In this document: piece after piece, positions 1 to 64,000 of the stretch
How positions within the stretch are numbered: position 1 is the first letter of the stretch
How the letters are laid out: each line of letters begins with the position of its first letter
Sequence record: OR413575.1
Reading direction: 5' to 3' (one strand)
DNA length: 64,000 nt
The notes under the pieces: generated by a model
The model's database searches: none
What the model was told of the DNA's origin: nothing
Seen by the model: the letters and a program-made list of their open reading frames with translations, nothing else
Program-made: the position numbers and the translations under genes

Positions 1-71
1 TTTTTTTTTTGTCAAAAATGAGATAGTCTTGCTATTAGTTGAGCTAAGTTTCCATTATTCGAGGTCTTACC

Positions 72-482
72 ATGTTCCCTAAATTCAAAGTTAAAATGTC
101 AGTGATGGCACTGGACAAGAAAACGCGTTTCGAAGATTATCCGTTTGCAGAAATGGAATTCATGGTTCGGGATTCACTTATTATCGCTATCGATAGTAAA
201 TCCCCGTCCGTATTCAAGTTCATTACTGACCAACTGAAGAAGTTGTCTTTAGCTGTGCCTACAGCTGATGAACTGGCCGCTGACGAATATATGTTCACCA
301 GCGCTAACGACATTATCAAGTTCAACCACGACTTGAAAGAAACTCGTGGTGTCGTAGCTGATAAATTCAACGCCCTTATTCTGAATGGCCTGAATAACAC
401 GTTCGGTACTATTCTCGATATCCAGCACAAAACACGTTTCTTTAACGTGGACATTAAAATCTCTGTTGAGCGTGAGGAATAA
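72..482 (+). CDS. hypothetical protein (136 aa)
   Basis: ATG preceded by GAGG; coding-like composition; directly followed by next ORF. Confidence 0.7.
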   Translation: MFPKFKVKMSVMALDKKTRFEDYPFAEMEFMVRDSLIIAIDSKSPSVFKFITDQLKKLSLAVPTADELAADEYMFTSANDIIKFNHDLKETRGVVADKFNALILNGLNNTFGTILDIQHKTRFFNVDIKISVEREE

Positions 483-485
483 CTA

Positions 486-1136
486 ATGATGCAATACAGC
501 CTGACTATTAACTCCCGTGTACCGTTTATCTTCAACGGTTCTAACATTCTGCAAACTCACGCAAATGCCGTGTTGAAAGCAAAAGACCTGAGCGAGCTAT
601 CTCGTCTGGTAGCTAACATCGCCGCAACAGCTGATGTTCCTTCACAACCAGACAGCACGATGATTCGTACGTTGGCGTCTATGCCGATGTACATGTCAGA
701 AAACCGTCGTGAATGGAACGTTCGTAATGAAGGGGCTGGTTTCACTATTTGCCTGATGCCTTACGAAGAACCTTACGCTGGCGAAGGCCGCCGTTACGAA
801 TTAAAAGTCGTTACTAAGAGCGGGTATCTGACAGCGGTTAACTCTTCACTACGCTTCACTGAGTTAGTAGTTGATATTGCTGCACATTCCCCGAAAGACC
901 TGAGTGCGCGTATCGCAGAAACAATGAGCGAAATCGTACCTTTCTACGGGCTGGATTCTGGTCTTGATAAAGATGTCATTCAGGACATCCAAGATATCCG
1001 TGCTGAGCAGCTAAAAGCACTGCGAGACTTCGCGACTATCAACAGCCCGGAAGCGTGCTGGATTCGTCACCCGATGATTGAAGCATATAGCGACGGTTAT
1101 ATGGAAATCAGCCTTATCTATAAAGGCGTACTCTGA
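486..1136 (+). CDS. hypothetical protein (216 aa)
   Basis: Long ORF 3 nt after previous stop, GAGGA upstream, followed by hairpin terminator. Confidence 0.75.
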   Translation: MMQYSLTINSRVPFIFNGSNILQTHANAVLKAKDLSELSRLVANIAATADVPSQPDSTMIRTLASMPMYMSENRREWNVRNEGAGFTICLMPYEEPYAGEGRRYELKVVTKSGYLTAVNSSLRFTELVVDIAAHSPKDLSARIAETMSEIVPFYGLDSGLDKDVIQDIQDIRAEQLKALRDFATINSPEACWIRHPMIEAYSDGYMEISLIYKGVL

Positions 1137-1142
1137 CAAACT

Positions 1143-1175
1143 CCCTAGTAGCCTTTTCGGGCTACTAGGGCTTTA
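1143..1175 (+). terminator. intrinsic terminator hairpin
   Basis: Perfect 11-bp stem CCCTAGTAGCC/GGCTACTAGGG, loop TTTTCG, short T tail. Confidence 0.7.
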
Positions 1176-1190
1176 TGACATTCTAACTTG

Positions 1191-1221
1191 ATTTCAGTTA
1201 TATATTACTTTAGTGAAGAAG
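1191..1221 (+). promoter_or_regulatory. putative early (virion RNAP) promoter
   Basis: ATTTCAG-TTATAT-ATTAC-TTTAGTGAAG contains TATATTAC, the phiKZ-type early promoter core; same layout recurs at 8874 and 41771. Confidence 0.7.
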
Positions 1222-1264
1222 ATATCCTTCTTTATAATTAAACTATTTAAATAGGAGATATACC

Positions 1265-1492
1265 ATGACTTATTCAATCGAACTGTTCCGTACCGATGAT
1301 CAATCTATGCCAGTACAGGAATCAACTGCGTATGACCACGCAGGTTTAGCATTCAATGGTTTGTTCGTAGAGAACGATGATATCTTAGATGTTAATGAAG
1401 TTGTTGCTGAGTACATCGCTAAAGGTGAAGGTCGTCAAGAGTTCCAAACTTCTTGCCCGTCTTACTTCCTGCGCATCACTCAAAACCAATAA
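1265..1492 (+). CDS. small acidic early protein (75 aa), paralog of next ORF
   Basis: AGGAG RBS; downstream of early promoter; aligns by eye with 1504..1782. Confidence 0.75.
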   Translation: MTYSIELFRTDDQSMPVQESTAYDHAGLAFNGLFVENDDILDVNEVVAEYIAKGEGRQEFQTSCPSYFLRITQNQ

Positions 1493-1503
1493 TAAAAGGG
1501 GCT

Positions 1504-1782
1504 ATGAACATGTCTTACTTATTTGAAATTATCCGTGATGATGAAGTAATTCTGGCCAGTACCTATGACACTTTAGAAGATGCGTCGCTAGCCGAAGAAT
1601 TCAAACCATATTTCGAAGAAGACCCTTCGGCAGAAGAACCAGAAGCAATCTTCGATATTGACGACCTCGTCAATGAAATGGTAATGTATCCAAATGACCG
1701 TTATGTATTCAACGGTCTGTACGGTTATGTACTTAAAGTAACTGAGCAATTTGAAGGAGGTATTGATGATCTCCCCTATTGA
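1504..1782 (+). CDS. small acidic early protein (~92 aa; start 1504 or 1510)
   Basis: ORF-track start 1453 overlaps previous gene; AAGGGG RBS precedes ATGs at 1504/1510. Confidence 0.7.
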   Translation: MNMSYLFEIIRDDEVILASTYDTLEDASLAEEFKPYFEEDPSAEEPEAIFDIDDLVNEMVMYPNDRYVFNGLYGYVLKVTEQFEGGIDDLPY

Positions 1783-2251
1783 AAAAGCAGTTAAGATAAT
1801 CGCGGCTAACGCCTTTGAACAATCTGGCTATAATAAAGCCTTAGAGGAAATGAAGATGACTGATAAAATTAAAGATGTTTGGGTAACCGTTAAAGTTGAA
1901 CTGAACGGTAAACGCGTTTCCGCTATCTACGGCGAATGGATGGATAGCCTGGCTCTTACTCTTTCGGCACGTCCGCTGATAGAGTCTGATGAAGTAGACC
2001 AGGATGTGCGCTTCAGTGCGGCTGATCAAGCTGAGCGTTTCCTGAACAAAATCGAATTCGCACCTTACCAGAACATTGGTGAGCCTGAGTTCGAAGCAGC
2101 TGTAGAACCAGGTACTGCAAATCTGCGTCAAGCAACTGCTGAATGGTTAGCGATTTATACTGCTGCAGTTGAAGCAGGTAAGATGCCTAACCCGGTATAC
2201 TGCCGTGAGTTCCCGGAGTTTGACATGATAATTACGACCATGTTAAGCTAA
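1766..2251 (+). CDS. hypothetical early protein (161 aa)
   Basis: AGGAGG RBS 5 nt before ATG 1766; followed by terminator. Confidence 0.75.
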   Translation: MISPIEKAVKIIAANAFEQSGYNKALEEMKMTDKIKDVWVTVKVELNGKRVSAIYGEWMDSLALTLSARPLIESDEVDQDVRFSAADQAERFLNKIEFAPYQNIGEPEFEAAVEPGTANLRQATAEWLAIYTAAVEAGKMPNPVYCREFPEFDMIITTMLS

Positions 2252-2259
2252 TACAATCT

Positions 2260-2290
2260 AGAAGGCCCCATCGGGCCTTCTTTTTTTTTT
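2260..2290 (+). terminator. intrinsic terminator
   Basis: AGAAGGCCC-catc-GGGCCTTCT followed by T10. Confidence 0.85.
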
Positions 2291-2345
2291 GGTTTATTTA
2301 TAAATATACGACCATTGTATGTAACTTAAACATGAGGACTTTGAA

Positions 2346-3005
2346 ATGAGTAAGCTCGACAATATCGCTAGCCAAGTGGCTAAGGGTAATCAATTGGCTG
2401 ATGAGCAGCACAAGAACGAACTGCAAGACGAAGCAGCGGTTCGTAATGCCGCGCAAGTAGATCGCGTAGGTGCGTTACCGCAAGACGCTCCTGGGGCTTC
2501 TGAAGGTTTCACTGGCGCTGCACGTAACACTGCTCCTGTTGCCGCACCGATTAAATCCAAACCGTTCTCACCGGATGTAGAGAATGCAATCGAACTCATC
2601 AACACGTATGAGTTGACTATGGGTGCATCTGCACGTGTTAACACTGATATCATCGATGATCAACAGGCGCGCCTGTATAATGCAATCATGATGATTCTGC
2701 AGACTAAAGAACACTCTGACTTCGTTGGCGCTATGGAAGTTCTCTTCCGTAAGTTCCGTGAAGATAAACTGGGCGCGTTCTGTGGTACTCGTTTACGTCG
2801 TCGTATTAACTTTATGCGTCAGCCTTCTGGCGATAAAGCAATGCTGGCTTATACGGGATTCCTGGATCTGTTACAGGTCTTCAGTAACCCGGCTAATCGT
2901 AAGTTGTATTGGACTCGTTTCAACAAACCCGCGGTACTGGCGGTACTAGCTAAACCGGAACTGCGTAAGCGCCTTGAGTCTTACATGAACAACATCAGTC
3001 GTTGA
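2346..3005 (+). CDS. conserved phiKZ-like protein, probably virion-associated (219 aa)
   Basis: GAGGA RBS; TATG late-promoter-like site at 2318-2321; low-complexity N-terminus plus helical C-terminus. Confidence 0.6.
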   Translation: MSKLDNIASQVAKGNQLADEQHKNELQDEAAVRNAAQVDRVGALPQDAPGASEGFTGAARNTAPVAAPIKSKPFSPDVENAIELINTYELTMGASARVNTDIIDDQQARLYNAIMMILQTKEHSDFVGAMEVLFRKFREDKLGAFCGTRLRRRINFMRQPSGDKAMLAYTGFLDLLQVFSNPANRKLYWTRFNKPAVLAVLAKPELRKRLESYMNNISR

Positions 3006-3011
3006 TATTAT

Positions 3012-3037
3012 AAAAGAACCCTTCGGGGTTCTTTTTG
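3012..3037 (+). terminator. intrinsic terminator
   Basis: AAAAGAACCC-TTCG-GGGTTCTTTT. Confidence 0.85.
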
Positions 3038-3090
3038 TGCTGTTACAGTAACACATCTATGTTAAGATAACTTATTTTAAATAGAGGTCG

Positions 3091-3591
3091 GTGATGTTAG
3101 AATCGATGTTAATGTATTCGCCGGGTAAAGTTTCTGGAGACGGGGAAAAAGAATATGAAGAGTTCCTCACTATTATCCAATACATAAAGGAAGTAGCAGC
3201 TAATGGGCAACCTGCTCAACATGTTGGATATCTTAGAGTAAATCTAGCGTATAATGAATCTGGTGGTTTATGGGGGACCCCATGGGAGGATTTCGTAACT
3301 ACTGATTCTAGAATAGCTAGAATAGCTACCCATTGCTTCCCTAATTACGAAGCGCGTAACAATACACACGCTAATGGAAGATATGTCGCTATTAAATTTG
3401 ATTTCCCTGAATTCAGAGGTGCATTTAAAGCACTAAATAGAAATGGGTTAACCAGCTCGTCATTCGGTACTACGTTAGGGCAACAGGTAACGGACTTCAT
3501 TTATTACGATGACGTACTTGAAGGTATGCAAAGAATGAACCCGTCCAAAGGAGAAGGTCCGATCCCGTGGGATAAACAACTTATATTGTAA
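3091..3591 (+). CDS. MLESML-family protein, paralog of 11116..11625
   Basis: GAGG RBS; N-terminal MLESML; shares FxALNRNG and C-terminal IPW/IPF motifs with 11116 ORF; TATG at 3058. Confidence 0.75.
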   Translation: MMLESMLMYSPGKVSGDGEKEYEEFLTIIQYIKEVAANGQPAQHVGYLRVNLAYNESGGLWGTPWEDFVTTDSRIARIATHCFPNYEARNNTHANGRYVAIKFDFPEFRGAFKALNRNGLTSSSFGTTLGQQVTDFIYYDDVLEGMQRMNPSKGEGPIPWDKQLIL

Positions 3592-3628
3592 CAGCACAGA
3601 AGGTACCCCGAAGGGTACCTTCTTTTTT
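3591..3628. terminator. bidirectional terminator, exact 38-bp repeat of 13704..13741
   Basis: AGAAGGTACCC-CGAA-GGGTACCTTCT stem between convergent genes. Confidence 0.85.
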
Positions 3629-3630
3629 CC

Positions 3631-4992
3631 CTATTCAGCAGTAGCTCGCCAATTCCATTTATGCGTCTTCACGGCTACACCGTGCATAAGTTTCATAAAA
3701 ATGTACATCAGGATAGAACCTATATCAACTGCTTGTGCGGACAACGAGTTAGGTTTCCCTTTATAACGTTGTCCTACGCATTTAGCGCAGAAGTTAGGAG
3801 CCTTCTCCCGACAATACTGAGGTGTGAAGATCTCCACTTGTTTACCTTCGTAATTACCCCAGTTATCTTCATCGATAATTACTTGCTTACCGGCATCCAG
3901 AATAGTTGCTCCCAGGTAAATATCCTTACTACCTTTCATCAACGTACGCCGTACACCATACTTAACACCACAATCATCGGAAGTTAATGTGGTGTTCAAG
4001 AAGAAACGTGCAATGAACTTAGCTGCTTCCCCGCCCAATGCGGTCATTGCGCCACGGTTAAACGAGCCATCGATCAGTGAGTTAACCATGTAAGGTAATT
4101 TCTCTAAATCCCAACCTTCTGTTAACGGACGGTCAATGAGAATAACTTTACCATTAGTGACATCACGTTCAATACCGAACATCAGTAATGCCTTAGCACG
4201 GACAACGTCAAATGACTTACCTGGTTGGAGATAACCGCCTTCAGGGTCATTGGCTTGATATGCTTTATCCATTGCAATCAACTCGCCCATGATCTTAGCA
4301 ATAATAGTAGGATCATCGAGTTGGTCTTTATATTCGTTCAGAAGCTCGAGACGACGTTTACGAATATTAGGATCTGTTACTAGGGTGAAAGGCGTTGCGG
4401 CTGGTACACCGAGTTGTGTCCAACCTGATAAGCTATACGCAGCATCGTAGTAATACTTCTCTAAGATATCGACGTAGATCTTAGTGGGATCACGTTCGGT
4501 TCCCATCGGAGGGAGGGACTCTAACTTAGCCGCAATGATTTTCTCTACGCTACCAAGAGAAAATCGTCCTTGTTGGAAAGGGATAACGTCACCAAACGGG
4601 TAACAGAGAACACATTGGTTTACCAACATGTTACCAATCCAAGTTGTAATGTTCTTGGATAAGTTAACCAAATCACCGGCTTTTAGCTGAATCTCTTCTT
4701 TAAAGCTGAACAATGCTTGTCCGGCTTTATACCCTTCTACGGCGGTCCATTCACCGGTATCGGGATCGAGGAACACCGGAGTACCATTAAAGTTAAATAT
4801 TTGGTAGGGGTGTTCTTCATGCGGGTAACGACGTGGTTCATCTCCACGCAGTCCCGGCTTTTCGATAATAGTTGTTGTAACCATCTCTGGTTTATCAGGG
4901 TAGGTAACAATACCCATAGCGTCAATTAGCCAAGTCTTGTAATAACAAGCACCCGCTTTTACCGCCTTCTTAAGATAATCAATACGATCCAT
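3631..4992 (-). CDS. virion RNA polymerase beta' C-terminal subunit (phiKZ gp80-like)
   Basis: beta'-like motifs: GSFNRGAMTALGGEAAK (bridge helix), SDDCG, CAKCVG Zn site, AQAVDIGS...FMKLMHG (trigger loop); split RNAP typical of phiKZ-like phages. Confidence 0.85.
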   Translation of the reverse strand: MDRIDYLKKAVKAGACYYKTWLIDAMGIVTYPDKPEMVTTTIIEKPGLRGDEPRRYPHEEHPYQIFNFNGTPVFLDPDTGEWTAVEGYKAGQALFSFKEEIQLKAGDLVNLSKNITTWIGNMLVNQCVLCYPFGDVIPFQQGRFSLGSVEKIIAAKLESLPPMGTERDPTKIYVDILEKYYYDAAYSLSGWTQLGVPAATPFTLVTDPNIRKRRLELLNEYKDQLDDPTIIAKIMGELIAMDKAYQANDPEGGYLQPGKSFDVVRAKALLMFGIERDVTNGKVILIDRPLTEGWDLEKLPYMVNSLIDGSFNRGAMTALGGEAAKFIARFFLNTTLTSDDCGVKYGVRRTLMKGSKDIYLGATILDAGKQVIIDEDNWGNYEGKQVEIFTPQYCREKAPNFCAKCVGQRYKGKPNSLSAQAVDIGSILMYIFMKLMHGVAVKTHKWNWRATAE

Positions 4993-4994
4993 TA

Positions 4995-5834
4995 TTAATC
5001 TCCCAGATCGATTTTATTCAGGGCACGACTAATCCCTAACATCAAGTCAGGTCGATCATCATAACGGCTCTGAACGTATTCACCAACACGAGCAATAATA
5101 GAGTCTCGTGGTATCTTAGCCATTACCGCTGCCAATACGAAGAACACTGCCAACCCATGTGGAGTATAGTCATTGTCATTAGGTACCATAGCATAAGCAT
5201 AATCGTTAATGTCTTGACCGAACCGCCAACCTTGTTGTAACAATGACAGAGGATGCGGGTTACCGAAACGTTCGGATAAAGTAGAAAGGTATTTAGCCGT
5301 TTCAATCTCATCATTAGTATAATCGTCTTCAGTGTTCAGACGTTCTACGGCTTCGGTGGATACAGTACGCATACGACGAGGTAAAGAAGTAGAAACGTCA
5401 GAAATCAATTCCATGATGCGTTCTGCTTTATTAAAGGAAGTAACACTGACTACTAGTTCAGCGATAAGTTCCGCGCTCGGTAATGATTGATCCATTAACT
5501 GAATCAACTCTGACTGGTCGTCGTATTGATCGTACGTATACAACATCTTCATCAGGTAAGTTAAAGGTTCGACTGCATTAGCATCAACCATATCCATTTC
5601 CAGATATACGCCGAACTCTTCAATACTGGCTCTGAGATGTTGGAGTAACAGATCATCAAAGTCTGCTACGTTATAAATAGTAGAGTTGTCAAATACTGTG
5701 TTGTAGAAGTTATCGAACGTTAAATCGTATAAGGCAACGTCCTTCAGTAATAAATTACTCACTGACTCCTTATATATGACCATCCGTTCTGGTGACACTC
5801 TCGTTGCAAACAAGTCGAGTATTTTGTGGTGCAT
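4995..5834 (-). CDS. conserved hypothetical protein co-transcribed with the vRNAP subunit (279 aa)
   Basis: GGGAG RBS on minus strand; stop 2 nt before next start. Confidence 0.75.
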   Translation of the reverse strand: MHHKILDLFATRVSPERMVIYKESVSNLLLKDVALYDLTFDNFYNTVFDNSTIYNVADFDDLLLQHLRASIEEFGVYLEMDMVDANAVEPLTYLMKMLYTYDQYDDQSELIQLMDQSLPSAELIAELVVSVTSFNKAERIMELISDVSTSLPRRMRTVSTEAVERLNTEDDYTNDEIETAKYLSTLSERFGNPHPLSLLQQGWRFGQDINDYAYAMVPNDNDYTPHGLAVFFVLAAVMAKIPRDSIIARVGEYVQSRYDDRPDLMLGISRALNKIDLGD

Positions 5835-5973
5835 AACCCTGTTCTCCCGTAAGGTAATTAGGAATAGAGTATAGTGAGATATAACTGTTGAATAACTCAG
5901 CTCCTCACACTTGTTCCTTAGGACTTTTCATAGAAGAGTGTAATTATTTATTTTTTTAACGAGGATTTTAAGA

Positions 5974-6585
5974 ATGCCTGTTTCTAAAAACAAACGTAAG
6001 AATGCACAAGCCAAGAAACGTCAACATACCGCTCGTGTTGAACGTCAGAAGCGTTTAAACTCTGCGCCTGTTGTATTGGCACAGGGTCTGAAAGGATTCG
6101 ACGTCGTACTGGAAAACGTCCGTCAAGTATCTACCATGTACGTTCGTGTTACCAAAGCGATTCCGGACTATCAGGAAACTAATCCTGATTTATTACCTGG
6201 CCTGGCAAAAGCTATCCCTATTCTGAAAGAAGTTATTGCCACTCGCGACAAGATCACTGAGGAAGTGAAACGTCTGCATCAAGCAGGTGTGCGCGACCAG
6301 CTCGAATACATGGATTGTATGCAAGCGTTCGAAGCCATGACCATCCGTCTGGGCGTTGATTTCATGGATGAGTTCATGCCGATCTTCGATTGCCTGGAAG
6401 AACTGGGCGAGAAATATAGCAGCGTTGACCTGGATCTGGTAACGGGTACTCGCAAACAGCTGCAAGAGCACAAACCCGAATTCAAAACCGATCTAGGTGT
6501 ACCGATGATCGATCCGACTAAAAGCGGTCAGGTTGGATACGCCGCACCAATCGGTACTCTGGTAGAAGAAGCCTCCGCCGAATAA
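5974..6585 (+). CDS. hypothetical protein with basic N-terminus (203 aa)
   Basis: GAGGA RBS; MPVSKNKRK N-terminus then helical region. Confidence 0.8.
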   Translation: MPVSKNKRKNAQAKKRQHTARVERQKRLNSAPVVLAQGLKGFDVVLENVRQVSTMYVRVTKAIPDYQETNPDLLPGLAKAIPILKEVIATRDKITEEVKRLHQAGVRDQLEYMDCMQAFEAMTIRLGVDFMDEFMPIFDCLEELGEKYSSVDLDLVTGTRKQLQEHKPEFKTDLGVPMIDPTKSGQVGYAAPIGTLVEEASAE

Positions 6586-6596
6586 GGTAATTCGTA

Positions 6597-8444
6597 ATGG
6601 AACAAGATAAAGATAAAGATCTTGAACTGGGTGGTGGCATCCCAGTTCAAGTAACAGCTCCTGTAAAGCCAGCTCATCGCCCGACTCATCCTGACGATGT
6701 ACGTCCAATCAATATGGATGAAGACGGCGTGGACGACAGTGTAGTTGCTGAGATTGGACTTGAGCCTGTAGTAGCTGAACCAATCCCGGCCATCGCCACC
6801 GTTGAAGAAGTAGCAGCAGAAGGGGTTGCTGATACTACGCCCGAACCGGTAGTGGACGATAATGACGGTGCATTACCTACTGGCGAAACTCAAGTAGAAA
6901 CAGGAAGTATCTGGGACGAGTGCGATGAATTATATCAACCGCCTCAGAACTTTGCGAATCTGCAAGCGGTCTTCACGGAAGAAGAAGCCGAACGTGGCAC
7001 TGACATTACCCTGTCACCTACCAACCGCCGTAACCTCAATATTCTGGGCGATAGTAAAGAAATCAAAACGGATGAAGATTTCCTTTACATGATCCAAGCT
7101 CAGAACGCTAACCTGTTAGTGCAACCTGACGATGTACGTATCAAACGTATCAGTCGTGAAGGCTCTGACTGGATGCAGAATGTCCCTATCGAAAAACGCC
7201 TGGAGAAAGGACCTGACCGCATTGGGTTCCTAGTATCCGGCGCTAAGAAGGCTAAGTCTGCTGGCGAAGAACTTACTGGCCAAGCAGCGATGGATCGCTT
7301 CATGCAGGGCACTACGCTTGGTAGTCCCATCACTATCCCATTAGTGAACACGGGTATCTGGGTTAAGATGGCTCCCGCATCAGCTGCCTATCTGTCGGAA
7401 CTGGATCGTACTCTGGCGTACGCTCGTATGCAAGTAGGTCTGGATGTAAACGGCCTGTACGGTTCTAGCGATGACTTGATCTTCCGTGAACTGATCAACG
7501 AAGCTGCATTGAAGTTGATTACTGCGTCTAACTACGTGGTATCCAACCCAATGGATCTACGTGAAGTCATCGATGATGAAGATCGTGCAACTCTGGCATG
7601 GGGACTGGCTAAGGTTCTGTATCCGAAAGGTATCATGGTATCCATTCCATGTATTGATCCTAACTGTGGTCATATCAGCACTTTCCGCGCAAACCCGGCC
7701 CGTATGCATATCATCGACCGTAGTAAGCTGACGCCTAAGCAACAAGAATACCTGAGCCGTGGTATTGGTCGCCAGATGACGCTCGAAGATATCGAAGACT
7801 ATAAAGCGCAGTTCGCTATTGGTAATAAATCTACTGTTCGTATCATGAACCGTGAGTTTATCTTCCGTAGCCCGACTATCGCTGAGAAGTTGCAGATCGG
7901 TCGTAGTTATCTGAGTACGGTTAACCGCGCAGTAGATGAAGCCATGGCGTCCACGCCTGATGACGATACGAAACGCAGCAATATCATGCAGCAGATCACA
8001 TCCATCGAGCAGACTGTACGCTACGCGCACTATATCGCTGAAATCCGTATTTACAACGATAACGATAGCGATGATAACTATTCGTCTATTACTGACGAAG
8101 AAACTATCCGTAATATCCTTCGTACCCTGGGTAACTCCCCGGAAATGACCGAAGCGGTAATGAATGGTGTTGAAGAGTACCTGGTGGATTTAGGTGCAGC
8201 CAACATTGTTTACCCGAACACGCCATGTTCCAAGTGTAAACATACCGATGTACCAGAGAAGATGAAGAACAAGTTACTGCTTCCTTTTGATCCAGAAACT
8301 GGTTTTTTTATCCTTGCCCAACGCAAGATTTCGCTGGCGGGGGGCAATCTGCTCACAGACCTCTCGACGTTCGGTGTCGCGAATTTGGAACAAGCGGTCC
8401 TGGAAGCGCAGCAAACAGCGTCCTTCGATCGAAGCATACTTTAA
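6597..8444 (+). CDS. putative tail assembly chaperone / baseplate hub assembly protein, G-like (615 aa)
   Basis: Acidic disordered N-terminus; two Cys pairs (CIDPNC, CSKC) as in T4 gp26/gp51-type assembly factors; slippery site near 3' end. Confidence 0.55.
   Translation: MEQDKDKDLELGGGIPVQVTAPVKPAHRPTHPDDVRPINMDEDGVDDSVVAEIGLEPVVAEPIPAIATVEEVAAEGVADTTPEPVVDDNDGALPTGETQVETGSIWDECDELYQPPQNFANLQAVFTEEEAERGTDITLSPTNRRNLNILGDSKEIKTDEDFLYMIQAQNANLLVQPDDVRIKRISREGSDWMQNVPIEKRLEKGPDRIGFLVSGAKKAKSAGEELTGQAAMDRFMQGTTLGSPITIPLVNTGIWVKMAPASAAYLSELDRTLAYARMQVGLDVNGLYGSSDDLIFRELINEAALKLITASNYVVSNPMDLREVIDDEDRATLAWGLAKVLYPKGIMVSIPCIDPNCGHISTFRANPARMHIIDRSKLTPKQQEYLSRGIGRQMTLEDIEDYKAQFAIGNKSTVRIMNREFIFRSPTIAEKLQIGRSYLSTVNRAVDEAMASTPDDDTKRSNIMQQITSIEQTVRYAHYIAEIRIYNDNDSDDNYSSITDEETIRNILRTLGNSPEMTEAVMNGVEEYLVDLGAANIVYPNTPCSKCKHTDVPEKMKNKLLLPFDPETGFFILAQRKISLAGGNLLTDLSTFGVANLEQAVLEAQQTASFDRSIL
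8303..8309 (+). other. putative programmed -1 ribosomal frameshift site (T TTT TTT)
   Basis: GGT TTT TTT ATC in zero frame; -1 frame open from 8291 to the stop at 8825-8827. Confidence 0.7.
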
Positions 8445-8461
8445 CCAATCTACAGGCGCAG

Positions 8462-8827
8462 ATGATGCTACGTCGCGCCTACGATCTGGATAATAAGATA
8501 TACGACAGTGCGTATGAGAATGCGCACCCGTATGCATTGATTGAAGCCCATACTGCCGAGACTAATGCATTCAACTCGCTATTCCATCGGTACGCAGAAC
8601 GGTATGAACGATTCGGCGTAGAGTCGAGATTCCACTTATCATTGACAGAGTTTATGCAGTATAGCCCTGAAGATGTTGAGTGGATGTTATCGTATTGCGA
8701 ACATCGCCAGATGGAAGAGAAGAAAGCGCATGACGAAGCTAATGGGAAAGCCAAGTCGATCGTGACAGATAAGACACAAGTCGCATCCGACTTTAGATCG
8801 ATGATGGAACAGAAAGGCAAAGTCTGA
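8462..8827 (+). CDS. T-like C-terminal part of the frameshift product (ORF-track 121 aa; frame open from 8291)
   Basis: FHLSLTEFMQYSPEDVEWML resembles the helical gpT motif; only a weak RBS; lies in -1 frame of upstream gene. Confidence 0.7.
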   Translation: MMLRRAYDLDNKIYDSAYENAHPYALIEAHTAETNAFNSLFHRYAERYERFGVESRFHLSLTEFMQYSPEDVEWMLSYCEHRQMEEKKAHDEANGKAKSIVTDKTQVASDFRSMMEQKGKV

Positions 8828-8866
8828 CAGAGAGGAGCATTACGCTCCTCTCTGCTTTGTGCTGTC
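8828..8866 (+). terminator. hairpin element (AGAGGAGC-attac-GCTCCTCT family)
   Basis: Perfect 11-bp stem CAGAGAGGAGC/GCTCCTCTCTG; same core at 20121 and 59725. Confidence 0.7.
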
Positions 8867-8873
8867 TAATTTA

Positions 8874-8904
8874 ATTACAGATATATATCATTATAGTGAA
8901 GAAG
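8874..8904 (+). promoter_or_regulatory. putative early promoter
   Basis: ATTACAG-ATATAT-ATCAT-TATAGTGAAG, same spacing as 1191 and 41771. Confidence 0.65.
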
Positions 8905-8932
8905 TAATCCAATTCATTAGAGGAACATTTAA

Positions 8933-10204
8933 ATGGCTAATCAATCCGCATATCAAGCAGCAGTCCACGCAGGTTACAAAGGTACCTACGAAGAGTGGGA
9001 AGCTGAGTTAAGTAAAGGTTATACCTTGAACCAAGTATTAGAACGTGAGTTACAACTGGGTAAACTTACAATGAAACGAGAGTACATGTTCCCGCCTAAA
9101 GAACTGACTGACGCTTTATCAAAGGGCGATGTACGTGGTGTTAGCATTCGTAACACACCAGTACGTATTCGTGGTGAGCAGTTAGGTCCGTCACAAATCA
9201 ATAACACTAAGCATTATCTGCCAGCTAGTGAGATGAAGCCGGAAGATTTGTGGGCTGTTCTTGAACGCCCAGGTGAACCAAATGCTAACGGCGTTGTTTA
9301 CCCTACCGTAGTAATGAATAAAGCCCTCAAGGATTTTGTTGAAAAGAATCCTGATATGGTAAATGGAAAAAGCGTTATCTTAGATAATGCTAAATTACAA
9401 TTACGCGGGACTAATCCTGATTTCGATTATGATGAACTGTTCAAAATCACGAAGTCCGAAACGCAAGTTCGTGGAATGAATATGGATTTTGAGCCGTTAG
9501 ATTATTTACCTCGGGTTGATATCAAAACCCCGATGCCTGAATTAGATCTCACTTTGTTATACCAACGCGCTAGACATATCTTCGAAACAATACCGTACCA
9601 ACCAACGGCGTTTATGCACTGCCTCAAAGCGCGGCGTCAAATCATCAAGCCGGGTTATACATATCGTGCAGTTGGTATTGAGCCGTATTGGGATGAGGAT
9701 TCTCGTTCTTATAAGTTAGCGACTAAGTTCGAGAAATGTATTCGTAAACCCGAACGTCCTACTGATCGTGGCGATGACTACAACTGGGATCTCTATGCGT
9801 ATAACAGCCATGCGTACAATCACGCAGTCATGGCTTCGTTATATAACGCTCTGGAGTTAACGCGTCATGCGTTATATAATCGTTCTGTCGCCGCCAGTAA
9901 GTTTATTATCGATGCGTTTGCCGATAATAACAAGACTGTTCAGCGTCCATACTTTACATCTGTCGATAACGATTCTCACTCGATAGTTGTAAAGGACTGG
10001 TTTAGAATGATGGATGATTTGTATCCGGAATTATATAGCCAGAGAATTAAATACCCAGTACCCAAAGATATTGTTGAGTCAATAGACACCAACGACTATC
10101 GTGCTGATTCTAAATTAGCCGAAGTATTTGGCGCAACCAAGAAAGTGCCTACTTACATATTCCACCCATTGTTCGGGAGAACGATAAATACGGAGCTTAA
10201 ATGA
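8933..10204 (+). CDS. hypothetical early protein (423 aa)
   Basis: GAGGA RBS; long ORF downstream of early-promoter motif. Confidence 0.8.
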   Translation: MANQSAYQAAVHAGYKGTYEEWEAELSKGYTLNQVLERELQLGKLTMKREYMFPPKELTDALSKGDVRGVSIRNTPVRIRGEQLGPSQINNTKHYLPASEMKPEDLWAVLERPGEPNANGVVYPTVVMNKALKDFVEKNPDMVNGKSVILDNAKLQLRGTNPDFDYDELFKITKSETQVRGMNMDFEPLDYLPRVDIKTPMPELDLTLLYQRARHIFETIPYQPTAFMHCLKARRQIIKPGYTYRAVGIEPYWDEDSRSYKLATKFEKCIRKPERPTDRGDDYNWDLYAYNSHAYNHAVMASLYNALELTRHALYNRSVAASKFIIDAFADNNKTVQRPYFTSVDNDSHSIVVKDWFRMMDDLYPELYSQRIKYPVPKDIVESIDTNDYRADSKLAEVFGATKKVPTYIFHPLFGRTINTELK

Positions 10205-10536
10205 TACCTTTTAAAAGAGAGCCATTAGAACCCGGCGACTTAGTAATCGTAATACAGGCTAAAGCACCTGAAGTTTATGGGATGGTGTTAAGAGTAACTA
10301 AAACCTATGACAGAGGAGATGGTCACCCTTCTTGTTCAGTTAGACCAGCTAGGGGAGGGAACTTCAACAGTAGAACCCCTAACCCCTTAACTGGGCAACT
10401 CATGCGTATTACAACTGGATCACTCAAGTGTTTCCAAGATCAGCTCATGCGGGTAGACGGTTCAATGGCAGAAGAGAACCCTTACATCGGTACTAACTTC
10501 CACGTCGGATACGATCGTGGCGAACCAACAGCTTAA
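10201..10536 (+). CDS. hypothetical protein, possible KOW/SH3-like fold (111 aa)
   Basis: Overlapping stop/start, GGAG RBS; LEPGDLVIVI...GMVLRV pattern. Confidence 0.65.
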   Translation: MIPFKREPLEPGDLVIVIQAKAPEVYGMVLRVTKTYDRGDGHPSCSVRPARGGNFNSRTPNPLTGQLMRITTGSLKCFQDQLMRVDGSMAEENPYIGTNFHVGYDRGEPTA

Positions 10537-10548
10537 TAGGTGAATTAA

Positions 10549-11013
10549 ATGATTGAGTTATTCTTAAGAGAACGTTTAGACGCAGCACTGGCCGCATTAG
10601 GTCGTGAAATGGAACACGCTGGTATTCCACCTACGCTAGTGCCAGGTGGTCTGATTCATCCTCAGACGTACCGTAGCAACGCGATGGGTATTATCCAGGC
10701 CGTCTTCCAGTTAGTGTTAGTGGAAGGCAATAAAGAAGCTCTGAGCGGCGCTATGCCGGAACTGCAGAACATGACCACATCTTTAGACGTAGAAAAGTTC
10801 GAAGATCTGGATATTCGTTCCGCGATGATTCGTATCCCAGGTTGCTCAGAACCGATGCCGCAACCTATTTGGGTAACACCACTGGGCGGTATCCTTATCG
10901 GATTCCCGCAATGTATGGTTGATGATATCTACGACATGGTAGATCAGTCAGCTAAAGAGCTACAACGTGAAATCATTGCAGCGAATGATAACATCGCACC
11001 GTTACGTCCGTAA
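10549..11013 (+). CDS. hypothetical protein (154 aa)
   Basis: AGGTG RBS; followed by terminator. Confidence 0.75.
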   Translation: MIELFLRERLDAALAALGREMEHAGIPPTLVPGGLIHPQTYRSNAMGIIQAVFQLVLVEGNKEALSGAMPELQNMTTSLDVEKFEDLDIRSAMIRIPGCSEPMPQPIWVTPLGGILIGFPQCMVDDIYDMVDQSAKELQREIIAANDNIAPLRP

Positions 11014-11023
11014 CAGCATAACT

Positions 11024-11054
11024 AGAGAACCCTTCAGGGTTCTCTTTTTTTTTT
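11024..11054 (+). terminator. intrinsic terminator
   Basis: AGAGAACCC-TTCA-GGGTTCTCT plus T10. Confidence 0.85.
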
Positions 11055-11115
11055 GTCTTAAACGTTGGAGTAATGATATCGAATGCATCCTGTGTGAACA
11101 AACAGGAGATTAACA

Positions 11116-11625
11116 ATGTTAGAGTCAATGTTAACTACAGCGGTGGGTGGTGACCCTAATATCCCACCAGAAATCAGACGTATCATGGACTTGGCTGTTG
11201 ATCACAAAATGGGTGATCAATTACAAAAGGCCAAGTCTACTACCAAGTGGTTTAAAGTAAACATGGCAGGTGTGTTCCAGGGTGATAACTACATGATTGG
11301 TTCATGTTGGGGACTACCTTTACAAGAACTATCCCACATGTCTCGCGTAGTGCAACATACAGTACCATCATTAGATAAGTTCAACGAGTTTATAGCAGCG
11401 GGTGTAGAGATCTACATCTACGGTGATTTCAATTCTGGTATGAACGGGTTCAGCGCGTTAAACAGAAACGGTTACAAATCTAATGCCCAGAACAGAGCGT
11501 ACAGCTTCTGGTGGATAATGGAAGCCGTTTACTTTGACCCTACAGAACAAATGTGGATGTATGTAAATACCAACAAAAAACAAGAAGCCATTCCATTCAC
11601 TGATGATATGAAGTTAAGGGGATAA
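11116..11625 (+). CDS. MLESML-family protein (169 aa)
   Basis: AGGAG RBS; N-terminal MLESMLT; paralog of 3091..3591. Confidence 0.8.
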   Translation: MLESMLTTAVGGDPNIPPEIRRIMDLAVDHKMGDQLQKAKSTTKWFKVNMAGVFQGDNYMIGSCWGLPLQELSHMSRVVQHTVPSLDKFNEFIAAGVEIYIYGDFNSGMNGFSALNRNGYKSNAQNRAYSFWWIMEAVYFDPTEQMWMYVNTNKKQEAIPFTDDMKLRG

Positions 11626-11628
11626 GAA

Positions 11629-12288
11629 ATGTTAGAGTCAATGCTCACTTCAGAAAATAAGCGTTCGACTGGCCCAGATCCTGATTTAAAAGTAGTCTCG
11701 TTACTTAAAGCAAGTGTTAACGAACCGGTAGATCTTATTAACCCAGGATATGCCATTCGAACATTAAAGAAACAAACATGGCAGGGTAAGACCTGGTTTG
11801 ATGGCGTGAACGAATCAAACCAACGCCCTTACTTCTCAGACATCCCTAATCTGGATGCCACTAAAAACTGCATGTTAGAGCTTACGTGGATTTATGATAC
11901 ATTTTCAAGGCCAGTTAGATTAATACAGTTCGATTTTACCAACAGTGGTAAAAGCGCATTACTATTTAACCGGTATCAGTTAACGTGTCAGCAACGAAAC
12001 CTGAATAATGTTTACTACACTATCCCTACATTTAGAGAATACGGTATTTATCATACAGCGCTCCAGCAAATCGATGGCGACGTGCATTTGTTTATAGATG
12101 GGAAACCTATCCACGTATTCAAAGGCGCTAATATATTCATGGATGGGTCAAGTTATTTCATCCAGCTAGGGACAGGAGAAGGTATATACGGACTTCTCTA
12201 TAATAACTTGCGTGTTTACCAAGGTATTAAATACCCTCCTGGAGAGGAATTTGAACCTCAGTATGATTTCACTGTGGAGAATTCATAA
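11629..12288 (+). CDS. MLESML-family protein with LamG/ConA-like beta-sandwich (219 aa)
   Basis: HTALQQIDGDVHLFIDGK...IQLG...NNLRVYQGIKY matches the LamG/ConA pattern. Confidence 0.65.
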   Translation: MLESMLTSENKRSTGPDPDLKVVSLLKASVNEPVDLINPGYAIRTLKKQTWQGKTWFDGVNESNQRPYFSDIPNLDATKNCMLELTWIYDTFSRPVRLIQFDFTNSGKSALLFNRYQLTCQQRNLNNVYYTIPTFREYGIYHTALQQIDGDVHLFIDGKPIHVFKGANIFMDGSSYFIQLGTGEGIYGLLYNNLRVYQGIKYPPGEEFEPQYDFTVENS

Positions 12289-13064
12289 TGCTTGAATCGA
12301 TGTTACTCCAAGGACCTCAGAATGATGAGAATCCTTCATTCCCTATACCTCCTATTTCGGAGTTTAAGGCGTATTACGATCATCCCGACGAAGATAAGTT
12401 TGTAGGGTATTATGGTATCTTTGGATATCAGGCAATGACAAGTACTGCGAATCTAATTCAGATGTGCGAGTTAAACGGAATAGCCACTTCCCGTGTAGCA
12501 TTCCCTAACTGGTTCAAGTTCTTCATTGATGGTAAGATCATCTATACAACTCACGTACCAATTGCTTCTGGTATGTCATGGGAAGATCTTAATCAACGTG
12601 GGTTAGTATATGGCGGGAAGATCATACGCTTAGGTGGGAAGAATTATAAAGTTCGTTTGTTCAAAACCTTAGCAGATGATGTTGATTCATTAGTTTTACC
12701 AACTAGTCCTGCCTTGGATAACTATAAACCATTTTACACCGAAGGATCAGAATACAACCGTACTATTCTGAACTGTTGTAAAGATAGCCCTCAACCTGGA
12801 GAGCGTGAACCTGGGAGCCCTGCTTGGGATATTTATACCGGCGGGATGTTAGCAGGCCTCGCCCAAAATAACTTTTCATTGAGTTATGTTTGGATGCAAG
12901 AGGAATTAGTTCATTTCGATGGACGTAAAGGGCGTCTACAACGCCCTTCTCTAAACGTAACTAACAGTATAGCGCACGCATGGTTTAATGATCCTAACCC
13001 TGCTAACCCTGCATTCAAAGCTGGGTCATGTTGGCGACCAGTATTGGAGTTAGTAAATGATTGA
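12288..13064 (+). CDS. MLESML-family jumbo-phage virion paralog (258 aa)
   Basis: WFKFFIDGK, GLVYGG...YKVRL and C-terminal WRPVLELV motifs recalled from phiKZ-like virion paralog families. Confidence 0.65.
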   Translation: MLESMLLQGPQNDENPSFPIPPISEFKAYYDHPDEDKFVGYYGIFGYQAMTSTANLIQMCELNGIATSRVAFPNWFKFFIDGKIIYTTHVPIASGMSWEDLNQRGLVYGGKIIRLGGKNYKVRLFKTLADDVDSLVLPTSPALDNYKPFYTEGSEYNRTILNCCKDSPQPGEREPGSPAWDIYTGGMLAGLAQNNFSLSYVWMQEELVHFDGRKGRLQRPSLNVTNSIAHAWFNDPNPANPAFKAGSCWRPVLELVND

Positions 13065-13704
13065 GACTATGTTAGGTAATGGCGCTCAGGTAGGAGAAGC
13101 GGGGAAGGTTAAGTTATTAGCATTAATGGGATCTGTATGGGGACGTACTGACGTTGCAGGGCAAGGAGCTATACCTAATCCAGATGTACCAATGCGAGAC
13201 TTCGGCGGGATCTATTTCGATGGAGTACTTAATCCCATCACTCCTTGGTTAGATATCCCGACACTTGATCAGGAACAAGATCATACCTTTGAGTTTGTTT
13301 ACTTTCTGGATACATTAAACACGCGGCGTGATATTGGGTATTTTGGACAAGGCTGGCCTGTTTGGTTTTTATCCTGGATTGAAAACGGCGGAATGACAGG
13401 TAATATCCCTGGATACGGATTCCCCTATCTAGCCCTTCCCCAGTGGAAGACTGGACTACACCAGATGACCATGATGATCAAAGACAATGTCTGTCATATT
13501 GGATTAGATGGCCACTGGTTAGCTAAATATCCTGATATGCGTATCTTCTTTAAAGGTGTCAACCGAGTGCAAGTCGGTAAGTCTAGCGGTAACTACGGAT
13601 GCTTTATTAAGTATCTACGTACTTACCAAGGTGCGAAGTACGATCCCAATAAAGATTACCCTGGCGACATTATGTATTCGTTAGATAACTCGGTAATAGA
13701 CTGA
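13057..13704 (+). CDS. MIETML (MLESML-family) protein with LamG/ConA-like domain (215 aa)
   Basis: HQMTMMIKDNVCHIGLDG...VQVG...YLRTYQGAKY; paralogous to 11629 ORF. Confidence 0.65.
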   Translation: MIETMLGNGAQVGEAGKVKLLALMGSVWGRTDVAGQGAIPNPDVPMRDFGGIYFDGVLNPITPWLDIPTLDQEQDHTFEFVYFLDTLNTRRDIGYFGQGWPVWFLSWIENGGMTGNIPGYGFPYLALPQWKTGLHQMTMMIKDNVCHIGLDGHWLAKYPDMRIFFKGVNRVQVGKSSGNYGCFIKYLRTYQGAKYDPNKDYPGDIMYSLDNSVID

Positions 13705-13744
13705 CAGCACAGAAGGTACCCCGAAGGGTACCTTCTTTTTTTTT
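13704..13744. terminator. bidirectional terminator, repeat of 3591..3628
   Basis: Identical 38 bp; T-run on plus side. Confidence 0.85.
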
Positions 13745-13745
13745 G

Positions 13746-14027
13746 TCACTGAATGGATATTAACTTAACGACTGTCTCTTCACGAGGGTCAACAACCAGT
13801 TGCGTTAAGATGAGGTCAATTGCTTGACACTCACGTTTATCCCAAGTACCGATCTTCACTACGATATCAGTGAACTCAGTCACGATACGTAGCTCTCCGT
13901 CATTAATAGAATGACCACGCAAATCCCTTGCACGGAACGCATGATGATACCCTAACCCTAAGTTGCTATAGATGTTGATAACATCTGAACCTGGGTTAGT
14001 GATACGAGTATTTTGAATCTCAACCAT
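13746..14027 (-). CDS. hypothetical protein (93 aa)
   Basis: AAGGAG RBS precedes ATG at 14027 (ORF-track start 14060 overlaps the polymerase). Confidence 0.7.
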   Translation of the reverse strand: MVEIQNTRITNPGSDVINIYSNLGLGYHHAFRARDLRGHSINDGELRIVTEFTDIVVKIGTWDKRECQAIDLILTQLVVDPREETVVKLISIQ

Positions 14028-14037
14028 TAGTTGCTCC

Positions 14038-15858
14038 TTAAGCAGCTTCTTTGAATTCACGCAGACGACGATCCATCTTAGTCATCCATTCTACAGGACG
14101 TGGCATGTTACAGATTGTTGTACCGATATCGATAGCGTTCACACGCCCGCTCGATATATTCAAACCAGCACGACGCTGTTGTTCGAAGTCGATACCAACC
14201 ATTGAACACATAACACGGTAGATCGTATCACGCGCAATGTTCATCCACACACCTGTTGATGGGTAAGAAGACTTAACGTCGATATCCAGAACGAGCTTAA
14301 CAATCTTAGTGAATACACCACCAGACTCTGTAAGTATCTTACGACCCATTTCATGGTGAATAAGATGAGCACTCAGAGTACAAATCCAACCTTCCAGAGT
14401 AACGGAGTGTTTATCCATCTCCGATTCCATGATGTCAGATACACCAGACAAGATGTAACCTTCTTCCAATAAGAAGAAGTACAAGTCATCACCGAGCTTA
14501 CGACCCTGACTACCGTATGATTGTAGTTCTGAGAACTGACATTGGTTAGGGAATACGAAGCAAAGGTCAAGACATTTCTCATCCAAGTATTGAGCACCGA
14601 TGTTATCCCATTGGTTATAGATGCAATAGAAGATCTTGTGGTTCTTCTGCATATCTACGTGCCAGTCTGGACCAGTAGCCCGTGTCAAGTTATCGCCTTT
14701 TAACTTACCATGTCCCATTTCTTTTTCAAGGATAGAACCTAAACCGTAAGATGGCTCTTTAGACAAGTGGCGACGTACGAAACGACGAACTGACATTTGG
14801 TCAGCCCAGAAGAAGGAAGACGGAGCTGTAACAGCGTGCCAACGATCCCATGGATCTTTAGATTCTGCTTTACCGTTAGCATCTTCAATCTTAGCCGCAC
14901 CTTCACGGAAATTAAAGTACTTAAGATCATCAGGGATATCTGGGTCGCAGAATACATCCTTAGGGTCAATACCTTCTTTCTCAAGAGCACGGACCATGTG
15001 CCCCAAGTCAAATGGTAAGTTCCAGATGGACAGAATATCTGGCTTCCATGCGTGTACACGTTTAAAGGTTTCAATAACAGCTGCCCCCGGAGTATCTACT
15101 AAGATAACTTCCAAATCTAGCTGCACATCCAGATAAGTTAAAGGATAGTTACCTTTGAACTCTTCCAGCCACATTTCAAACGTATAGGTATCTTCCTTAA
15201 GACCGCGTTCTTTCATCTTCTTAGTCCAGAACGGCTTAACTTTGTGTTCCCAGACTAATGGAGTGATTTCAGTTGCATGAGCTGCTCGAATCTTACCGAT
15301 CGGGTCTTGCATAGTACCAACATAATCCGTAGTGACCGCCTGAAAGATTTTATCCTTCATGGATACAGAGATCATGTTGATATCACGACCACGACCAATC
15401 ATGTTGGTTTCGATATCGAGGTGACAGGTTGTGTTATAAGACACAAGGTCAGGGTGTTTGGTTTTATATTGATGCTTTAACAGTACCTGAGGAGAAATAT
15501 CTGTACCCGCAATATAAGGACTACGGTTAATAAGTTTCATCCCGCCTGACGTACCCATCTTCAATGCTTTAGCTGCTGCTAGTTTCAACATACGTTGGTT
15601 AGAATGATATTCACGGCACCAATCTTTCTCAACCCACGTACGTTTCTGTTTAAACTTACGATAAGAATCTTTTACAACGTAAAAAGGTTTCTGATAGTTA
15701 CGAATAATACGAATGTTTGGTTCTTGCGTATTATCATCGTAATGAATTTGTTCTTTGATGATCACCGCATCATCGGTGTCATTAGCACTACTAACTACGT
15801 AAGAACTGTGCTTGAATTCGTACCCAATAATTTTTCTAGACACGGTGAACTCCGTCAA
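14038..15858 (-). CDS. family B DNA polymerase, exonuclease-containing subunit of a split enzyme (phiKZ gp82-like)
   Basis: ExoI HLDIET, ExoII WNLPFD, ExoIII YNQWD, Pol motif A DIDVKSSYPS; motifs B and C absent. Confidence 0.85.
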   Translation of the reverse strand: MTEFTVSRKIIGYEFKHSSYVVSSANDTDDAVIIKEQIHYDDNTQEPNIRIIRNYQKPFYVVKDSYRKFKQKRTWVEKDWCREYHSNQRMLKLAAAKALKMGTSGGMKLINRSPYIAGTDISPQVLLKHQYKTKHPDLVSYNTTCHLDIETNMIGRGRDINMISVSMKDKIFQAVTTDYVGTMQDPIGKIRAAHATEITPLVWEHKVKPFWTKKMKERGLKEDTYTFEMWLEEFKGNYPLTYLDVQLDLEVILVDTPGAAVIETFKRVHAWKPDILSIWNLPFDLGHMVRALEKEGIDPKDVFCDPDIPDDLKYFNFREGAAKIEDANGKAESKDPWDRWHAVTAPSSFFWADQMSVRRFVRRHLSKEPSYGLGSILEKEMGHGKLKGDNLTRATGPDWHVDMQKNHKIFYCIYNQWDNIGAQYLDEKCLDLCFVFPNQCQFSELQSYGSQGRKLGDDLYFFLLEEGYILSGVSDIMESEMDKHSVTLEGWICTLSAHLIHHEMGRKILTESGGVFTKIVKLVLDIDVKSSYPSTGVWMNIARDTIYRVMCSMVGIDFEQQRRAGLNISSGRVNAIDIGTTICNMPRPVEWMTKMDRRLREFKEAA

Positions 15859-15971
15859 AATCTGAATGTATTAATAATCTTCTCTATACTAAGTATACGG
15901 CACTTCATTTATGACAACACCAATCCGTGTCAATTTTTGTGTAATCAACCCTTAAGGCCTAAGGACTAAAA

Positions 15972-17252
15972 ATGAAACCCCTGATTCTCACCCCAGAAGT
16001 CTCTATGGAAGCATTTAGTTTCCAGGTGAGCAACATCATGCGGATGGAGTTAACGAACGCGATTGCTGAATCTCAGCAAGCTGGTAAGTTGGATACTAAA
16101 CGCCTTAGCGATATTATCCGCAAGCATACCAACCTCTCAGTGCAGATCACACTGAACGCGACTTTGACGCCGAACGCTTTTGTTGTCCCGCCAAAGATCG
16201 ATAAGAACCACGCACTGATGAACCAGTGGCGTCGTATCTTCGCAAGTAACGTCGATGGCGTGTCTGCTATTAACTATTCCAAAGGGGAAACAGTTGGTAG
16301 CGTGAATTTCGAAACTGGTAAAGTGAGCGGTGTGTTCACTAAGATGACTTCTGACATCTATATTACCAAAGGTGCATTCTTCGGTTATAACAAACTGATC
16401 CTGACACCGGCAGAACTCACCGCAATGATCATCCATGAGATCGGCCACGTAATGACCTACTTCGCAACGTTAGGTCAGACCTTCCGCACTGCATTTATCC
16501 TGGACGGATTCGTACGTGCTGCATTAGGCACTCTGGAACCAGAAGTCCGTATCAAGTTGATGAAAGACTTTGAAGAAGGTACCGGCGTTGCATTGAGCGA
16601 TAAGAAAGTAATCGAAGAGACTGAGAACCCAGGTACTATTACTACACTGGTGCTCTCCGACATCGTCGAGTCCAGTCGTTCTCAATATGGCACGACTCTG
16701 TATGACTTACGTAGCTGGGAATCGCTAAGCGACCAGTACGCTGCCCGTATGGGTTGTGCAGGTGATCTGGCAACAGCTATGGATAAGCTGTATCAAATCT
16801 ACGAACCAATGTACTTCCGTAAAACCTTCGCTTACCTGATGGTTGAAATCGGTAAAGTATTGGCTCTGATGATCGCGTTAATGGCATCTGCTGTTACCCT
16901 GAACATCGTAGGGTTCGTTGTTATCTTTATGTTCATGTCAGCCAGTCCTCATGAACGTGAATACGACAACCCGCATGAGCGTCTGGTGAAACTGCGTAAT
17001 GATCTGGTACATCAGCTCAAAGATCCTCAGCTTCCTGCTGAGCGTAGTGAATCCTTGCTGGCGGATATCGAAGCCATCAACCGTACGTTACAACACGTAC
17101 GTGATCGCCATAGCTTCTTCGAGAAGTTCTGGCTGATCATCTCCCCGACTACTCGCCGTCAGGTGAAGATGGGTAAAGAGCTACAAGAGCTCGAATCATT
17201 GGTCAACAACGAACTGTTCGTTGAGGCCGCTAAACTCAAGAAACTCGTTTAA
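15972..17252 (+). CDS. head/ejection protein with zincin HExxH motif and hydrophobic helices (426 aa)
   Basis: IIHEIGHV, ESLSDQYAARMG, hydrophobic VLALMIALMASAVTLNIVGFVVIFMFM; N-terminal VSME|A cleavage-like site. Confidence 0.6.
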   Translation: MKPLILTPEVSMEAFSFQVSNIMRMELTNAIAESQQAGKLDTKRLSDIIRKHTNLSVQITLNATLTPNAFVVPPKIDKNHALMNQWRRIFASNVDGVSAINYSKGETVGSVNFETGKVSGVFTKMTSDIYITKGAFFGYNKLILTPAELTAMIIHEIGHVMTYFATLGQTFRTAFILDGFVRAALGTLEPEVRIKLMKDFEEGTGVALSDKKVIEETENPGTITTLVLSDIVESSRSQYGTTLYDLRSWESLSDQYAARMGCAGDLATAMDKLYQIYEPMYFRKTFAYLMVEIGKVLALMIALMASAVTLNIVGFVVIFMFMSASPHEREYDNPHERLVKLRNDLVHQLKDPQLPAERSESLLADIEAINRTLQHVRDRHSFFEKFWLIISPTTRRQVKMGKELQELESLVNNELFVEAAKLKKLV

Positions 17253-17264
17253 AGGTATAAACCA

Positions 17265-17726
17265 ATGAAACGTTCAGTAGTAGACGATATCGTACAGCCG
17301 TTAACTTCGGCCCTGGGTAACGATAAAACCCGTATCAGCCTTGCACTGGCAGTAGCCATTGCTTATTCGCTCCCGATGCCTGCTCAAAGTGTAGAAGGCG
17401 GGAAAGCAGAACTGTATTACATTCGTCATTGCATGACCAAGGTAAACCGTTTTGTTAGTGACTTCAACGAGCGCTTCCTGGTAGATGTATCCGGTATTGC
17501 AGATGCAGTTAAAACTATCTGGTGCGTACGTTACGACATGTTGTATAGTCGTGATCCGGCTAAACTGATTGCTATTGCTCAGGGAACTTGTCCTATTAAG
17601 GACTACCTGGCAGGTTTCAGCTTCGACGACGTCACGGCTTCTCAGGTCATCTCCGCAGGTATTGCTTCGATCGATCGTATCGAACGTGAACTCTGCGATG
17701 AATCCTCCACTACCTCGGATGTCTAA
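17265..17726 (+). CDS. putative virion protein (153 aa)
   Basis: AAGG RBS; in head-protein operon. Confidence 0.65.
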   Translation: MKRSVVDDIVQPLTSALGNDKTRISLALAVAIAYSLPMPAQSVEGGKAELYYIRHCMTKVNRFVSDFNERFLVDVSGIADAVKTIWCVRYDMLYSRDPAKLIAIAQGTCPIKDYLAGFSFDDVTASQVISAGIASIDRIERELCDESSTTSDV

Positions 17727-17728
17727 CT

Positions 17729-18763
17729 ATGGAACTCTCTCCTCGTCTGATGAAGTTGTATGACAGGAAAGAGTCCTTTAGCGAAGCAAGCATCTCCGCG
17801 TTGAAAGAACTGGCTGCGGTCAATCCTTTACGTGGAGATGATATCCCGGAGACACTAACTGATAAGTTGCAATTCAGTAACGAACACTTCGTTGCTGTAG
17901 CGGCTTGTATGTCGGTGTTCGAACAAGTAGCGACCGAGTCAGCGCGTATTCAAGAGAATATTCAAGACTTAGCTCGTTACTCTTCGTTCCTGGATACTAT
18001 TGTACCTTACCGTATCCATAAGGTGAATGGAGAGGTTGCGGCTAAACGAGATCGTTTGAACTCGTTACGTAACCTCTTTACCGAATCATTGTTAAACGAT
18101 GATATGATTACGGCTCGTACAGTAGCTGCCGCTAACGGCACTTTCCCGGAACTGGATAACTTCCGAACATTCCTTCAACCTTTCGGCGAATACGTCGCTT
18201 CCCTGAATATGGGAACAGAGGTTGAGGACGAAGCCATCACTGGGTACTTATCCGCTATGGATCAAGTTTCCCCTGGTGCACTCCTGTCGTTGGTTATTGG
18301 ATCTGAACAACTCGACGTTGTCAATCAACAAGCTGATTTGATCATGGCCCTACGGAATCACCGCGATAAGTTCTCGCGAGTAGACACTGAACGCAATACG
18401 TTGTGTTGGTCATTGAGTCGTAGCTTCATTGATTTGCCAATACGGTTACTGGCCCGTGCCGGTTACGAACCGGGATCCGAGCTATCGGTATTACAAGCTC
18501 AAGTGGCAGTATTAACCGAGATGCAATTCGATGACTTTGCAGAAGGTGGTATTAACTACCTGGTTGAGTGGACGGCTATTATACACAACAGCTTACTGTT
18601 GATAGTAGATCTGTCACGATTCTACCGCGATGTCATGTCCGCCACTTACGATTGTCTGTGGGAGTTCTTCTTCTATCAGTTATCCGAGTTAGAACAACTC
18701 GAAGAAACTGAAGTCCTGGAGTCCGTTATGGTTATGTGTCAACAGACTCTGTTTAAGGAATAA
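17729..18763 (+). CDS. putative virion head protein (344 aa)
   Basis: Tightly packed operon; FSNE|H cleavage-like site. Confidence 0.65.
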   Translation: MELSPRLMKLYDRKESFSEASISALKELAAVNPLRGDDIPETLTDKLQFSNEHFVAVAACMSVFEQVATESARIQENIQDLARYSSFLDTIVPYRIHKVNGEVAAKRDRLNSLRNLFTESLLNDDMITARTVAAANGTFPELDNFRTFLQPFGEYVASLNMGTEVEDEAITGYLSAMDQVSPGALLSLVIGSEQLDVVNQQADLIMALRNHRDKFSRVDTERNTLCWSLSRSFIDLPIRLLARAGYEPGSELSVLQAQVAVLTEMQFDDFAEGGINYLVEWTAIIHNSLLLIVDLSRFYRDVMSATYDCLWEFFFYQLSELEQLEETEVLESVMVMCQQTLFKE

Positions 18764-18766
18764 AAA

Positions 18767-20107
18767 ATGACGAAGCAAGCTATTCTACCGATCACCGGTC
18801 AGTCAGATCCGATGTTCACTCTGATCGATCCAAACGGTAATGATCTCCATAAACATCTTATGGAGTTAAACCGTTTACATGCGGACGAGGAAGTCCGTAA
18901 GAATACGGGTGAAGTTCTGGTTAGCGAATTAGAACGTATTCGCGACAACTTAGAACAAACCCAAGGCGTCACGCGCCGCGATATGGAAGAAGTAGAAACC
19001 GTTTCTGGTGTAACTTTAGAATCCATGCCAATCGCAATGTTTACAGAGCGTCGAAGCTCTACTGGACTCACTGTTGCTCTCGAAGAGATCGATGTGCGTA
19101 AAGCCGGTATTATTGCAGCCGGTATCGTCGCAGCTCTCGGGCTCCTGCTTAAAATGATAAGTTGGTTTGGCAAGAAGGCGTCCGGTGGAGCTGGCGGCGG
19201 AGGTGGAGGTGCTAAAGTCTCTACCGTTGCTGAGAAGATGAAGTCAGTCGAGGATGAAGTTGAATCCAAATCTGACGAGTCTGCTAAAACAGATCTAAGT
19301 TCCGATGACAAGAAGACGGCGCAGGATATGTTAACTGCATATCTGGACAAACGTAGCTTACTGCAAGACAACTGTCTTAAAGATAACAGCTACGTCGATG
19401 CCTTCGTAAAAATCATTCCTAGTTTTGAAGCACATTTAGAAACTAGCGGAATTGCAATTGATCGCACAACGACTATGTTGGAAATGGCACTGGCTGGCAC
19501 GGAAGAAACTCCTGCTAACGCTAACCGTATCCAAAGCCTGATTAACGAAACCGAAGGTGATCATGCTCACTTTAATAAGTGGCCTGAAGCTCTAGTGCTG
19601 ATTAAAGCACTGGGTGTTCAACCACGTGGTGACGCCAGCCTGGGTGACATGTTAAAAGCCGTTATGGATAAACTCCAGGAAGAGAACGATAAACCAACCA
19701 AACTGCGTGTTGCGGATTTAGGTCCGACTAATACGTATAAGGGTTTGGACAATGAGTTCAAACGCTGCTTACGTACTCTGGGCACAATTGAAGAAACAGG
19801 ATCGAAAGATTCCGAAGACTTCTTCCTGAGCACTGATACGTTAGCTAAGGCAGTTGATACGAGTGACAATAGCCAAAAGAAACTCCAGGAGATGTTAACT
19901 AAACTCCAGAGTAAGAATGGTGCGTTAACAACTAACTCAATGCAGATTAATAACTTTGTAGGTAAGGCAATTAAAATGACAATCGAGCAGGCTCGCGTGA
20001 TCAACATGATCATGGCCCTGTCTGAAATCATTGGTGGGAAAGCAACTAGCGTGTGCGAATCCACTACGGCATTGACCGAGAAGTTACTGAAGATCAGTTT
20101 CGCGTGA
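18767..20107 (+). CDS. inner head/ejection protein (446 aa)
   Basis: VTLE|S and VALE|E sites before hydrophobic helix AGIIAAGIVAALGLLLKMISWF and Gly-rich linker. Confidence 0.65.
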   Translation: MTKQAILPITGQSDPMFTLIDPNGNDLHKHLMELNRLHADEEVRKNTGEVLVSELERIRDNLEQTQGVTRRDMEEVETVSGVTLESMPIAMFTERRSSTGLTVALEEIDVRKAGIIAAGIVAALGLLLKMISWFGKKASGGAGGGGGGAKVSTVAEKMKSVEDEVESKSDESAKTDLSSDDKKTAQDMLTAYLDKRSLLQDNCLKDNSYVDAFVKIIPSFEAHLETSGIAIDRTTTMLEMALAGTEETPANANRIQSLINETEGDHAHFNKWPEALVLIKALGVQPRGDASLGDMLKAVMDKLQEENDKPTKLRVADLGPTNTYKGLDNEFKRCLRTLGTIEETGSKDSEDFFLSTDTLAKAVDTSDNSQKKLQEMLTKLQSKNGALTTNSMQINNFVGKAIKMTIEQARVINMIMALSEIIGGKATSVCESTTALTEKLLKISFA

Positions 20108-20152
20108 CATAAAGGTACCCAGAGGAGCATTACGCTCCTCTGGGCCTTATGC
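20105..20152. terminator. bidirectional hairpin element, near-identical to 59709..59756
   Basis: CCCAGAGGAGC-attac-GCTCCTCTGGG between convergent genes. Confidence 0.8.
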
Positions 20153-20154
20153 CG

Positions 20155-23094
20155 TTATTCAGAAGGTAAGTGCAGATCCCACTTGTAAGTGATATCTTCT
20201 TTCACGATGATACGACCATCGTCATTCAATGCCGCTAAACGACGAATAGAGGCACGGTATGAGTCATCCTTAACGGTGAAGGTTGTCACTTCACGTTTAC
20301 CCGCCATCATCTTCACATCGAACCCTGCTAAACGTTCATCAGCGTTCTGTACGATACGACTGATGATACTGGAACGAGCAACGGTCTTGTTAGTCAGTGT
20401 AGTGCTAATAGCAGAATCACAGACGGACTCAATCATTTCACGGAACTCCATGTCCCGATAACCCGTTTCAGTAGCGTACAACGTAATCTGGTAACTCAAC
20501 TGAGCGTTGACGTTAATCTCGACAGCATCGTCTACCAGTACTGGAATGTTACCAATTGTTTTCTTCGGATAGAAGAAGATATCAGTTTTCTCCAGCTTAC
20601 GTTTGGTCAACGTCTCCAAACGAGGAATATAATCACGGACGATCGAATCGGTTAAATGGTTCAGATCGGCGAGACTGTTATCATCGTTAGCGTAGAAGTA
20701 GACGCCATCAATCATGAACATATCCATCACGCGAAGGATAGGACGTTCACTGACTGGGATAGGTTGATCTGTTTTAGGATCCAAAATTAATGAATTCTTT
20801 TCATGCAGAATCTTAGGTTTGCCATCAACCAAGACTGGGTCACCAGCTGCATGTAACAGATTGAACTTAACTTTACCATTCTCGATAGTGAAGGTACGGT
20901 TACGCGATACAGGATCGATTTCGTAAACATCTTTTTCCCATACAGCATAAACATCAGTGTCGTACTTCTTATACTCTGGCGCTCCACCCAATGAACGAGA
21001 ATTCGTCCAAAGCATTTTCAGTGCGGAACCCAGTTCGATATTCACTCGCTCAACAGAAATACCATAAACGTCAGCCGGTAACAATTCCTTACCTAACCAA
21101 CTATCAACTTCACTGTAATCCAAACCATCAACAATATAGTTACTGACAGAATAACTAAGAGTAAAGTTAGTTTCCAATGGCATCGGAAGAGATCGAGGGG
21201 TGGACGTAAAGATAGCGAAGTTATCAACGATCAAGTTGTTATTCGCATCTAAGTCAAACGTACACTCGATAGGGAATTCAAATGTATCGTAGAAAGCCTT
21301 CTTCTGCTCAATACGTCCTTTCCATGTTCCGTTCAGATAAGCGAAGTTCTGCTCACCGAAAGGAATAAACCCTAACTGAGCATGACGCTGGGTCGGTATT
21401 AATGCACGCCAGTTAGCACCCACCAACGCAGTCACTGTCAACAAGTACCCTGTTTCGGTACGACGGATATCAAACCCAACCGTCTGTACTTCTAACTGAG
21501 TGCTACCGTTCTCGTGTAAGAATTCACGAGTGGTTTGACGAGGATCTTGTAAATGATAAGCTCGGAAGTTGAAGTTATCATTATTCGTATCCAGTACATA
21601 GTGGAATGGGCTGTATACGTAATCACCTGCGTTAACTGTGTTAACCAACGTCTCGGTTGTGTTACTGATAGCGTCAGGATAACGTGAAGGATCTACTAAA
21701 CTTAGAATACCTTCGTTCAGCTGGAACAATGTATCCGGCGAAATAGTTACACGATGGTTGTTATCCCAAACTCCTGGATACTTCACTAGATCATCAATTC
21801 GAGTCTGAAGAGTCATGATACCGGAACTAGGAGCTGAGTTAAAGTTACTACCCGACGCAGGAGCTAACGTCTTACTCGCCAAATAAACACGGTCGGTTAA
21901 GTCGTCACGATGTTTAATGACGTCGAACCCTAATGTATCTAAACGTGCCTCGATTTGCGCGGGCGTAATAGGAACGTCGATGATAGACGTATTGTTAATG
22001 ATCGCATTGTTCATTTGATCAAACGTCAGTCCGTCAGCACCACCCGTCAGGATATCGTTACTATAAACTGCAAACTCCAGCGAACGAACAGGCGCTGAGT
22101 AACGCTCCATCTCAGGATCATCCAGATCTTCCGTGTAAGCAATCTTAAATGCGTTACCTTGCAACGTACTTAAGTCACTATACATTTCTCCCTTAGTGGT
22201 ATAAACGTCGAAACGAATACCCGCACCTTCAGGAACTCGGCCAGATTCTGTATAGACAGGAGGAATACGCACCTCAACCGTTTCTTCCTCTACCTTAATA
22301 ATGCCAGTAGGGTTAGTTGGGGAATAAACCCATTCGCTATAAGTTGTACGCATTTCCGTCCAACCGCCACGGTCAGAACCGTAGAAGATTCGAATTGCGT
22401 GGAAGTTATCATTGAACGGAAGGTTGAAAACAAAATTACTACCTTCAAGCGAATCTTTCGTCACCGCACGGTTGAGCTGCAGCATTGCCATTTCAATATC
22501 AACATAAACACGTCCTTCTGGTGCTGGAACAGTTGTCCAGTTAACCACGTTATCATCCAATGACATTAACGGACTACGTTTGTCTGTGTTGTATATAACG
22601 AACAGAGGGGCTTTTGTGTTACTGACGCCTCTATGTATAGGCTGACGGATTTCAATTGGATACAGCGTGATTAAGGACGTCTGGTTGTCAATCTTAATCA
22701 TGGTGTTACGAGGGATTACTGCTTTACGTAATTGAGATCCCGGTACAGTGACCATACGAGCAATGAGTTCTTCACGTGGGAACATCAAATGCATCTTGGC
22801 CCGGCTAGGTTGAGTAAAGCGGTTGATCATATCGTAATCAGAAGCGTTAGCATAAAGATCACGCATACGCGAAGCCAGAATAGGATAGTTACGACGGTCA
22901 ATCGCCATCGCTTCCTCTATATGGACAATAGCTTGAGCAGAACTGATTTCAAGTGTTTGTACCATCGGGCTAATTGGGTCAGGGACGGATTTCCCTTTCA
23001 AGCGAGTTTCGATATAATCTAACCCTACTTGCACGAACGCTGCTGGGTTACGAGAAGCCAGTCGAGTTCGATTCAATACATCGTAATCAATCAT
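20155..23094 (-). CDS. baseplate wedge protein (T4 gp6/baseplate J-like; 979 aa)
   Basis: GGADGLTFDQMNNAII resembles the GG-D-E motif of baseplate J/gp6; size and synteny with phiKZ structural block. Confidence 0.6.
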   Translation of the reverse strand: MIDYDVLNRTRLASRNPAAFVQVGLDYIETRLKGKSVPDPISPMVQTLEISSAQAIVHIEEAMAIDRRNYPILASRMRDLYANASDYDMINRFTQPSRAKMHLMFPREELIARMVTVPGSQLRKAVIPRNTMIKIDNQTSLITLYPIEIRQPIHRGVSNTKAPLFVIYNTDKRSPLMSLDDNVVNWTTVPAPEGRVYVDIEMAMLQLNRAVTKDSLEGSNFVFNLPFNDNFHAIRIFYGSDRGGWTEMRTTYSEWVYSPTNPTGIIKVEEETVEVRIPPVYTESGRVPEGAGIRFDVYTTKGEMYSDLSTLQGNAFKIAYTEDLDDPEMERYSAPVRSLEFAVYSNDILTGGADGLTFDQMNNAIINNTSIIDVPITPAQIEARLDTLGFDVIKHRDDLTDRVYLASKTLAPASGSNFNSAPSSGIMTLQTRIDDLVKYPGVWDNNHRVTISPDTLFQLNEGILSLVDPSRYPDAISNTTETLVNTVNAGDYVYSPFHYVLDTNNDNFNFRAYHLQDPRQTTREFLHENGSTQLEVQTVGFDIRRTETGYLLTVTALVGANWRALIPTQRHAQLGFIPFGEQNFAYLNGTWKGRIEQKKAFYDTFEFPIECTFDLDANNNLIVDNFAIFTSTPRSLPMPLETNFTLSYSVSNYIVDGLDYSEVDSWLGKELLPADVYGISVERVNIELGSALKMLWTNSRSLGGAPEYKKYDTDVYAVWEKDVYEIDPVSRNRTFTIENGKVKFNLLHAAGDPVLVDGKPKILHEKNSLILDPKTDQPIPVSERPILRVMDMFMIDGVYFYANDDNSLADLNHLTDSIVRDYIPRLETLTKRKLEKTDIFFYPKKTIGNIPVLVDDAVEINVNAQLSYQITLYATETGYRDMEFREMIESVCDSAISTTLTNKTVARSSIISRIVQNADERLAGFDVKMMAGKREVTTFTVKDDSYRASIRRLAALNDDGRIIVKEDITYKWDLHLPSE

Positions 23095-23099
23095 TTATC

Positions 23100-24317
23100 T
23101 TACTCCGTTGAGAAGCTAGAGAATTCTCGTTCATTATCATTTCCCATATCGAGGGAAGCGCCCATCCAACCAGTAGATGGATCCGCTAACGGACTACCAT
23201 CCGTAGGACTATTAGGAACGTCTGGTGTAATTTCAGGACTATCACCTTGAATCTCTGCTAAGATTTCTCGGTAGCGTTCGACTTCTAAGAACCACATGAG
23301 TTCCCAAGTCGCAGGATGAATTAAAGGATAACATTCGTTAGTGAAGTAATCCAATTGACTGTTAGGAATCTGAACGTAGCGATCGCCGCGTAAGAGTAAC
23401 AGCTGCCCATCTGCTAAAGCCTGTAAAGCCTGTGGCGAGTTGTCCATGACTTCTAAGTCAGGGTTAAACATCGCAACCGTGTCGTTAAATTCCCATGGCA
23501 GAATAGGATCGTTATACATCGCACCTACTGCACGGAACTGAATGTTTACTTTGTCATTCGCGCGGTCAAAGTTTTCGCTGCTACTATAGTTAGCAATCGC
23601 ACCCCATGGGTTAGTACGAGGATACATGTAACCACAGGCCATGATGTGTTGTACAAAACGACGAGATGGATCCATAATCAGACGATACATGCGCTGAGTA
23701 TAATCCATACGGTTTTCAATATTGTTTTCCGGGTACGGGTTCATCAGGTTACTGATAACGTTCTCCATGTAATGAAGCTGAGTATCAATCATCTTCAGAA
23801 TAGGGGCACCCTCTGTGTTCACGAATGAACATGTCAGGTCGAACGAACCACGGAATTGGTAATAACCATCCGCCATAGCTACCGCTTCACCTACAATACC
23901 TTCTTGCTCGACATAGTCAGGCATGATGTTATCTGGCCAACCTGACACATCAGAGATTGTATTAGTGTAGAGAGTGACGAAAGCGTGCTTGTTATTAAAC
24001 AGAGGCGTACCGTATCCATTTTCTTCACAATGCGGATCGAGAATGGCACGTACAACTCGTTGAATCGTATACGGGTTAGGGGTTAACAAAGGTGTGAGAT
24101 ACCTATCTTGTGATAGATTCATGTCTGTCAGGTTAAGCTCGCAGCGGGTTACGAAGGTATAACCGGTCTGATCCGTGTTAGCAGGTGTAGCTGTGCCGTT
24201 GGCTCTATGGTTATAGCCACGGACCATATCGTAGGCCTGACCTTTGTATGTTCCATAACCCATACTCCGACTGAGTTGCTCAAGGCTCTGACGGAACTGT
24301 TGTTCTTTCGAACTCAT
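23100..24317 (-). CDS. tail-tube-like baseplate protein (~405 aa)
   Basis: AAGGAG RBS before ATG at 24317 (ORF-track start 24467 rejected); YTQRMYRLIMD motif; synteny. Confidence 0.55.
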   Translation of the reverse strand: MSSKEQQFRQSLEQLSRSMGYGTYKGQAYDMVRGYNHRANGTATPANTDQTGYTFVTRCELNLTDMNLSQDRYLTPLLTPNPYTIQRVVRAILDPHCEENGYGTPLFNNKHAFVTLYTNTISDVSGWPDNIMPDYVEQEGIVGEAVAMADGYYQFRGSFDLTCSFVNTEGAPILKMIDTQLHYMENVISNLMNPYPENNIENRMDYTQRMYRLIMDPSRRFVQHIMACGYMYPRTNPWGAIANYSSSENFDRANDKVNIQFRAVGAMYNDPILPWEFNDTVAMFNPDLEVMDNSPQALQALADGQLLLLRGDRYVQIPNSQLDYFTNECYPLIHPATWELMWFLEVERYREILAEIQGDSPEITPDVPNSPTDGSPLADPSTGWMGASLDMGNDNEREFSSFSTE

Positions 24318-24348
24318 TTCTTTGCTCCTTACAAGGGAATCGAAAAAT

Positions 24349-25494
24349 ATGTTACCTAATATTTTATCTGCTGCCGCTTCAAAAAGTGGTGGACTCACAC
24401 CATTGGAGTTAATCAATGGTTTGCCTGAGCTTGTGCGCTCTCGTGGTGACTCGTTGATCGAGTACACTCAGGACACCCGTCTCGAACCAATCTGCCTGAT
24501 CGATTCCGGACTGATGGGTCTATCGTGCATGGAATCCGCACTCCAAGTCCAGCTGAACTTCTTTGCTTCCTTATATCTCAGTGCAACTCAAATCGGTGCA
24601 TCTGAAATTAACGGCGTAAGTATTCTGCAGCGTCTCGGTAAGTTCAACCCTACCCGCGATCCAATCAATAGCGGTGCTGATACAGTATCTGCATTGGTCG
24701 GCGCGATCTCTACCGAATCAGAAGCTCTGAAATTCGGCTTACCGCCGATCAGTTCTTTACAGAACTACGTCTCCATGGAATCTGATGCAGACGACGGTCG
24801 CGTTATCCAACAGACCATCGGGAAAGATACCCTGAAAGCTCTGAAGGAAAACGCTAACCTGGCCATCGGTAAAATGTTCGAGCTGAACCTCCGCATTGAC
24901 GATAAGCAGTTCACTGTTCCGATGATGTGTCGTCTTGACACCATCCCAACTCCGGGTGCTGTAATCAGTGGCGAACTTTGTGCTCTGGCTGAAAACTTCA
25001 AGCCGGATCCAAAAGAGCGTAAGATCAAAGTTAAAGCTGGCGCTATCCGTAAGTTCCAGGACTTCGTTGCTTGTGCAGATATTCTGGACAACCACATGAA
25101 GACGATCGTAAAAGATCCGACTGGTCTGTACTTACGTTCAATCGAAAACGCACGCCGTAACAAGCTGGCTGGCTGGTTGAGTGGTCGTCCTTCTGTCGCA
25201 ACTGCTTCTTCTATTTATAACATCACAGAAGAAACCGCAGTGATGATCGAACGCCGTCTGGGTATCGACCTGGAAAACCCGCGTGATCGTAACCGGCTGT
25301 TCGATAAGTCTTCCATGATGGTACTTTATGTATTTGACCGTGAAGCAGAAATGGTGACAGCTTACTATCGTCGTTGTAAGAACTACACCCGTATCAGCTT
25401 CCGTCAGCTGGAAGATAAAGGTTCTTCTGATAAAGCATCCGACGTCATGAAGATGATGAACGACTTTACCCAGATGAAAGCTCCGCAATTCTAA
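24349..25494 (+). CDS. inner body/head protein (phiKZ gp89-like; ~381 aa)
   Basis: AAGGG RBS before ATG 24349; ISTE|S and VSME|S cleavage-like sites; synteny. Confidence 0.65.
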   Translation: MLPNILSAAASKSGGLTPLELINGLPELVRSRGDSLIEYTQDTRLEPICLIDSGLMGLSCMESALQVQLNFFASLYLSATQIGASEINGVSILQRLGKFNPTRDPINSGADTVSALVGAISTESEALKFGLPPISSLQNYVSMESDADDGRVIQQTIGKDTLKALKENANLAIGKMFELNLRIDDKQFTVPMMCRLDTIPTPGAVISGELCALAENFKPDPKERKIKVKAGAIRKFQDFVACADILDNHMKTIVKDPTGLYLRSIENARRNKLAGWLSGRPSVATASSIYNITEETAVMIERRLGIDLENPRDRNRLFDKSSMMVLYVFDREAEMVTAYYRRCKNYTRISFRQLEDKGSSDKASDVMKMMNDFTQMKAPQF

Positions 25495-25503
25495 GGACTC
25501 ATC

Positions 25504-26415
25504 ATGCTCAATAAAATTATTGCGGTCCTGTCTCCTACGTTAGAGCGTCGTCATTTCGTTGAAGAAATTAAACGAACTGAGCAGATCCTCAACGAAGACA
25601 CGTTGACCCCGTACCGCGACCTGGTTGAAGCAAAAATGTTTCAGGGCAATAAGCCTTTTAAAACCGGTAGCGTAATTAAAATTAACAGTCTGGTTGCCAA
25701 GCACATGGGTAACCGTACCGGCGCGAACTTCGTTGAAGTAACCGCAATGGTGTTGTCCAATATGTCCGCCGGTTTCGAAACCTTTGAACGTATTGCCGAT
25801 CACACCATCAAAGGCACTGTAATGGACAAGGTGGGCTTATCGTACCGTAAAGCTACCCTGATCCAAGTTCTCGGCCTGATGGACTTTGTGTGCAGCTACA
25901 GCCGTATGGTTCTGTTGTACACCCTCGGTAAAGAAGTGAAGAACTTCAAATCCGAAGCCACGATGCCTGAGCCTTTTACTAAGGCGGAAATCAAGTATCT
26001 GGAAACCCACGCTGAAAACTGGGCACGTTGCTTAAAGATCTTTAGCCAACCTATGGTTAAAATCATGGCGACTATCGATACCGTACCGGATATCGTTTAC
26101 GACCCTAATAAAGAAGCGGCTGTACTGGCGCAAGTAGGTACTCGTGTTGACCCACTGTCCTTGAACTATGTTCCGGTTGTCAGTGACGTTATCATGTTCT
26201 TTGGCCTGCGTTATGTAGAGAAGAAAGCTCTACGTTACAAGAAAGCCGAAGCTGACCGTAAAGCACTGGAGCTACGTATCGCTCAGTACCGTGCAGCTGC
26301 CACCGGTAACCCGGATGCTGTTACGGATAAACTCATTATCGCAACTGAAGACGAACTTCGTGCTGTTAACTACGAAATCGCCCAGATGCGTAAGAAGATG
26401 GGGCTGGATGAATGA
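25504..26415 (+). CDS. inner body/head protein (phiKZ gp90-like; 303 aa)
   Basis: AAGGA RBS; C-terminal coiled coil; synteny. Confidence 0.65.
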   Translation: MLNKIIAVLSPTLERRHFVEEIKRTEQILNEDTLTPYRDLVEAKMFQGNKPFKTGSVIKINSLVAKHMGNRTGANFVEVTAMVLSNMSAGFETFERIADHTIKGTVMDKVGLSYRKATLIQVLGLMDFVCSYSRMVLLYTLGKEVKNFKSEATMPEPFTKAEIKYLETHAENWARCLKIFSQPMVKIMATIDTVPDIVYDPNKEAAVLAQVGTRVDPLSLNYVPVVSDVIMFFGLRYVEKKALRYKKAEADRKALELRIAQYRAAATGNPDAVTDKLIIATEDELRAVNYEIAQMRKKMGLDE

Positions 26416-26924
26416 GGCCAATAGCTTATGACTTAACTCCTCAGGGTTTCCGTATTCCGTTATATGACAATAAACGTCTTGGTGACGGACCTGATGATCT
26501 GGTAGTCAAAAGCTGTGCACTGTTAGCATCTGACCGCACTGGTGAAACTCATACCTGGACATTCCAGCGTAAGATCATCAATCGCGGTCTTGATCTCTTT
26601 GGGGACTTTCGCGAGTTCCTCAAAGCGCAGGACACTAACAGCTCTTTGACAACGCACCAACGTCTGTTCCTGGAAGATACTTTACAATTCATTTGTACTG
26701 GCCGCCGCAGCATGTCGCTTGAGCTTCGTGCTACCTGCCTTGCAATGGAATCAGAAGAAAAGTCCCCGGCTCGGTTCTCACCAAGTCGTTCTACTCGCCC
26801 TCTGTTTGAATTGTACAGTCTCCCAGCGGAAGACTACATGTACCATTGGATAAGCCATGATCGTGGTTTTACAGATATGGTATGTACATTGAATGTGATT
26901 TTTGGTGATATCAAGAATCCGTAA
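26412..26924 (+). CDS. putative head protein (170 aa)
   Basis: ATGA overlap with previous stop; in head operon. Confidence 0.65.
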   Translation: MRPIAYDLTPQGFRIPLYDNKRLGDGPDDLVVKSCALLASDRTGETHTWTFQRKIINRGLDLFGDFREFLKAQDTNSSLTTHQRLFLEDTLQFICTGRRSMSLELRATCLAMESEEKSPARFSPSRSTRPLFELYSLPAEDYMYHWISHDRGFTDMVCTLNVIFGDIKNP

Positions 26925-26964
26925 TTGGTTGTAAAACAAAACTCTCTTAGCTAAGGGGATTTAA

Positions 26965-28365
26965 ATGAGCGTATTAAAAAATGTCCTGCGTAATGCAGCG
27001 ACTGGTGCATCCGGGAAACCGCGTGTTTCTTTCGAGAACTACGAAGACGGTATCTCGGCTGACGATATGGCTGTTGCACAACAGCTTGAACTCGATCAGA
27101 ACGCCGCGATGGAAGAGTTGAACGAACTCGGCCATGAAATCGAAATCGAAGGTCAGGAAGGCGAAATCCTGGCTGAAGCAGTTGAAACTTATCCGCGCGT
27201 TGTTGAGATGATCGAAGAAGACATCGAATCAAACGGCGGCGTTTCTACCGAATCTGCAAAATACCTGAACTTCATCCTGGATCGCGCTGGCCTGAACGGT
27301 CTGGTAAATGTGTCTGTCGAAAACTTCGGCGACAATACCCGTCGTCTGGGCGAAACTCGCGTTTCCCTGGAAGGTATCAAAGAAACTCTGCGCAACTGGT
27401 GGGAAAACCTGCTGGCCTGGTTCAAGAAAATGCGTGAGAAGATGAAGAAGTGGTGGGTGAAGAACTTCTCTGCCGCTGCTGCAATCAAATCTCGTGCCGC
27501 TAACCTGGCTGACCGCGCTAAGAAGATCACTTCTTCTAATGCCAAAGAGAAAAAACTATCCTTCCCGCGTCTGCAGTCTACCCTGATGACCAACGGTAAA
27601 CTCGACGGCACTACTCTGACCGCTGGTCTGAAAGCTGCTACCGATCTGGGTAACAGCATCTTCGGTGAATGGCAGGAAAAAAGTATCGCGGCTGCTGAAG
27701 ACCTGCTGAACGTTATCGATAATGCTTCTGTTGACAAAGCTGGCCTGGGTGCGCTGGGTTCTAACATCGTTAGCTCCCTGCAGAAAGCTGGTGCGGTTAG
27801 TCCGTCTGGTATGAACAACGTATCCGGCGAAGTGCCTGATGCGTACGGCAAAGACAACAGCGCTGATTACGACGTTAAGATGTCTGCTGTTCTCCCTGGT
27901 CAGAAAGCACTGTTCCTGCGTCAGCGTAAGAACAGCCCGGCTGGTACCGGCGTAGAAGGTCTGCAGAATGCTGTTGACTGGCTGGTCACTCGCGCATTCA
28001 AAATGGATGATGCTGCTAAGAAAGTTGCGGAAGACCGCGACACTTCTATCGATACGCTGACTACTCAGCAGATCGAAGCAGTTGCTGGCCAGATTGAAGA
28101 CTTCGCTGCAGTTATCGAAAACTACCAGCGTAACTTCAAGAAGCAGGAAGATGCTAACCAGAACATCGACAAGTTCAAGAAAATTGCTGACCAGGCAACT
28201 GACGAGAACGAAGCCGACGTGGTTAAAGCTCAGAACCTGCTGAAGAAAATGCCGAACGCGCTGAAAGACATGATCAACGAACCGGCCACCGGTTTCGCTG
28301 CATACTTCATGCGTACCGCTAACGCTGCCCTGGCAGTGTGCGAAAAGTCACTGGCCCAGTACTAA
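26965..28365 (+). CDS. abundant inner body/ejection protein (phiKZ gp93-97 family; 466 aa)
   Basis: Acidic propeptide with VSFE, VSTE, VSVE, VSLE|GIKET sites; strongly optimised codons. Confidence 0.75.
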   Translation: MSVLKNVLRNAATGASGKPRVSFENYEDGISADDMAVAQQLELDQNAAMEELNELGHEIEIEGQEGEILAEAVETYPRVVEMIEEDIESNGGVSTESAKYLNFILDRAGLNGLVNVSVENFGDNTRRLGETRVSLEGIKETLRNWWENLLAWFKKMREKMKKWWVKNFSAAAAIKSRAANLADRAKKITSSNAKEKKLSFPRLQSTLMTNGKLDGTTLTAGLKAATDLGNSIFGEWQEKSIAAAEDLLNVIDNASVDKAGLGALGSNIVSSLQKAGAVSPSGMNNVSGEVPDAYGKDNSADYDVKMSAVLPGQKALFLRQRKNSPAGTGVEGLQNAVDWLVTRAFKMDDAAKKVAEDRDTSIDTLTTQQIEAVAGQIEDFAAVIENYQRNFKKQEDANQNIDKFKKIADQATDENEADVVKAQNLLKKMPNALKDMINEPATGFAAYFMRTANAALAVCEKSLAQY

Positions 28366-28403
28366 GAGTTCTTTAACAGAACCCTTATATTGTGAACAAC
28401 TCT

Positions 28404-28427
28404 ACGGCGTTGCATCTGTAGCGCCGT
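28404..28427 (+). other. leader hairpin without U-tract between paralogous head genes
   Basis: ACGGCGTTGC-atct-GTAGCGCCGT, 10-bp stem including G-U pairs. Confidence 0.45.
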
Positions 28428-28456
28428 GATAATTTTGAAATCTGGAGAAATCCCAA

Positions 28457-29791
28457 ATGAGTATTACTCGTCGCGTCCTTGGCACTCAGCTGGCCACCCC
28501 TTCCTTCGAAGCTATGGAAGTTTCCCTGGAAGAAGAAGTAATTGCAGCGGTTGACTCTTCTGCCGAACTGCAGAACGCAGAAGCTGAATCTGGCGAAATC
28601 GAGCGTCTGCAAGACGTTGCTGATCACACCGCTCAGTCCGTTGACTATATCGAAACCCAGATCAACACCGGCGAAAACGGCGAAGCTGGCGAAGCAACTC
28701 AGAACGAAGTTGCTCTGGCTGAGCAGGTTGCTAACCTGGCAACTGTCGGTACCGGCGAAGATGCTGACACCGTTATGCCTTCTAACGAAAGCTACATCGG
28801 CGCAACCATCTCCTGCGAAGGCCTGAAAGAAACCATCCGTGGTATCATTCGTGCCGTTATCGCCGCGATCAAAAAGCTGTGGGAACGTCTGAAGAAATTC
28901 TGGCGCTCAACCATGTCTCGTCTGTCCAGCCTGAAAAAGTCTGCCCAGGAACTGAAAACGCGCGCTGCTGGTATCACCGGTGCTGCGAAAGAGAAGAAAA
29001 TCAAAATGTCTTCTTCCGTTTCCAACCTGCTGGCTAAAGACGGTTCTGTACAGAAAGACTATGGTGCAATCTCCGGCGGTCTGAAAGACTTCACGTCTAT
29101 CCTGAAAGACTGTTCTTCCTGGGGCGAGAAAATCGCTAAAGCTGGTGAAGACATCGCTGACGGTATCCGTGATCTGGATGCTACCGAAGCTGCTAAAGGC
29201 GAAAACAAATTCGTTTCTGGCTTCGTAAGCAAAGTCAAAGGTCTGCAGTCTGTATTCGGTGGCATGTCCAACAGCAACGACAAGCGTTTCGCTGATAAAG
29301 AAGTTGACGTACAGAAAGGCAAAACCCTGCTGGGCGAACGCGCTCTGTTCAGCCGTACTCGTAAGTACACTGACAGCACCGCGACTAGCCGTAACCTGGC
29401 TTCTTACCGCGTATGGCTGGACGCTGCGTCCGATAAAGTCAAAGACCACAACGAAACTGAATTCAGCACCCTGTCCAGCTCTAACGTTGGCGACCTGGCT
29501 GAAACCGTTATTGATCTGGTCGACGCAATGGCTTACTACGGCGAAGGCAAAGGCCTGAGCAACGTAGAGAAGTCTGCTGGTAAAGTTGAAACTGCACTGG
29601 ACAAACTGGGCCGTGCTAACGATCTGGACGAAGCGAAATCCGAAGATGCTGCTGCTCTGCGCCGCATGATCTCTCTGGGCCACGCATTCGCAGATTGGGC
29701 GCGTAACCCGACCGCATCTGTGGTTAACCACTGCTGCGCCGTTTGCCGTGCTGCTCTGACTGTAGGTACCCGTAGCCTGGCTCAGCACTAA
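28457..29791 (+). CDS. abundant inner body/ejection protein, paralog of 26965 (444 aa)
   Basis: GGAG RBS; PSFE, VSLE, PSNE, ISCE|GLKET sites; alignable with upstream paralog. Confidence 0.75.
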   Translation: MSITRRVLGTQLATPSFEAMEVSLEEEVIAAVDSSAELQNAEAESGEIERLQDVADHTAQSVDYIETQINTGENGEAGEATQNEVALAEQVANLATVGTGEDADTVMPSNESYIGATISCEGLKETIRGIIRAVIAAIKKLWERLKKFWRSTMSRLSSLKKSAQELKTRAAGITGAAKEKKIKMSSSVSNLLAKDGSVQKDYGAISGGLKDFTSILKDCSSWGEKIAKAGEDIADGIRDLDATEAAKGENKFVSGFVSKVKGLQSVFGGMSNSNDKRFADKEVDVQKGKTLLGERALFSRTRKYTDSTATSRNLASYRVWLDAASDKVKDHNETEFSTLSSSNVGDLAETVIDLVDAMAYYGEGKGLSNVEKSAGKVETALDKLGRANDLDEAKSEDAAALRRMISLGHAFADWARNPTASVVNHCCAVCRAALTVGTRSLAQH

Positions 29792-29834
29792 TAGCTGATA
29801 ACCAGATGGCGGCCTGTTGAAATACAGGGAAGAG

Positions 29835-29862
29835 AAAGAGGCCTTCGGGCCTCTTTTTTTTT
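29835..29862 (+). terminator. intrinsic terminator
   Basis: AAAGAGGCC-TTCG-GGCCTCTTT plus T-run. Confidence 0.85.
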
Positions 29863-29931
29863 GTCTCAGTGAAAAAAGAAGTAAGATCGTTATAGTTTGT
29901 AACAATCCCATTTACGTAAACTGAGGTTATC

Positions 29932-30975
29932 ATGGAAAAGTCAATTGCAGTATCAGTATTCAACCAAGAAGGTGTATTCGCTAACACTATCGTTATCGTA
30001 CCGGGCGCAAGCGTACAGGAAGTGATGCTGGCCCTGACACCGCATCGTGTTACTGAATCGGCCAACCCGAACGCATCGGTTATTTCAGTCCGTCCGATGT
30101 TCGGTATGGAAGTAAACCCTGAAGGTTTCTATACGCTGATCAAACATCAGCTCGAAGCAAACGGTCTGGTTGAACCGGAAGCTAAATTCCAAACCGGTTA
30201 TAACAGCTACATCTGCGATTCAGATGTGACTGAAGAAGAAGGTACTGTCGTCGTTACGGTTACGGTTACCAACAAAGCAACTGGCACAGTAGTCGCTAAC
30301 ATCAATCTTTGCGCCGCTGGCGTACCAGATGATTTGGCAGAAACTGCCAACCTGGTCAGCGTGAATGTAATGGAAGCGGTAGCTGCTGTTACTGCAACCC
30401 TCCCGCAAGCAGCAGAACACGTTCATGAAGTTCTGGCAGAAATGATCGCTAAATCTGGTGGCGTGAAAGAACCTGCTCCGACAGGTACCCGTCCGCAACG
30501 TGTTACCCAAGATGCTCCGGTACTGGAACGTCCTAACGTCAATGCACCGGATATCCTGGCCCAAGAACGTAGCCGCGTCCGCAACGTGGTTGACGAACAA
30601 GTTAAGAAGTTGAAAGAAGGTTCTCAGGTCGCTCAACAACCAGCACCGGCATTACCCGATGCAATGGTACTGACTTACCTGGACATTTCTCCGACCGACC
30701 GTCCGCAGGTTATTCGTGTCGCGATTGAGATGACCGAAACTGATCTGAACCGTTTCTACGATGAAGGCGTGGTAACTACCATCCTCACATCGTTCGGTGA
30801 TGCAACTATCATCCATGGACAGATGCAGATCTCCGCTGCTAAAGGTTATCTGGTAACACTGCGTCAAGCACTGGCTGACCACAACATCCTGCCGAAGTCT
30901 GTAACACCTCGCTCTGTCGCCGCATGGTCTAACGACTCTGTAGCTACAGCAGAAGCGATTGATCTGTTAGCGTAA
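29932..30975 (+). CDS. hypothetical protein (347 aa)
   Basis: GAGG RBS; flanked by terminators. Confidence 0.8.
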   Translation: MEKSIAVSVFNQEGVFANTIVIVPGASVQEVMLALTPHRVTESANPNASVISVRPMFGMEVNPEGFYTLIKHQLEANGLVEPEAKFQTGYNSYICDSDVTEEEGTVVVTVTVTNKATGTVVANINLCAAGVPDDLAETANLVSVNVMEAVAAVTATLPQAAEHVHEVLAEMIAKSGGVKEPAPTGTRPQRVTQDAPVLERPNVNAPDILAQERSRVRNVVDEQVKKLKEGSQVAQQPAPALPDAMVLTYLDISPTDRPQVIRVAIEMTETDLNRFYDEGVVTTILTSFGDATIIHGQMQISAAKGYLVTLRQALADHNILPKSVTPRSVAAWSNDSVATAEAIDLLA

Positions 30976-30982
30976 AGCCTCG

Positions 30983-31017
30983 AAGAGCTCCTCTCCCTTG
31001 CGGAGAGGAGCTCTTTT
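30983..31017 (+). terminator. intrinsic terminator
   Basis: 14-bp stem AAGAGCTCCTCTCC-cttgc-GGAGAGGAGCTCTT. Confidence 0.85.
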
Positions 31018-31056
31018 GTATGACTGATTCGAAACCAACTACTGGAGTAGGAAATT

Positions 31057-32604
31057 ATGCCACAGTTCTCCTACCCAATCCCCGACATTTACCAGATGAT
31101 AACTCGACCAGTTATCGTAGCTGTTATTAAACAGATTATGGAAGGGACGGGTATTCATCAAGACTCATTCATTGAGTATAAAGGTGAACAAGGTCAGGTA
31201 CCGACATGGCGTACCTTTATTGACCGCCGTAATGTCGGCTCCATTGCTGACAGTAAGATGCCGTTCATCGAGAAAGTACAAGTAGAAGTGGATGAAAACC
31301 CTCTGGAGGAATTTATCCTGTCTACTCCTTATCATTATCCTGACAACAAACGTGTTTGGCACGACCCTAATTTGGACATTACACTTAGTCCTTTTTACCA
31401 ACGTGCGGAATACACCATTAACTTTACTTACCGAACTCCTGACAAGGGAAGTGCTGTACAGTGGCGTAACGGAATGCGTCGTCGGTTTAAGTTGAAGTTC
31501 ACTGACATGTCGATGCTAGCTAATTACCAGATAATTATTCCACCATTAATCCTCGTCTTCCTGAAAAAGATGTGGGAGATGCGTGAGAACATTTCTGGAT
31601 ATGGCGATACGTGGTCAGAGTACTTCTTATCTAACCGGTTACAGAAGTTAGTTAAGTTAGTCGACCAGGCAGGTAATAACCCTGAGATTGCCATCGACGA
31701 AACTCAATTGGATATTCTGGGTAACTTCGAATTCACCGATCCTCCTCGTGAAGAACGTCAAGAGGACGGTAGTTGTTATCTGGTAAACTTCTCGTACAAA
31801 TTCCGTTTCGACCACCCGATGGGATTTGTGCTCAAATATCCGCTGGTTATCCACAACCAGTTAGTACCGCCAAATATGCGACCTGACAAACCGCATCGTT
31901 ACGATCCTCATGGGCTATTAGGTAACTCTAGTCAGTCGATGAGTCGTTACGATGTAATTGTCCAGCAAGAGTGTTTGCGTAAGGAAGGTGAAATCGGTGG
32001 TCATTTAGTTCCTTGGTTCGATGACTGGTTCCCTACCATGGGATACCATAATACTTCCCCGCTATTGCAATTACTCTGTCGTGTAGATCCCGATGATCCT
32101 ACTATGCTGATTGATTTAGGTCAGTTATCACAAGCAGGATTAAAGATCTCTGAGACTACCGAGAAGTACATGCGGGATAATTACGACAAACTCCATCTCC
32201 ACGCTGCGTCAGCTATTTACATAGCGGTTTACATCGGCCAGGATAGATTAGATAGTCGTGGTTATTACATCACTAAGGACTTAGCCGTCCGCACTCGTGT
32301 ACCGATGGATATGCGTAATAACTATCACGTAGTTATTTCAGTGATGGATGACTTACTGGTATTAACGCCAGATGCACGTAAAACGCTTCAGCGCAATCCT
32401 GCGGCCTTTAAAGAGATAGTAACTACATTGGAACCTTCTATAGACCCTGATAGCATAGAGACGCTCTCAGACGTTTATATACCAGACCTTGAATATCAAC
32501 GTGTATCTGGACTGGTACAGGATTCTTCCGAGTGGTATAACCGCAAAGTCTTTTTGATCAGACCTACCGTTATGGGTGGGATGATTACTAAACCGGAGTC
32601 TTAA
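31057..32604 (+). CDS. virion structural protein, possibly neck/tail completion (515 aa)
   Basis: GGAG RBS, TATG at 31019; synteny with phiKZ gp98 region. Confidence 0.55.
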   Translation: MPQFSYPIPDIYQMITRPVIVAVIKQIMEGTGIHQDSFIEYKGEQGQVPTWRTFIDRRNVGSIADSKMPFIEKVQVEVDENPLEEFILSTPYHYPDNKRVWHDPNLDITLSPFYQRAEYTINFTYRTPDKGSAVQWRNGMRRRFKLKFTDMSMLANYQIIIPPLILVFLKKMWEMRENISGYGDTWSEYFLSNRLQKLVKLVDQAGNNPEIAIDETQLDILGNFEFTDPPREERQEDGSCYLVNFSYKFRFDHPMGFVLKYPLVIHNQLVPPNMRPDKPHRYDPHGLLGNSSQSMSRYDVIVQQECLRKEGEIGGHLVPWFDDWFPTMGYHNTSPLLQLLCRVDPDDPTMLIDLGQLSQAGLKISETTEKYMRDNYDKLHLHAASAIYIAVYIGQDRLDSRGYYITKDLAVRTRVPMDMRNNYHVVISVMDDLLVLTPDARKTLQRNPAAFKEIVTTLEPSIDPDSIETLSDVYIPDLEYQRVSGLVQDSSEWYNRKVFLIRPTVMGGMITKPES

Positions 32605-32606
32605 TC

Positions 32607-33992
32607 ATGTTGTTCGATGAAGATGAATTACCCAACGCGAAACGCGTAAACAATGTGCCTGAAGTAGAAGACTTCCAATCTGCCCGTGTTCGTACAGATG
32701 AACAACCGGTCGGTACATTGCTCACACACATCGGAGGTATGCGTTGGATACCTCGCTTGTACTTAAGTCAGGTGAAGGGAAAGGACGAAGAACAAAGTTC
32801 TTACCAGGGCAGCTTACGTCCAATTAACCGTCAGTATAAGGTTATCCATAACATCGAGTTGAAGGTACAGCAAGCTGCACCGAATAATCCGTCTATAGAT
32901 AACCAGAACCAGGAAATTACAGCACGTGGAACATGTCGCGCTTACCCTAATACGGTAATTCCTGTACCTGGCGATATGATCATTGCTGAAACCGCCGATG
33001 GCCGACAAGCTATCTATCAGGTGTGCGATAACGTTACTCCAATGTCTCTGTTCAAACGTACGGCGTATGAATTCGAATATGTCATGTACGCATGGTGGAC
33101 AGAGTCTCTTGAAAAAGAGATGTTGAAAGGGTCCGTTGAAAATTATCACTTTGTTCGTGATAATATCGATGCAGGTATTAACCCATTAATCGCAGATGCT
33201 GACTGGGGTGTTTGGAAAGCATTAGAAAAGATCGAAGCGAATTTCCCGATGAAGTTCGTTACTCGCTTTTTAAGTCGCGAATTCAACACGTTCATTATCC
33301 CTGGACAAGCTACAACCATTTACGATCCGTTCCATTCTACTTTCTGCAACCTTTTGTTTAAGCCAAGAGGCGCAGGACTGTTCGGCGGTGCTAATATCAT
33401 GCCGGTAGATGACGGGAGTAACGCTGTACGGTTATCTATCCACAGCGCGGTATTGACATTGAATGATTCAATGGTGGATGAGGTTCTCCAAATCATCCCG
33501 ATTATCACCGCTCGTGCTTTCTTAGCAGAACCATATTTAGGCGGCGTGCGTTTTGGTGGAACCAACTTTGTAGTATGGCCACCAGAGGATACTTCATTAC
33601 TCCATACGGGCAATAGCAACCCTCAGCAGAGTCTTGCATTACAAACTGGAGTTTATAGTCCTCCTAAAGCTCGTAAGAAGGATTCTGAGACGTTTTTAAG
33701 GGATGATGAAGGAAACGTAGTGCCGAACGAGACAAATGAGCCTGTGGTTCGTTTGTTCACTCCTGTAGCAAGTGATAAATTTTATATCTTCCCGGAAGCA
33801 TTCTACGCTCATGACGAAGGACATATGTCGTTGTTAGAAACGATGTTATGGGCAACCCTGGAGAAGAATGTTGTTAATCCAAAAGATCTGCTCTGTATGT
33901 TCAACGAATCGGAAAGTTGGAGCGTATTAGATCAGTTCTATCTACAGCCGTTCCTGTACGCTATGCTACCGGCGGCCTTCCGAGGTGTGTGA
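32607..33992 (+). CDS. virion structural protein, possibly head closure (461 aa)
   Basis: PVPGDMIIAE...AIYQV motif typical of head-completion beta-barrels; operon context. Confidence 0.5.
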   Translation: MLFDEDELPNAKRVNNVPEVEDFQSARVRTDEQPVGTLLTHIGGMRWIPRLYLSQVKGKDEEQSSYQGSLRPINRQYKVIHNIELKVQQAAPNNPSIDNQNQEITARGTCRAYPNTVIPVPGDMIIAETADGRQAIYQVCDNVTPMSLFKRTAYEFEYVMYAWWTESLEKEMLKGSVENYHFVRDNIDAGINPLIADADWGVWKALEKIEANFPMKFVTRFLSREFNTFIIPGQATTIYDPFHSTFCNLLFKPRGAGLFGGANIMPVDDGSNAVRLSIHSAVLTLNDSMVDEVLQIIPIITARAFLAEPYLGGVRFGGTNFVVWPPEDTSLLHTGNSNPQQSLALQTGVYSPPKARKKDSETFLRDDEGNVVPNETNEPVVRLFTPVASDKFYIFPEAFYAHDEGHMSLLETMLWATLEKNVVNPKDLLCMFNESESWSVLDQFYLQPFLYAMLPAAFRGV

Positions 33993-34591
33993 TGGTAGAT
34001 TTAACTAAAGATGCGGATCAGAAACACCGCGCTTGGTGGAAGATTAAAAATAAACGTTTCTTGGTCAAAATTCCGTCGTACTTGATTCCTCGTGATGACG
34101 AGTATGCAGCTTACGGTTCTTTCACTACAGGATCTCGCGAAGCTGATCGAATTATGGCGGGTGCTGAGGAACGAATCTGGTTACCACTAATCGACCTAAT
34201 TAATATCTGGATTAAAGGAGGTGCGTTTACTTTCCTCAATCCGCAAAAAGATATTACAGTTATTCACCAGATCTTACAAGATCATATCTCTGATTTCGAA
34301 GTAGCCGAGCAGAAGTTTAATGCGGGGATTTACAACGAAGATGAAGAGGTAATGAATAACCGTCGTCGAGATATGTTGGAACTAGACGAATTTGCACGTG
34401 AGATTTACAAGAAGGCGTATCATCGCGATATACCCGAAGATTCTCCGTTCAAAGGTCTGCAACGCTTCCTCAGTCCGTTTGAGAAACTTGATCTCGTATT
34501 GGCCCAGAGTAGCCGCACGCCGCCACCGAAGTATGAAGGCGTCGCTAATAAAGTTGATTACTCTGCTCTCCGTAATAGAAGGAAATATTAA
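33992..34591 (+). CDS. conserved hypothetical protein (199 aa)
   Basis: TGATG stop/start overlap at 33990-33994 with GAGG RBS; ORF-track start 33917 rejected. Confidence 0.7.
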   Translation: MVDLTKDADQKHRAWWKIKNKRFLVKIPSYLIPRDDEYAAYGSFTTGSREADRIMAGAEERIWLPLIDLINIWIKGGAFTFLNPQKDITVIHQILQDHISDFEVAEQKFNAGIYNEDEEVMNNRRRDMLELDEFAREIYKKAYHRDIPEDSPFKGLQRFLSPFEKLDLVLAQSSRTPPPKYEGVANKVDYSALRNRRKY

Positions 34592-35946
34592 TGCGTAACG
34601 CCTATCTCGAACGAGTAGCAAATCGTGTACTCGGAAAGAAAGGTACTTCCTACGGAATAGAGGCTAAGTTCTTAACCCCCTCTGGTGTTGCCAGAGGGTA
34701 TTCTGTTGTTGAATTAACAACAGCTAAAGATTTCGTTGGGAAGTTCACTTCTGATATCACCATCCAAGTTATGGTAGCTATGTTGGACTATCGCTATAAG
34801 TTATTTCAACATCGTGATAACCTGAAAGTCATCGTTAGCTTTATGCCGCTGGACGCAGGAGGTAACATTTATTTATCTTCGGTACCAGTGATTGAACGTA
34901 CTTACCGCGCATTGTTGTTAGATAACGATGATTTGTCAAATGCTCCTGGATCGAAATTAACTTCGAAGAAAGAATCAACAGCTAAAGACGAAAACGTGTT
35001 AGTGCGTCTTCAGTTAGTAGAACCTTACTCTGAAGCTATGGCTTATAAGCAGGCACAAGGTACGTTCCGTTACACTGACAACGAAAACATTCTCCGTGGT
35101 TATTTAGGAGAGATGATTCGTCGAGAAAAAGAAGTTAATACGGACATCGCAGATATGCGATTAGAAGTAGTTGAACTTAGCAAGGTTATTGATAATCGTG
35201 ATGCTATCACGATACCTGCTGATGTTAAACTGACTGCTGTACCGAAATTCTTACAAGAACGTGAAGGTGGGCTATACGCTCATGGACTAGGGTCATTCAT
35301 CGATTGGGATACTTGGTGGATATACCCGGTGTTCGATACAGGCCGGTTCGTTGAAACTACTGACCGACTGAAAATCATTCAGTTAGCAGATTACTCTGCC
35401 CCGGTAACGGATAATACTTGGGAATATATAGACGGCGAATTGACTATCGTTTGCACGACTGCGTCTAAGATGCAGGACTTGTCTGTAAGTAATCAGGTTA
35501 ATGACGGTACGGGTACTCGATTCATTAAAGCCAGTGAGATGTTTCAAAACGGGGCGCAAGGAGATCCTAACAAGGAGCATTTGAACACTGAATCGATCAT
35601 GGCCGAGTTCCAGGCAGGTCAGCGGGAAGATGGGAATAACATCGCTCGTTATAGTTCCTCGATGATTACTGATAACATTGCTAACGAGTACTCGAAGATT
35701 GCTTGGCGACAAGGTCAGATCTTCATTACTATCTGGCAACGTAGCATGATCCAAATGATCACACCAGGGATGCCTGTCCGTGTTTACATGGACAAAGACG
35801 GTACATTGTTACAGTACGACGGTATTGTAATCAATGTGCAGGAACAATGGGCTTCTGAAAAAGATGGGATGGTCGATAAGAACATGATCTCCTCCGCAGC
35901 AGTAACTTGCTTTTTAAATAAGGAGCCAAACGGTGGCCGAGTCTAA
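34591..35946 (+). CDS. putative baseplate hub protein (451 aa)
   Basis: TAATG overlap; C-terminal ITPGMPVRV...YDGIV hub-like pattern; synteny with phiKZ gp101. Confidence 0.45.
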   Translation: MRNAYLERVANRVLGKKGTSYGIEAKFLTPSGVARGYSVVELTTAKDFVGKFTSDITIQVMVAMLDYRYKLFQHRDNLKVIVSFMPLDAGGNIYLSSVPVIERTYRALLLDNDDLSNAPGSKLTSKKESTAKDENVLVRLQLVEPYSEAMAYKQAQGTFRYTDNENILRGYLGEMIRREKEVNTDIADMRLEVVELSKVIDNRDAITIPADVKLTAVPKFLQEREGGLYAHGLGSFIDWDTWWIYPVFDTGRFVETTDRLKIIQLADYSAPVTDNTWEYIDGELTIVCTTASKMQDLSVSNQVNDGTGTRFIKASEMFQNGAQGDPNKEHLNTESIMAEFQAGQREDGNNIARYSSSMITDNIANEYSKIAWRQGQIFITIWQRSMIQMITPGMPVRVYMDKDGTLLQYDGIVINVQEQWASEKDGMVDKNMISSAAVTCFLNKEPNGGRV

Positions 35947-36826
35947 CTACCCGTTAGTGGCGACTAACCTGACAACTGTGTTTGAAGCTCTCCGTCAGCA
36001 GGCGGAGAAATACCCAGACCAACCGTTGTTTATCAGGTTTATCGAAACTCCGTCTGTTCACCAACAGACCATCAACAACAAACAGCTAGATACGCAGGCA
36101 TATGCGTTAATGCTGAACGATATTTATCTAGGATACATTCAAGACCCGATGGACTTGTCTAAGATTCCTATTCATGTCGAACCAGGTGCTATGGCTATCG
36201 AGTCTGAGCGCAAGTTCTTAATCGAGATCCAGAAGTACGATACTACCATTCCTAAAGACGGACTGAAGCTCTGTCAGAAGTTTTTCTTTATGGTATATGG
36301 TCGCCAATCGCCAATCATCCAGCAACGTATTTACCATCCGGAATCTGTAGTTATGCATATCTTCAACAATACACCGTTGACAGATATCTGGCATCGCGAT
36401 AAAGGAGATATGATTTCTAAGTCTATGCTCAACTACCCTGTGGTCGCTAATTTCGATACAGCTAAGTTTGTACAGCATATGGCTAAATATAAAGCAGATG
36501 ACGGCGATAATATCATTTACCTGGGTAATGACCGCTGGCAGGTGTCTTATAACGATACAAAGGTTTCTATGGCCGATGGCGGGATATGGGACAGAAACTC
36601 CCGTACGTTTGGTACATGGAGCCCGTTCCCTAAAGACGGCGATTATCTTTACGCTATTAACTTAGCGGGGATTATCGTAGGCTTCTTAGATCGTGACTTA
36701 CAAGGTGCAGACCGTGTTAAGTTTGTATCTGAGAATTGGGAAGCTCGGATTAAGTACATTTGCCTGAGCGCTGCAATGTCTAACTATCAGTACAGTTATG
36801 CATTTGATTACGCCCAGAAACCCTGA
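35933..36826 (+). CDS. hypothetical protein (297 aa)
   Basis: GTG start with AAGGAG RBS. Confidence 0.75.
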   Translation: MAESNYPLVATNLTTVFEALRQQAEKYPDQPLFIRFIETPSVHQQTINNKQLDTQAYALMLNDIYLGYIQDPMDLSKIPIHVEPGAMAIESERKFLIEIQKYDTTIPKDGLKLCQKFFFMVYGRQSPIIQQRIYHPESVVMHIFNNTPLTDIWHRDKGDMISKSMLNYPVVANFDTAKFVQHMAKYKADDGDNIIYLGNDRWQVSYNDTKVSMADGGIWDRNSRTFGTWSPFPKDGDYLYAINLAGIIVGFLDRDLQGADRVKFVSENWEARIKYICLSAAMSNYQYSYAFDYAQKP

Positions 36827-36838
36827 CAGCAAAAAATC

Positions 36839-36897
36839 CCTCTGGAGAGGCACTGCCCTCTCCAGAAGGTAAACGAACCATCGTTTTTTTTTTGTTT
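36839..36897. terminator. hairpin/terminator between convergent genes
   Basis: TCTGGAGAGG-cactgc-CCTCTCCAGA; A-run upstream and T9 downstream. Confidence 0.65.
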
Positions 36898-36899
36898 GA

Positions 36900-38459
36900 T
36901 TATTGAACTGCGTAAGCAGGTTCGGTTGGAGCACTTGTCCAGAAGTCATCGTCAGCCAATACAGGACGGCCGGGTTTATCCATTGCTTTTGACTCTTCGT
37001 CGTTTACATCATCTAAAATACCCAACTCAGTAAGCTGATACCAGCATACTTTATCTGCTTCTGGCGTATCATTAACACCACGGTGTTTACCACGTCCATA
37101 ACCTACGTAAGTAATACCATTAATCTTCAACTTCTGTAAGTTGATTTCCAGGTCGACTTCCTGATGGAGAGAACGACATTCTTTATAGTAACCACGGTTC
37201 AAGATCTCTTCCAAGAACTTGTTCGGACGGTCACGTTCAATCATCTGTGCTTCCGTAGACAACTGGTGAGGAGAAATGAAGAATGTATTACGAACAGTCA
37301 TCATGTTACGCACACGTTTCCACAACAGTTGTTTGTCTTGACCAGCGATAGTCGATTCGATACCGCGAGTAGACATCATTGACAGATAGTCGAAGCAGCA
37401 AACAATGATTTCATGGTTCTTAGCTTCTAAACCGTAGATCATGGTCTGGAAGTCAGTTAAGGTGAACTCGTCTGGGTTAATACGAACCATGAGTACACGC
37501 CAACCACGTTGCCCCATTGTTTCCTTAATGAACTTAGCAGCTTCTACAGGATCAATCGACTTAAGATCTGGTGCAACCTTCTTGTGGACGTTCATGTAGC
37601 ACTGACCATACAATTCACGAATGTTGATTGTCAGGTCGTTCTCTGCTGAGATAATAAGAATAGTAGGGATGGCACCCTCTTTGTGCGGTTTAGGATCGGT
37701 ATACATTGCAATGCCGCGAGTAATCATCATCGCAGTTACAGATTTACCATGGTGACTCAAACCACCTACCACACAACACTCACCACGACGACCGCCCATT
37801 TGTTTACCGGTCATTTTGTTCAGACCTTGTAACGGGAACTTTAAAATCTCGTCAGGTGATATCTCACGCTGAGCAAAGTCGAAGATTTCTTCAAGCTGTT
37901 CATCATTCTCAAAGTCGACAGAGTTAACAACTGCGTTAACACCTTCGTATTCTCCCTCACCTGTATCAGATACAGCGTAAGATTCAGCACGTTCAATAAT
38001 GACACGACTAGCTTCCGCTAGGTTATATTCCTTACCACTATAAACGTATTCTTTTGCAATGCCTTGTAACATTGTCACAAAGCGCATTTTCTTTAACTGG
38101 TCGTTTATCTCACGAACCAGGATTGAGATCTCTGCAGCAATACCTTCTTCATCGAGGTCTTGCGTAATAGACTGGCTAATTAAATCTGATACGTATGTAT
38201 CGTGGTTAGCCATAATTGTAACTTGACGCATTAATGCTTTACGGTCGATCTTTTCGTTAGATTGCGTACAAAGACGAGTGATAAGAGTACGTAAAGATAC
38301 ATACACGTTAGTAGAAGCGTCTGCATCTTTATGACCAATACCCTGTAATTCGGACATGGCCTCTTTAACGGTGTCTATTACAACACTATTTTTTTGTTCC
38401 TGATGCGATCCCCAGAATAGTAGTAAAAGGGAGTTGATGATAACAAGTTCCTGGTTCAT
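36900..38459 (-). CDS. dnaB: replicative DnaB-like (SF4) helicase (phiKZ gp118-like)
   Basis: Walker A GGLSHHGKS, ISAEN, Walker B CCFDYL, SPHQLS, GRGKHRG. Confidence 0.9.
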   Translation of the reverse strand: MNQELVIINSLLLLFWGSHQEQKNSVVIDTVKEAMSELQGIGHKDADASTNVYVSLRTLITRLCTQSNEKIDRKALMRQVTIMANHDTYVSDLISQSITQDLDEEGIAAEISILVREINDQLKKMRFVTMLQGIAKEYVYSGKEYNLAEASRVIIERAESYAVSDTGEGEYEGVNAVVNSVDFENDEQLEEIFDFAQREISPDEILKFPLQGLNKMTGKQMGGRRGECCVVGGLSHHGKSVTAMMITRGIAMYTDPKPHKEGAIPTILIISAENDLTINIRELYGQCYMNVHKKVAPDLKSIDPVEAAKFIKETMGQRGWRVLMVRINPDEFTLTDFQTMIYGLEAKNHEIIVCCFDYLSMMSTRGIESTIAGQDKQLLWKRVRNMMTVRNTFFISPHQLSTEAQMIERDRPNKFLEEILNRGYYKECRSLHQEVDLEINLQKLKINGITYVGYGRGKHRGVNDTPEADKVCWYQLTELGILDDVNDEESKAMDKPGRPVLADDDFWTSAPTEPAYAVQ

Positions 38460-38507
38460 GGTTCGTCTCTACTTAATCTTATGTATTAAAGTGCCTTAGG
38501 AGGCCTT

Positions 38508-39086
38508 ATGAAAGTTGTACCGATTATGACCTTGAAGGTTGCAGTGGTTCCTTCATGGTTATGTGAAGCTGTTACTTGCAGCCGAATTCCCTGGGAAGAT
38601 CTGCACAGCTTCAACAAGCTATATACTTATGCAGAACAAGGTGTGCTCGACAAAGAAGAAGTTTACGCGTACATCATGGCAAACCAACGTCTTGTAAAAA
38701 TGTTCGGAGACGTTTTTAGTGATCTGCAAATGATAAGTAATGCAGATGAAAATTTACAGTTCATCGCGAATCACCAAGCAGGGCTCGATGCCTTTGATCG
38801 AGTAATGCAGGATGAGGAGGTCATGCGTAAACTTGAAGGTTCAAATGATACATCTGAAACTTCAATATTTAAAACGCGGCCGAATCTTCTGGAGAAAGAA
38901 TTTTATTCTCCTAAGGTAGTACAGGCCGAGGTGTTGTATTTGGTCGGTTCATGTGAATCAACTTATAAGAACTCTCGTGCTTTTTATAATGCTGTAATTG
39001 AATCAGTCTCTAACGTACTTCCATTCGAAGTACTGAAAAAGACTAATTTAATGAAGCATTATCTCCGGAACGCTGTAAACGACTAA
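38508..39086 (+). CDS. virion-associated protein upstream of MCP (192 aa)
   Basis: AGGAGG RBS; TATG at 38480; conserved position between helicase and MCP. Confidence 0.65.
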   Translation: MKVVPIMTLKVAVVPSWLCEAVTCSRIPWEDLHSFNKLYTYAEQGVLDKEEVYAYIMANQRLVKMFGDVFSDLQMISNADENLQFIANHQAGLDAFDRVMQDEEVMRKLEGSNDTSETSIFKTRPNLLEKEFYSPKVVQAEVLYLVGSCESTYKNSRAFYNAVIESVSNVLPFEVLKKTNLMKHYLRNAVND

Positions 39087-39107
39087 ACACCGTATACGGC
39101 CTGTTTA

Positions 39108-39111
39108 TATG
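39108..39111 (+). promoter_or_regulatory. putative late promoter (TATG, nvRNAP-type) for MCP
   Basis: TATG in AT-rich context 70 nt before MCP; similar intergenic TATG at 2318, 3058, 31019, 38480, 53242, 55937, 57927, 61572. A 4-mer is weak evidence on its own. Confidence 0.5.
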
Positions 39112-39177
39112 TAATACACTCTCAGTTCCTGTATACTGTGAGACAATACACCCTTAATCGATTAAGGAATTACCCCA

Positions 39178-41505
39178 ATGATCCGTAAATCCAATAATGG
39201 TTCATCCGCTGCGTTTACCAACGTGATGAGCAAAATCCGTAGCACCATCACCGGCGGTCTTAACGTTCTGCCTGCCAAAGACAAAGTTGGCAACATCGGT
39301 ATCTCTGTAGAGAACTACAGCACCGATGATCAGGTGATTTTCGATAATGCTATCGATCACCTGGAAAAAGGCTTCCAGAGCATCTCTACCGAAGCATTCA
39401 ACCTGGCTGACTCCATGTCTGCCGCTCAGGGCGAAAACGCTGCGAACCAGGGCGGTCTGCACTACACCTCCCTGCAGAACAAAAACTGGATGAGCGATCG
39501 CCAGAAAGAAGTTTCTGTTGAATCTGCAACCATCCTGGGCCTGGGCCACAACTCCCCTGGCAAATACATGGAAATCCAGCCGAACGAATTCGGTAAAGAT
39601 GTCCGCCTGAACCAGATGCACACTTCTGGCAGCTTCGGTACTCATGCCGTTGTTGGTGAAGATGCTCGCCCGGCTATGGAATCGTTCGACGAAACCGAAA
39701 CCGAAAAATGGCGTGAATTCTCCTACGCTGTCAACCTGATGGCCGCTAAGACTCACCCGTTCGCTGAACTGTTCTATCCGCTGTACGTAACCACTCCTGA
39801 AAACGCTGGCTGGCTGATGACTATCCGTCGTACCATGGTTTGGGAAGGTTTCCAGCAGACTGAACTGAACGGCAAAGGCGTCGAGATGCGTAAAACCAAC
39901 GCCCTCGAAGCACTGCTCGAGTACAAAGTTCTGGAAACTGACAGCACCCGTCTGTATCCGGTACTGACCGATGAAAACAAAGAGTGGTTCATCGACGACG
40001 CAGTTGTTGCACCGCAGCCGAAAGAGCAGGGCGCTGATAAGTTCGAAACTCAGTACCTGAAGTTCAACACTGATCACATGTTCAACCTGATCAACCTGGC
40101 GCAGACTCCTAGCCGTATGGCTAAAGGTGCTCCGAACTTCACTGACTCTCTGGACCGTCGTATCGCTCTGGAAGAAGTCGTGCTGAAAGTTGGCGACGAC
40201 GTAATCATCCTGCCAGTTAACCGTGATACCAACGCGCAGTTCCTGGCACCGCGTGAATACAACTTCCGTGATATGCACCTGAAGTTCCACCCGACTCAGC
40301 TGACCCTGAAGCCGGAAAACCTGAACACTGATGATGAGATCCCTGCATCTCTGAAAGCACTGTTCGACAAAGGTTACGGCCTGACCTTCGGCATGAAAGT
40401 CGACGGTGAAGCGAACGTGGAAAGCGGTAACGCGCAGGTTCGTGTTGCGAACGTACAGTTCACTGGCGCGTTCAAACTGGACAAGCCGACCGAAGTTCTG
40501 GCACTGGACGACGCACTGATCAAAGCTGACGTACCGGCTTCTATCAGCGCTGAAGGTTTCAGCCTGGAAGCACGTCTGACCAACCTTAACCAGCTGGAAC
40601 GTGGTAAACTGGTTGACTCCGACGTACAGAAAGAAGGTTTCATCATCCCAACTCTGTCCCCGATCTGTATCGTTAAACCGAGCCAGATGGATGACGACAA
40701 AGTTTATCCGAAGATCGAATCCCTTCAGTTCGTTTATCGCACCATGATGCGTAACGACTCTGTTACCGCGCTGCTGAACCGTGCCGAAGTCCTGGAAAAA
40801 ACTCTGGGTAACGGCGTAACTCACGGTCTGGAATCTCACCTGGGTATGGAAGGTCTGGGTCAGTACTACTACCGTCCGCACTTCGAACGTATCGAGATCG
40901 ATGTGGAAGCAGAACTGAACAACCTGACCTCTAACGCTAAACTGAGCGACATCCAGGGTCTGATCGTTGCACGCATGAACGAAGTGATCTACCGCGTGAA
41001 CAAAGCGACCGGTTACTCTGCAGCACTGGAAGAGCAGTTCCCTGGCTCTACTCCTAAGCCGCACGTAGCTATCGGTACTGACCTGTACCTGCCGCAGTTC
41101 ATCATGGTTCCTGGTGACGACCGTACCGTTTCTATCGGTTTCGATCACACCATCGCTTCCATCTCCGACCTGCGTATGAGCAACAAGATCGTCATGCAGT
41201 TCACCCTGCCGGGCGAGAAAGAACCTCATCCGATGCAGTCCGGTGTTTGCGGCATGATCCCTGAGTATCTGGCTAACTTCCAGATGATCCGTGATCAGCG
41301 TATCGCTAACGAAATCCGTCTGACTCCACGCTACCGTTACTTCAACTTCACCTGCGTCATGATCGTCATCGACGTCGTGAACCTGGAAGAAGCAGTTGCG
41401 AAACGTACTGCGATGAACATGAACAGCAAAGACGTTAAAGCGTTCCCAGGCGAAGTAGCTCCAACCGAACCAGTTGATCCGGTTGATCCAGGTAATGGCG
41501 GTTGA
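39178..41505 (+). CDS. major capsid protein (phiKZ gp120-like; 775 aa precursor)
   Basis: Size; extreme codon optimisation; propeptide with ISVE, ISTE, VSVE, PAME|SFD sites; C-terminal PRYRYF motif; position after DnaB. Confidence 0.9.
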   Translation: MIRKSNNGSSAAFTNVMSKIRSTITGGLNVLPAKDKVGNIGISVENYSTDDQVIFDNAIDHLEKGFQSISTEAFNLADSMSAAQGENAANQGGLHYTSLQNKNWMSDRQKEVSVESATILGLGHNSPGKYMEIQPNEFGKDVRLNQMHTSGSFGTHAVVGEDARPAMESFDETETEKWREFSYAVNLMAAKTHPFAELFYPLYVTTPENAGWLMTIRRTMVWEGFQQTELNGKGVEMRKTNALEALLEYKVLETDSTRLYPVLTDENKEWFIDDAVVAPQPKEQGADKFETQYLKFNTDHMFNLINLAQTPSRMAKGAPNFTDSLDRRIALEEVVLKVGDDVIILPVNRDTNAQFLAPREYNFRDMHLKFHPTQLTLKPENLNTDDEIPASLKALFDKGYGLTFGMKVDGEANVESGNAQVRVANVQFTGAFKLDKPTEVLALDDALIKADVPASISAEGFSLEARLTNLNQLERGKLVDSDVQKEGFIIPTLSPICIVKPSQMDDDKVYPKIESLQFVYRTMMRNDSVTALLNRAEVLEKTLGNGVTHGLESHLGMEGLGQYYYRPHFERIEIDVEAELNNLTSNAKLSDIQGLIVARMNEVIYRVNKATGYSAALEEQFPGSTPKPHVAIGTDLYLPQFIMVPGDDRTVSIGFDHTIASISDLRMSNKIVMQFTLPGEKEPHPMQSGVCGMIPEYLANFQMIRDQRIANEIRLTPRYRYFNFTCVMIVIDVVNLEEAVAKRTAMNMNSKDVKAFPGEVAPTEPVDPVDPGNGG

Positions 41506-41673
41506 CTACACGAAATCTTCAAGGGTGAAGTATTAGGTGGTTTTGCGCTACCTGCCTTGGAGATCACTGGATTCATGGAAGCAGAATCTGGTGGCACTGT
41601 AGACACTGAGGCAGGACGTCCCATTCAGTTGGAGAAGTCACCTAAGCGGGCAAGGAAGTCAAAGCGTCGCTAA
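41506..41673 (+). CDS. in-frame 55-aa extension of MCP (putative UGA readthrough)
   Basis: LHEIFKGEVLGGFALPALEITGFMEAESGGTVDTEAGRPIQLEKSPKRARKSKRR, in frame after TGA and before the terminator; two motifs shared with other virion ORFs. Confidence 0.75.
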   Translation, partial: LHEIFKGEVLGGFALPALEITGFMEAESGGTVDTEAGRPIQLEKSPKRARKSKRR

Positions 41674-41683
41674 GTAGTCAATA

Positions 41684-41722
41684 GAATAGCTGGAGCCCTT
41701 CGGGGTTCCAGCTTTCTTTTTT
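41684..41722 (+). terminator. intrinsic terminator of the MCP transcript
   Basis: AGCTGGAGCCC-TTCG-GGGTTCCAGCT plus T-rich tail. Confidence 0.85.
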
Positions 41723-41770
41723 GCCGCCACTTTGTTTATATATGGATATTACTGTCAGACGTCTAACTAT

Positions 41771-41800
41771 TTTTAAGATATACATTATCTAGGTGAAGTA
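41771..41800 (+). promoter_or_regulatory. putative early promoter
   Basis: TTTTAAG-ATATAC-ATTAT-CTAGGTGAAG, same layout as 1191 and 8874. Confidence 0.6.
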
Positions 41801-41842
41801 CTCGGAATGTGGGACTATTAACTTACCGATATAGGCTCACCA

Positions 41843-43048
41843 ATGTTTAATTATATCAATCCTGATAGATCAGACGTTGGAGCTTCTGGTTCTAGCTTTG
41901 CGTATACTCTAAATATTGAGAACGTAACTAGCCATAACCTCTACGTCTTTGGCAGAGGAGGATTCCGTGCAACGGTGCCTCCGAGCTTAAGCAGTGAGAA
42001 AAGAGAAGGAATCTACTTTAGTCGCAACGTCGTAGGCGGTTCTAATGTTGAACTAACTAAAGATAGTGATTATCGAATCCATGAACCTAAAGGTGGCAGC
42101 AATCCTAATTATAAAGGAAAACGTCAAGGGAAGGTTGTGGCAGATGACTATTACCATGTCGCGCAAGTGAATGGTAATCAAACTGGACTCCTGTATATTC
42201 AAAAGTTAGATATCGCATTGTCGTTTAAAGATTTCTTAGACGATGATGATCACCCATTTAGGAATGACGGAATTATAGACCGGGCATTATCTGAACGAGG
42301 TGATATTATTGATTCCGCATCAGCACGATTAGGATTCATGTTAGTAAACTCAAAAGGTACGAACATCGGCCCACGATATATAAACGTAGGCGGACAAGTG
42401 TTTCGTATTAACCCATCAACTATAGAAGGTCTTGAACCTGGCTTACATGTTCTCTGGGACGGTGCCGCCTCCTTATCAGGCGACAACGATACAATCGGTA
42501 AGAAAGTTTACCCATTGTCAGAGATCGATAAGAAAGATTTCGAGTATCGCCTATTTAGAACCTACGAAGAAGCAACTGATGAAGCACAGGCCGCTATAAA
42601 GGAACGTGAGTTATTAGAGCAGAAACGACGGTTCGAAGAACAGAAATTAGAAAGGGATTTGATTGCAACAGTTCGGAAGGATGAATACGAACAAAGAAGT
42701 ATTGAAAGAAAGGATACGCATGAGGAACGTAGTAATGCTAGAAAAGATTATTACGATGAACGTAATGCTGATCGTAAGGATTCAGCCGATGCATTAAAAT
42801 GGATAGTAGGTATCGCTGGAGTTGGTTTCGCGGTGTTTAAATCAAGTACGAAGTTTGCGGCTATCGCGTCGTCTGGATTCACACCAGCAGGAATTGCCTT
42901 GGGAGCAGTAGGTTTGTTAGCACAACCGCCGACGATACTAGCCCAAGCAGCGACATGTACTGCTTCGGTAGTCAAGTCAGTAGTAGAAAAATCTTTGTCT
43001 GTGGTGGGTACAGCTTGTAGGTTTGTATCCCGATTGTTTAGTTGGTAA
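41843..43048 (+). CDS. conserved protein with coiled coil, 11-aa RKD repeats and hydrophobic C-terminus (401 aa)
   Basis: RKDEYEQRSIE-RKDTHEERSNA-RKDYYDERNAD-RKDSAD, then WIVGIAGVGFAVF. Confidence 0.7.
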   Translation: MFNYINPDRSDVGASGSSFAYTLNIENVTSHNLYVFGRGGFRATVPPSLSSEKREGIYFSRNVVGGSNVELTKDSDYRIHEPKGGSNPNYKGKRQGKVVADDYYHVAQVNGNQTGLLYIQKLDIALSFKDFLDDDDHPFRNDGIIDRALSERGDIIDSASARLGFMLVNSKGTNIGPRYINVGGQVFRINPSTIEGLEPGLHVLWDGAASLSGDNDTIGKKVYPLSEIDKKDFEYRLFRTYEEATDEAQAAIKERELLEQKRRFEEQKLERDLIATVRKDEYEQRSIERKDTHEERSNARKDYYDERNADRKDSADALKWIVGIAGVGFAVFKSSTKFAAIASSGFTPAGIALGAVGLLAQPPTILAQAATCTASVVKSVVEKSLSVVGTACRFVSRLFSW

Positions 43049-43066
43049 TATAATTAGGAGGCATCT

Positions 43067-44701
43067 GTGGATGCAGATTATTGGAAGTACAGTGTAAAGG
43101 ATGAACCAAAGTTTAATGAAGACGTTTGCGCTGGCTTCGTTACCAAACAACTAGAAGACGTTGTATCATGGATTGATAAGTTTATCCGCTCTACGAGCAA
43201 TTCTTTCCCGCCAACATTCCGCTATGTAGGTATCTCAGTACCCGGTCCTTTTGAACAGTATCGTCGTAACGTCTTGGAGAAAGACGCTAAGCGCGAATTT
43301 AACATCGCTGAATCTGATATGTTTCTCTGCGATCTAGAGTTCGAATTCGACGACAAAGGCGACAGGTTAAAGATCTTTCATGAACTATGGCTCCCGTTTG
43401 GACGCCAGGGTAATCAGATCAAGATCAAAGGCTCTATGGCAACACTTCATCCGGTTCAGGCTGACAGATTCGTATCAGTCACACAGACCGGTCTATTCTT
43501 CATTATACAGCGTGCTAAGTTCAACCTTGACAAGTTGGACGTTACGGTATCGAAAGACGGTAGCGTGTACACTGGGATCGTTCTGAAGGCATTCCTGCAT
43601 AACGAATCGAAAGTTAAGAAGGATAGCGAAAAGTGGGCTTCGCCAACTACAGGACATTATCTGTTCTGTAAGTACGGTGTAACAGAGGTATTCCGTCGCT
43701 ATTACAATAGCGAAGTGTACATCTGCCGTGAAGATGATTTGGACGATCGTTACGATCCAGATCAACATTACGTTATTACATCGAAAGCGGTACATGGTCG
43801 TATCAAAGCACAGCGTCAGTCAGGCGAGAATGGTTATACGGATATCCGTACGCCTTATGCCATGATTGTAGATCGCGAGTTGTTTGATACATCCAAGGGT
43901 TTTGTCAACCTCGTACTGTCATTCTTCTACGTTACCGATCGTCACAATGACTCGTTTAACTTCGAGGATATCGATCGCCCAGAAGATTGGCTCAAGACTT
44001 TGGCGTATGCATCGTTCAGGGTTTATACCGACTTACCGGTTAACCTGAATAAGATTGAATCTCATATGGCCTCTCTCGAAGATTATATCGACGAGATGAC
44101 CAAAGAGATTATTATCGAAGAAGGTTTAGAATCTATCGATACAATCTACGACTTGTTCGTATATGCTAACGACAATGTTATCGAGTTGATGCAAAATACA
44201 GATATCGGTTCCATGTGGGGCAAATATCTCATGGTTAAGCGTTACGTGTTATCGAGCATTACTTTCCAGATTATCAATCTGTGCTGGGAACTGAGTAAGA
44301 ACCGTGACAAGCTAACCTACAAGTCAATCAAGTGGTGGATTGGTGTACGTCTACCTAAGACGTGTTTCCTGGGTATCACGAAAGGACATGGTGAGAAAAC
44401 CAACGTTCAATATCCTGGCGACAATATGCTGTTCAAGCATACATTAATCTCCGTCCGGCAAATCGACGCAGTTATTACTGCGAATGGTAAGGCTAAAATC
44501 AATGTAGATGATCCATCGTATCACTTACATCCATCTATATTCGATTCGGGTAGTGTCGTTAACTTCCCTAAGCCTAACCCAGATGGCCGTAACAAACTTA
44601 ACCCATTTATCACAACCGATGAAGACGGCAAGATCTTGCCTAATCCAGACACGTACGACTTGCTTATGTCAGTACGGGATGAAATCGGATTTGATCACTA
44701 A
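43067..44701 (+). CDS. non-virion RNA polymerase beta N-terminal subunit (phiKZ gp123-like)
   Basis: LWLPFGRQGNQIKIKGSMATLHPV and LHPSIFDSGSVVNFPKPNPDGRNKLNPF correspond to beta conserved regions; GTG start with AGGAGG. Confidence 0.8.
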   Translation: MDADYWKYSVKDEPKFNEDVCAGFVTKQLEDVVSWIDKFIRSTSNSFPPTFRYVGISVPGPFEQYRRNVLEKDAKREFNIAESDMFLCDLEFEFDDKGDRLKIFHELWLPFGRQGNQIKIKGSMATLHPVQADRFVSVTQTGLFFIIQRAKFNLDKLDVTVSKDGSVYTGIVLKAFLHNESKVKKDSEKWASPTTGHYLFCKYGVTEVFRRYYNSEVYICREDDLDDRYDPDQHYVITSKAVHGRIKAQRQSGENGYTDIRTPYAMIVDRELFDTSKGFVNLVLSFFYVTDRHNDSFNFEDIDRPEDWLKTLAYASFRVYTDLPVNLNKIESHMASLEDYIDEMTKEIIIEEGLESIDTIYDLFVYANDNVIELMQNTDIGSMWGKYLMVKRYVLSSITFQIINLCWELSKNRDKLTYKSIKWWIGVRLPKTCFLGITKGHGEKTNVQYPGDNMLFKHTLISVRQIDAVITANGKAKINVDDPSYHLHPSIFDSGSVVNFPKPNPDGRNKLNPFITTDEDGKILPNPDTYDLLMSVRDEIGFDH

Positions 44702-44727
44702 TTTAAAAGAATATTGAGGACTTACAA

Positions 44728-47112
44728 ATGGCTCGTTATACTAATGATCGTAACCGTTCCCGTGGCCGTGATGATCGCGACGATCGTCGCCGTGGACGTG
44801 ACCGTAGAGATGACCGTGACGTTATCTCTCCGGAAGATGTAGAAGATATGTTAGCAGATACGTTGATTGATCTGGAACGTAACCAGATTAAACCAGCGTG
44901 TGCTGCTCTGTTCGATGAATTCGGAGATGAAATTGCGGATCGTAATTATCGCAACAAACACTTCGATGCAATCATCAAGTTAACCTTTAAAGTGGTTAGC
45001 GCTATCGTCGAGCTCGAAGATGCAGTACCGGATGAAGGATATATGGCAGATCTGCTGGAAGGCGGGATGGCGTATTACTTCGATAAGAAAGGTTATCTGC
45101 GTGATGTAGAAGACGCGCGTGATGCGGATGACATTGAAGATCTGGCGAGAGATTTCGATGATCAAATTCATGATCTGGAGCGTGACCTGCGTGGTAATCG
45201 TGGACGTGGGCGTAATAACGATCGCCGTCGCGGACGTGACGAACGTGATGATAGTGGTTTCCGTCGTCGTGAAGATCGTAATCACCGTGGCTCTAACCGT
45301 GATCGTCGTCGTTCGGAAGAAGCACCGTCTCGTGGGCGCAGCACTAACACCCGTAGTCGTAAGGTTGAATATACCTGCCATGACGATTATGGATTTGAAT
45401 ATCGCGTAACGGATGAACCGCTGGGCCGTACTGCTTTGATTCAGCTGTCTAAGAACGCTTACCAACACGCCGTAACTAATGGTGGTATGGAAAATGATCT
45501 GAGTACTCGTCCTGATTGGGAACTGAACTGGCGTGCAGATTATTTCCTGCACAACAACTTCGAACCAGTTGGCGAAGCAGCTGATCTGATCGCTGAGCGT
45601 AATGGTACTACTGCCAAGGCAGAACGCACGGAGCGTAAACCTGCACCTGTACCGGCACCTAGTCGCGATGCCAAATTAAATAACTGGCGTGGGCGCAACA
45701 CCATGCCTAAAACCTCTCAGCAAATCAACCGTGAACAAGAGGGTGAACAAGTAGCTGCTAAACCGTCTTACGAATTCGTAGACGAAGCACCTGCTAAAGT
45801 ATCCTTCAATGCAGCTAAAGAAGATGCAACCAAACTACCGCATATGCTCTTGGAAGAGTATGTAGCTTTGGGTGTTGATGTATCTGACGAGGCATTCATC
45901 ATGTCTCGTGAAGTTGCACCACTGGTAGGCGAAACACCAGTGGCATTCGACCCAGATGTTGTACGTCTGGAATGGACTCTGAACCCGTTAGGCTATCGCC
46001 AACAATCTGCACGAGCTATCGATATGAATATTGATGACCATATGATCCCGACCTTCGGCACCAGTAAAGGTGTTAAAGCACGTAAGGGTCGTAAAGACGT
46101 TGTTGAAATGGTAGCTAATCCGCAGCGTGTAACTGTGCCTGAATTGCATGTACGCATTGATGACCAAGTTACGAAATACGCTGAGCTGCTGAAACAATGG
46201 GAAGAAGACAATAGCGGCCTGCCAGAAGATCTCCGTAAAGATCGTCCGGCTGAACCAGGCGCTATTGCAGTAAGTAACAAAGTGATTTCCTTCGGTGAAG
46301 TTATCGAAGGCGCATCTGTTGAAGCAATCATTGATGAAGCTCAACTGCGTATCGCTGAAATGTCTGACAAGATCGAACACAACAGTCCGATCGAAGTTGA
46401 AGGTTTGGTAAGCCGTGGCCTGTATGCAACTACTTCTCCGGAAGAGATGAGTAACATCCTGGAAGCAATGAAAGTATTCACTCCAGCGAACGAATCCATC
46501 GAAGTACAGCATCCTGCATATGGCCTGTCCATCCCTGATTATTACAATGCTTTACATCGTTCTATCGGGATCATTCCAGAAAACCTGTGGATCTGGATCA
46601 ACGAACGTATGACCACTATCATTAACGACATCATGAAGAACTCCATGGGCGCTGAATGCTACATCGAAGACTTCTACGGTGATGCTAAAGATATGCTCGA
46701 TGGCCTGCGTAATATTAGTGATGATCTGTACGAAGCATTCATGATCTACGTACGTGAAAACCGTCAACGTTTCCAGATCATTGCTCCGGGTAATGGTCGT
46801 AAAGCAGTGTGGGTTTGTGAATATGCTCGCGTTACAGTTGTAATCATGCCGGTTAGCCAAGCTGACATTGGCGCGGTAATCGACGGCGACGACAATCCAA
46901 GCAAGTTCGCAGTTAACCGCGATATGTATCCTAAACTGAACCACGCACTGACCACTATGGTTAAGCGTTCTAGTTCAGCTGACAACGCTACTATCACCGG
47001 CCGTTTTGTAATGTTCAATACGGGCGCAATGTATGCACTGGATAAACCGCAGTTCTCTACCCGTATGGCTAAACATATGGATAAAACTACTTACTTCTTA
47101 ACTCGTCGTTAA
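44728..47112 (+). CDS. conserved protein with Arg/Asp-rich disordered N-terminal regions (794 aa)
   Basis: GAGGA RBS; RD/RR-rich segments at aa ~1-35 and ~150-210. Confidence 0.75.
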   Translation: MARYTNDRNRSRGRDDRDDRRRGRDRRDDRDVISPEDVEDMLADTLIDLERNQIKPACAALFDEFGDEIADRNYRNKHFDAIIKLTFKVVSAIVELEDAVPDEGYMADLLEGGMAYYFDKKGYLRDVEDARDADDIEDLARDFDDQIHDLERDLRGNRGRGRNNDRRRGRDERDDSGFRRREDRNHRGSNRDRRRSEEAPSRGRSTNTRSRKVEYTCHDDYGFEYRVTDEPLGRTALIQLSKNAYQHAVTNGGMENDLSTRPDWELNWRADYFLHNNFEPVGEAADLIAERNGTTAKAERTERKPAPVPAPSRDAKLNNWRGRNTMPKTSQQINREQEGEQVAAKPSYEFVDEAPAKVSFNAAKEDATKLPHMLLEEYVALGVDVSDEAFIMSREVAPLVGETPVAFDPDVVRLEWTLNPLGYRQQSARAIDMNIDDHMIPTFGTSKGVKARKGRKDVVEMVANPQRVTVPELHVRIDDQVTKYAELLKQWEEDNSGLPEDLRKDRPAEPGAIAVSNKVISFGEVIEGASVEAIIDEAQLRIAEMSDKIEHNSPIEVEGLVSRGLYATTSPEEMSNILEAMKVFTPANESIEVQHPAYGLSIPDYYNALHRSIGIIPENLWIWINERMTTIINDIMKNSMGAECYIEDFYGDAKDMLDGLRNISDDLYEAFMIYVRENRQRFQIIAPGNGRKAVWVCEYARVTVVIMPVSQADIGAVIDGDDNPSKFAVNRDMYPKLNHALTTMVKRSSSADNATITGRFVMFNTGAMYALDKPQFSTRMAKHMDKTTYFLTRR

Positions 47113-47122
47113 GAGTGACATC

Positions 47123-47157
47123 AAAAAGAAGGGCCCAACGGCCCTTCTTTTTTTTTT
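47123..47157. terminator. bidirectional terminator
   Basis: AAAAAGAAGGGCC-caac-GGCCCTTCTTTTT between convergent genes. Confidence 0.9.
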
Positions 47158-47162
47158 GCTTC

Positions 47163-49952
47163 TTACACTACATCACCTTCTGTTGGAGCTGTAGGTTGAT
47201 CACCAGCGTCTGCAGCAGGTGCAGTTTCAGTCTCAGTTACTTCGGATTCGGTAGTTTCCTCAGTAGTCTGATTATCGGTCTGGGGTTCATCCTCATCGCC
47301 CATAGGAGGCATTTCCATACTGAAATCATCGTCAGTATCAGTATTCTCATCGTTATTGACGTCACCGCCGCTGCTAGAGCTACTTGTGCCGTTACGAATC
47401 GCATCTGCGTACTGTTGGTTACGCTGTTCCAGTTTCTCCAGATAGAGTTCACGACGTAAGCGCATTGCTGCACCCCAATCACCCAAGTTAGTAGTGAAGT
47501 TCTGCATGTGCAGAATGATTTCCTTACTAATATCCAGAGCAGGACTATCTTCGGTGCCCTGACGAGTAAGATCCGCCAGTTCTGGGAAGATATTGTTTTC
47601 TAGCATGTAGTTACGGATATAGTACGCCTTAATGGAACCAATAACCTGTTGTAGATAGTTGGAGTCATTATCGTTCGTTGCAATATCCATGAAGTCCGCA
47701 GAGATATATGCGTTAAGAGCCGTATCCAAGCCCTGAACATATTTCTGCAGTTGATCCATCTGAGTATCGAGCTTCGTATTATCCGGAGATGGGAGCTTGA
47801 TTTCCAGTACACGGAAGAACTCATTGATTACGGTATCGTACTGTACGTAAGACTGACCGTCCTCACCTTGTTTTTCCAAATACACCGGAGGCAACTTATC
47901 TTTAGCAGAATCAATGATCTGTTGTAGTTCATTAATTAACGTACCTGAAGAGTTACTATAGATAGAAACGAAGTTCTCTAAGAAACGTTCTGTAACTTTC
48001 TGTAAGTTCTTGATACGCTTAGCAAATAACTGGTTAGAAGTCCAACGAGTAATTGCGAAGTCTGCTGATTGAGTTGCATCCACCATCTCAGGTGTTACGA
48101 AGAAGCCCATGTAAACCTGCTTCTCCAAACGATCCATAAATTCATTATCGATCATCTGTTTCTGAGACTGGAAGTCTTCAACGTTTACCGAAGTATTCGG
48201 AATACGGGTGTTACCCTGTACGTCGAAGATAATACCCATCTGACGAATAACACGGAACATCTCAGCAGACGACGCTACGTCTGTTGGAGATACGCCAGCC
48301 TGACTACGTAAGAACTCATCCTGCAAGATAGCAGAAGATTTCTCTGGGTCAGGGTCACGCTCATCGATGTTCAATGTTACACGTGTACGACCTACGGCGT
48401 TACGGATAGAAGCCATGAAGTTGGCGAAGTTACACATGGTACGCAATACCGCAACCTGTTTAACCCCATCCAGCATGGAAACGCCCATACCGTTATCATC
48501 ATATTCGTAAGCAAGATACGCTACTTGGTCTGCTGCCAAGAAGACAATGTGAGTCATCTCGTTCGACAACTGACGCATGAACATCAGACGCATAAGGTCT
48601 TCGTCATGGCGCATCTTAACTGACATACCACGTAAACCGTTTTTCAGACGGTTCATGAACTGAGCTTCCATTATCTCTCCGTAAATACGGAGACGCTCTT
48701 TGATACCAGTATCACGATCAACGCAATAACCGTTTTGCAACACGTTCATCTGCTGCAACATGGCGGTAGTCTGGTCACCAATAGCCTGAGATTGCAAAGC
48801 ACCAGCGCCCTGTTCCTGGAATCTCTTCAGTTCTTGTGTAACGTTAAGCGGTTGCCCGTTACCATCCGTAATGACGAAGTAACCGATATGGCGTTTGGCG
48901 TTCCCTGGAACAAATACAGGAATCGTTGATTCGTTCAGCAAAGGAATTACTAGCGGATGTCCGATAGAGCTCCTGGACGCTTCATGAGCCGACTTAACTA
49001 CCGCAGTGTTACGATACGACGCTTTTAAGTGTCGGTTCGAGCTACGTGGATTATAGAGCGATTTCTGGATCTGTTCAATATTCTTAGCAAGAGCGACCTG
49101 ATCATGCTGTTGAACAGCAGCAGCCTCACTACTGATACGAGGGACACGACCGAAGTCCATGGTCGGCGCAACACGGCTACGCATACGTGCACGGTTGAAT
49201 GCTTCATTCAATGCCGGTAGGCGCAATTGTGCCGGGTTATCAGTAATAAAAAGGTTGTCAGCAATTTTCTGGTTAACTTGTGTACTAACGTTAAACATCT
49301 CGAAGCTAGGAACCTTCGCATTCTCTTCTGGCGGTGTAGCATCGCCAAGAATACCGATTCCTTTCAAGATACCTGCTTTAGTATCGTAGAAGTGCGCATT
49401 AACAGAATGTTGGAAGGCTTCTGTTGATACACGAGACGTTTTGTTGATGAGATCATCCAACGATGCTTCCGGGATAAACGCCCACGGGGAGGCACCACGG
49501 TTGACTAACGCATCAGCAATCATGTCCGTCAGTTCTTCGCTTAAATCATAACCTGTATTGAAATGGTCCTGAATAGGCTCAATCATTTCGTTCAGGAGAG
49601 ATAAAGGAAGATCTGAGTCCCTTGTACGGAAGAAGAGTTCATCCTCTTCCATTGACAACGGGCTACGAATACATGACACGAGAGTTTCACGTATTAGTTT
49701 AATATCGGGGTTGAGACGTAACAGCGTATCCGCGTCCATGTTTTTCTTGGCGCGTTGCTTGATCATCTCATTAAAAGCTGAATCGTCGGTTACAGTAACG
49801 CCATCATCACGTGGCAGTTCAGCGGGTCGCCGACGATCAGGTATGAGCTTAGTCGCAAGAACAGACGCAGACGGGTTATCTTTAAAGAAATCCGTGCGTC
49901 CGCTACGTACTCGACTTAGCCTTGAAGTAATACCTAAATCTTTCGTTAACAT
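47163..49952 (-). CDS. portal protein (phiKZ gp129-like; 929 aa)
   Basis: Size; FVTPEMVD...DFA and helical portal-like segments; acidic C-tail; VSTE|AF and ISSE|A sites; synteny. Confidence 0.75.
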   Translation of the reverse strand: MLTKDLGITSRLSRVRSGRTDFFKDNPSASVLATKLIPDRRRPAELPRDDGVTVTDDSAFNEMIKQRAKKNMDADTLLRLNPDIKLIRETLVSCIRSPLSMEEDELFFRTRDSDLPLSLLNEMIEPIQDHFNTGYDLSEELTDMIADALVNRGASPWAFIPEASLDDLINKTSRVSTEAFQHSVNAHFYDTKAGILKGIGILGDATPPEENAKVPSFEMFNVSTQVNQKIADNLFITDNPAQLRLPALNEAFNRARMRSRVAPTMDFGRVPRISSEAAAVQQHDQVALAKNIEQIQKSLYNPRSSNRHLKASYRNTAVVKSAHEASRSSIGHPLVIPLLNESTIPVFVPGNAKRHIGYFVITDGNGQPLNVTQELKRFQEQGAGALQSQAIGDQTTAMLQQMNVLQNGYCVDRDTGIKERLRIYGEIMEAQFMNRLKNGLRGMSVKMRHDEDLMRLMFMRQLSNEMTHIVFLAADQVAYLAYEYDDNGMGVSMLDGVKQVAVLRTMCNFANFMASIRNAVGRTRVTLNIDERDPDPEKSSAILQDEFLRSQAGVSPTDVASSAEMFRVIRQMGIIFDVQGNTRIPNTSVNVEDFQSQKQMIDNEFMDRLEKQVYMGFFVTPEMVDATQSADFAITRWTSNQLFAKRIKNLQKVTERFLENFVSIYSNSSGTLINELQQIIDSAKDKLPPVYLEKQGEDGQSYVQYDTVINEFFRVLEIKLPSPDNTKLDTQMDQLQKYVQGLDTALNAYISADFMDIATNDNDSNYLQQVIGSIKAYYIRNYMLENNIFPELADLTRQGTEDSPALDISKEIILHMQNFTTNLGDWGAAMRLRRELYLEKLEQRNQQYADAIRNGTSSSSSGGDVNNDENTDTDDDFSMEMPPMGDEDEPQTDNQTTEETTESEVTETETAPAADAGDQPTAPTEGDVV

Positions 49953-49977
49953 AAAACATCCTTAATCGGGGGCGAGT

Positions 49978-52320
49978 ATGGCTTTCACCACACAGGCGCT
50001 CTATACGGAACAGGTTCTTAAATTGACGCGGTCAGTCGTAATCAAATTAGATTCGATTGCCTACGTGATGAATGAGCATCTTAAACGGATAGGGTCGCCA
50101 GTTGACGATGATAGACCGGAGACTTGGAAGTATTATCTTCACTTGTCTGGCCAATATCATAGCACTGACACATTGATGCGTGTGACGTCATTAGACACCC
50201 TTGAGGAAATTGATTTCACATACGATAACCTCAAATATCACCGAGCGACTTTTAATGCGTATCGGGAAAAGGGTACCTACTACAGAGCGTTGATTAATAA
50301 GTACGAAGAACAAATTGATTTGATCAACGGTATTCTGAACCCGGTGGATATCTGGGTAGCTATAAAGGCAAAGAACTTTACCATAATCCAATACGATAAA
50401 GGTATGGTCAATGGTAACGAAACTAACTTGATCCCTGAGTTACAAAAATGGGTGATAGGGTATTCGGATAGCTGGTATAACGGTAACTACGTTTACCTGT
50501 TCGATGAATATGTTGCGTTGTTCTTACGTGGTCTGTACGATCACATGAGCGGTGAGATCATTAACATCCGCCGCCGTAACACTCGTACTGAATACGTCCA
50601 TGATTATCATCTCTGGGCTTATCTAGCCAGTCATCAGCGGCTAGATAAATACCGCGACTACTTGACACGGGAACAAGCGTTGTGGTTGTACCGCAACATT
50701 GCTTATCTGGAAGCACACCCTGGTTGGGATCATACATTTGGCGAATTAATAGAATGGCTACTGACAAAGCGAAACATTCCATTAACGTCCTTTATGCTGG
50801 CCCACAACTTAGAATCTTTACCTGACTCTATTTCACCAACACCTGAGATAGTTAAGGTGCCGTTGAACCGCCCTGCTTATACAGCAGGTGACGTACGTAA
50901 GGAACCTATTCCTGCGACCTTGGCAAAAGAGATTCCGTTAGCAGAAGGGAACGCCGACTATTACGCCGAACAAATTGTTGACGTACCAGAGAAGTTTAAA
51001 CTCAGTCGTTACAACCAGCTACAGACCAAAGTTCTGGAATCGGACATGGTTGACCGCAGTGATGCACAACCTGTACATTATATTACTACGGTCTTAAACG
51101 AGTGGATCTACCTGTCAGCTACTGACAAGTATCAAGCTAACGTAACATTGACTAACCCGTATACATCGGAAGTAATTTCGATGACGGCTAAAGAGTCAGT
51201 GATTGTTTGGTTGTATTGTTTACACCGGATGTTGGAAGTTGAGATCCAAACGGTCCCCACCTTCCTAGCCCATGATGTAATGCGTCCTATCTCACCACGG
51301 TTTGGTGAATTGCGTGACATGTCACCGTACAAGTATATTTCGGAAGAGATGATCTTGGCAGTGATGGATGAATTTGTTCCTCAGGGACAGATTATATCCG
51401 TAGAGAAGTTCCAAGAAGTAACGACGGCTATCCACAACGCCGTTACTCAGTACCGTTACTTTTATAGTACCCAAGAGAATCACCATACTCGTGGGCACTT
51501 GGAAAACCTCACACGTCGCATGTTCATGGAGTACCGTTGTAAGCTCGTAGAGGATACTACCTACTACGACGACTTCTTCCATCTGAAAGGTTGGAAGATG
51601 GACAGTATGACCGTTGAGCAATATCAGGATATGGGAAACCAGATCTTCCTGACTGCTACGGGCCTTGACCTGAAAAACGTCAATAGCGCTCGTGCTATTC
51701 AAGAAGCTATGATCCAGCTGATGAAACAATTGAGTTCGTACAGTATTCAATTCCTCAGCAATATTACTGATAGCTCTGTAACCGTCCTAGATCGCCCTGT
51801 AATTCGTGTTGGCGATGTTGATACAGATGCATCGCAAGATGCACGTTACAAGCTCAGGGTAGCGGTAGAGAACGTATACGGCCAAGCTACGTCAGGTAAG
51901 CGTTGGGATATCGGTCATGGAGTGCAGATTGTAGATGACCGGGTTCACGTAAGTTCAAACCTTCAAGTACGTTACGATCTAACTGCTGGGTTTACTGCAT
52001 CTAGTCAGGTAACCACTACGCGTCGTCTTAAACTTCCATTAGCGAAGATTAACTTGAAGCGTGGGCTGAATATTAACATTGGTCTGGAACAACGTAAATT
52101 AGACGGTGTCTGGATTGTAGATGTATACGAGGCGGGTGGCGATCCTATTACCAAGGCTATTGAAAAACATGACCTTGATTATTTCTGGCCGGATGTTGAA
52201 GAGGCAGCAGGTCTGAACGTAGACAATAATGCGCTCAGCGGTGTTTGGAATAAAGTAGGCGTATCAGATCTGGATGAGACATTCAGTGATGATTTGTTGA
52301 AAGGTTTTGATCTCCCTTGA
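49978..52320 (+). CDS. virion/baseplate wedge protein (phiKZ gp128-like; 780 aa)
   Basis: TWKYYLHLSGQYH motif; divergent from portal; C-terminal LxxxFxxxxLxGFxxP motif. Confidence 0.6.
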   Translation: MAFTTQALYTEQVLKLTRSVVIKLDSIAYVMNEHLKRIGSPVDDDRPETWKYYLHLSGQYHSTDTLMRVTSLDTLEEIDFTYDNLKYHRATFNAYREKGTYYRALINKYEEQIDLINGILNPVDIWVAIKAKNFTIIQYDKGMVNGNETNLIPELQKWVIGYSDSWYNGNYVYLFDEYVALFLRGLYDHMSGEIINIRRRNTRTEYVHDYHLWAYLASHQRLDKYRDYLTREQALWLYRNIAYLEAHPGWDHTFGELIEWLLTKRNIPLTSFMLAHNLESLPDSISPTPEIVKVPLNRPAYTAGDVRKEPIPATLAKEIPLAEGNADYYAEQIVDVPEKFKLSRYNQLQTKVLESDMVDRSDAQPVHYITTVLNEWIYLSATDKYQANVTLTNPYTSEVISMTAKESVIVWLYCLHRMLEVEIQTVPTFLAHDVMRPISPRFGELRDMSPYKYISEEMILAVMDEFVPQGQIISVEKFQEVTTAIHNAVTQYRYFYSTQENHHTRGHLENLTRRMFMEYRCKLVEDTTYYDDFFHLKGWKMDSMTVEQYQDMGNQIFLTATGLDLKNVNSARAIQEAMIQLMKQLSSYSIQFLSNITDSSVTVLDRPVIRVGDVDTDASQDARYKLRVAVENVYGQATSGKRWDIGHGVQIVDDRVHVSSNLQVRYDLTAGFTASSQVTTTRRLKLPLAKINLKRGLNINIGLEQRKLDGVWIVDVYEAGGDPITKAIEKHDLDYFWPDVEEAAGLNVDNNALSGVWNKVGVSDLDETFSDDLLKGFDLP

Positions 52321-52362
52321 TTTGAATAACGTTTTCATTACTTAATTATTTTGGAGCTTTCA

Positions 52363-53238
52363 ATGGTTAATCAATCTCCAAGACTCGTGCCGCTCGATGG
52401 TTATTACAACCGTCCCAGCGATGATCTATGGTGGGCAATCTTTAAACGCGATAACCCGCGTGTAGACTACGAGCAGAATCAGGTCCGGGTTTCTCAGATG
52501 GTAGAGAACCCAGACAATGATCCTAAACGCAACACTCGTGGTAAACTCGTTGCTATTCCGGGTATGGGTCGCGAAGGGGAGGACTGGTTAACGTGGAACC
52601 GTCCTTTCATGGAAGATCTGTTTAAAGGCAAGGACGTCTGGGTACAACCTAAAGGACAGACTACTATCAGCGAAGTGGTTGAGCAATTCAACCAGATCTG
52701 GAAATTCCAGTTGTCGCCACGTGACTACTACGATCAGAATATTGAAGTTCTGCATACCCCTATGGAAGTTAAAGTGCAGATGCGTGATACCTGTCTTTGC
52801 TTCCAAGGCGTGTTGACCATCAATATTGGTAACCCTCATGTTCATATCGGTGAAGTTATCATTAACCGTGACTTGAGCGGGGTCGAATACCCGACCAAAC
52901 AATCGAAGAAGATGCAAGGTCCTTTCTACGTTTGGGATCGTGACTTCACGTTTGCTGGTAGTCAATTACGTGACGAGTTTGGGTACGATGATATTATATC
53001 AGCTGATCAGTTTGATATCTTAGCCGACCTCTTCCCTGAAGAATGGCAAATGGTAAATCAAACCGCTGACTGGAACATGCAGGAAGCAAGAGTCGTTTAT
53101 AACGGCAAAACAGCTGACTGCCCTGCTCCATGTAATCAAAAATACCAACGGGTATTGCTGATTGAAATGAGCGAGGTTTTGTCAGGTAATATCGCTGGCC
53201 ATATTAATTTGCACTACGATGTACTTGACGGTGCCTGA
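52363..53238 (+). CDS. virion structural protein (~291 aa)
   Basis: GGAG RBS before ATG 52363; IGEVIINRDLSGVEYP motif; ARVVYNG...LLIEM C-terminal pattern. Confidence 0.65.
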   Translation: MVNQSPRLVPLDGYYNRPSDDLWWAIFKRDNPRVDYEQNQVRVSQMVENPDNDPKRNTRGKLVAIPGMGREGEDWLTWNRPFMEDLFKGKDVWVQPKGQTTISEVVEQFNQIWKFQLSPRDYYDQNIEVLHTPMEVKVQMRDTCLCFQGVLTINIGNPHVHIGEVIINRDLSGVEYPTKQSKKMQGPFYVWDRDFTFAGSQLRDEFGYDDIISADQFDILADLFPEEWQMVNQTADWNMQEARVVYNGKTADCPAPCNQKYQRVLLIEMSEVLSGNIAGHINLHYDVLDGA

Positions 53239-53279
53239 TGTTATGAGCTAGTGCTCTTTTTCAATAAAAGGAAAATGAC

Positions 53280-53825
53280 ATGTATAAGTACGACATTGCC
53301 AAAAACGGTTCAGAGAACATGTTGGCTTTGCTGAATGAATCAGCTAAAGAAGGCGTTGTAGTCACTGCTGCTGACGTAAGCTGGTCTGTACCAGCTGCCG
53401 ATGCTACTGTTGCTGGTGCCAACACTAAGATCACTCTGAGTGTTGTAGAAGGTTCCGAAGTCGTTAACAACGAATCGCCTGCAATCGATCGTCACTACAC
53501 TCGTCTCGATCTGTCAACAGTTCTGACTACCCTGGGTGCTGACACTGCATTCGAAGAAACTTTGGAAGCCTACGACACTGACGCTAAGAAATTAGCTAAA
53601 TTTGTTGATGCCACCGGTATCAAACTCGAAGCAGGTGATGCGACAGTTGCAACTGATGAAGAATCAGCGACTGTTACTATCACAATGGTCGCAACTCATC
53701 TCGGTCTGATTGGATCAGCTGAAATGCTTTTCGAGAAGCCAGTACCGGAACTTCCTAGCCTGAATGATACGTTCACAGGTGAGACGTTGAACGGGTTTGA
53801 CGCACCGGCTGCTGGCGGCGCATAA
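53280..53825 (+). CDS. acidic virion protein, possibly decoration (181 aa)
   Basis: AAGGA RBS; YTRLDLS motif; C-terminal LNDTFTGETLNGFDAP. Confidence 0.65.
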   Translation: MYKYDIAKNGSENMLALLNESAKEGVVVTAADVSWSVPAADATVAGANTKITLSVVEGSEVVNNESPAIDRHYTRLDLSTVLTTLGADTAFEETLEAYDTDAKKLAKFVDATGIKLEAGDATVATDEESATVTITMVATHLGLIGSAEMLFEKPVPELPSLNDTFTGETLNGFDAPAAGGA

Positions 53826-53831
53826 TCTGAT

Positions 53832-53866
53832 AAAAAATAGGTGGGTTTCCCCACCTATTTTTTTTT
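53832..53866 (+). terminator. intrinsic terminator
   Basis: AAAAAATAGGTGGG-tttc-CCCACCTATTTTTT. Confidence 0.85.
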
Positions 53867-53983
53867 GTCCGGAGTGCTGATTTTGTTGTCAGCGCAGTAA
53901 ACTGGGACATTTACCTTCTTTCTATGTCGACACTTGTTTGTGGGGATACCTGCAAAACCAATCATGATTGAAGGAGTCCAGAA

Positions 53984-54961
53984 ATGGATGCTAACGATAT
54001 CGAAGTAACACGCATCAACTCGGTTACGACACGAACTATTTGGGGCGCACTGATGCAAACCTGTCAGTTCGGTCATTTCCGAATTCCTGCGATTAACTAT
54101 ATCTCCATGAATGAACGTCTGGAGATTTTAAAGGACGTTCGTCCTCCTCAGGGTCAATGGCCTTTCTTTAAATATTGGGTTATCGGTGACAAAGGTCACA
54201 TCAACCGTATCGATGGTACGGATAACGAAACCTATATTGATGAAGCCAAACATCACGGCGACCATGCTGCGCCGTTCCGTCCAATTCCATTTGTAATGCG
54301 TCCGGAAGGTTCCGACCTGACAGAAGCAGAGCGTAAAGACTATTGTCTTCGTCTCCGGGAAAAAGAAAACGATCAGTGGTATTGGTCTTACTACGGTAAG
54401 CGTATTCCTGACACTGAACTCGTTACTCCTACGGTTTACCTGACGACTGTACGTGACGGCGTGTCGAGTACTATCGAGTACGATACCTCAACCGCTAACA
54501 TTTACCCGCAGCAGGAAATCATCCCGCCAGATCAGGGTATGACTACCAACGCCGATGTTCTTTCTGTCAGTGCTCCTATCACCATCGACTTTAGTCCGAA
54601 GGATGCTCAGGAACTTATTAACGTTGCCCGTATTAAATACCATGGTAACGAAAAGCGTGCACTTATTTCCGAAATCGGTCTGTGCACCGGTCTGGATAAT
54701 AAAATCCAGACTACAACTGACGGCGGCGCGCCGATTAACTTCAATGAAGCTATTGCTGTTTGGGTTGCTGCATTTATTTCCACTTATCAATCCCTAGCGT
54801 TTAACAACAAAGGGTTTAAGGTAGAGCTGGAGTTAGGTGCAACCGAGCCGGTTACCACAGGTACCGAGATCCCTGATGAGCAAATGCGTAACCAGCTCGA
54901 CGCTGGGCGTAGTGCTCGTCTGAGCAATGGAATCAGCGCGACGGTATTCACTAAAAATTAA
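53984..54961 (+). CDS. virion/baseplate structural protein (325 aa)
   Basis: AAGGAG RBS; PFRPIPFVMRP...DL and ISEIGLCTG motifs. Confidence 0.6.
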   Translation: MDANDIEVTRINSVTTRTIWGALMQTCQFGHFRIPAINYISMNERLEILKDVRPPQGQWPFFKYWVIGDKGHINRIDGTDNETYIDEAKHHGDHAAPFRPIPFVMRPEGSDLTEAERKDYCLRLREKENDQWYWSYYGKRIPDTELVTPTVYLTTVRDGVSSTIEYDTSTANIYPQQEIIPPDQGMTTNADVLSVSAPITIDFSPKDAQELINVARIKYHGNEKRALISEIGLCTGLDNKIQTTTDGGAPINFNEAIAVWVAAFISTYQSLAFNNKGFKVELELGATEPVTTGTEIPDEQMRNQLDAGRSARLSNGISATVFTKN

Positions 54962-54982
54962 GATCAATGAGGGCGTGTCTAA

Positions 54983-55897
54983 ATGACAACGTTTTATAAA
55001 GACCCTATCGTTCAGATTGTTGAAGAACTCAACGAAAAGAACAAAGATACCTTAACTCGTCCGCTTGAGATCAACGATCTCGTATTTACAGAAGTATCGA
55101 ATAACCCAACTACAGGCGAACGCGAAGTTATTGCGCGTGCTGCTAGCTGGGCTAATTATTACGGTACTATTCGTAATCCAGGCGTTAAATACAAACGTTA
55201 CTTAGGCCATAAGTTATTTATGGTTGCTCCGCGTGTTTCCGGTTCTACCGGCGACAGTTACGCTGATATCGCAATGCGTTTAGCAGAAGAATATAATCTT
55301 CCGCCATTTAAAATCCAGCCTAGCGAAGACAGCACAAAGCAGGATTATGACTTACCGTTCAGTCTCCATAGTCGTACAATCGATAATGAAGACTGGAGTT
55401 CCGTTGAAGTAACTCTCGTATTCGAACCTACTTCCATCGGTTATTTCGGTGGTGTCACGGTCAACGTTTATAACGCTGAACGCGATCTGAGTCAGATCGT
55501 TGTAAATCGTTCGCTTGATGGGCTGGTTTACCCGGATGATACGAAAGGTGAGACTGGTAGTTTGTCTACACTTACTTATCCTGTCAAATGGGCTATCCCG
55601 GAAGCAGGTCGTGCTATCCTGAGCGAAGTTGGCCAAACCTTACCTGCTGAAGAGAATGACCCAATCATTGTCGCGATGATTGATTCTATTGTTAACTTCT
55701 ACGTCCTTGAAGATGCGGAAGCAAACACAATGAGCACTGCACTACTTTCTGTATTGCCTGGCTCTAAGGTATTGTCAACCAACCTCGCCGCTACTGGTGA
55801 GCTAACGGGTGAAGAAATCATCACTCTTGAAGCGAAACCTGCGGATGGCGTTCCTTGGATCGGTACAGTTTATATTCGTGGTCCTGAATTCTACTAA
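54983..55897 (+). CDS. virion structural protein, paralog-like to 52363 (304 aa)
   Basis: GAGGG RBS; LSQIVVNRSLDGLVYP motif. Confidence 0.65.
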   Translation: MTTFYKDPIVQIVEELNEKNKDTLTRPLEINDLVFTEVSNNPTTGEREVIARAASWANYYGTIRNPGVKYKRYLGHKLFMVAPRVSGSTGDSYADIAMRLAEEYNLPPFKIQPSEDSTKQDYDLPFSLHSRTIDNEDWSSVEVTLVFEPTSIGYFGGVTVNVYNAERDLSQIVVNRSLDGLVYPDDTKGETGSLSTLTYPVKWAIPEAGRAILSEVGQTLPAEENDPIIVAMIDSIVNFYVLEDAEANTMSTALLSVLPGSKVLSTNLAATGELTGEEIITLEAKPADGVPWIGTVYIRGPEFY

Positions 55898-55905
55898 GCC
55901 GATCG

Positions 55906-55937
55906 AAGAGGAAGGGCTTCGGCTCTTCCTCTTTTTT
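55906..55937 (+). terminator. intrinsic terminator
   Basis: AAGAGGAAGGGC-TTCG-GCTCTTCCTCTT plus Ts. Confidence 0.8.
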
Positions 55938-55966
55938 ATGTTACCTCTTATCTAGGGCATAGAACA

Positions 55967-56323
55967 ATGATCTCTTCCAAATTAACTTATTTAATCGCCG
56001 AGTCCGCATATAACGCCACTAAAGTATTTTCAGAACAAGTGCTAAACGAAGAGAAAACCGAGTGGGGTTTATTACCGGGCGCGGCGAAAGCACGATACAT
56101 CAATGCAGTTTATAATTGCATCACTAAGCGCGTTAGTGACCCCGCCGCCGTACATGGAATGTGGTTAGTCGACATGACTAAAGAAGGATGGGTATATGGC
56201 GAGGAGTACGACGAAGCTAAGAAAGAACATCCTTGCATGAAAGAATATGCAGATCTGGAATTAGGCCAGCAAACCAAAGATCAAATCTTTATTGAGTTGC
56301 TGAAACCTTACTACACCCTATAA
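55967..56323 (+). CDS. RyR-domain protein (118 aa)
   Basis: VHGMWLVDMTKEGWVYGEEYDEAKKEHPCMKEYADL...KD fits the RyR (PF02026-type) H-x-x-W...GW-x-YG...HP pattern. Confidence 0.75.
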   Translation: MISSKLTYLIAESAYNATKVFSEQVLNEEKTEWGLLPGAAKARYINAVYNCITKRVSDPAAVHGMWLVDMTKEGWVYGEEYDEAKKEHPCMKEYADLELGQQTKDQIFIELLKPYYTL

Positions 56324-56335
56324 CCGGGGGAACTA

Positions 56336-57871
56336 ATGCAAATCATTACTCCACTCTGGCAGGATGTATTGACGAACCATCTCAATCGCCTGTACCAACA
56401 AGAATGGGCTAATTCTGATTTATTGTTTAGTCACAACCCTCATTACCCATTACGTGAACGGGTAAAGGTTATTGACGTGTCTGGTGTTGGTATATACCAG
56501 AACATGAACGTATTCCAGATAGTCCCTTACGACGTCTCAGATTACTTCTCAGGCGTCCCTGTAATTATTCATGCAGAACATACATTGTCCGGAACAGAGC
56601 TCTTAGAACAGCTTACAGACCGTTATGGTATTGTATTCGACCCAGAGATAGATCTGGATCAGAGTTTTGTTGTAGGAGAATATAAACCAGGTGATGATGT
56701 TGAGATCGTTATCTCTCCAAAATCATTTATCTGGACAGGGAAGATCGTTGTTCGTATCCGTGAAACGATTAACGATTTAAACTATGCGGTCAGAGTACGT
56801 GACCTGGATGCTCTCGTTATTCCAGATATTATCGAACCTGATACGCAGTCGTTGAAATTAATCTTGACTCCGGTCGTTATTAAAGATGTAGATGTACGCC
56901 GTGCATTTACTAATAATGAAGGAGTCCTGATGACCGGCGCATTACTCGACAAGTTAATGATTGATATTGTTGAGTCTGCCGTTATTGCTCCGGAATATTA
57001 CAACGAACTTTTTACGCTGTTAAATGGTCAAACATTTGTTAATACGGTTATCACCGAAGACGTATTAATTGAATCGCATACTGTCAGTCCATTACGTAGC
57101 GAGCACTTCTCTGGTACACCATCGTTTACTTGCGAACCGTACACTCAGAAACCAAACTTGTCAGTGGAGATACCTCCTATTGACATGTCTACGTTTAAGT
57201 TAGAAGGTAGTCAGTGGCGTGTTTACACAGGGCCGCTTAATACCCAAGACTTGAGTATCGTAGAAGAGCTCCTCAAACTGGCTGTAGAAACAGGAAGTAG
57301 CGAAGTCGTAACTATCAACGATATTATCACTTCGATTCATTCTGAAGGGGTTGAGGGCGTATTTGAAGGGTATAGTGGTCATGTCATGCCGGAGGATTAC
57401 GATACCGGTAAAACTATCATCCTTTTACGTACAGCACCGAACTCCCCGTACAGCGGTTCTATCCGTTTGGAATATCCTGTCGAACGTTTCGTTGTCCACA
57501 TGGAGAAAGGTAAAGACTTCTTCCAAGCAGAAAACTCAGACCCAATTGAGTTAGAAGCCAAACGCTATATCCTAGCAGAAGAAGAACTCCCGTTCCAGTC
57601 GCACAAATACCGTCGTGAATCTCACCTCGGTCGTGTAACAGTATTCAGCTCACTGTTCCTGGATCAGAACTTCATGATTCAAGATACGGTGACAGTTGAA
57701 GACTTGGGTAAATGGAACGAGTACACTAGCAGCGTTAACCCTGTTGCTACTGTCCGTGAACCTAAGGAAGAAACCGAACCTAAAGTCTACTTCATGGAAG
57801 CAGAAGCGGGTGGAACTGTTGATACCGAGAAAGGGAAACCTATCGAGATGGAGAAATCAAGAACGGTATAA
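56336..57871 (+). CDS. virion structural protein (511 aa)
   Basis: GGGGG RBS; LNYAVRVRDLDALVIP motif; C-terminal FMEAEAGGTVDTEKGKPIEMEKS. Confidence 0.65.
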   Translation: MQIITPLWQDVLTNHLNRLYQQEWANSDLLFSHNPHYPLRERVKVIDVSGVGIYQNMNVFQIVPYDVSDYFSGVPVIIHAEHTLSGTELLEQLTDRYGIVFDPEIDLDQSFVVGEYKPGDDVEIVISPKSFIWTGKIVVRIRETINDLNYAVRVRDLDALVIPDIIEPDTQSLKLILTPVVIKDVDVRRAFTNNEGVLMTGALLDKLMIDIVESAVIAPEYYNELFTLLNGQTFVNTVITEDVLIESHTVSPLRSEHFSGTPSFTCEPYTQKPNLSVEIPPIDMSTFKLEGSQWRVYTGPLNTQDLSIVEELLKLAVETGSSEVVTINDIITSIHSEGVEGVFEGYSGHVMPEDYDTGKTIILLRTAPNSPYSGSIRLEYPVERFVVHMEKGKDFFQAENSDPIELEAKRYILAEEELPFQSHKYRRESHLGRVTVFSSLFLDQNFMIQDTVTVEDLGKWNEYTSSVNPVATVREPKEETEPKVYFMEAEAGGTVDTEKGKPIEMEKSRTV

Positions 57872-57876
57872 ATTGT

Positions 57877-57907
57877 AAGGAGCCTACGGGCTCCTTCTTT
57901 TTTTTTT
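57877..57907 (+). terminator. intrinsic terminator
   Basis: AAGGAGCC-tacg-GGCTCCTT plus long T-run. Confidence 0.85.
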
Positions 57908-57957
57908 GTTTGAATCAATGACTTAATATGTAAATTCCTACGATCCTGGTATATAAC

Positions 57958-58548
57958 ATGAACCTTCCAAGATTTAGATCGCTAGGACTGGATCCAGGAT
58001 CTCGTAACCTCGGCTATGGTGTAGTCGATGTAGATCTGGAAACAGTCGTTCATTCTAGACTAATTACTAACGTAACCCATATGGGTAATCTGTTAGTCGA
58101 TAACATGATGCGGTATAACTCCGCCAAATGGTGGCAACGTACTGAACGTCAACAACGTTTGAAGTGCGGTGGCGATTATGCAGTTGGGTTGATTGAAACA
58201 TATCAGCCTGACATTGTAGTATTAGAAGACGCTTATTTAAACCGGCGTCAGCCTCGTAGCTATCGTTCATTATCAGAAGGCTTGATTTATTTAGTAGAGG
58301 CTATTCGCGATTATGATGATACGTTACCAGTATTGATTACTGAAGCGGTACGCGCCAAAAAAGCAGTTGGGGCTAATCCGAAAAAAGGATGCGATCAGAA
58401 ACAAATTGTAAAGGATGCTTTATTAAACAATCGCGACATTATCTTACCTGATGATTTCGAGGAAGAAGCTGAACACGCAATCGATGGCGTAGCTCTTGCT
58501 CAATTTGGAATCAACGAATGGTGGGAAGAGAACAAATATTTTTACTGA
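57958..58548 (+). CDS. ruvC: RuvC-like Holliday junction resolvase
   Basis: LGLDPGSRNLGYGVV, VVLEDAY, KKAVG, HAIDGVALA acidic catalytic pattern. Confidence 0.85.
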   Translation: MNLPRFRSLGLDPGSRNLGYGVVDVDLETVVHSRLITNVTHMGNLLVDNMMRYNSAKWWQRTERQQRLKCGGDYAVGLIETYQPDIVVLEDAYLNRRQPRSYRSLSEGLIYLVEAIRDYDDTLPVLITEAVRAKKAVGANPKKGCDQKQIVKDALLNNRDIILPDDFEEEAEHAIDGVALAQFGINEWWEENKYFY

Positions 58549-58558
58549 GGAGAATTAC

Positions 58559-59200
58559 ATGAGTATGTTTTTGGTAGTAGAGGGGTTGGACTTTAGCGGG
58601 AAATCATCGATGGTTGATGAGCTGGTGAAGTTACTGAACGAGAAAGGTTACCCAGCTATTTCAAGCTACGAACCAGGCGGTACTGCTTTTGGCGATGCTG
58701 TTCGTACTATGGTGAAGAACCCTATCACTCTCTACAATCAGGATCTTACTTCCCTTACTCGTATCGTTATGTTTAACGCAAGTCGGATTGAGAATCTGGA
58801 TAAGGTTATCTTCCCGGCTTTAGAAGAAGGTAAGATCGTTGTATGTGATCGTTTCTGGTGGAGTACTTTAGTCTACTCATCCGTAGAAGACGAGGATCGT
58901 GTTATCGATCTTCACAAACGTTTGCAGAATAACGTGAAACCTAACTTTACGTTCCTTTGCGATCTGGACTATTCAACGTTCATCGAACGTCGTGGGTTCC
59001 GTGGCAAAACAGATGAACTCGAAGACAACCTCTACGAGCATTTCGATTTGATGCGCAACCGTTACCTCAAGCTGGCGGAAAACGACTCTAATTCTATGGT
59101 ACTTGAACAAGGTTTGAGCCCTAAGGAAAAAGCCTTAGTAGCTTACACCAGAATAAAGAGGCGTTTGCAAGATGACCGTAGAAGAACTGCTGAAAGTTAA
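58559..59200 (+). CDS. tmk: thymidylate kinase
   Basis: LVVEGLDFSGKSS P-loop, EPGGT, CDRF, PNFTFLCDLD; GAGGAG RBS before ATG 58559. Confidence 0.9.
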   Translation: MSMFLVVEGLDFSGKSSMVDELVKLLNEKGYPAISSYEPGGTAFGDAVRTMVKNPITLYNQDLTSLTRIVMFNASRIENLDKVIFPALEEGKIVVCDRFWWSTLVYSSVEDEDRVIDLHKRLQNNVKPNFTFLCDLDYSTFIERRGFRGKTDELEDNLYEHFDLMRNRYLKLAENDSNSMVLEQGLSPKEKALVAYTRIKRRLQDDRRRTAES

Positions 59201-59711
59201 GCCCAGCACGTTCGGTGTCACCTATTTAGCGCTTAAGGGAGGGAAACCTCTAATTGTTGCTCTAAGGGAAACAGGAATACCTATTGACCTTGAAGGACAT
59301 ATCACTATTCAACATCTGAGGGGGGCGTTGGTCGCCTTGAATGATGAAGAACGTGCTAAAGCGCTTCAGTGGGAAATTGACACTGAAACAACTGTTCCTG
59401 CACTTGGTAGGAAACAAATGGCTATTGACGAAGACAGGGCTGTCAACCACGTTAATACCGTATATGGATGGACGACTTGCTTAACTACGTTAATGCTTGT
59501 AGGTGCTATCTCCTGGAACATCGTCATGATCGGAGAATATCCGAACCCATGGTTGATGCTTATCATTCTGTTCCCTATCACGATCGCTACGATCTGGTTG
59601 TTAGGTATCCTGAAAGGACGTCAGTCTTTGTTAGGTGTTGTACTGGGTGAAGGCGAAGCTAAGGAAGGTATAGTCCAGGCGGCTATTAAAGGCGTTATTA
59701 ACCGTAAATGA
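59172..59711 (+). CDS. two-TM membrane protein, holin candidate (179 aa)
   Basis: Two hydrophobic segments (TLMLVGAISWNIVMI; WLMLIILFPITIATIWLLGIL); GAGG RBS; adjacent to spanins. Confidence 0.5.
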   Translation: MTVEELLKVKPSTFGVTYLALKGGKPLIVALRETGIPIDLEGHITIQHLRGALVALNDEERAKALQWEIDTETTVPALGRKQMAIDEDRAVNHVNTVYGWTTCLTTLMLVGAISWNIVMIGEYPNPWLMLIILFPITIATIWLLGILKGRQSLLGVVLGEGEAKEGIVQAAIKGVINRK

Positions 59712-59756
59712 CATAAAGGTACCCAGAGGAGCGTAATGCTCCTCTGGGCCTTATGC
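59709..59756. terminator. bidirectional hairpin element, near-identical to 20105..20152
   Basis: CCCAGAGGAGC-gtaat-GCTCCTCTGGG. Confidence 0.8.
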
Positions 59757-59758
59757 TG

Positions 59759-60292
59759 TTACTTTTTGTAACCCATTGATTCGTTGTACTGATCAACCCA
59801 CTTATTGTAATCCTCTACTTGAAGATCGAGCGCGTTGTATCTGGCCATCAAGGTGTTGTAGTCGATCGCGAGCTGGTCTGCTCGTTTGGACTCGGACTTA
59901 ATAGCCCCGCTAAATTCTGCTGAAAGTTCGGCTCGTATCTTGCGGGTAAGTCGTTGTTCTGAATCCTTTCCAACTTTTGAGGACGTAGCTGAGGTTTCAA
60001 CTGGGGCGTTGACGTACACCCAACCATTACCAATGCTGTCAAGACTAGAACTGCCTTTGTTAGCCAGCATTTCGTCCAACCGCCTTTCTTCCTCGATCTT
60101 GCGAATATCATTCTTGTATTCCTCTCTGAACTGAGCGAACTGAGTATCCACACTACGTTGAATCGTTGTTTGGATTAACTCGGTCATTTGATGTTCTACA
60201 CTTGCGCGCACCATACTAGCGAACTTAGATAAGCCCAACCATACAGATGCCACAATTAACAGGACGATCCCCAACGCTGCATATTTACGCAT
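59759..60292 (-). CDS. i-spanin (Rz-like; 177 aa)
   Basis: N-terminal MRK plus single TM helix, long periplasmic coiled coil, embedded lipoprotein ORF. Confidence 0.75.
   Translation of the reverse strand: MRKYAALGIVLLIVASVWLGLSKFASMVRASVEHQMTELIQTTIQRSVDTQFAQFREEYKNDIRKIEEERRLDEMLANKGSSSLDSIGNGWVYVNAPVETSATSSKVGKDSEQRLTRKIRAELSAEFSGAIKSESKRADQLAIDYNTLMARYNALDLQVEDYNKWVDQYNESMGYKK
59848..60111 (-). CDS. o-spanin lipoprotein (Rz1-like) fully embedded in the i-spanin, alternate frame
   Basis: AGAGG RBS before ATG 60111; KAVLVLTALVMVG|C lipobox followed by Pro/Gln-rich chain. Confidence 0.75.
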   Translation of the reverse strand: MIFARSRKKGGWTKCWLTKAVLVLTALVMVGCTSTPQLKPQLRPQKLERIQNNDLPARYEPNFQQNLAGLLSPSPNEQTSSRSTTTP

Positions 60293-61548
60293 TATAAACC
60301 TGCCGTGATTTTAATCTGGCTAGCGTCTGCGTAGTCAACGGGGTGATATCCATACTGCTGGTCTAAAGTAAAGGAATAATCACTCTGAGCCGACTTGTGG
60401 CGCATAGCTCGTTTAGTCAAATAGTTCGGCGCACTGATAACGTAGAAAGATTCACGTTCGTGTACGTTGAACTCCGGAAAATACCCGTGTCCTATGCGGA
60501 TAGGTAGGTCAGGATATGCATGGCCAGCTGTACGGTAAACTCCAGGATCCTGACAATTATCTAACAAAGTAGCACGCACTGTCATCCGTGGCGTATTAAC
60601 AACCACGAAGAAAGATTGTGACATCTTCATTGCCCAACGAATATACTTCTCAGTATAAAGTTCACGACTATCAACCAATTCACCGGTAGCAGTATCCATT
60701 TCTAATGGGAATGTGCTATCGCGATATAACATCTGCCGAGTGGCGTAGAACTGACCTAACAGATCGATGAATCGAAAATTGACTTTAATTTTGTCGCCGC
60801 CAATGAAGTCGAGTACAGGGTCGATGAAGTACAACATACCTGACATTACTAACATTACTGACTTCCCTTGTAGCGACATAGGGAATCTGAAGTATGCTGC
60901 CTTAGCGATATCATGTCCTTCAGCATTCAGTAACATGTCATCAGTGAACGGTACAGCTTCGCAACCGCCTAACGGTTTGAAGTCTAATAACCCTGCACGA
61001 TTATCATTGCCACGTACCATCGTACGACCACCTTCGTAAACAATGATACCCTCAGGTAATGCCTCTGCTAAATGGAATAAACCATTAACTTTGAATACCG
61101 AGTTTTTAACGATGTCGCCGTAGTAATCGATATCTTTATGACTGAGCATAAGATCGATCATCTGATCTGGAGCAAGATCTGCATCCGGATGGAAGTTACG
61201 GTTAATGAGTTTTTGCTGGAACCCATAATCGTTTAGGAACAATGCTCGGACATGGTCAGGATCATTCCCATCTGTGTTCTGATCAGCGGTATCGCTGTAG
61301 AGTTTAATGCTATGGTCAGGCGCAGTACTGAGCCATTGGTTGAGCGTTACATTGCTGGTACGTAACGGTAGCGGTAAGTCATTGATGGAAGTCCACCCGT
61401 ACTCAAATGTATTTGCGTTACTCAACTCAATTAAGAGATTATCGTAACGTAGGAACAGCTCGAATAAAGGTTTAGGACCAGCATCCACATCAACCCAGTC
61501 GCCTAACCCTCGTTTATCGAGGCCCTTGGCGGATAAGAGTGAGTACAT
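60292..61548 (-). CDS. conserved virion structural protein (418 aa)
   Basis: AAGGAG RBS; NSVFKVNGLFH and MSQSFFVVVN motifs recalled from phiKZ-like structural proteins. Confidence 0.6.
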   Translation of the reverse strand: MYSLLSAKGLDKRGLGDWVDVDAGPKPLFELFLRYDNLLIELSNANTFEYGWTSINDLPLPLRTSNVTLNQWLSTAPDHSIKLYSDTADQNTDGNDPDHVRALFLNDYGFQQKLINRNFHPDADLAPDQMIDLMLSHKDIDYYGDIVKNSVFKVNGLFHLAEALPEGIIVYEGGRTMVRGNDNRAGLLDFKPLGGCEAVPFTDDMLLNAEGHDIAKAAYFRFPMSLQGKSVMLVMSGMLYFIDPVLDFIGGDKIKVNFRFIDLLGQFYATRQMLYRDSTFPLEMDTATGELVDSRELYTEKYIRWAMKMSQSFFVVVNTPRMTVRATLLDNCQDPGVYRTAGHAYPDLPIRIGHGYFPEFNVHERESFYVISAPNYLTKRAMRHKSAQSDYSFTLDQQYGYHPVDYADASQIKITAGL

Positions 61549-61571
61549 AGGTGCTCCTTTTCAGTAAATCG

Positions 61572-61596
61572 TATGTCGACATATAAGTTCGAACTT
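61572..61596. promoter_or_regulatory. palindromic divergent late-promoter region
   Basis: TATGTCGACATA (TATG on both strands) next to palindrome AAGTTCGAACTT, between divergent structural genes. Confidence 0.5.
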
Positions 61597-61609
61597 CGTA
61601 GAGGCTAAA

Positions 61610-64000
61610 ATGATCAAACAGTACAAATATGAGTTCGACGCCTACGGAACGGATCCGGCTAACCTGATCCCTGACGAACCTCATACCATTACGCCAGCTA
61701 ATGGTAAGAACTTTGCCTTCTTCATTCCGAAGAAAGCTCCGTTTCACCGTAGAAGCGTGGAGATTCATGACGCTATAACCGGAGTGCGTTTAAATCCCGG
61801 TACAGATTACTACTTCGGCTGGCGATACGATGAAGTAATTCTTGGTGGTGCCGTACAGCCGGTGTACGGCGCTATCGTAATGAACGATCCCGGTAAATAC
61901 CAACAAGTTAAGATTACGTATCAAACTGTTGGTGGTCCTACGGTACTTGATGATCAGGAAATCGCTCAGTTATTAGCGAATACATTACGTGATCCTCGTC
62001 GTGCATTGTGGACTGATATCACGGACGTTCCATCCGAATTACCGCCTGTTCCACATCGTCAGTCTACTGGCGACCTGATTGGTTTCGATGCTCAGGTAGA
62101 AGTTCTGTATAAAATTGCAGATGCTATTGCCGAAGGTAACGTTAAAGCAATGCAGGCTCTGATGGAGCACGTGAAAGATCATCATAACCCGCACAAGATC
62201 ACTTTGGAAGATCTGGGTATTGATGAACTGGGTAACCTGGTACCTGCTACTAAGGAACAAGCAGAGTCCGGTACTGAGAATACTCACTACATGACTTCAT
62301 TGCGTACGGCACAATACTGCGACGCTAAAGTCATTCCTGTTATCCAGGCACATATCGACACTCGTGGTAACCCTCACGGAACGACGAAAGGTGATGTAGG
62401 TCTTGGTCTGGTCGAGAACTATCGTGTTGCATCGATCGAAGAAGCTGAAGCAGGTGTAGCTAATAACCGCTACATGACGCCGCAGTTAACCAAGATCATG
62501 TTGGATGCCATCGTCGAGCCGATGTTGAATCGCCACATCATGGACAAACAAAACCCCCACGGTGTAACTAAGTTACAAGTAGGGTTAGGTAAAGTATCTG
62601 ACTATGCTGATGCAACTAATGCTGAAGCAGGTGAAGGTATTGTAACCAACAAGTTCATGACCCCTGCGCTGACCTCTATTGCTATCAGTGCTCAAGCACC
62701 TAAGGTTATGGAATTCCATACCAAGGATACTGATAACCCGCATAACGTAACTAAGAAACATGTTGGTTTAGAGTTCGTAGAGAACTATAAGGCAGCTACT
62801 GTTCAAGAAGCGATTGCAGGTACAGAGGGGCGCTATATCACTGCTGATGTATTGAAGAAAGTGATTGATGTAGGCGGTGGTGGTTCTGGCGGTCAGGCTT
62901 TAGATGCTCACTTGCAAGATTTCGATAACCCTCACAAAGTCACTAAAGAGCAGATACAGTTAGGTAACGTATCTAACTATGAAGATGCTAAGGCCGAAGA
63001 TGTTATATCATTCGATTTGACCACTCCGACATACATGACTACTGAGTCGATGGCATTGTGGTTAAAAGATGGCGGTGGTTGGGAAAACTTTATTAACCGT
63101 ACGCGGTTAAGTATAGATAAAGTTCAAAACTACGGCATTGCCACTGATTACGACATTCGTGCCGATTCCAACACAGCTTACGCCACACCAGCTACTGTGA
63201 CGAAGATGATGGAGAATAGCGTAATAACTTCTCCAATGTTGACTTCCATGAACATTAACCCGGCTACTTACGAAGGTAAACCATATTCCTTCATTGAAGC
63301 GGAAGAAGTGTACATGGTCGATCCTCGTTGGCGCGGGCTAATGGTGAGTTACGATATCGGCGATGAACTGGATGACTATGCTTACTTCTTCACGGACTAC
63401 GAACTGAACGGGAATAACACGTATAAGGCTAAAGTATCTAACCTCGTACCTGGATTCCATAGTGCTATGGCTATCCTTACTGCAGAAGATGAGGAAGGTA
63501 ACTATCACCGTTTAGGACTGTACGTAGAACCTAACGGTTCTGGGCCTGGTACTGTTCACTTGGCCGATCTGACTGGCGGCGAAGTTAAGAAGTTGCCAGG
63601 GACCGAAGTGCCTGTAGATGTAGCATTAAATAATGTTGTTATTGACGTCAGTATCGATAAGACTGCGAAAACGTATAACGTGTTGATTAGCACCGAAGAC
63701 GGGAAACAGTTTGTGTTCAACGGTACTGCTCAATCTATTTACGATGCGCTTGGATTAGAAGGCGATGTAGCCGCTATCAAAGTGGGTGGTACTTATGGTT
63801 TTGCTGTTCAAATCGATAAGACCAATGCAGAGACTAGTGGGATGACATTCTCTTCGGATTGGTTACCTAATACGGAAGACGGCCTTCTTTATAATGTCGA
63901 CAACCGTAAACGCTGGTCATATACAGGCAGGGCATGGCAAGAAGGAGAAATCCTCGGCCCAGATGAAGATCCAACTGCAGTATCGTATCGTCCGGGTACT
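61610..64000 (+). CDS. tail fibre protein, partial (797 codons, open to window end; absent from ORF track)
   Basis: GAGG RBS; translated manually with no stop; MIKQYKYEFDAYGTDPANLIPDE N-terminus; five NPHxxTKxxVGLxxVxNY repeats. Confidence 0.85.
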   Translation, partial: MIKQYKYEFDAYGTDPANLIPDEPHTITPANGKNFAFFIPKKAPFHRRSVEIHDAITGVRLNPGTDYYFGWRYDEVILGGAVQPVYGAIVMNDPGKYQQVKITYQTVGGPTVLDDQEIAQLLANTLRDPRRALWTDITDVPSELPPVPHRQSTGDLIGFDAQVEVLYKIADAIAEGNVKAMQALMEHVKDHHNPHKITLEDLGIDELGNLVPATKEQAESGTENTHYMTSLRTAQYCDAKVIPVIQAHIDTRGNPHGTTKGDVGLGLVENYRVASIEEAEAGVANNRYMTPQLTKIMLDAIVEPMLNRHIMDKQNPHGVTKLQVGLGKVSDYADATNAEAGEGIVTNKFMTPALTSIAISAQAPKVMEFHTKDTDNPHNVTKKHVGLEFVENYKAATVQEAIAGTEGRYITADVLKKVIDVGGGGSGGQALDAHLQDFDNPHKVTKEQIQLGNVSNYEDAKAEDVISFDLTTPTYMTTESMALWLKDGGGWENFINRTRLSIDKVQNYGIATDYDIRADSNTAYATPATVTKMMENSVITSPMLTSMNINPATYEGKPYSFIEAEEVYMVDPRWRGLMVSYDIGDELDDYAYFFTDYELNGNNTYKAKVSNLVPGFHSAMAILTAEDEEGNYHRLGLYVEPNGSGPGTVHLADLTGGEVKKLPGTEVPVDVALNNVVIDVSIDKTAKTYNVLISTEDGKQFVFNGTAQSIYDALGLEGDVAAIKVGGTYGFAVQIDKTNAETSGMTFSSDWLPNTEDGLLYNVDNRKRWSYTGRAWQEGEILGPDEDPTAVSYRPGT

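Follow-up and report, generated by a model that had tools for sequence, protein, structure and literature searches.

Two adjacent open reading frames (ORFs) of the Salmonella jumbo phage SPLA10 raise the question of whether they are two genes, or two parts of a single gene that is read in two frames. The window analyzed here is the whole stretch of 64,000 nucleotides from sequence record OR413575.1, where a 615-aa ORF runs into an annotated 121-aa ORF in the −1 frame. The original prediction was that a −1 frameshift joins the body of the 615-aa protein to the downstream ORF, and the comparative evidence presented here strongly supports it. Judged from sequence, a programmed −1 ribosomal frameshift at a run of T, yielding two isoforms, is quite probably the best explanation of the locus.

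The local arrangement is as predicted, and the sequence and the ORF list confirm the 615-aa frame, the T_TTT_TTT heptamer at 8303-8309, the −1-frame stop at 8288-8290 and the open −1 frame to 8827 (Table 1). The heptamer lies in the X_XXY_YYZ register because the codons GGT TTT TTT ATC sit at 8301-8312 in the frame of ORF 6597-8444. Past its upstream stop, the −1 frame contains 178 sense codons before the stop at 8825-8827. It was also claimed that no ATG occurs in the 57 codons 5′ of the downstream ORF, and the first ATG, GTG or TTG after the upstream stop is indeed at 8462, 57 codons on; the 51 of these codons that belong to the extension, referred to here as the bridge, thus lack all three. 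The slip site divides a body of 571 residues from an extension of 172 residues. The 0-frame stop falls at 8442-8444, therefore 8309-8444 would be decoded in both frames. Runs of seven or more T occur at 12 places on the plus strand of the window, and 8303-8309 is the sole sense-oriented, intragenic one. The interval from the slip site to the downstream ORF has no promoter-like site on the plus strand, so one transcript should carry both frames, and their transcription unit closes with the terminator-like hairpin at 8828-8854. Throughout, the two frames were searched, aligned and folded separately, never as a joined sequence.

Table 1. Features of the slip site and the two reading frames in the SPLA10 window.
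Feature	Position	Strand	Remark
0-frame ORF, 615 aa	6597..8444	+	ORF list
−1-frame TGA	8288..8290	+	five codons 5′ of first slip-site Phe codon; start of open −1 frame
Slippery heptamer T_TTT_TTT	8303..8309	+	final base of GGT, then the codons for F570 and F571
−1-frame extension, 172 codons plus stop	8309..8827	+	includes annotated 121-aa ORF 8462-8827
Dual-frame stretch, 136 nt (45 codons)	8309..8444	+	0-frame stop at 8442-8444
Predicted RNA hairpin, candidate stimulator	8314..8347	+	begins 4 nt past heptamer
Terminator-like hairpin, 11 pairs	8828..8854	+	immediately 3′ of −1-frame stop

In the proposed mechanism, most ribosomes would stay in the 0 frame and produce the 615-residue protein, and a minority would slip back one base with two tRNA-Phe on UUU UUU (8304-8309). 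The tRNAs would re-pair on 8303-8308, and decoding would resume at 8309, now in the −1 frame, and end at the 8825-8827 stop. The second isoform would consist of the shared 571-residue body and a mainly helical 172-residue C-terminal domain, which replaces the 44-residue 0-frame tail. Since −1 decoding would make this long isoform, the annotated gene at 8462-8827 would be mostly or wholly its 3′ part rather than an independent gene. A fixed ratio of short to long isoform would provide a minor species with an extra interaction domain, comparable to other phage frameshift pairs. That the slip is ribosomal, how efficient it is and what role the local hairpin plays are points that we infer.

ORF 6597-8444 is a homologue of phiKZ gp77, Goslar gp081 and a 604-aa protein of PCH45, and corresponds to the Chimalliviridae core gene cg18 (phrog_4585). 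This core gene of nucleus-forming jumbo phages, which includes RAY gp267 along with the phiKZ and Goslar proteins, is listed as hypothetical (PMC10299810 supplement). Across the family, the signal, its register and the open −1 frame are conserved, and the −1 frame displays coding-type evolution. The same arrangement is found in PCH45, vB_Ea277G, Moabite, Totoro, KpLz-2_45, FBKp24, phiKZ, Goslar, AH04, a Vibrio phage and 59 IMG/VR loci. Codon statistics were taken over 53 sequence clusters at 90% nucleotide identity. All 53 clusters use TTT for the first Phe codon, compared to a TTT share of 36% among the other Phe codons of the same genes, and 50/53 use TTT or TTC for the second. The base preceding the first Phe codon is T in 46/53 clusters, across nine amino acids (background 0.30), and the third base of the codon that follows the pair is C in 46/53 (background 0.28). 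The information content at these four successive third positions is 1.06-2.0 bits, compared to about 0-0.3 elsewhere. Phe-Phe is also conserved at the protein level and was part of one search pattern used to collect loci, which biases the set to Phe-Phe, not to TTT or the flanking bases. The silent-site conservation of the slip signal exceeds what the protein requires.

We looked for orthologues without the slippery sequence and found the site kept, with a complete heptamer (T_TTT_TTT, T_TTT_TTC or T_TTT_TTG) in the correct register in 45/53 clusters. The heptamer is imperfect in the other eight, seven of which begin it with G (six clusters) or C (one) instead of T. Three of the 53 clusters keep only T_TTT, with the preceding T present in two of those three, and tandem slippage would therefore be imperfect there. 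These patterns indicate that the T-run arrangement is conserved, not a product of chance.

A possible stimulator hairpin had been proposed at 8314-8347; this hairpin is predicted in the SPLA10 clade but is not conserved across the family. In SPLA10 it is the minimum-free-energy structure, pairing 8314-8319 with 8342-8347 and, further in, 8322-8324 with 8337-8339. Folding of 8303-8360 gives −19.7 kcal/mol (z = −3.18), and 1/200 shuffles folds as well. Most of the SPLA10/PCH45 clade has the hairpin, with no compensatory changes, and the rest of the family lacks it. Within the SPLA10 clade 8309-8444 is nearly invariant at the DNA level, and conservation of the hairpin could stem from dual coding alone. 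Of this region, blastn detects only 8301-8399 in Erwinia phages. Family-wide, no downstream RNA structure is conserved (mean z −0.09), an upstream Shine-Dalgarno-like element is not enriched (2/53 clusters compared to a background of 4%), and no Rfam frameshift element matches.

The same two isoforms would also result from transcriptional slippage, where the phage RNA polymerase stutters on the T-run and a fraction of the mRNA carries one extra U. That the signal is a homopolymer of 5-9 T, with neither a conserved RNA stimulator nor an upstream Shine-Dalgarno-like element found, fits this mechanism, as does the use by these phages of their own non-canonical multisubunit polymerases, one of which has a virion subunit gene adjoining the locus. 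However, 16/53 clusters have runs of just 5-6 T, and a second Phe codon with a final C in 18/53 makes the run shorter with the X_XXY_YYZ heptamer still valid. Transcriptional slippage by cellular-type polymerases usually requires longer runs, which counts against this explanation, and we consider it unlikely.

A ribosomal −1 frameshift would make the whole −1 frame coding sequence from the T-run onward, including the part that precedes any start codon. This frame is open for 150-195 codons from the site in 53/53 clusters (median 164), compared to a −1-frame stop rate of 9% per codon within the gene body; for all overlaps to be open, the log10 probabilities sum to −44. A −1 stop lies within 15 codons 5′ of the site in 32/53 clusters. 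Wherever tblastn detects the downstream ORF in a lineage, this ORF lies in the −1 frame, and the 0-frame stop lies 9-52 codons 3′ of the T-run across clusters. The original prediction hinged on conservation of the −1 frame 5′ of the annotated start, and this sequence is conserved, with third-position-biased substitutions. Conservation of the bridge equals that of the annotated ORF, and substitutions between the 0-frame stop and the first start fall on −1-frame codon positions 1:2:3 as 63:32:112, a pattern similar to that in the rest of the −1 ORF (839:560:1884). This bias shows that the stretch 5′ of the annotated starts evolves as coding sequence in the −1 frame. Residue 2 of the extension is Pro in 87% of clusters, and residues 26-27 are an aromatic-Gly pair (94% and 72% of clusters, respectively). 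No natural in-frame fusion of the two ORFs was found among 15 close homologues.

These data bear on the annotation as two separate genes, where the T-run would be mere Phe codons and the small ORF would be translated from ATG 8462 or by translational coupling. An ATG or GTG is present near the homologous position in SPLA10, PCH45 and several others, a weak AGG lies 5 nt 5′ of the SPLA10 start, and all GenBank records examined are annotated in this way. The start codons lack positional conservation, though, with the first ATG, GTG or TTG anywhere from 2 to 151 codons into the extension over the 53 clusters, and they are missing over most of it in several lineages. The first start is at codon 151 of 154 in one lineage (L027) and 143 of 195 in another (L059), a third extension (L067) has no ATG at all, and the extension opens with 85 codons without a start in phiKZ and 77 in Ea277G. 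Two genes would also leave unexplained the silent-site constraint on the heptamer, the constant length of the extension from the T-run, and the conserved, −1-coding evolution 5′ of the starts, which makes this arrangement very improbable.

Alternatively, the extension could be translated by non-canonical initiation, or by termination and reinitiation near the 0-frame stop, as this stop lies a short distance past the T-run and does not interrupt the open −1 frame. Both the open frame and its conservation begin right at the T-run, as seen in the Pro at residue 2 and the aromatic-Gly pair, rather than at the 0-frame stop, and reinitiation is thus highly unlikely. Although homopolymers are error-prone and the record of Xanthomonas phage RTH11 has a deviant frame arrangement, a sequencing or assembly error, or a decaying gene, in what is truly a single long ORF has almost no likelihood given that the same −1 offset recurs in >70 loci (of which 57 are distinct, either at 90% identity or as coming from other phages), that these were sequenced by different groups from isolates and metagenomes and have run lengths varying from 5 to 9, and that there is no fused protein of at least 700 aa in the best 150 of 1397 family clusters.

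Residues 1-91 of the 615-aa protein are predicted to be disordered, and the folded core carries four near-invariant cysteines (C352, C357, C544 and C547). The first ORF is about 450-660 aa long in the family (453-657), and the annotated ORF 8462-8827 corresponds to phrog_12109. A Pfam search of both SPLA10 proteins gave no match, and their PHROG matches are to families of unknown function only. The model used in the fold search of the body is confident (pLDDT 83, pTM 0.79), and found nothing better than E 0.45 in the PDB, where a sequence profile search also found nothing. The AlphaFold model of the extension is poor (pLDDT 60), and its fold search in BFVD matched uncharacterised jumbo-phage ORFs only.

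Virion mass spectrometry of Goslar reports about 15-35 copy-equivalents of gp081, and about 2-5 copy-equivalents, from a single peptide, of the downstream ORF gp082 (10.64898/2026.04.21.720040, Table S4). The downstream product, as measured from that one peptide, is thus roughly one seventh of the upstream protein, which is indirect evidence of a trans-frame product. The same preparation of CsCl-purified virions also yielded chimallin, PhuZ and thymidylate synthase, and the presence of these non-virion proteins makes the virion membership of gp081 uncertain; gp081 is also outside the set of 28 proteins modelled in the Goslar virion. We tentatively suggest that the cg18 product may bind zinc and either be associated with the virion or take part in its assembly, and that it could be remotely related to T4 gp26.

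No description of a frameshift in cg18 was found in the literature searched, which lay outside subscription journals, and these genes go unmentioned in the main text of a preprint on transposon sequencing of PCH45. Should the frameshift be real, the locus is mis-annotated in all Chimalliviridae genomes, as two genes or as a gene and a “gap” instead of one recoded gene. The small downstream ORFs, with lengths of 44-155 aa, would carry arbitrary starts, and the 218-nt “non-coding” gap of phiKZ would be an annotation error. One core protein would then exist as two isoforms in a ratio set by recoding, and the family's divergent U_UUU_UUY sites, numbering in the hundreds and functioning with no evident conserved stimulator, would form a natural test set. 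The long isoform could be sought anew in the proteomic and ribosome-profiling data that exist for phiKZ, PCH45 and Goslar.

Frameshift pairs of this general kind are known from other phages. The lambda G/GT-type tail assembly chaperone pairs were reportedly described by Xu, Hendrix and Duda in 2004, along with E/E+E′ of P2 and a pair in Mu. In the lambda G/GT type, the first ORF is about 100-150 aa, the pair lies between the tail tube and tape-measure genes, and the proteins are absent from virions. As in lambda, the proposed cg18 slip would move ribosomes by −1 on a heptamer just a few codons short of the first ORF's stop, a minor isoform would gain a C-terminal extension from an overlapping downstream ORF, and the arrangement is conserved over very wide divergence while the proteins diverge. 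Unlike lambda, the cg18 body is 450-660 aa with a four-Cys site, and the Goslar homologue was found in a virion preparation, where contaminants were present. The neighbours of cg18 are genes for a virion RNA polymerase beta subunit, a gp79-like head protein, a gp78-like ORF and a DNA polymerase or helicase, and this neighbourhood is alike in SPLA10, PCH45, Moabite, KpLz-2_45, FBKp24, phiKZ and Goslar. Neither piece matches a Pfam tail-assembly-chaperone or lambda gpT family. A lambda G/GT-type tail chaperone thus fails on gene location, body size and family membership, and with it the part of the original prediction that cast this locus as an unusually large tape-measure chaperone pair; no tool returned a match that bears out the proposed resemblance of the C-terminal motif to gpT. 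The capsid proteins 10A and 10B of T7 are also a −1 frameshift pair. They share with the proposed cg18 pair a −1 frameshift near the 3′ end of the gene and a minor, C-terminally extended, virion-associated protein in a fixed ratio, but belong to an unrelated family, and the cg18 extension is a conserved domain of ~165 residues annotated as a separate gene.

A further comparison is with T4 gp26 (Pfam PF12322), which is listed as a baseplate hub assembly chaperone (PMC3004832). In both families, two Cys pairs are followed, in that order, by a near-invariant Phe-Phe a few residues short of the C-terminus. Among Pfam matches of cg18 family members, PF12322 ranks first (4/64, best E 0.0011), phrog_150 “baseplate hub” matches 2/64 members (E 1.6e-5), and the AlphaFold model matches “Baseplate hub assembly protein, T4-like” in BFVD (E 1.9e-5, TM 0.49 on the target). 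Profile searches do not place the SPLA10 protein in PF12322, as the 615-aa protein itself has no Pfam match and profile-profile comparison of the two families by hhalign gives probabilities of 3-25%, short of significance; the PDB fold and profile searches turned up no solved structure of gp26 for comparison. Gene 26 of T4 also gives two products (26 and 26′), though the second is an internal in-frame product with no frameshift. T4 gp26 is shorter (208 aa), and its gene has no slip signal, as its Phe-Phe codons are not slippery, with gene 25 coming next. There are thus weak hints of a remote kinship between cg18 and T4 gp26. It is conceivable, if rather doubtful, that the cg18 pair is the tail or baseplate-hub assembly chaperone of phiKZ-like phages, derived from a gp26-like zinc-binding ancestor, with the −1 extension tethering it to a tail or hub component. 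With the extension acting as a tether, a G/GT-like logic would therefore have arisen elsewhere in the genome and in another family of proteins.

The window is the opening 64 kb of the 210-kb Salmonella jumbo phage SPLA10 (OR413575.1), to which it is 100% identical, and the two frames of the locus were analysed here as separate pieces. Direct reading of the sequence bears out the in-register heptamer of the original prediction, and likewise a -1 frame that is stopped just before the site, then stays open into the small ORF, has no ATG, GTG or TTG before 8462, and shares with the 0 frame the ∼135 nt first estimated (136 nt). No promoter-like site was found on the + strand between the two ORFs. 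The dual-coded stretch holds a second in-register heptamer, G_GGG_GGC (8339-8345), within the hairpin's predicted 3′ arm. Only the SPLA10/PCH45 clade has it, and slippage at this point would lead into the same -1 frame.

Features at and around the putative slip site in the window
Feature	Coordinates	Strand	Remarks
Large ORF	6597-8444	+	615 aa, annotated hypothetical
-1-frame TGA	8288-8290	+	followed by 178 sense codons, stop 8825-8827
Slippery heptamer T_TTT_TTT	8303-8309	+	X_XXY_YYZ register; codons GGT TTT TTT ATC at 8301-8312
Dual-coded stretch	8309-8444	+	136 nt, both frames
Predicted hairpin	8314-8347	+	minimum-free-energy structure, -19.7 kcal/mol, z -3.2
Small ORF	8462-8827	+	121 aa, annotated hypothetical
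Terminator-like hairpin	8828-8854	+	directly after the -1 stop

The large protein belongs to core gene cg18 (Goslar gp081, PhiKZ gp077, RAY gp267), listed as hypothetical in a core-genome table (Prichard et al.; PMC10299810 supplement). With tblastn it recovered 192 phage records, phiKZ among them (PHIKZ077), and the small ORF 29, in all of which it lies in the -1 frame relative to the large ORF. By blastn, Serratia phage PCH45 matched at 69% identity, while the match to Erwinia phages PhiEaH1 and vB_Ea277G was limited to window 8301-8399, in the dual-coded stretch. Synteny is kept, with the virion RNA polymerase beta subunit and a gp79-like head protein on the opposite strand, followed by a gp78-like ORF, the large gene, the small ORF and then DNA polymerase or helicase genes. 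All GenBank records examined annotate two separate genes. Searched with an HMM, 1.84 billion representative sequences yielded 1397 clusters (E up to 0.001); the top 150 are 453-657 aa long and end a few residues past the Phe-Phe motif, with no fusion among these 150.

We compared 8 isolate loci, 59 from IMG/VR, 7 metagenomic close relatives, Goslar, AH04 and one Vibrio phage, with signal statistics taken over 53 clusters (90% nucleotide identity). One of the two locus-fetching patterns contained Phe-Phe, so the set is biased in favour of that motif, though not of any particular codon or neighbouring base. From the site, the -1 frame runs on without a stop for 150-195 codons in all 53 clusters (median 164); the +1 frame closes 0-62 codons beyond the 0-frame stop. 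The gene body has -1 stops at a rate of 9% per codon, and 32 of the 53 clusters have one no more than 15 codons 5′ of the site, so the open frame starts at the T-run. In most lineages the two frames overlap only briefly (median 15 codons); in the SPLA10 clade they do so over 43-52 codons. Depending on lineage, the earliest possible start codon lies 2-151 codons into the extension, and one is missing from nearly all of it in phiKZ (85 codons), Ea277G (77 codons) and three further loci (L027, L059, L067). A lack of -1-frame conservation before the annotated start had been named as grounds for abandoning the original prediction; we find this bridge as conserved as the annotated part of the ORF. 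Substitutions between the 0-frame stop and the first start codon (moderately diverged pairs) fall 63:32:112 on -1 codon positions 1:2:3, matching the pattern in the rest of the ORF (839:560:1884).

Two annotations touch on this frame. In phiKZ (L008, NC_004629.1), the 218 "non-coding" nt between PHIKZ077 and PHIKZ076.4 (3707-3924) are open in the -1 frame and form part of a 165-codon extension starting at the phage's own T_TTT_TTT. In Xanthomonas phage RTH11 (L080, OQ790161.1; gene 1297-3180 and the next ORF), the usual short tail and the extension are each one frame off the body, equivalent to one apparent frame break. At 627 aa the annotated ORF is longer than usual, and the break may reflect either true variation or a miscalled homopolymer.

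Orthologues without a slippery site would likewise have spoken against frameshifting, yet all 53 of 53 clusters have TTT as the first Phe codon, compared to 36% of other Phe codons in the same genes, and a T precedes it in 46/53 (background 0.30), ending codons for nine different amino acids. Other Phe-Phe pairs slightly upstream in several of these genes read TTC TTC or TTC TTT. The second codon of the site is TTT in 32 clusters, TTC in 18 and another in 3. The next codon ends in C in 46/53 (background 0.28), so that the -1 product has Pro as residue 2 in 87% of clusters. Information content is 1.06-2.0 bits at four 0-frame third positions in a row, compared to ∼0-0.3 at other third positions nearby. 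A few lineages (L035, L053, L064, L079) have lost the tandem heptamer and keep T_TTT plus another codon. Their -1 frame still has 164-176 open codons, so slippage in these phages would have to involve a single tRNA (in the P site) or be less efficient.

In the proposed mechanism, two tRNA-Phe would slip together on the tandem in-register Phe codons preceded by T. Transcriptional slippage on the T-run would fit the runs of 5-9 T and the RNA polymerases encoded by the phage, but is improbable, as TTC at the second codon shortens the run while the heptamer stays valid. This codon variation favours ribosomal -1 slippage. A stimulator hairpin had also been proposed for such slippage, and it is indeed predicted in the window and in most of ten SPLA10-clade sequences, where the stretch is almost invariant and dual-coded and so offers no covariation to prove it. 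The hairpin does not extend to the family, in which shuffled sequences fold as stably as the 40 nt downstream of the site (mean z -0.09). No Shine-Dalgarno-like enrichment was found upstream of the site (53 clusters), and an Rfam search gave no match.

Among the 12 sites of seven or more T on the + strand of the window, 10 resemble terminator tails and lie between genes, and one runs antisense to a helicase gene, leaving the slip site as the only such run within a gene in sense orientation. Runs lie at 1-10, 2281-2290, 5951-5957, 11045-11054, 13736-13744, 29854-29862, 36884-36893, 47148-47157, 53858-53866 and 57898-57907. Matches to at least seven T are about twice as frequent as in shuffles (36 vs. 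16.7 expected), all on the + strand and, bar the frameshift site, almost all intergenic and immediately 3′ of + strand genes; the intergenic runs are probably terminator tails of SPLA10 transcription units. No A7 run occurs on the + strand. Within the DnaB-like helicase gene (- strand, 36900-38459), one such run lies on the sense strand at 38389-38395, ∼65 nt from the gene's start, with six of its seven A's in slippery-heptamer register.

The large protein has four near-invariant Cys and is modelled confidently by AlphaFold (pLDDT 83.4, pTM 0.79). Residues 1-91 (window 6597-6870) are predicted to be disordered (pLDDT 40-48); among relatives, these first ∼90 residues differ in length and show little conservation. 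No PDB counterpart was found by fold or by sequence. BFVD matches to the model are family members and a 'Baseplate protein' of an uncultured myovirus, with a weaker match to a 'Baseplate hub assembly protein, T4-like' (E 1.9e-5, TM 0.49). The top Pfam family among relatives is PF12322 (T4 gp26), a weak match in 4/64 (best E 0.0011), and phrog_150 'baseplate hub' matches 2/64. T4 gp26 is listed as a hub assembly chaperone (PMC3004832). Its family shares with the cg18 protein the order Cys pair, Cys pair and a near-invariant Phe-Phe just before the C-terminus, four residues from it in the gp26 family. T4 gene 26 (L076, NC_000866.4, 7803-8429, - strand) has a second, internal product annotated (26′). 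Against such kinship, profile-profile comparison of the two families was not significant and the Phe-Phe codons of T4 itself are not slippery, so the hints of a relation to gp26 are tentative at best. The extension is predicted to be helical at low confidence, and its BFVD structure matches are uncharacterised jumbo-phage ORFs only.

In a Goslar virion preparation, mass spectrometry detected gp081 with 24 peptides (∼15-35 copy-equivalents) and gp082, the downstream ORF, with one (∼2-5) (10.64898/2026.04.21.720040). Since chimallin, PhuZ and thymidylate synthase appear in the same data (10.64898/2026.04.21.720040), gp081 is at most a candidate virion protein; the 28 proteins that have been modelled in the Goslar virion do not include it.

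In literature outside subscription journals, we found no paper joining Chimalliviridae with frameshifting or naming PHIKZ077, and frameshifting is not mentioned in the core-genome paper, a 2025 review or the Goslar structure preprint. The genes had been proposed to be a G/GT tail-chaperone pair with a gpT-like C-terminal motif; no tool gave a gpT-like match for that motif, and location, size and sequence or fold membership each speak against such a pair. The arrangement differs from G/GT in family and resembles it in logic, where a 3′-proximal -1 slip would yield a less abundant isoform with a C-terminal extension. Recoding of this kind is well understood, and is here newly seen in a core gene of phages that have been studied intensively.

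Follow-up and report, generated by a model that had tools for sequence, protein, structure and literature searches.

Salmonella phage SPLA10 is a chimallivirus, a nucleus-forming jumbo phage, and is the source of the 64,000-nt stretch of DNA analysed here (the window). Its major capsid protein (MCP) gene ends in a TGA, behind which the frame stays open for 55 further sense codons. The question raised by this locus is whether some capsid subunits carry the peptide encoded behind the stop, and what such a peptide would do. A sequence-only reading of the window had proposed that UGA readthrough gives rise to a minor, longer capsid form with a docking tail. The features at the end of the capsid gene are as follows.

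39178..41505, + strand: MCP gene, phiKZ-type, 775 aa (PF25620/phrog_3231), stop codon TGA
41503..41506, + strand: putative leaky termination signal TGA-C (stop plus +4 C), a weak-context stop
41506..41670, + strand: in-frame MCP extension of 55 sense codons (proposed readthrough tail), closed by TAA at 41671-41673
41506..41553, + strand: motif A, L-x-E-x-F-x4-L-x-G-F-x-x-P, counterpart of the linker/docking segment in DUF7941 proteins, pN/pS 0.22-0.34
41512..41531, + strand: nucleotide block invariant in the SPLA10-type clade, synonymous sites included, with a 5-bp hairpin (CTTCA/TGAAG) inside
41572..41640, + strand: motif B, F-M-E-A-E-x-G-G-T-V-D-T-E-x-G-x-P-I-x-x-E-K-S, common to the C-terminus of 56336..57871
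41641..41670, + strand: basic tail PKRARKSKRR, specific to SPLA10
41688..41723, + strand: intrinsic terminator-like hairpin (41688..41713) and T-run behind the extension, at the end of the MCP transcription unit

The MCP coding sequence has the C-terminus PTEPVDPVDPGNGG, followed by TGA (41503-41505) and CTA. UGA with C or A at +4 is a weak, misread termination context in E. coli and Salmonella (PMC5289835). The TGAC at the MCP stop is invariant in the SPLA10-type clade (9/9 aligned relatives). The MCP end, the TGA-CTA junction and the in-frame 55 codons ahead of a terminator, all described in the sequence-only reading, were borne out by the sequence. The terminator does lie downstream of the extension but not at position 41684, where it had been placed; it consists of the hairpin at 41688..41713 plus a T-run. 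The same layout, with the terminator behind the extension, is found in relatives of SPLA10. The tail is in the zero frame, and the SPLA10 MCP junction contains no slippery heptamer of the form X_XXY_YYZ.

An open frame of this length is common in the window, where 12 of the 62 long frames have at least 55 open codons past their own stop. The length of the extension alone is therefore not beyond chance, and its significance derives from conservation in relatives.

Conservation of the tail in related phages

The distribution of the tail was established by reading the sequence behind each MCP stop. In 15 lineages, the motif lies in the MCP frame directly past a stop of the leaky type, and the MCPs of this set are down to ~29% identical. 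The tail-bearing phages are PCH45, Moabitevirus, PhiEaH1, pEa_SNUABM_54, Goslar and nine metagenomic contigs. Within Moabitevirus, the tail is in frame in 2050HW, Moabite and Totoro. It is also in frame in the metagenomic contigs L009-L013 (MCPs 83-61% identical), L014 and L022-L025 (MCPs 58-47% identical). The metagenomic relatives were reached by protein search and then through their encoding contigs. A search of IMG/VR viral contigs with the MCP found no related loci, and PCH45 was the sole match in a tblastn search of GenBank phages with the 55-aa tail.

The stops ahead of the tail in the in-frame lineages are TGA-C (11), TGA-A (4), TGA-G (1) and TAG-C (1); neither TAA nor a +4 U occurs among them. 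The tail is in frame in 15 of the 16 tail-bearing lineages. The exception is the metagenomic lineage L015, which has TAA as its MCP stop and the motif in the -1 frame, accessible through a canonical C_CCA_AAG slippery heptamer located two codons ahead of the stop. Two Klebsiella phages are without the tail. It is absent behind the MCP of FBKp24, and in KpLz-2_45 the MCP stop is TAA and a terminator follows ~30 nt later.

Substitution patterns were determined as pN/pS on two alignments, A1 and A3. The value for motif A was 0.34 in the MCP frame compared to 1.03-1.15 in the shifted frames with nine sequences, and 0.22 compared to 0.76-1.03 with six sequences. The conserved block of motif B in the relatives had a pN/pS of 0.39 in frame and 0.86-1.19 in the shifted frames. 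The Leu and Pro positions are encoded by up to 4-6 different codons. The tails range from 16 to 55 codons, and their indels are whole codons that preserve the frame. In Moabitevirus, PhiEaH1, pEa_SNUABM_54 and Goslar, the motif is kept as a peptide with unrelated nucleotides. The tails of the relatives close with ...SGR in place of the SPLA10 basic tail. This comparison of genomes shows that the tail is conserved under peptide-level selection behind stops of apparently leaky type. Whether relatives keep the segment in the MCP frame with a synonymous bias had been put forward as a test of the readthrough proposal, and they do so in 15 lineages, with a motif A pN/pS of 0.22-0.34 in the aligned sequences.

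Carriers of the motif and the proposed capsid anchor

The window encodes five further proteins that carry motif A or motif B, or a linker that aligns with motif A.

49978..52320, + strand: phiKZ gp128 homologue (PDB 9xqs_C, E = 5e-124), C-terminal motif A at 52270..52317
52363..53238, + strand: DUF7941 protein of full length, with an N-terminal domain, a C-terminal domain and, between them, a linker that aligns with motif A
53280..53825, + strand: short DUF7941 protein, N-terminal domain and linker only as in Goslar gp23, C-terminal motif A at 53760..53807
54983..55897, + strand: DUF7941 paralogue, linker aligns with motif A
56336..57871, + strand: DUF7941 module with a further C-terminal region, C-terminal motif B at 57791..57859

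Residues 23-45 of the extension are identical to the C-terminus of 56336..57871 at 18 of 23 positions. Ten of the 18 shared residues have identical codons and the other eight differ synonymously only. The same comparison in two shifted frames gives an identity of 9/22 and 0-1 synonymous codons. Residues 1-16 match the C-terminal motifs of 53280..53825 and 49978..52320 at 8 of 16 positions each, with five and four synonymous-only codons, respectively. Both the motif B match with its eight synonymous-only codons and the two motif A matches had been reported from the letters alone, and all were reproduced. In the whole SPLA10 genome, the strict pattern L-x-G-F-x-x-P is found in frame at three C-terminal sites only, which are the MCP tail and the ends of 49978..52320 and 53280..53825.

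Pfam PF25613 matches four window proteins. Motif A aligns after the N-terminal domain in all four DUF7941 paralogues of the window, with the L and P invariant. A Pfam search found no DUF7941 domain in the MCP or its tail, and the tail itself has no Pfam match. The 49978..52320 protein is also homologous to a Goslar 803-aa virion structural protein. The PCH45 orthologues of 49978..52320 and of the gp23-like 53280..53825 retain motif A at their C-termini. In Goslar, the motif is only weakly developed in gp35, the gp128 homologue. Neither the two short DUF7941 proteins nor the gene that follows the MCP gene had a match in PDB sequence searches. A single-sequence, single-chain AlphaFold2 model of the gp23-like protein (53280..53822) had a pLDDT of 37.

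The tail and the gp23-like proteins also resemble each other within individual phages. In Goslar, the MCP tail and the C-terminus of gp23 have a lineage-specific core in common, D-N-V-A-D-G-F, in which gp23 and the motif A of the MCP tail are nearly identical. The Totoro MCP tail and gp23-like tail have [DE][DE]-A-F...L-x-G-F in common. Across the four lineages compared, which also include SPLA10 and PCH45, the MCP tail co-varies with the gp23-like tail of the same phage.

The DUF7941 linker is predicted by AlphaFold 3 to dock onto the N-terminal domain in the following protomer to form filaments (bioRxiv 10.64898/2026.04.21.720040). This model covers gp22/gp23 of Goslar and gp126/gp127 of phiKZ, and motif A of the MCP is the equivalent of its linker. 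The preprint describes gp22 filaments and ~2,700 copies of gp22 plus gp23 per Goslar virion without a modelled position. It anchors the filaments at six peripheral-baseplate sites, considers neither the capsid nor recoding, and makes no mention of readthrough, stop codons or frameshifts, its virion mass spectrometry included (bioRxiv 10.64898/2026.04.21.720040). The MCP tail differs from the family in having the linker alone, with no DUF7941 domain. It is accordingly proposed as a ligand or anchor for the DUF7941 family and not as a member of it.

The proposed mechanism starts with termination of most ribosomes at the MCP UGA (41503-41505). A minority would decode UGA-C with a host near-cognate tRNA and add the 55-residue tail. 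Because motif A corresponds to the DUF7941 linker peptide, a tail-bearing MCP subunit would be an anchor, and the gp128-like baseplate protein, which ends in motif A, would act likewise. The N-terminal domain of a DUF7941 protein would bind the anchor and a filament would grow from there, composed of plain DUF7941 units and units with extra C-terminal domains. The number of anchors per capsid would be set by the recoding efficiency. We infer that the tail binds the DUF7941 N-terminal domain and that it is exposed on the capsid exterior.

The strength of these claims differs. The in-frame conservation, the pN/pS values and the L015 heptamer support the original idea of a minor longer capsid form, and on the genomic comparisons it is likely that a recoded, extended MCP is made. 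The idea of a docking tail has become more specific, in that the motif corresponds to the DUF7941 linker and its other carriers are the gp128-like protein and DUF7941 fibre proteins. An anchoring role for the extended MCP has about an even chance of being correct. Programmed readthrough that yields a minor capsid form serving as an anchor for DUF7941 fibres is the best explanation overall, and from the sequences compared we consider it reasonably probable. A broader suggestion is made tentatively, with the balance slightly against it. The capsid, and not the baseplate alone, could be the platform for a DUF7941 'fibre cloud' in many nucleus-forming jumbo phages, in which a few percent of MCPs, tailed by readthrough or -1 frameshifting, would seed head-to-tail filaments ending in receptor-binding modules. 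No tail turned up in RAY, SA002, Xoo-sp14, RSF1 or Eowyn, where the non-MCP frames were covered by one strict DNA pattern. All five possess DUF7941 proteins (bioRxiv 10.64898/2026.04.21.720040), so a capsid anchor would not be universal.

Other readings of the segment

A readthrough tail could also act inside the head or during assembly by marking pentons, contacting the inner vertex-binding complex or recruiting packaged proteins. The Goslar pentons account for 55 of 1,615 MCP copies (~3%), a share similar in order of magnitude to the readthrough level to be expected at a weak UGA. Unassigned density adjoins the vertex-binding complex, and the virion map has no model for gp22 and gp23, so that where they sit is a proposal only. 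The identity of the other motif A carriers argues against a role in the head. These are the phiKZ gp128 homologue and DUF7941 proteins, which in phiKZ are assigned to the outer peripheral baseplate or to positions beside it and not to the head. The motif was not found in any named vertex-binding-complex protein, the strict pattern is limited to its three in-frame sites, and motif A corresponds in position to the DUF7941 linker. A role in the head is thus unlikely, and the idea of a head-interior targeting signal is weakened by the same set of carriers.

Two other functions were considered for the peptide and rejected. Mimicry of the PhuZ tubulin C-terminus, for capsid trafficking, is not matched by the SPLA10 PhuZ C-terminus, which has no resemblance to motif A. 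The phiKZ prohead protease has the consensus S/A/G-x-E, and inspection by eye revealed no such site conserved between SPLA10 and PCH45 that would make the segment a propeptide.

Synthesis of the segment as a separate peptide of 16-55 aa, unfused to the MCP and produced by reinitiation or from a non-canonical start, is very improbable. Termination-reinitiation is known in compact genomes, and SPLA10 has an in-frame ATG (41575) and TTG (41557). The ATG is the only one in the extension and is located downstream of motif A, as had been noted at the outset. Motif A, the most conserved part, begins at the first codon past the stop and is upstream of any start. The first tail codons vary by lineage (CTA/CTG, ACG/ACT, GAG), with no usual start among them; neither a conserved start codon nor a ribosome-binding site was found at the beginning of the tail among the lineages compared. 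The short tails of 16-18 codons (Moabitevirus, PhiEaH1 and the metagenomic L014) have no ATG, GTG or TTG before the motif. A separate peptide would not need to be in frame with the MCP, yet 15 of the 16 lineages are in frame and the exception has the -1 heptamer. The position of motif A ahead of the starts and the variable first codons mean that independent initiation fails to explain the extension, as originally argued.

It is likewise very doubtful that the segment is untranslated, whether it is taken as an RNA or DNA element conserved as part of a 3' UTR or terminator context or as what is left, behind the MCP gene, of a decaying DUF7941-type gene end. The 20-nt block at 41512..41531 is invariant at synonymous sites too in the SPLA10-type clade, and a 55-codon open frame is not rare by chance. 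However, the low pN/pS (0.22-0.39) is confined to the MCP frame, Leu and Pro are maintained through 4-6 codons, the indels are whole codons, and the peptide is retained with unrelated nucleotides in four distant groups. An RNA element is also not supported by an Rfam family or a significant fold. A remnant would not remain open and in frame across MCPs at ~29% identity. The invariant block may be a 3' context element for the proposed readthrough.

An RNA stimulator of readthrough was considered and rejected. The consensus fold 3' of the stop was -3.8 kcal/mol with no covariation, and the single-sequence fold had z = -0.9, which is not significant. An Rfam search detected no SECIS or other family, with a chance lncRNA match only (E = 5.7). 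The small hairpin 12 nt 3' of the UGA is conserved in the SPLA10-type clade only. These searches gave no convincing stimulatory structure, and the efficiency may therefore be the basal level of the weak stop only.

It is extremely improbable that UGA is redefined here, whether a suppressor tRNA, an alternative code or selenocysteine insertion at a SECIS-like hairpin is invoked: enterobacterial hosts possess selenocysteine machinery and the SPLA10-type clade has its small hairpin past the UGA, but this hairpin is 5 bp, shows no covariation, has no SECIS or Rfam match and is absent in the TGA-A, TGA-G and TAG lineages, the whole 210-kb SPLA10 genome is without tRNA genes, TGA is an ordinary stop in the window (20 of 62 long frames end with it), and one lineage has TAG and another a frameshift.

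Comparison with known recoded phage genes

The Q-beta A1 protein of the Leviviricetes coliphages arises from a coat gene with a leaky UGA, where readthrough of a few percent adds a C-terminal extension, and A1 is a minor virion component with its own function. The proposal for SPLA10 resembles A1 in combining a coat gene, a leaky UGA and a minor extended coat. Q-beta, however, has an ssRNA genome, a T=3 coat of non-HK97 type and a long, folded extension of ~200 aa, whereas SPLA10 belongs to the dsDNA jumbo phages and its MCP is of the HK97 type. The tail here has the character of a short linear motif, 16-55 aa in length, and its mechanism would switch between UGA, UAG and -1 frameshifting by lineage.

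T7 10B and the Listeria phages A118, A500 and PSA have capsid C-terminal extensions made by frameshifting, and the T7 addition is displayed on the capsid exterior. To our knowledge, these frameshifted extensions are of unknown function or dispensable. They share with the present proposal a tailed dsDNA phage, a minor extended MCP and a recoding site close to where the capsid gene ends. They differ in that most lineages here would use stop readthrough, the -1 heptamer being present in L015 only, and in that the tail motif is common to identified virion fibre and baseplate proteins.

The G/GT tail assembly chaperones are produced by a -1 or other frameshift well inside the gene, and the chaperone is absent from the virion. 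A recoded product that is kept across very divergent phages while the recoding signal varies is a point of likeness. The difference is that recoding here would take place at the stop codon of a structural protein itself.

No earlier description of this capsid-gene recoding was found in the literature. If correct, no conserved programmed readthrough would have preceded it in the capsid gene of a tailed dsDNA phage, and it would be a conserved recoding event in the most abundant protein of the Chimalliviridae, an intensively studied family to which Goslar, PCH45 and their relatives belong. Because it sits behind a stop, the tail escapes annotation pipelines and proteomics databases. The 2026 Goslar structure left open where and how thousands of DUF7941 proteins are attached; the tail makes this attachment testable and, if the proposal holds, would account for the location of the gp22 and gp23 copies that lack a modelled position. 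In these phages, models of host encounter would change if the capsids bear host-binding filaments. Depending on the lineage, UGA, UAG or a -1 slip would give access to the same appended peptide.

The MCP locus and its in-frame tail

Salmonella phage SPLA10 has a 210-kb genome (OR413575.1; the window is its nt 1-64000). It encodes both a nuclear shell protein and a PhuZ tubulin and is therefore a nucleus-forming jumbo phage (chimallivirus). Its closest relative in GenBank is Serratia phage PCH45. Three features define the major capsid protein (MCP) locus.

39178..41505, + strand: MCP gene, 775 aa (phrog_3231, PF25620), ending ...GNGG, then TGA with C as the +4 base
41506..41670, + strand: in-frame MCP tail, 55 open codons closed by TAA
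41688..41713, + strand: terminator-like hairpin downstream of the tail TAA

A sequence-only reading had described TGA-C followed by 55 sense codons in the MCP frame, and the locus bears this out. Tail length alone is not significant because 12 of the 62 long frames in the window stay open for 55 codons or more beyond their stop. An ATG-initiated antisense frame of 675 codons (39202..41229, - strand) spans nearly the whole MCP gene and is absent from the GenBank annotation of SPLA10; it most likely arises as a side effect of MCP codon usage.

In each retrievable relative the DNA that follows the MCP stop was read, and the in-frame tails are tabulated below. All of them contain [L]-x-[ED]-x-[FIL]-x4-[LV]-x-G-F-x-x-P or a near variant.

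Table. In-frame tails behind the MCP stop (stop and next base; tail length). Percentages are MCP identities; L numbers are metagenomic contigs.
PCH45: TGA-C; 47 in-frame codons, the same motif first, ending just short of the terminator
L009-L013 (five contigs, 83-61%): TGA-C; 47-51 in-frame codons
L022, L024, L025 (L022-L025, 58-47%): TGA-C; 45, 41 and 39 codons, respectively
L023 (49%): TAG-C; 37 codons
L014 (55%): TGA-G; 18 codons
Moabitevirus 2050HW and Moabite: TGA-A; 16 codons
Totoro: stop type not read; 16 codons
Erwinia phage PhiEaH1: TGA-A; 18 codons
pEa_SNUABM_54: TGA-C; 19 codons
E. coli phage Goslar: TGA-A; 28 codons

Neither a TAA stop nor a post-stop U occurs among the lineages with an in-frame tail (the Totoro stop was not read). 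The five L009-L013 tails have motif A (41506..41553 in SPLA10) in common; their middle varies, with indels of whole codons, and their end is conserved. L015, whose MCP is 54% identical, ends the gene with TAA and has the motif in the -1 frame. Two codons upstream of the stop stands a canonical slippery heptamer of the X_XXY_YYZ type, C_CCA_AAG in the zero frame, and a -1 slip there leads directly into the motif. Klebsiella phage KpLz-2_45 has no tail, its TAA stop being followed by a terminator ~30 nt downstream, and FBKp24 has none behind MCP. RAY, SA002, Xoo-sp14, RSF1 and Eowyn lack an in-frame motif, and the strict pattern is absent from every frame of those loci. In the more distant TGA-C and TAG-C lineages, L022 (3011-3145) and L023-L025, the second half of the tail contains a degenerate second copy of the L-x-G-F type (K-L-T-G-F-R-Y-P in L022) rather than motif B (41572..41640 in SPLA10), and such tails may have a pair of docking sites.

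Selection was measured as pN/pS on the stored alignments of tail sequences. In the MCP frame motif A gave 0.34 (9 sequences) and 0.22 (6 sequences); the corresponding shifted-frame values were 1.03-1.15 and 0.76-1.03. The conserved C-terminal block gave 0.39 in the MCP frame versus 0.86-1.19 in the shifted frames. Leu position 10 is written with up to 5 codons (a sixth codon there is Met), and all four codons are used for Pro position 16. The pN/pS values, the codon variety, the whole-codon indels and a peptide that distant lineages preserve despite unrelated nucleotides argue for translation of the tail in frame with MCP. Synonymous-biased conservation of an in-frame segment behind MCP in relatives was the test that the sequence-only reading had named for a readthrough-extended MCP; it was found, and supports that reading. 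Initiation of the tail independently of MCP, which the same reading had discounted, is very unlikely because motif A opens at codon 1 past the stop and the first codons of these lineages are not start codons. An extended MCP is probably made.

Probable passage of the MCP stop codon

Termination is worst at UGA, above all with +4C; in E. coli, tRNA-Trp is apt to misread UGA when the next base is A, and readthrough is lowest at UAA (PMC5289835). ARAGORN found no tRNA and no tmRNA genes in the whole 210-kb SPLA10 genome. TGA is the terminal stop of 20/62 long frames in the window. A suppressor tRNA or an altered genetic code is ruled out by the tRNA-less genome together with these ordinary TGA stops. 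There is no SECIS element or other Rfam family near the MCP stop, the local fold after the stop is no better than shuffles (z = -0.9), and the consensus fold of the alignment is weak and without covariation.

Twenty nucleotides past the stop (41512..41531) are invariant, synonymous sites included, in the SPLA10-type clade across 9 relatives with MCPs 47-83% identical. Later codons of the same motif, unlike this block, vary freely at synonymous sites. The block is missing from the TGA-A lineages and contains a 5-bp hairpin that lacks covariation support. Its invariance suggests an extra constraint at the nucleotide level, and the block may be a readthrough context element. The stop being inherently weak, near-cognate readthrough is the most parsimonious mechanism: ribosomes would pass the MCP UGA by means of a near-cognate tRNA to yield the extended MCP.

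Recoding-extended coat proteins are a known kind, exemplified by Q-beta A1, T7 10B and the capsid frameshifts of Listeria phages. Full-text literature searches returned no description of readthrough or frameshifting in jumbo-phage or chimallivirus capsids. What would be new here is a conserved stop-codon readthrough in the capsid gene of a tailed dsDNA phage, a recoding mechanism that switches between lineages and a tail tied to a defined fibre-assembly motif.

Relationship of the tail to DUF7941 proteins

The product of ORF 49978..52320 is homologous to phiKZ gp128 (PDB 9xqs_C, E 5e-124) and to a Goslar virion protein of 803 aa. ORFs 52363..53238, 53280..53825, 54983..55897 and 56336..57871 encode DUF7941 proteins (PF25613). 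ORF 53280..53825 is of the gp23 type, an N-terminal domain plus linker only, with motif A at its C-terminus. The reported match of tail residues 1-16 to the motifs at the C-termini of 53280..53825 and 49978..52320 was reproduced at 8/16 identities each. Motif A, as present in the MCP tail and at the gp128-like C-terminus, aligns with the stretch immediately behind the N-terminal domain in 4/4 window paralogues, with Leu and Pro invariant. The strict pattern occurs in frame at only three C-terminal positions in the whole SPLA10 genome (MCP tail, gp128-like and gp23-like proteins). The PCH45 gp128-like and gp23-like orthologues retain the motif; in the Goslar gp128 homologue it is no more than weak. 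The motif co-varies within each phage at the sequence level: a D-N-V-A-D-G-F core, absent from the SPLA10 versions, is common to the Goslar MCP tail and gp23 C-terminus, and [DE][DE]-A-F...L-x-G-F is common to the Totoro MCP tail and gp23-like tail.

Tail residues 23-45 and the C-terminus of ORF 56336..57871 are identical at 18/23 positions, as had been noted, with different synonymous codons behind 8 of these identities. The shifted frames reached 9/22 identities and 0-1 synonymous codons. This motif B is strong between the two loci within SPLA10 and faint in the PCH45 orthologue of the ORF (L021:12920-14395; T-E-x-G-x-P-x-x-E), a pattern that hints at recent exchange between the loci within SPLA10. 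The basic end PKRARKSKRR (41641..41670) occurs in SPLA10 and in none of the relatives read, the close ones ending in ...SGR or similar.

Candidate role of the extended MCP

In the Goslar virion preprint (bioRxiv 10.64898/2026.04.21.720040), DUF7941 proteins consist of an N-terminal domain and a disordered linker, to which some members add a C-terminal domain. In that study AlphaFold 3 predicted head-to-tail oligomers with the linker docked on the following protomer's N-terminal domain, and purified gp22 formed filaments. Each virion has ~580 gp22 and ~2,140 gp23 copies, neither visible in the maps, and phiKZ gp126/gp127 fit outer peripheral baseplate density. The study mentions no readthrough, stop codons or frameshifts.

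Recoded MCP subunits are proposed as capsid anchors for DUF7941 filaments because of the DUF7941-linker likeness, the co-variation, the restricted motif sites and the polarity. The anchors (MCP tail and gp128-like end) would present a free linker peptide to be bound by DUF7941 N-terminal domains, and members with extra C-terminal domains could lie distally; the polarity fits this model. Whether the extended MCP anchors DUF7941 proteins, its tail binding the N-terminal domain, we judge to be evenly balanced. An inward-facing action of the tail, such as at the pentons (~3% of MCP copies), is a live alternative. The Goslar hexon MCP model comprises 583/740 residues and lacks the N-terminal 157 (bioRxiv 10.64898/2026.04.21.720040), so the MCP C-terminus is ordered; the other motif carriers are not head-interior proteins.

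Three consecutive genes of the fibre-gene cluster, 54983..55897 (DUF7941), 55967..56323 and 56336..57871 (DUF7941 plus further domains), share one reading frame. They are parted by single TAA stops and by 23- and 4-codon spacers without another in-frame stop. The shared frame across 54983..57871 may be a coincidence; it lies in a phage that apparently recodes elsewhere.
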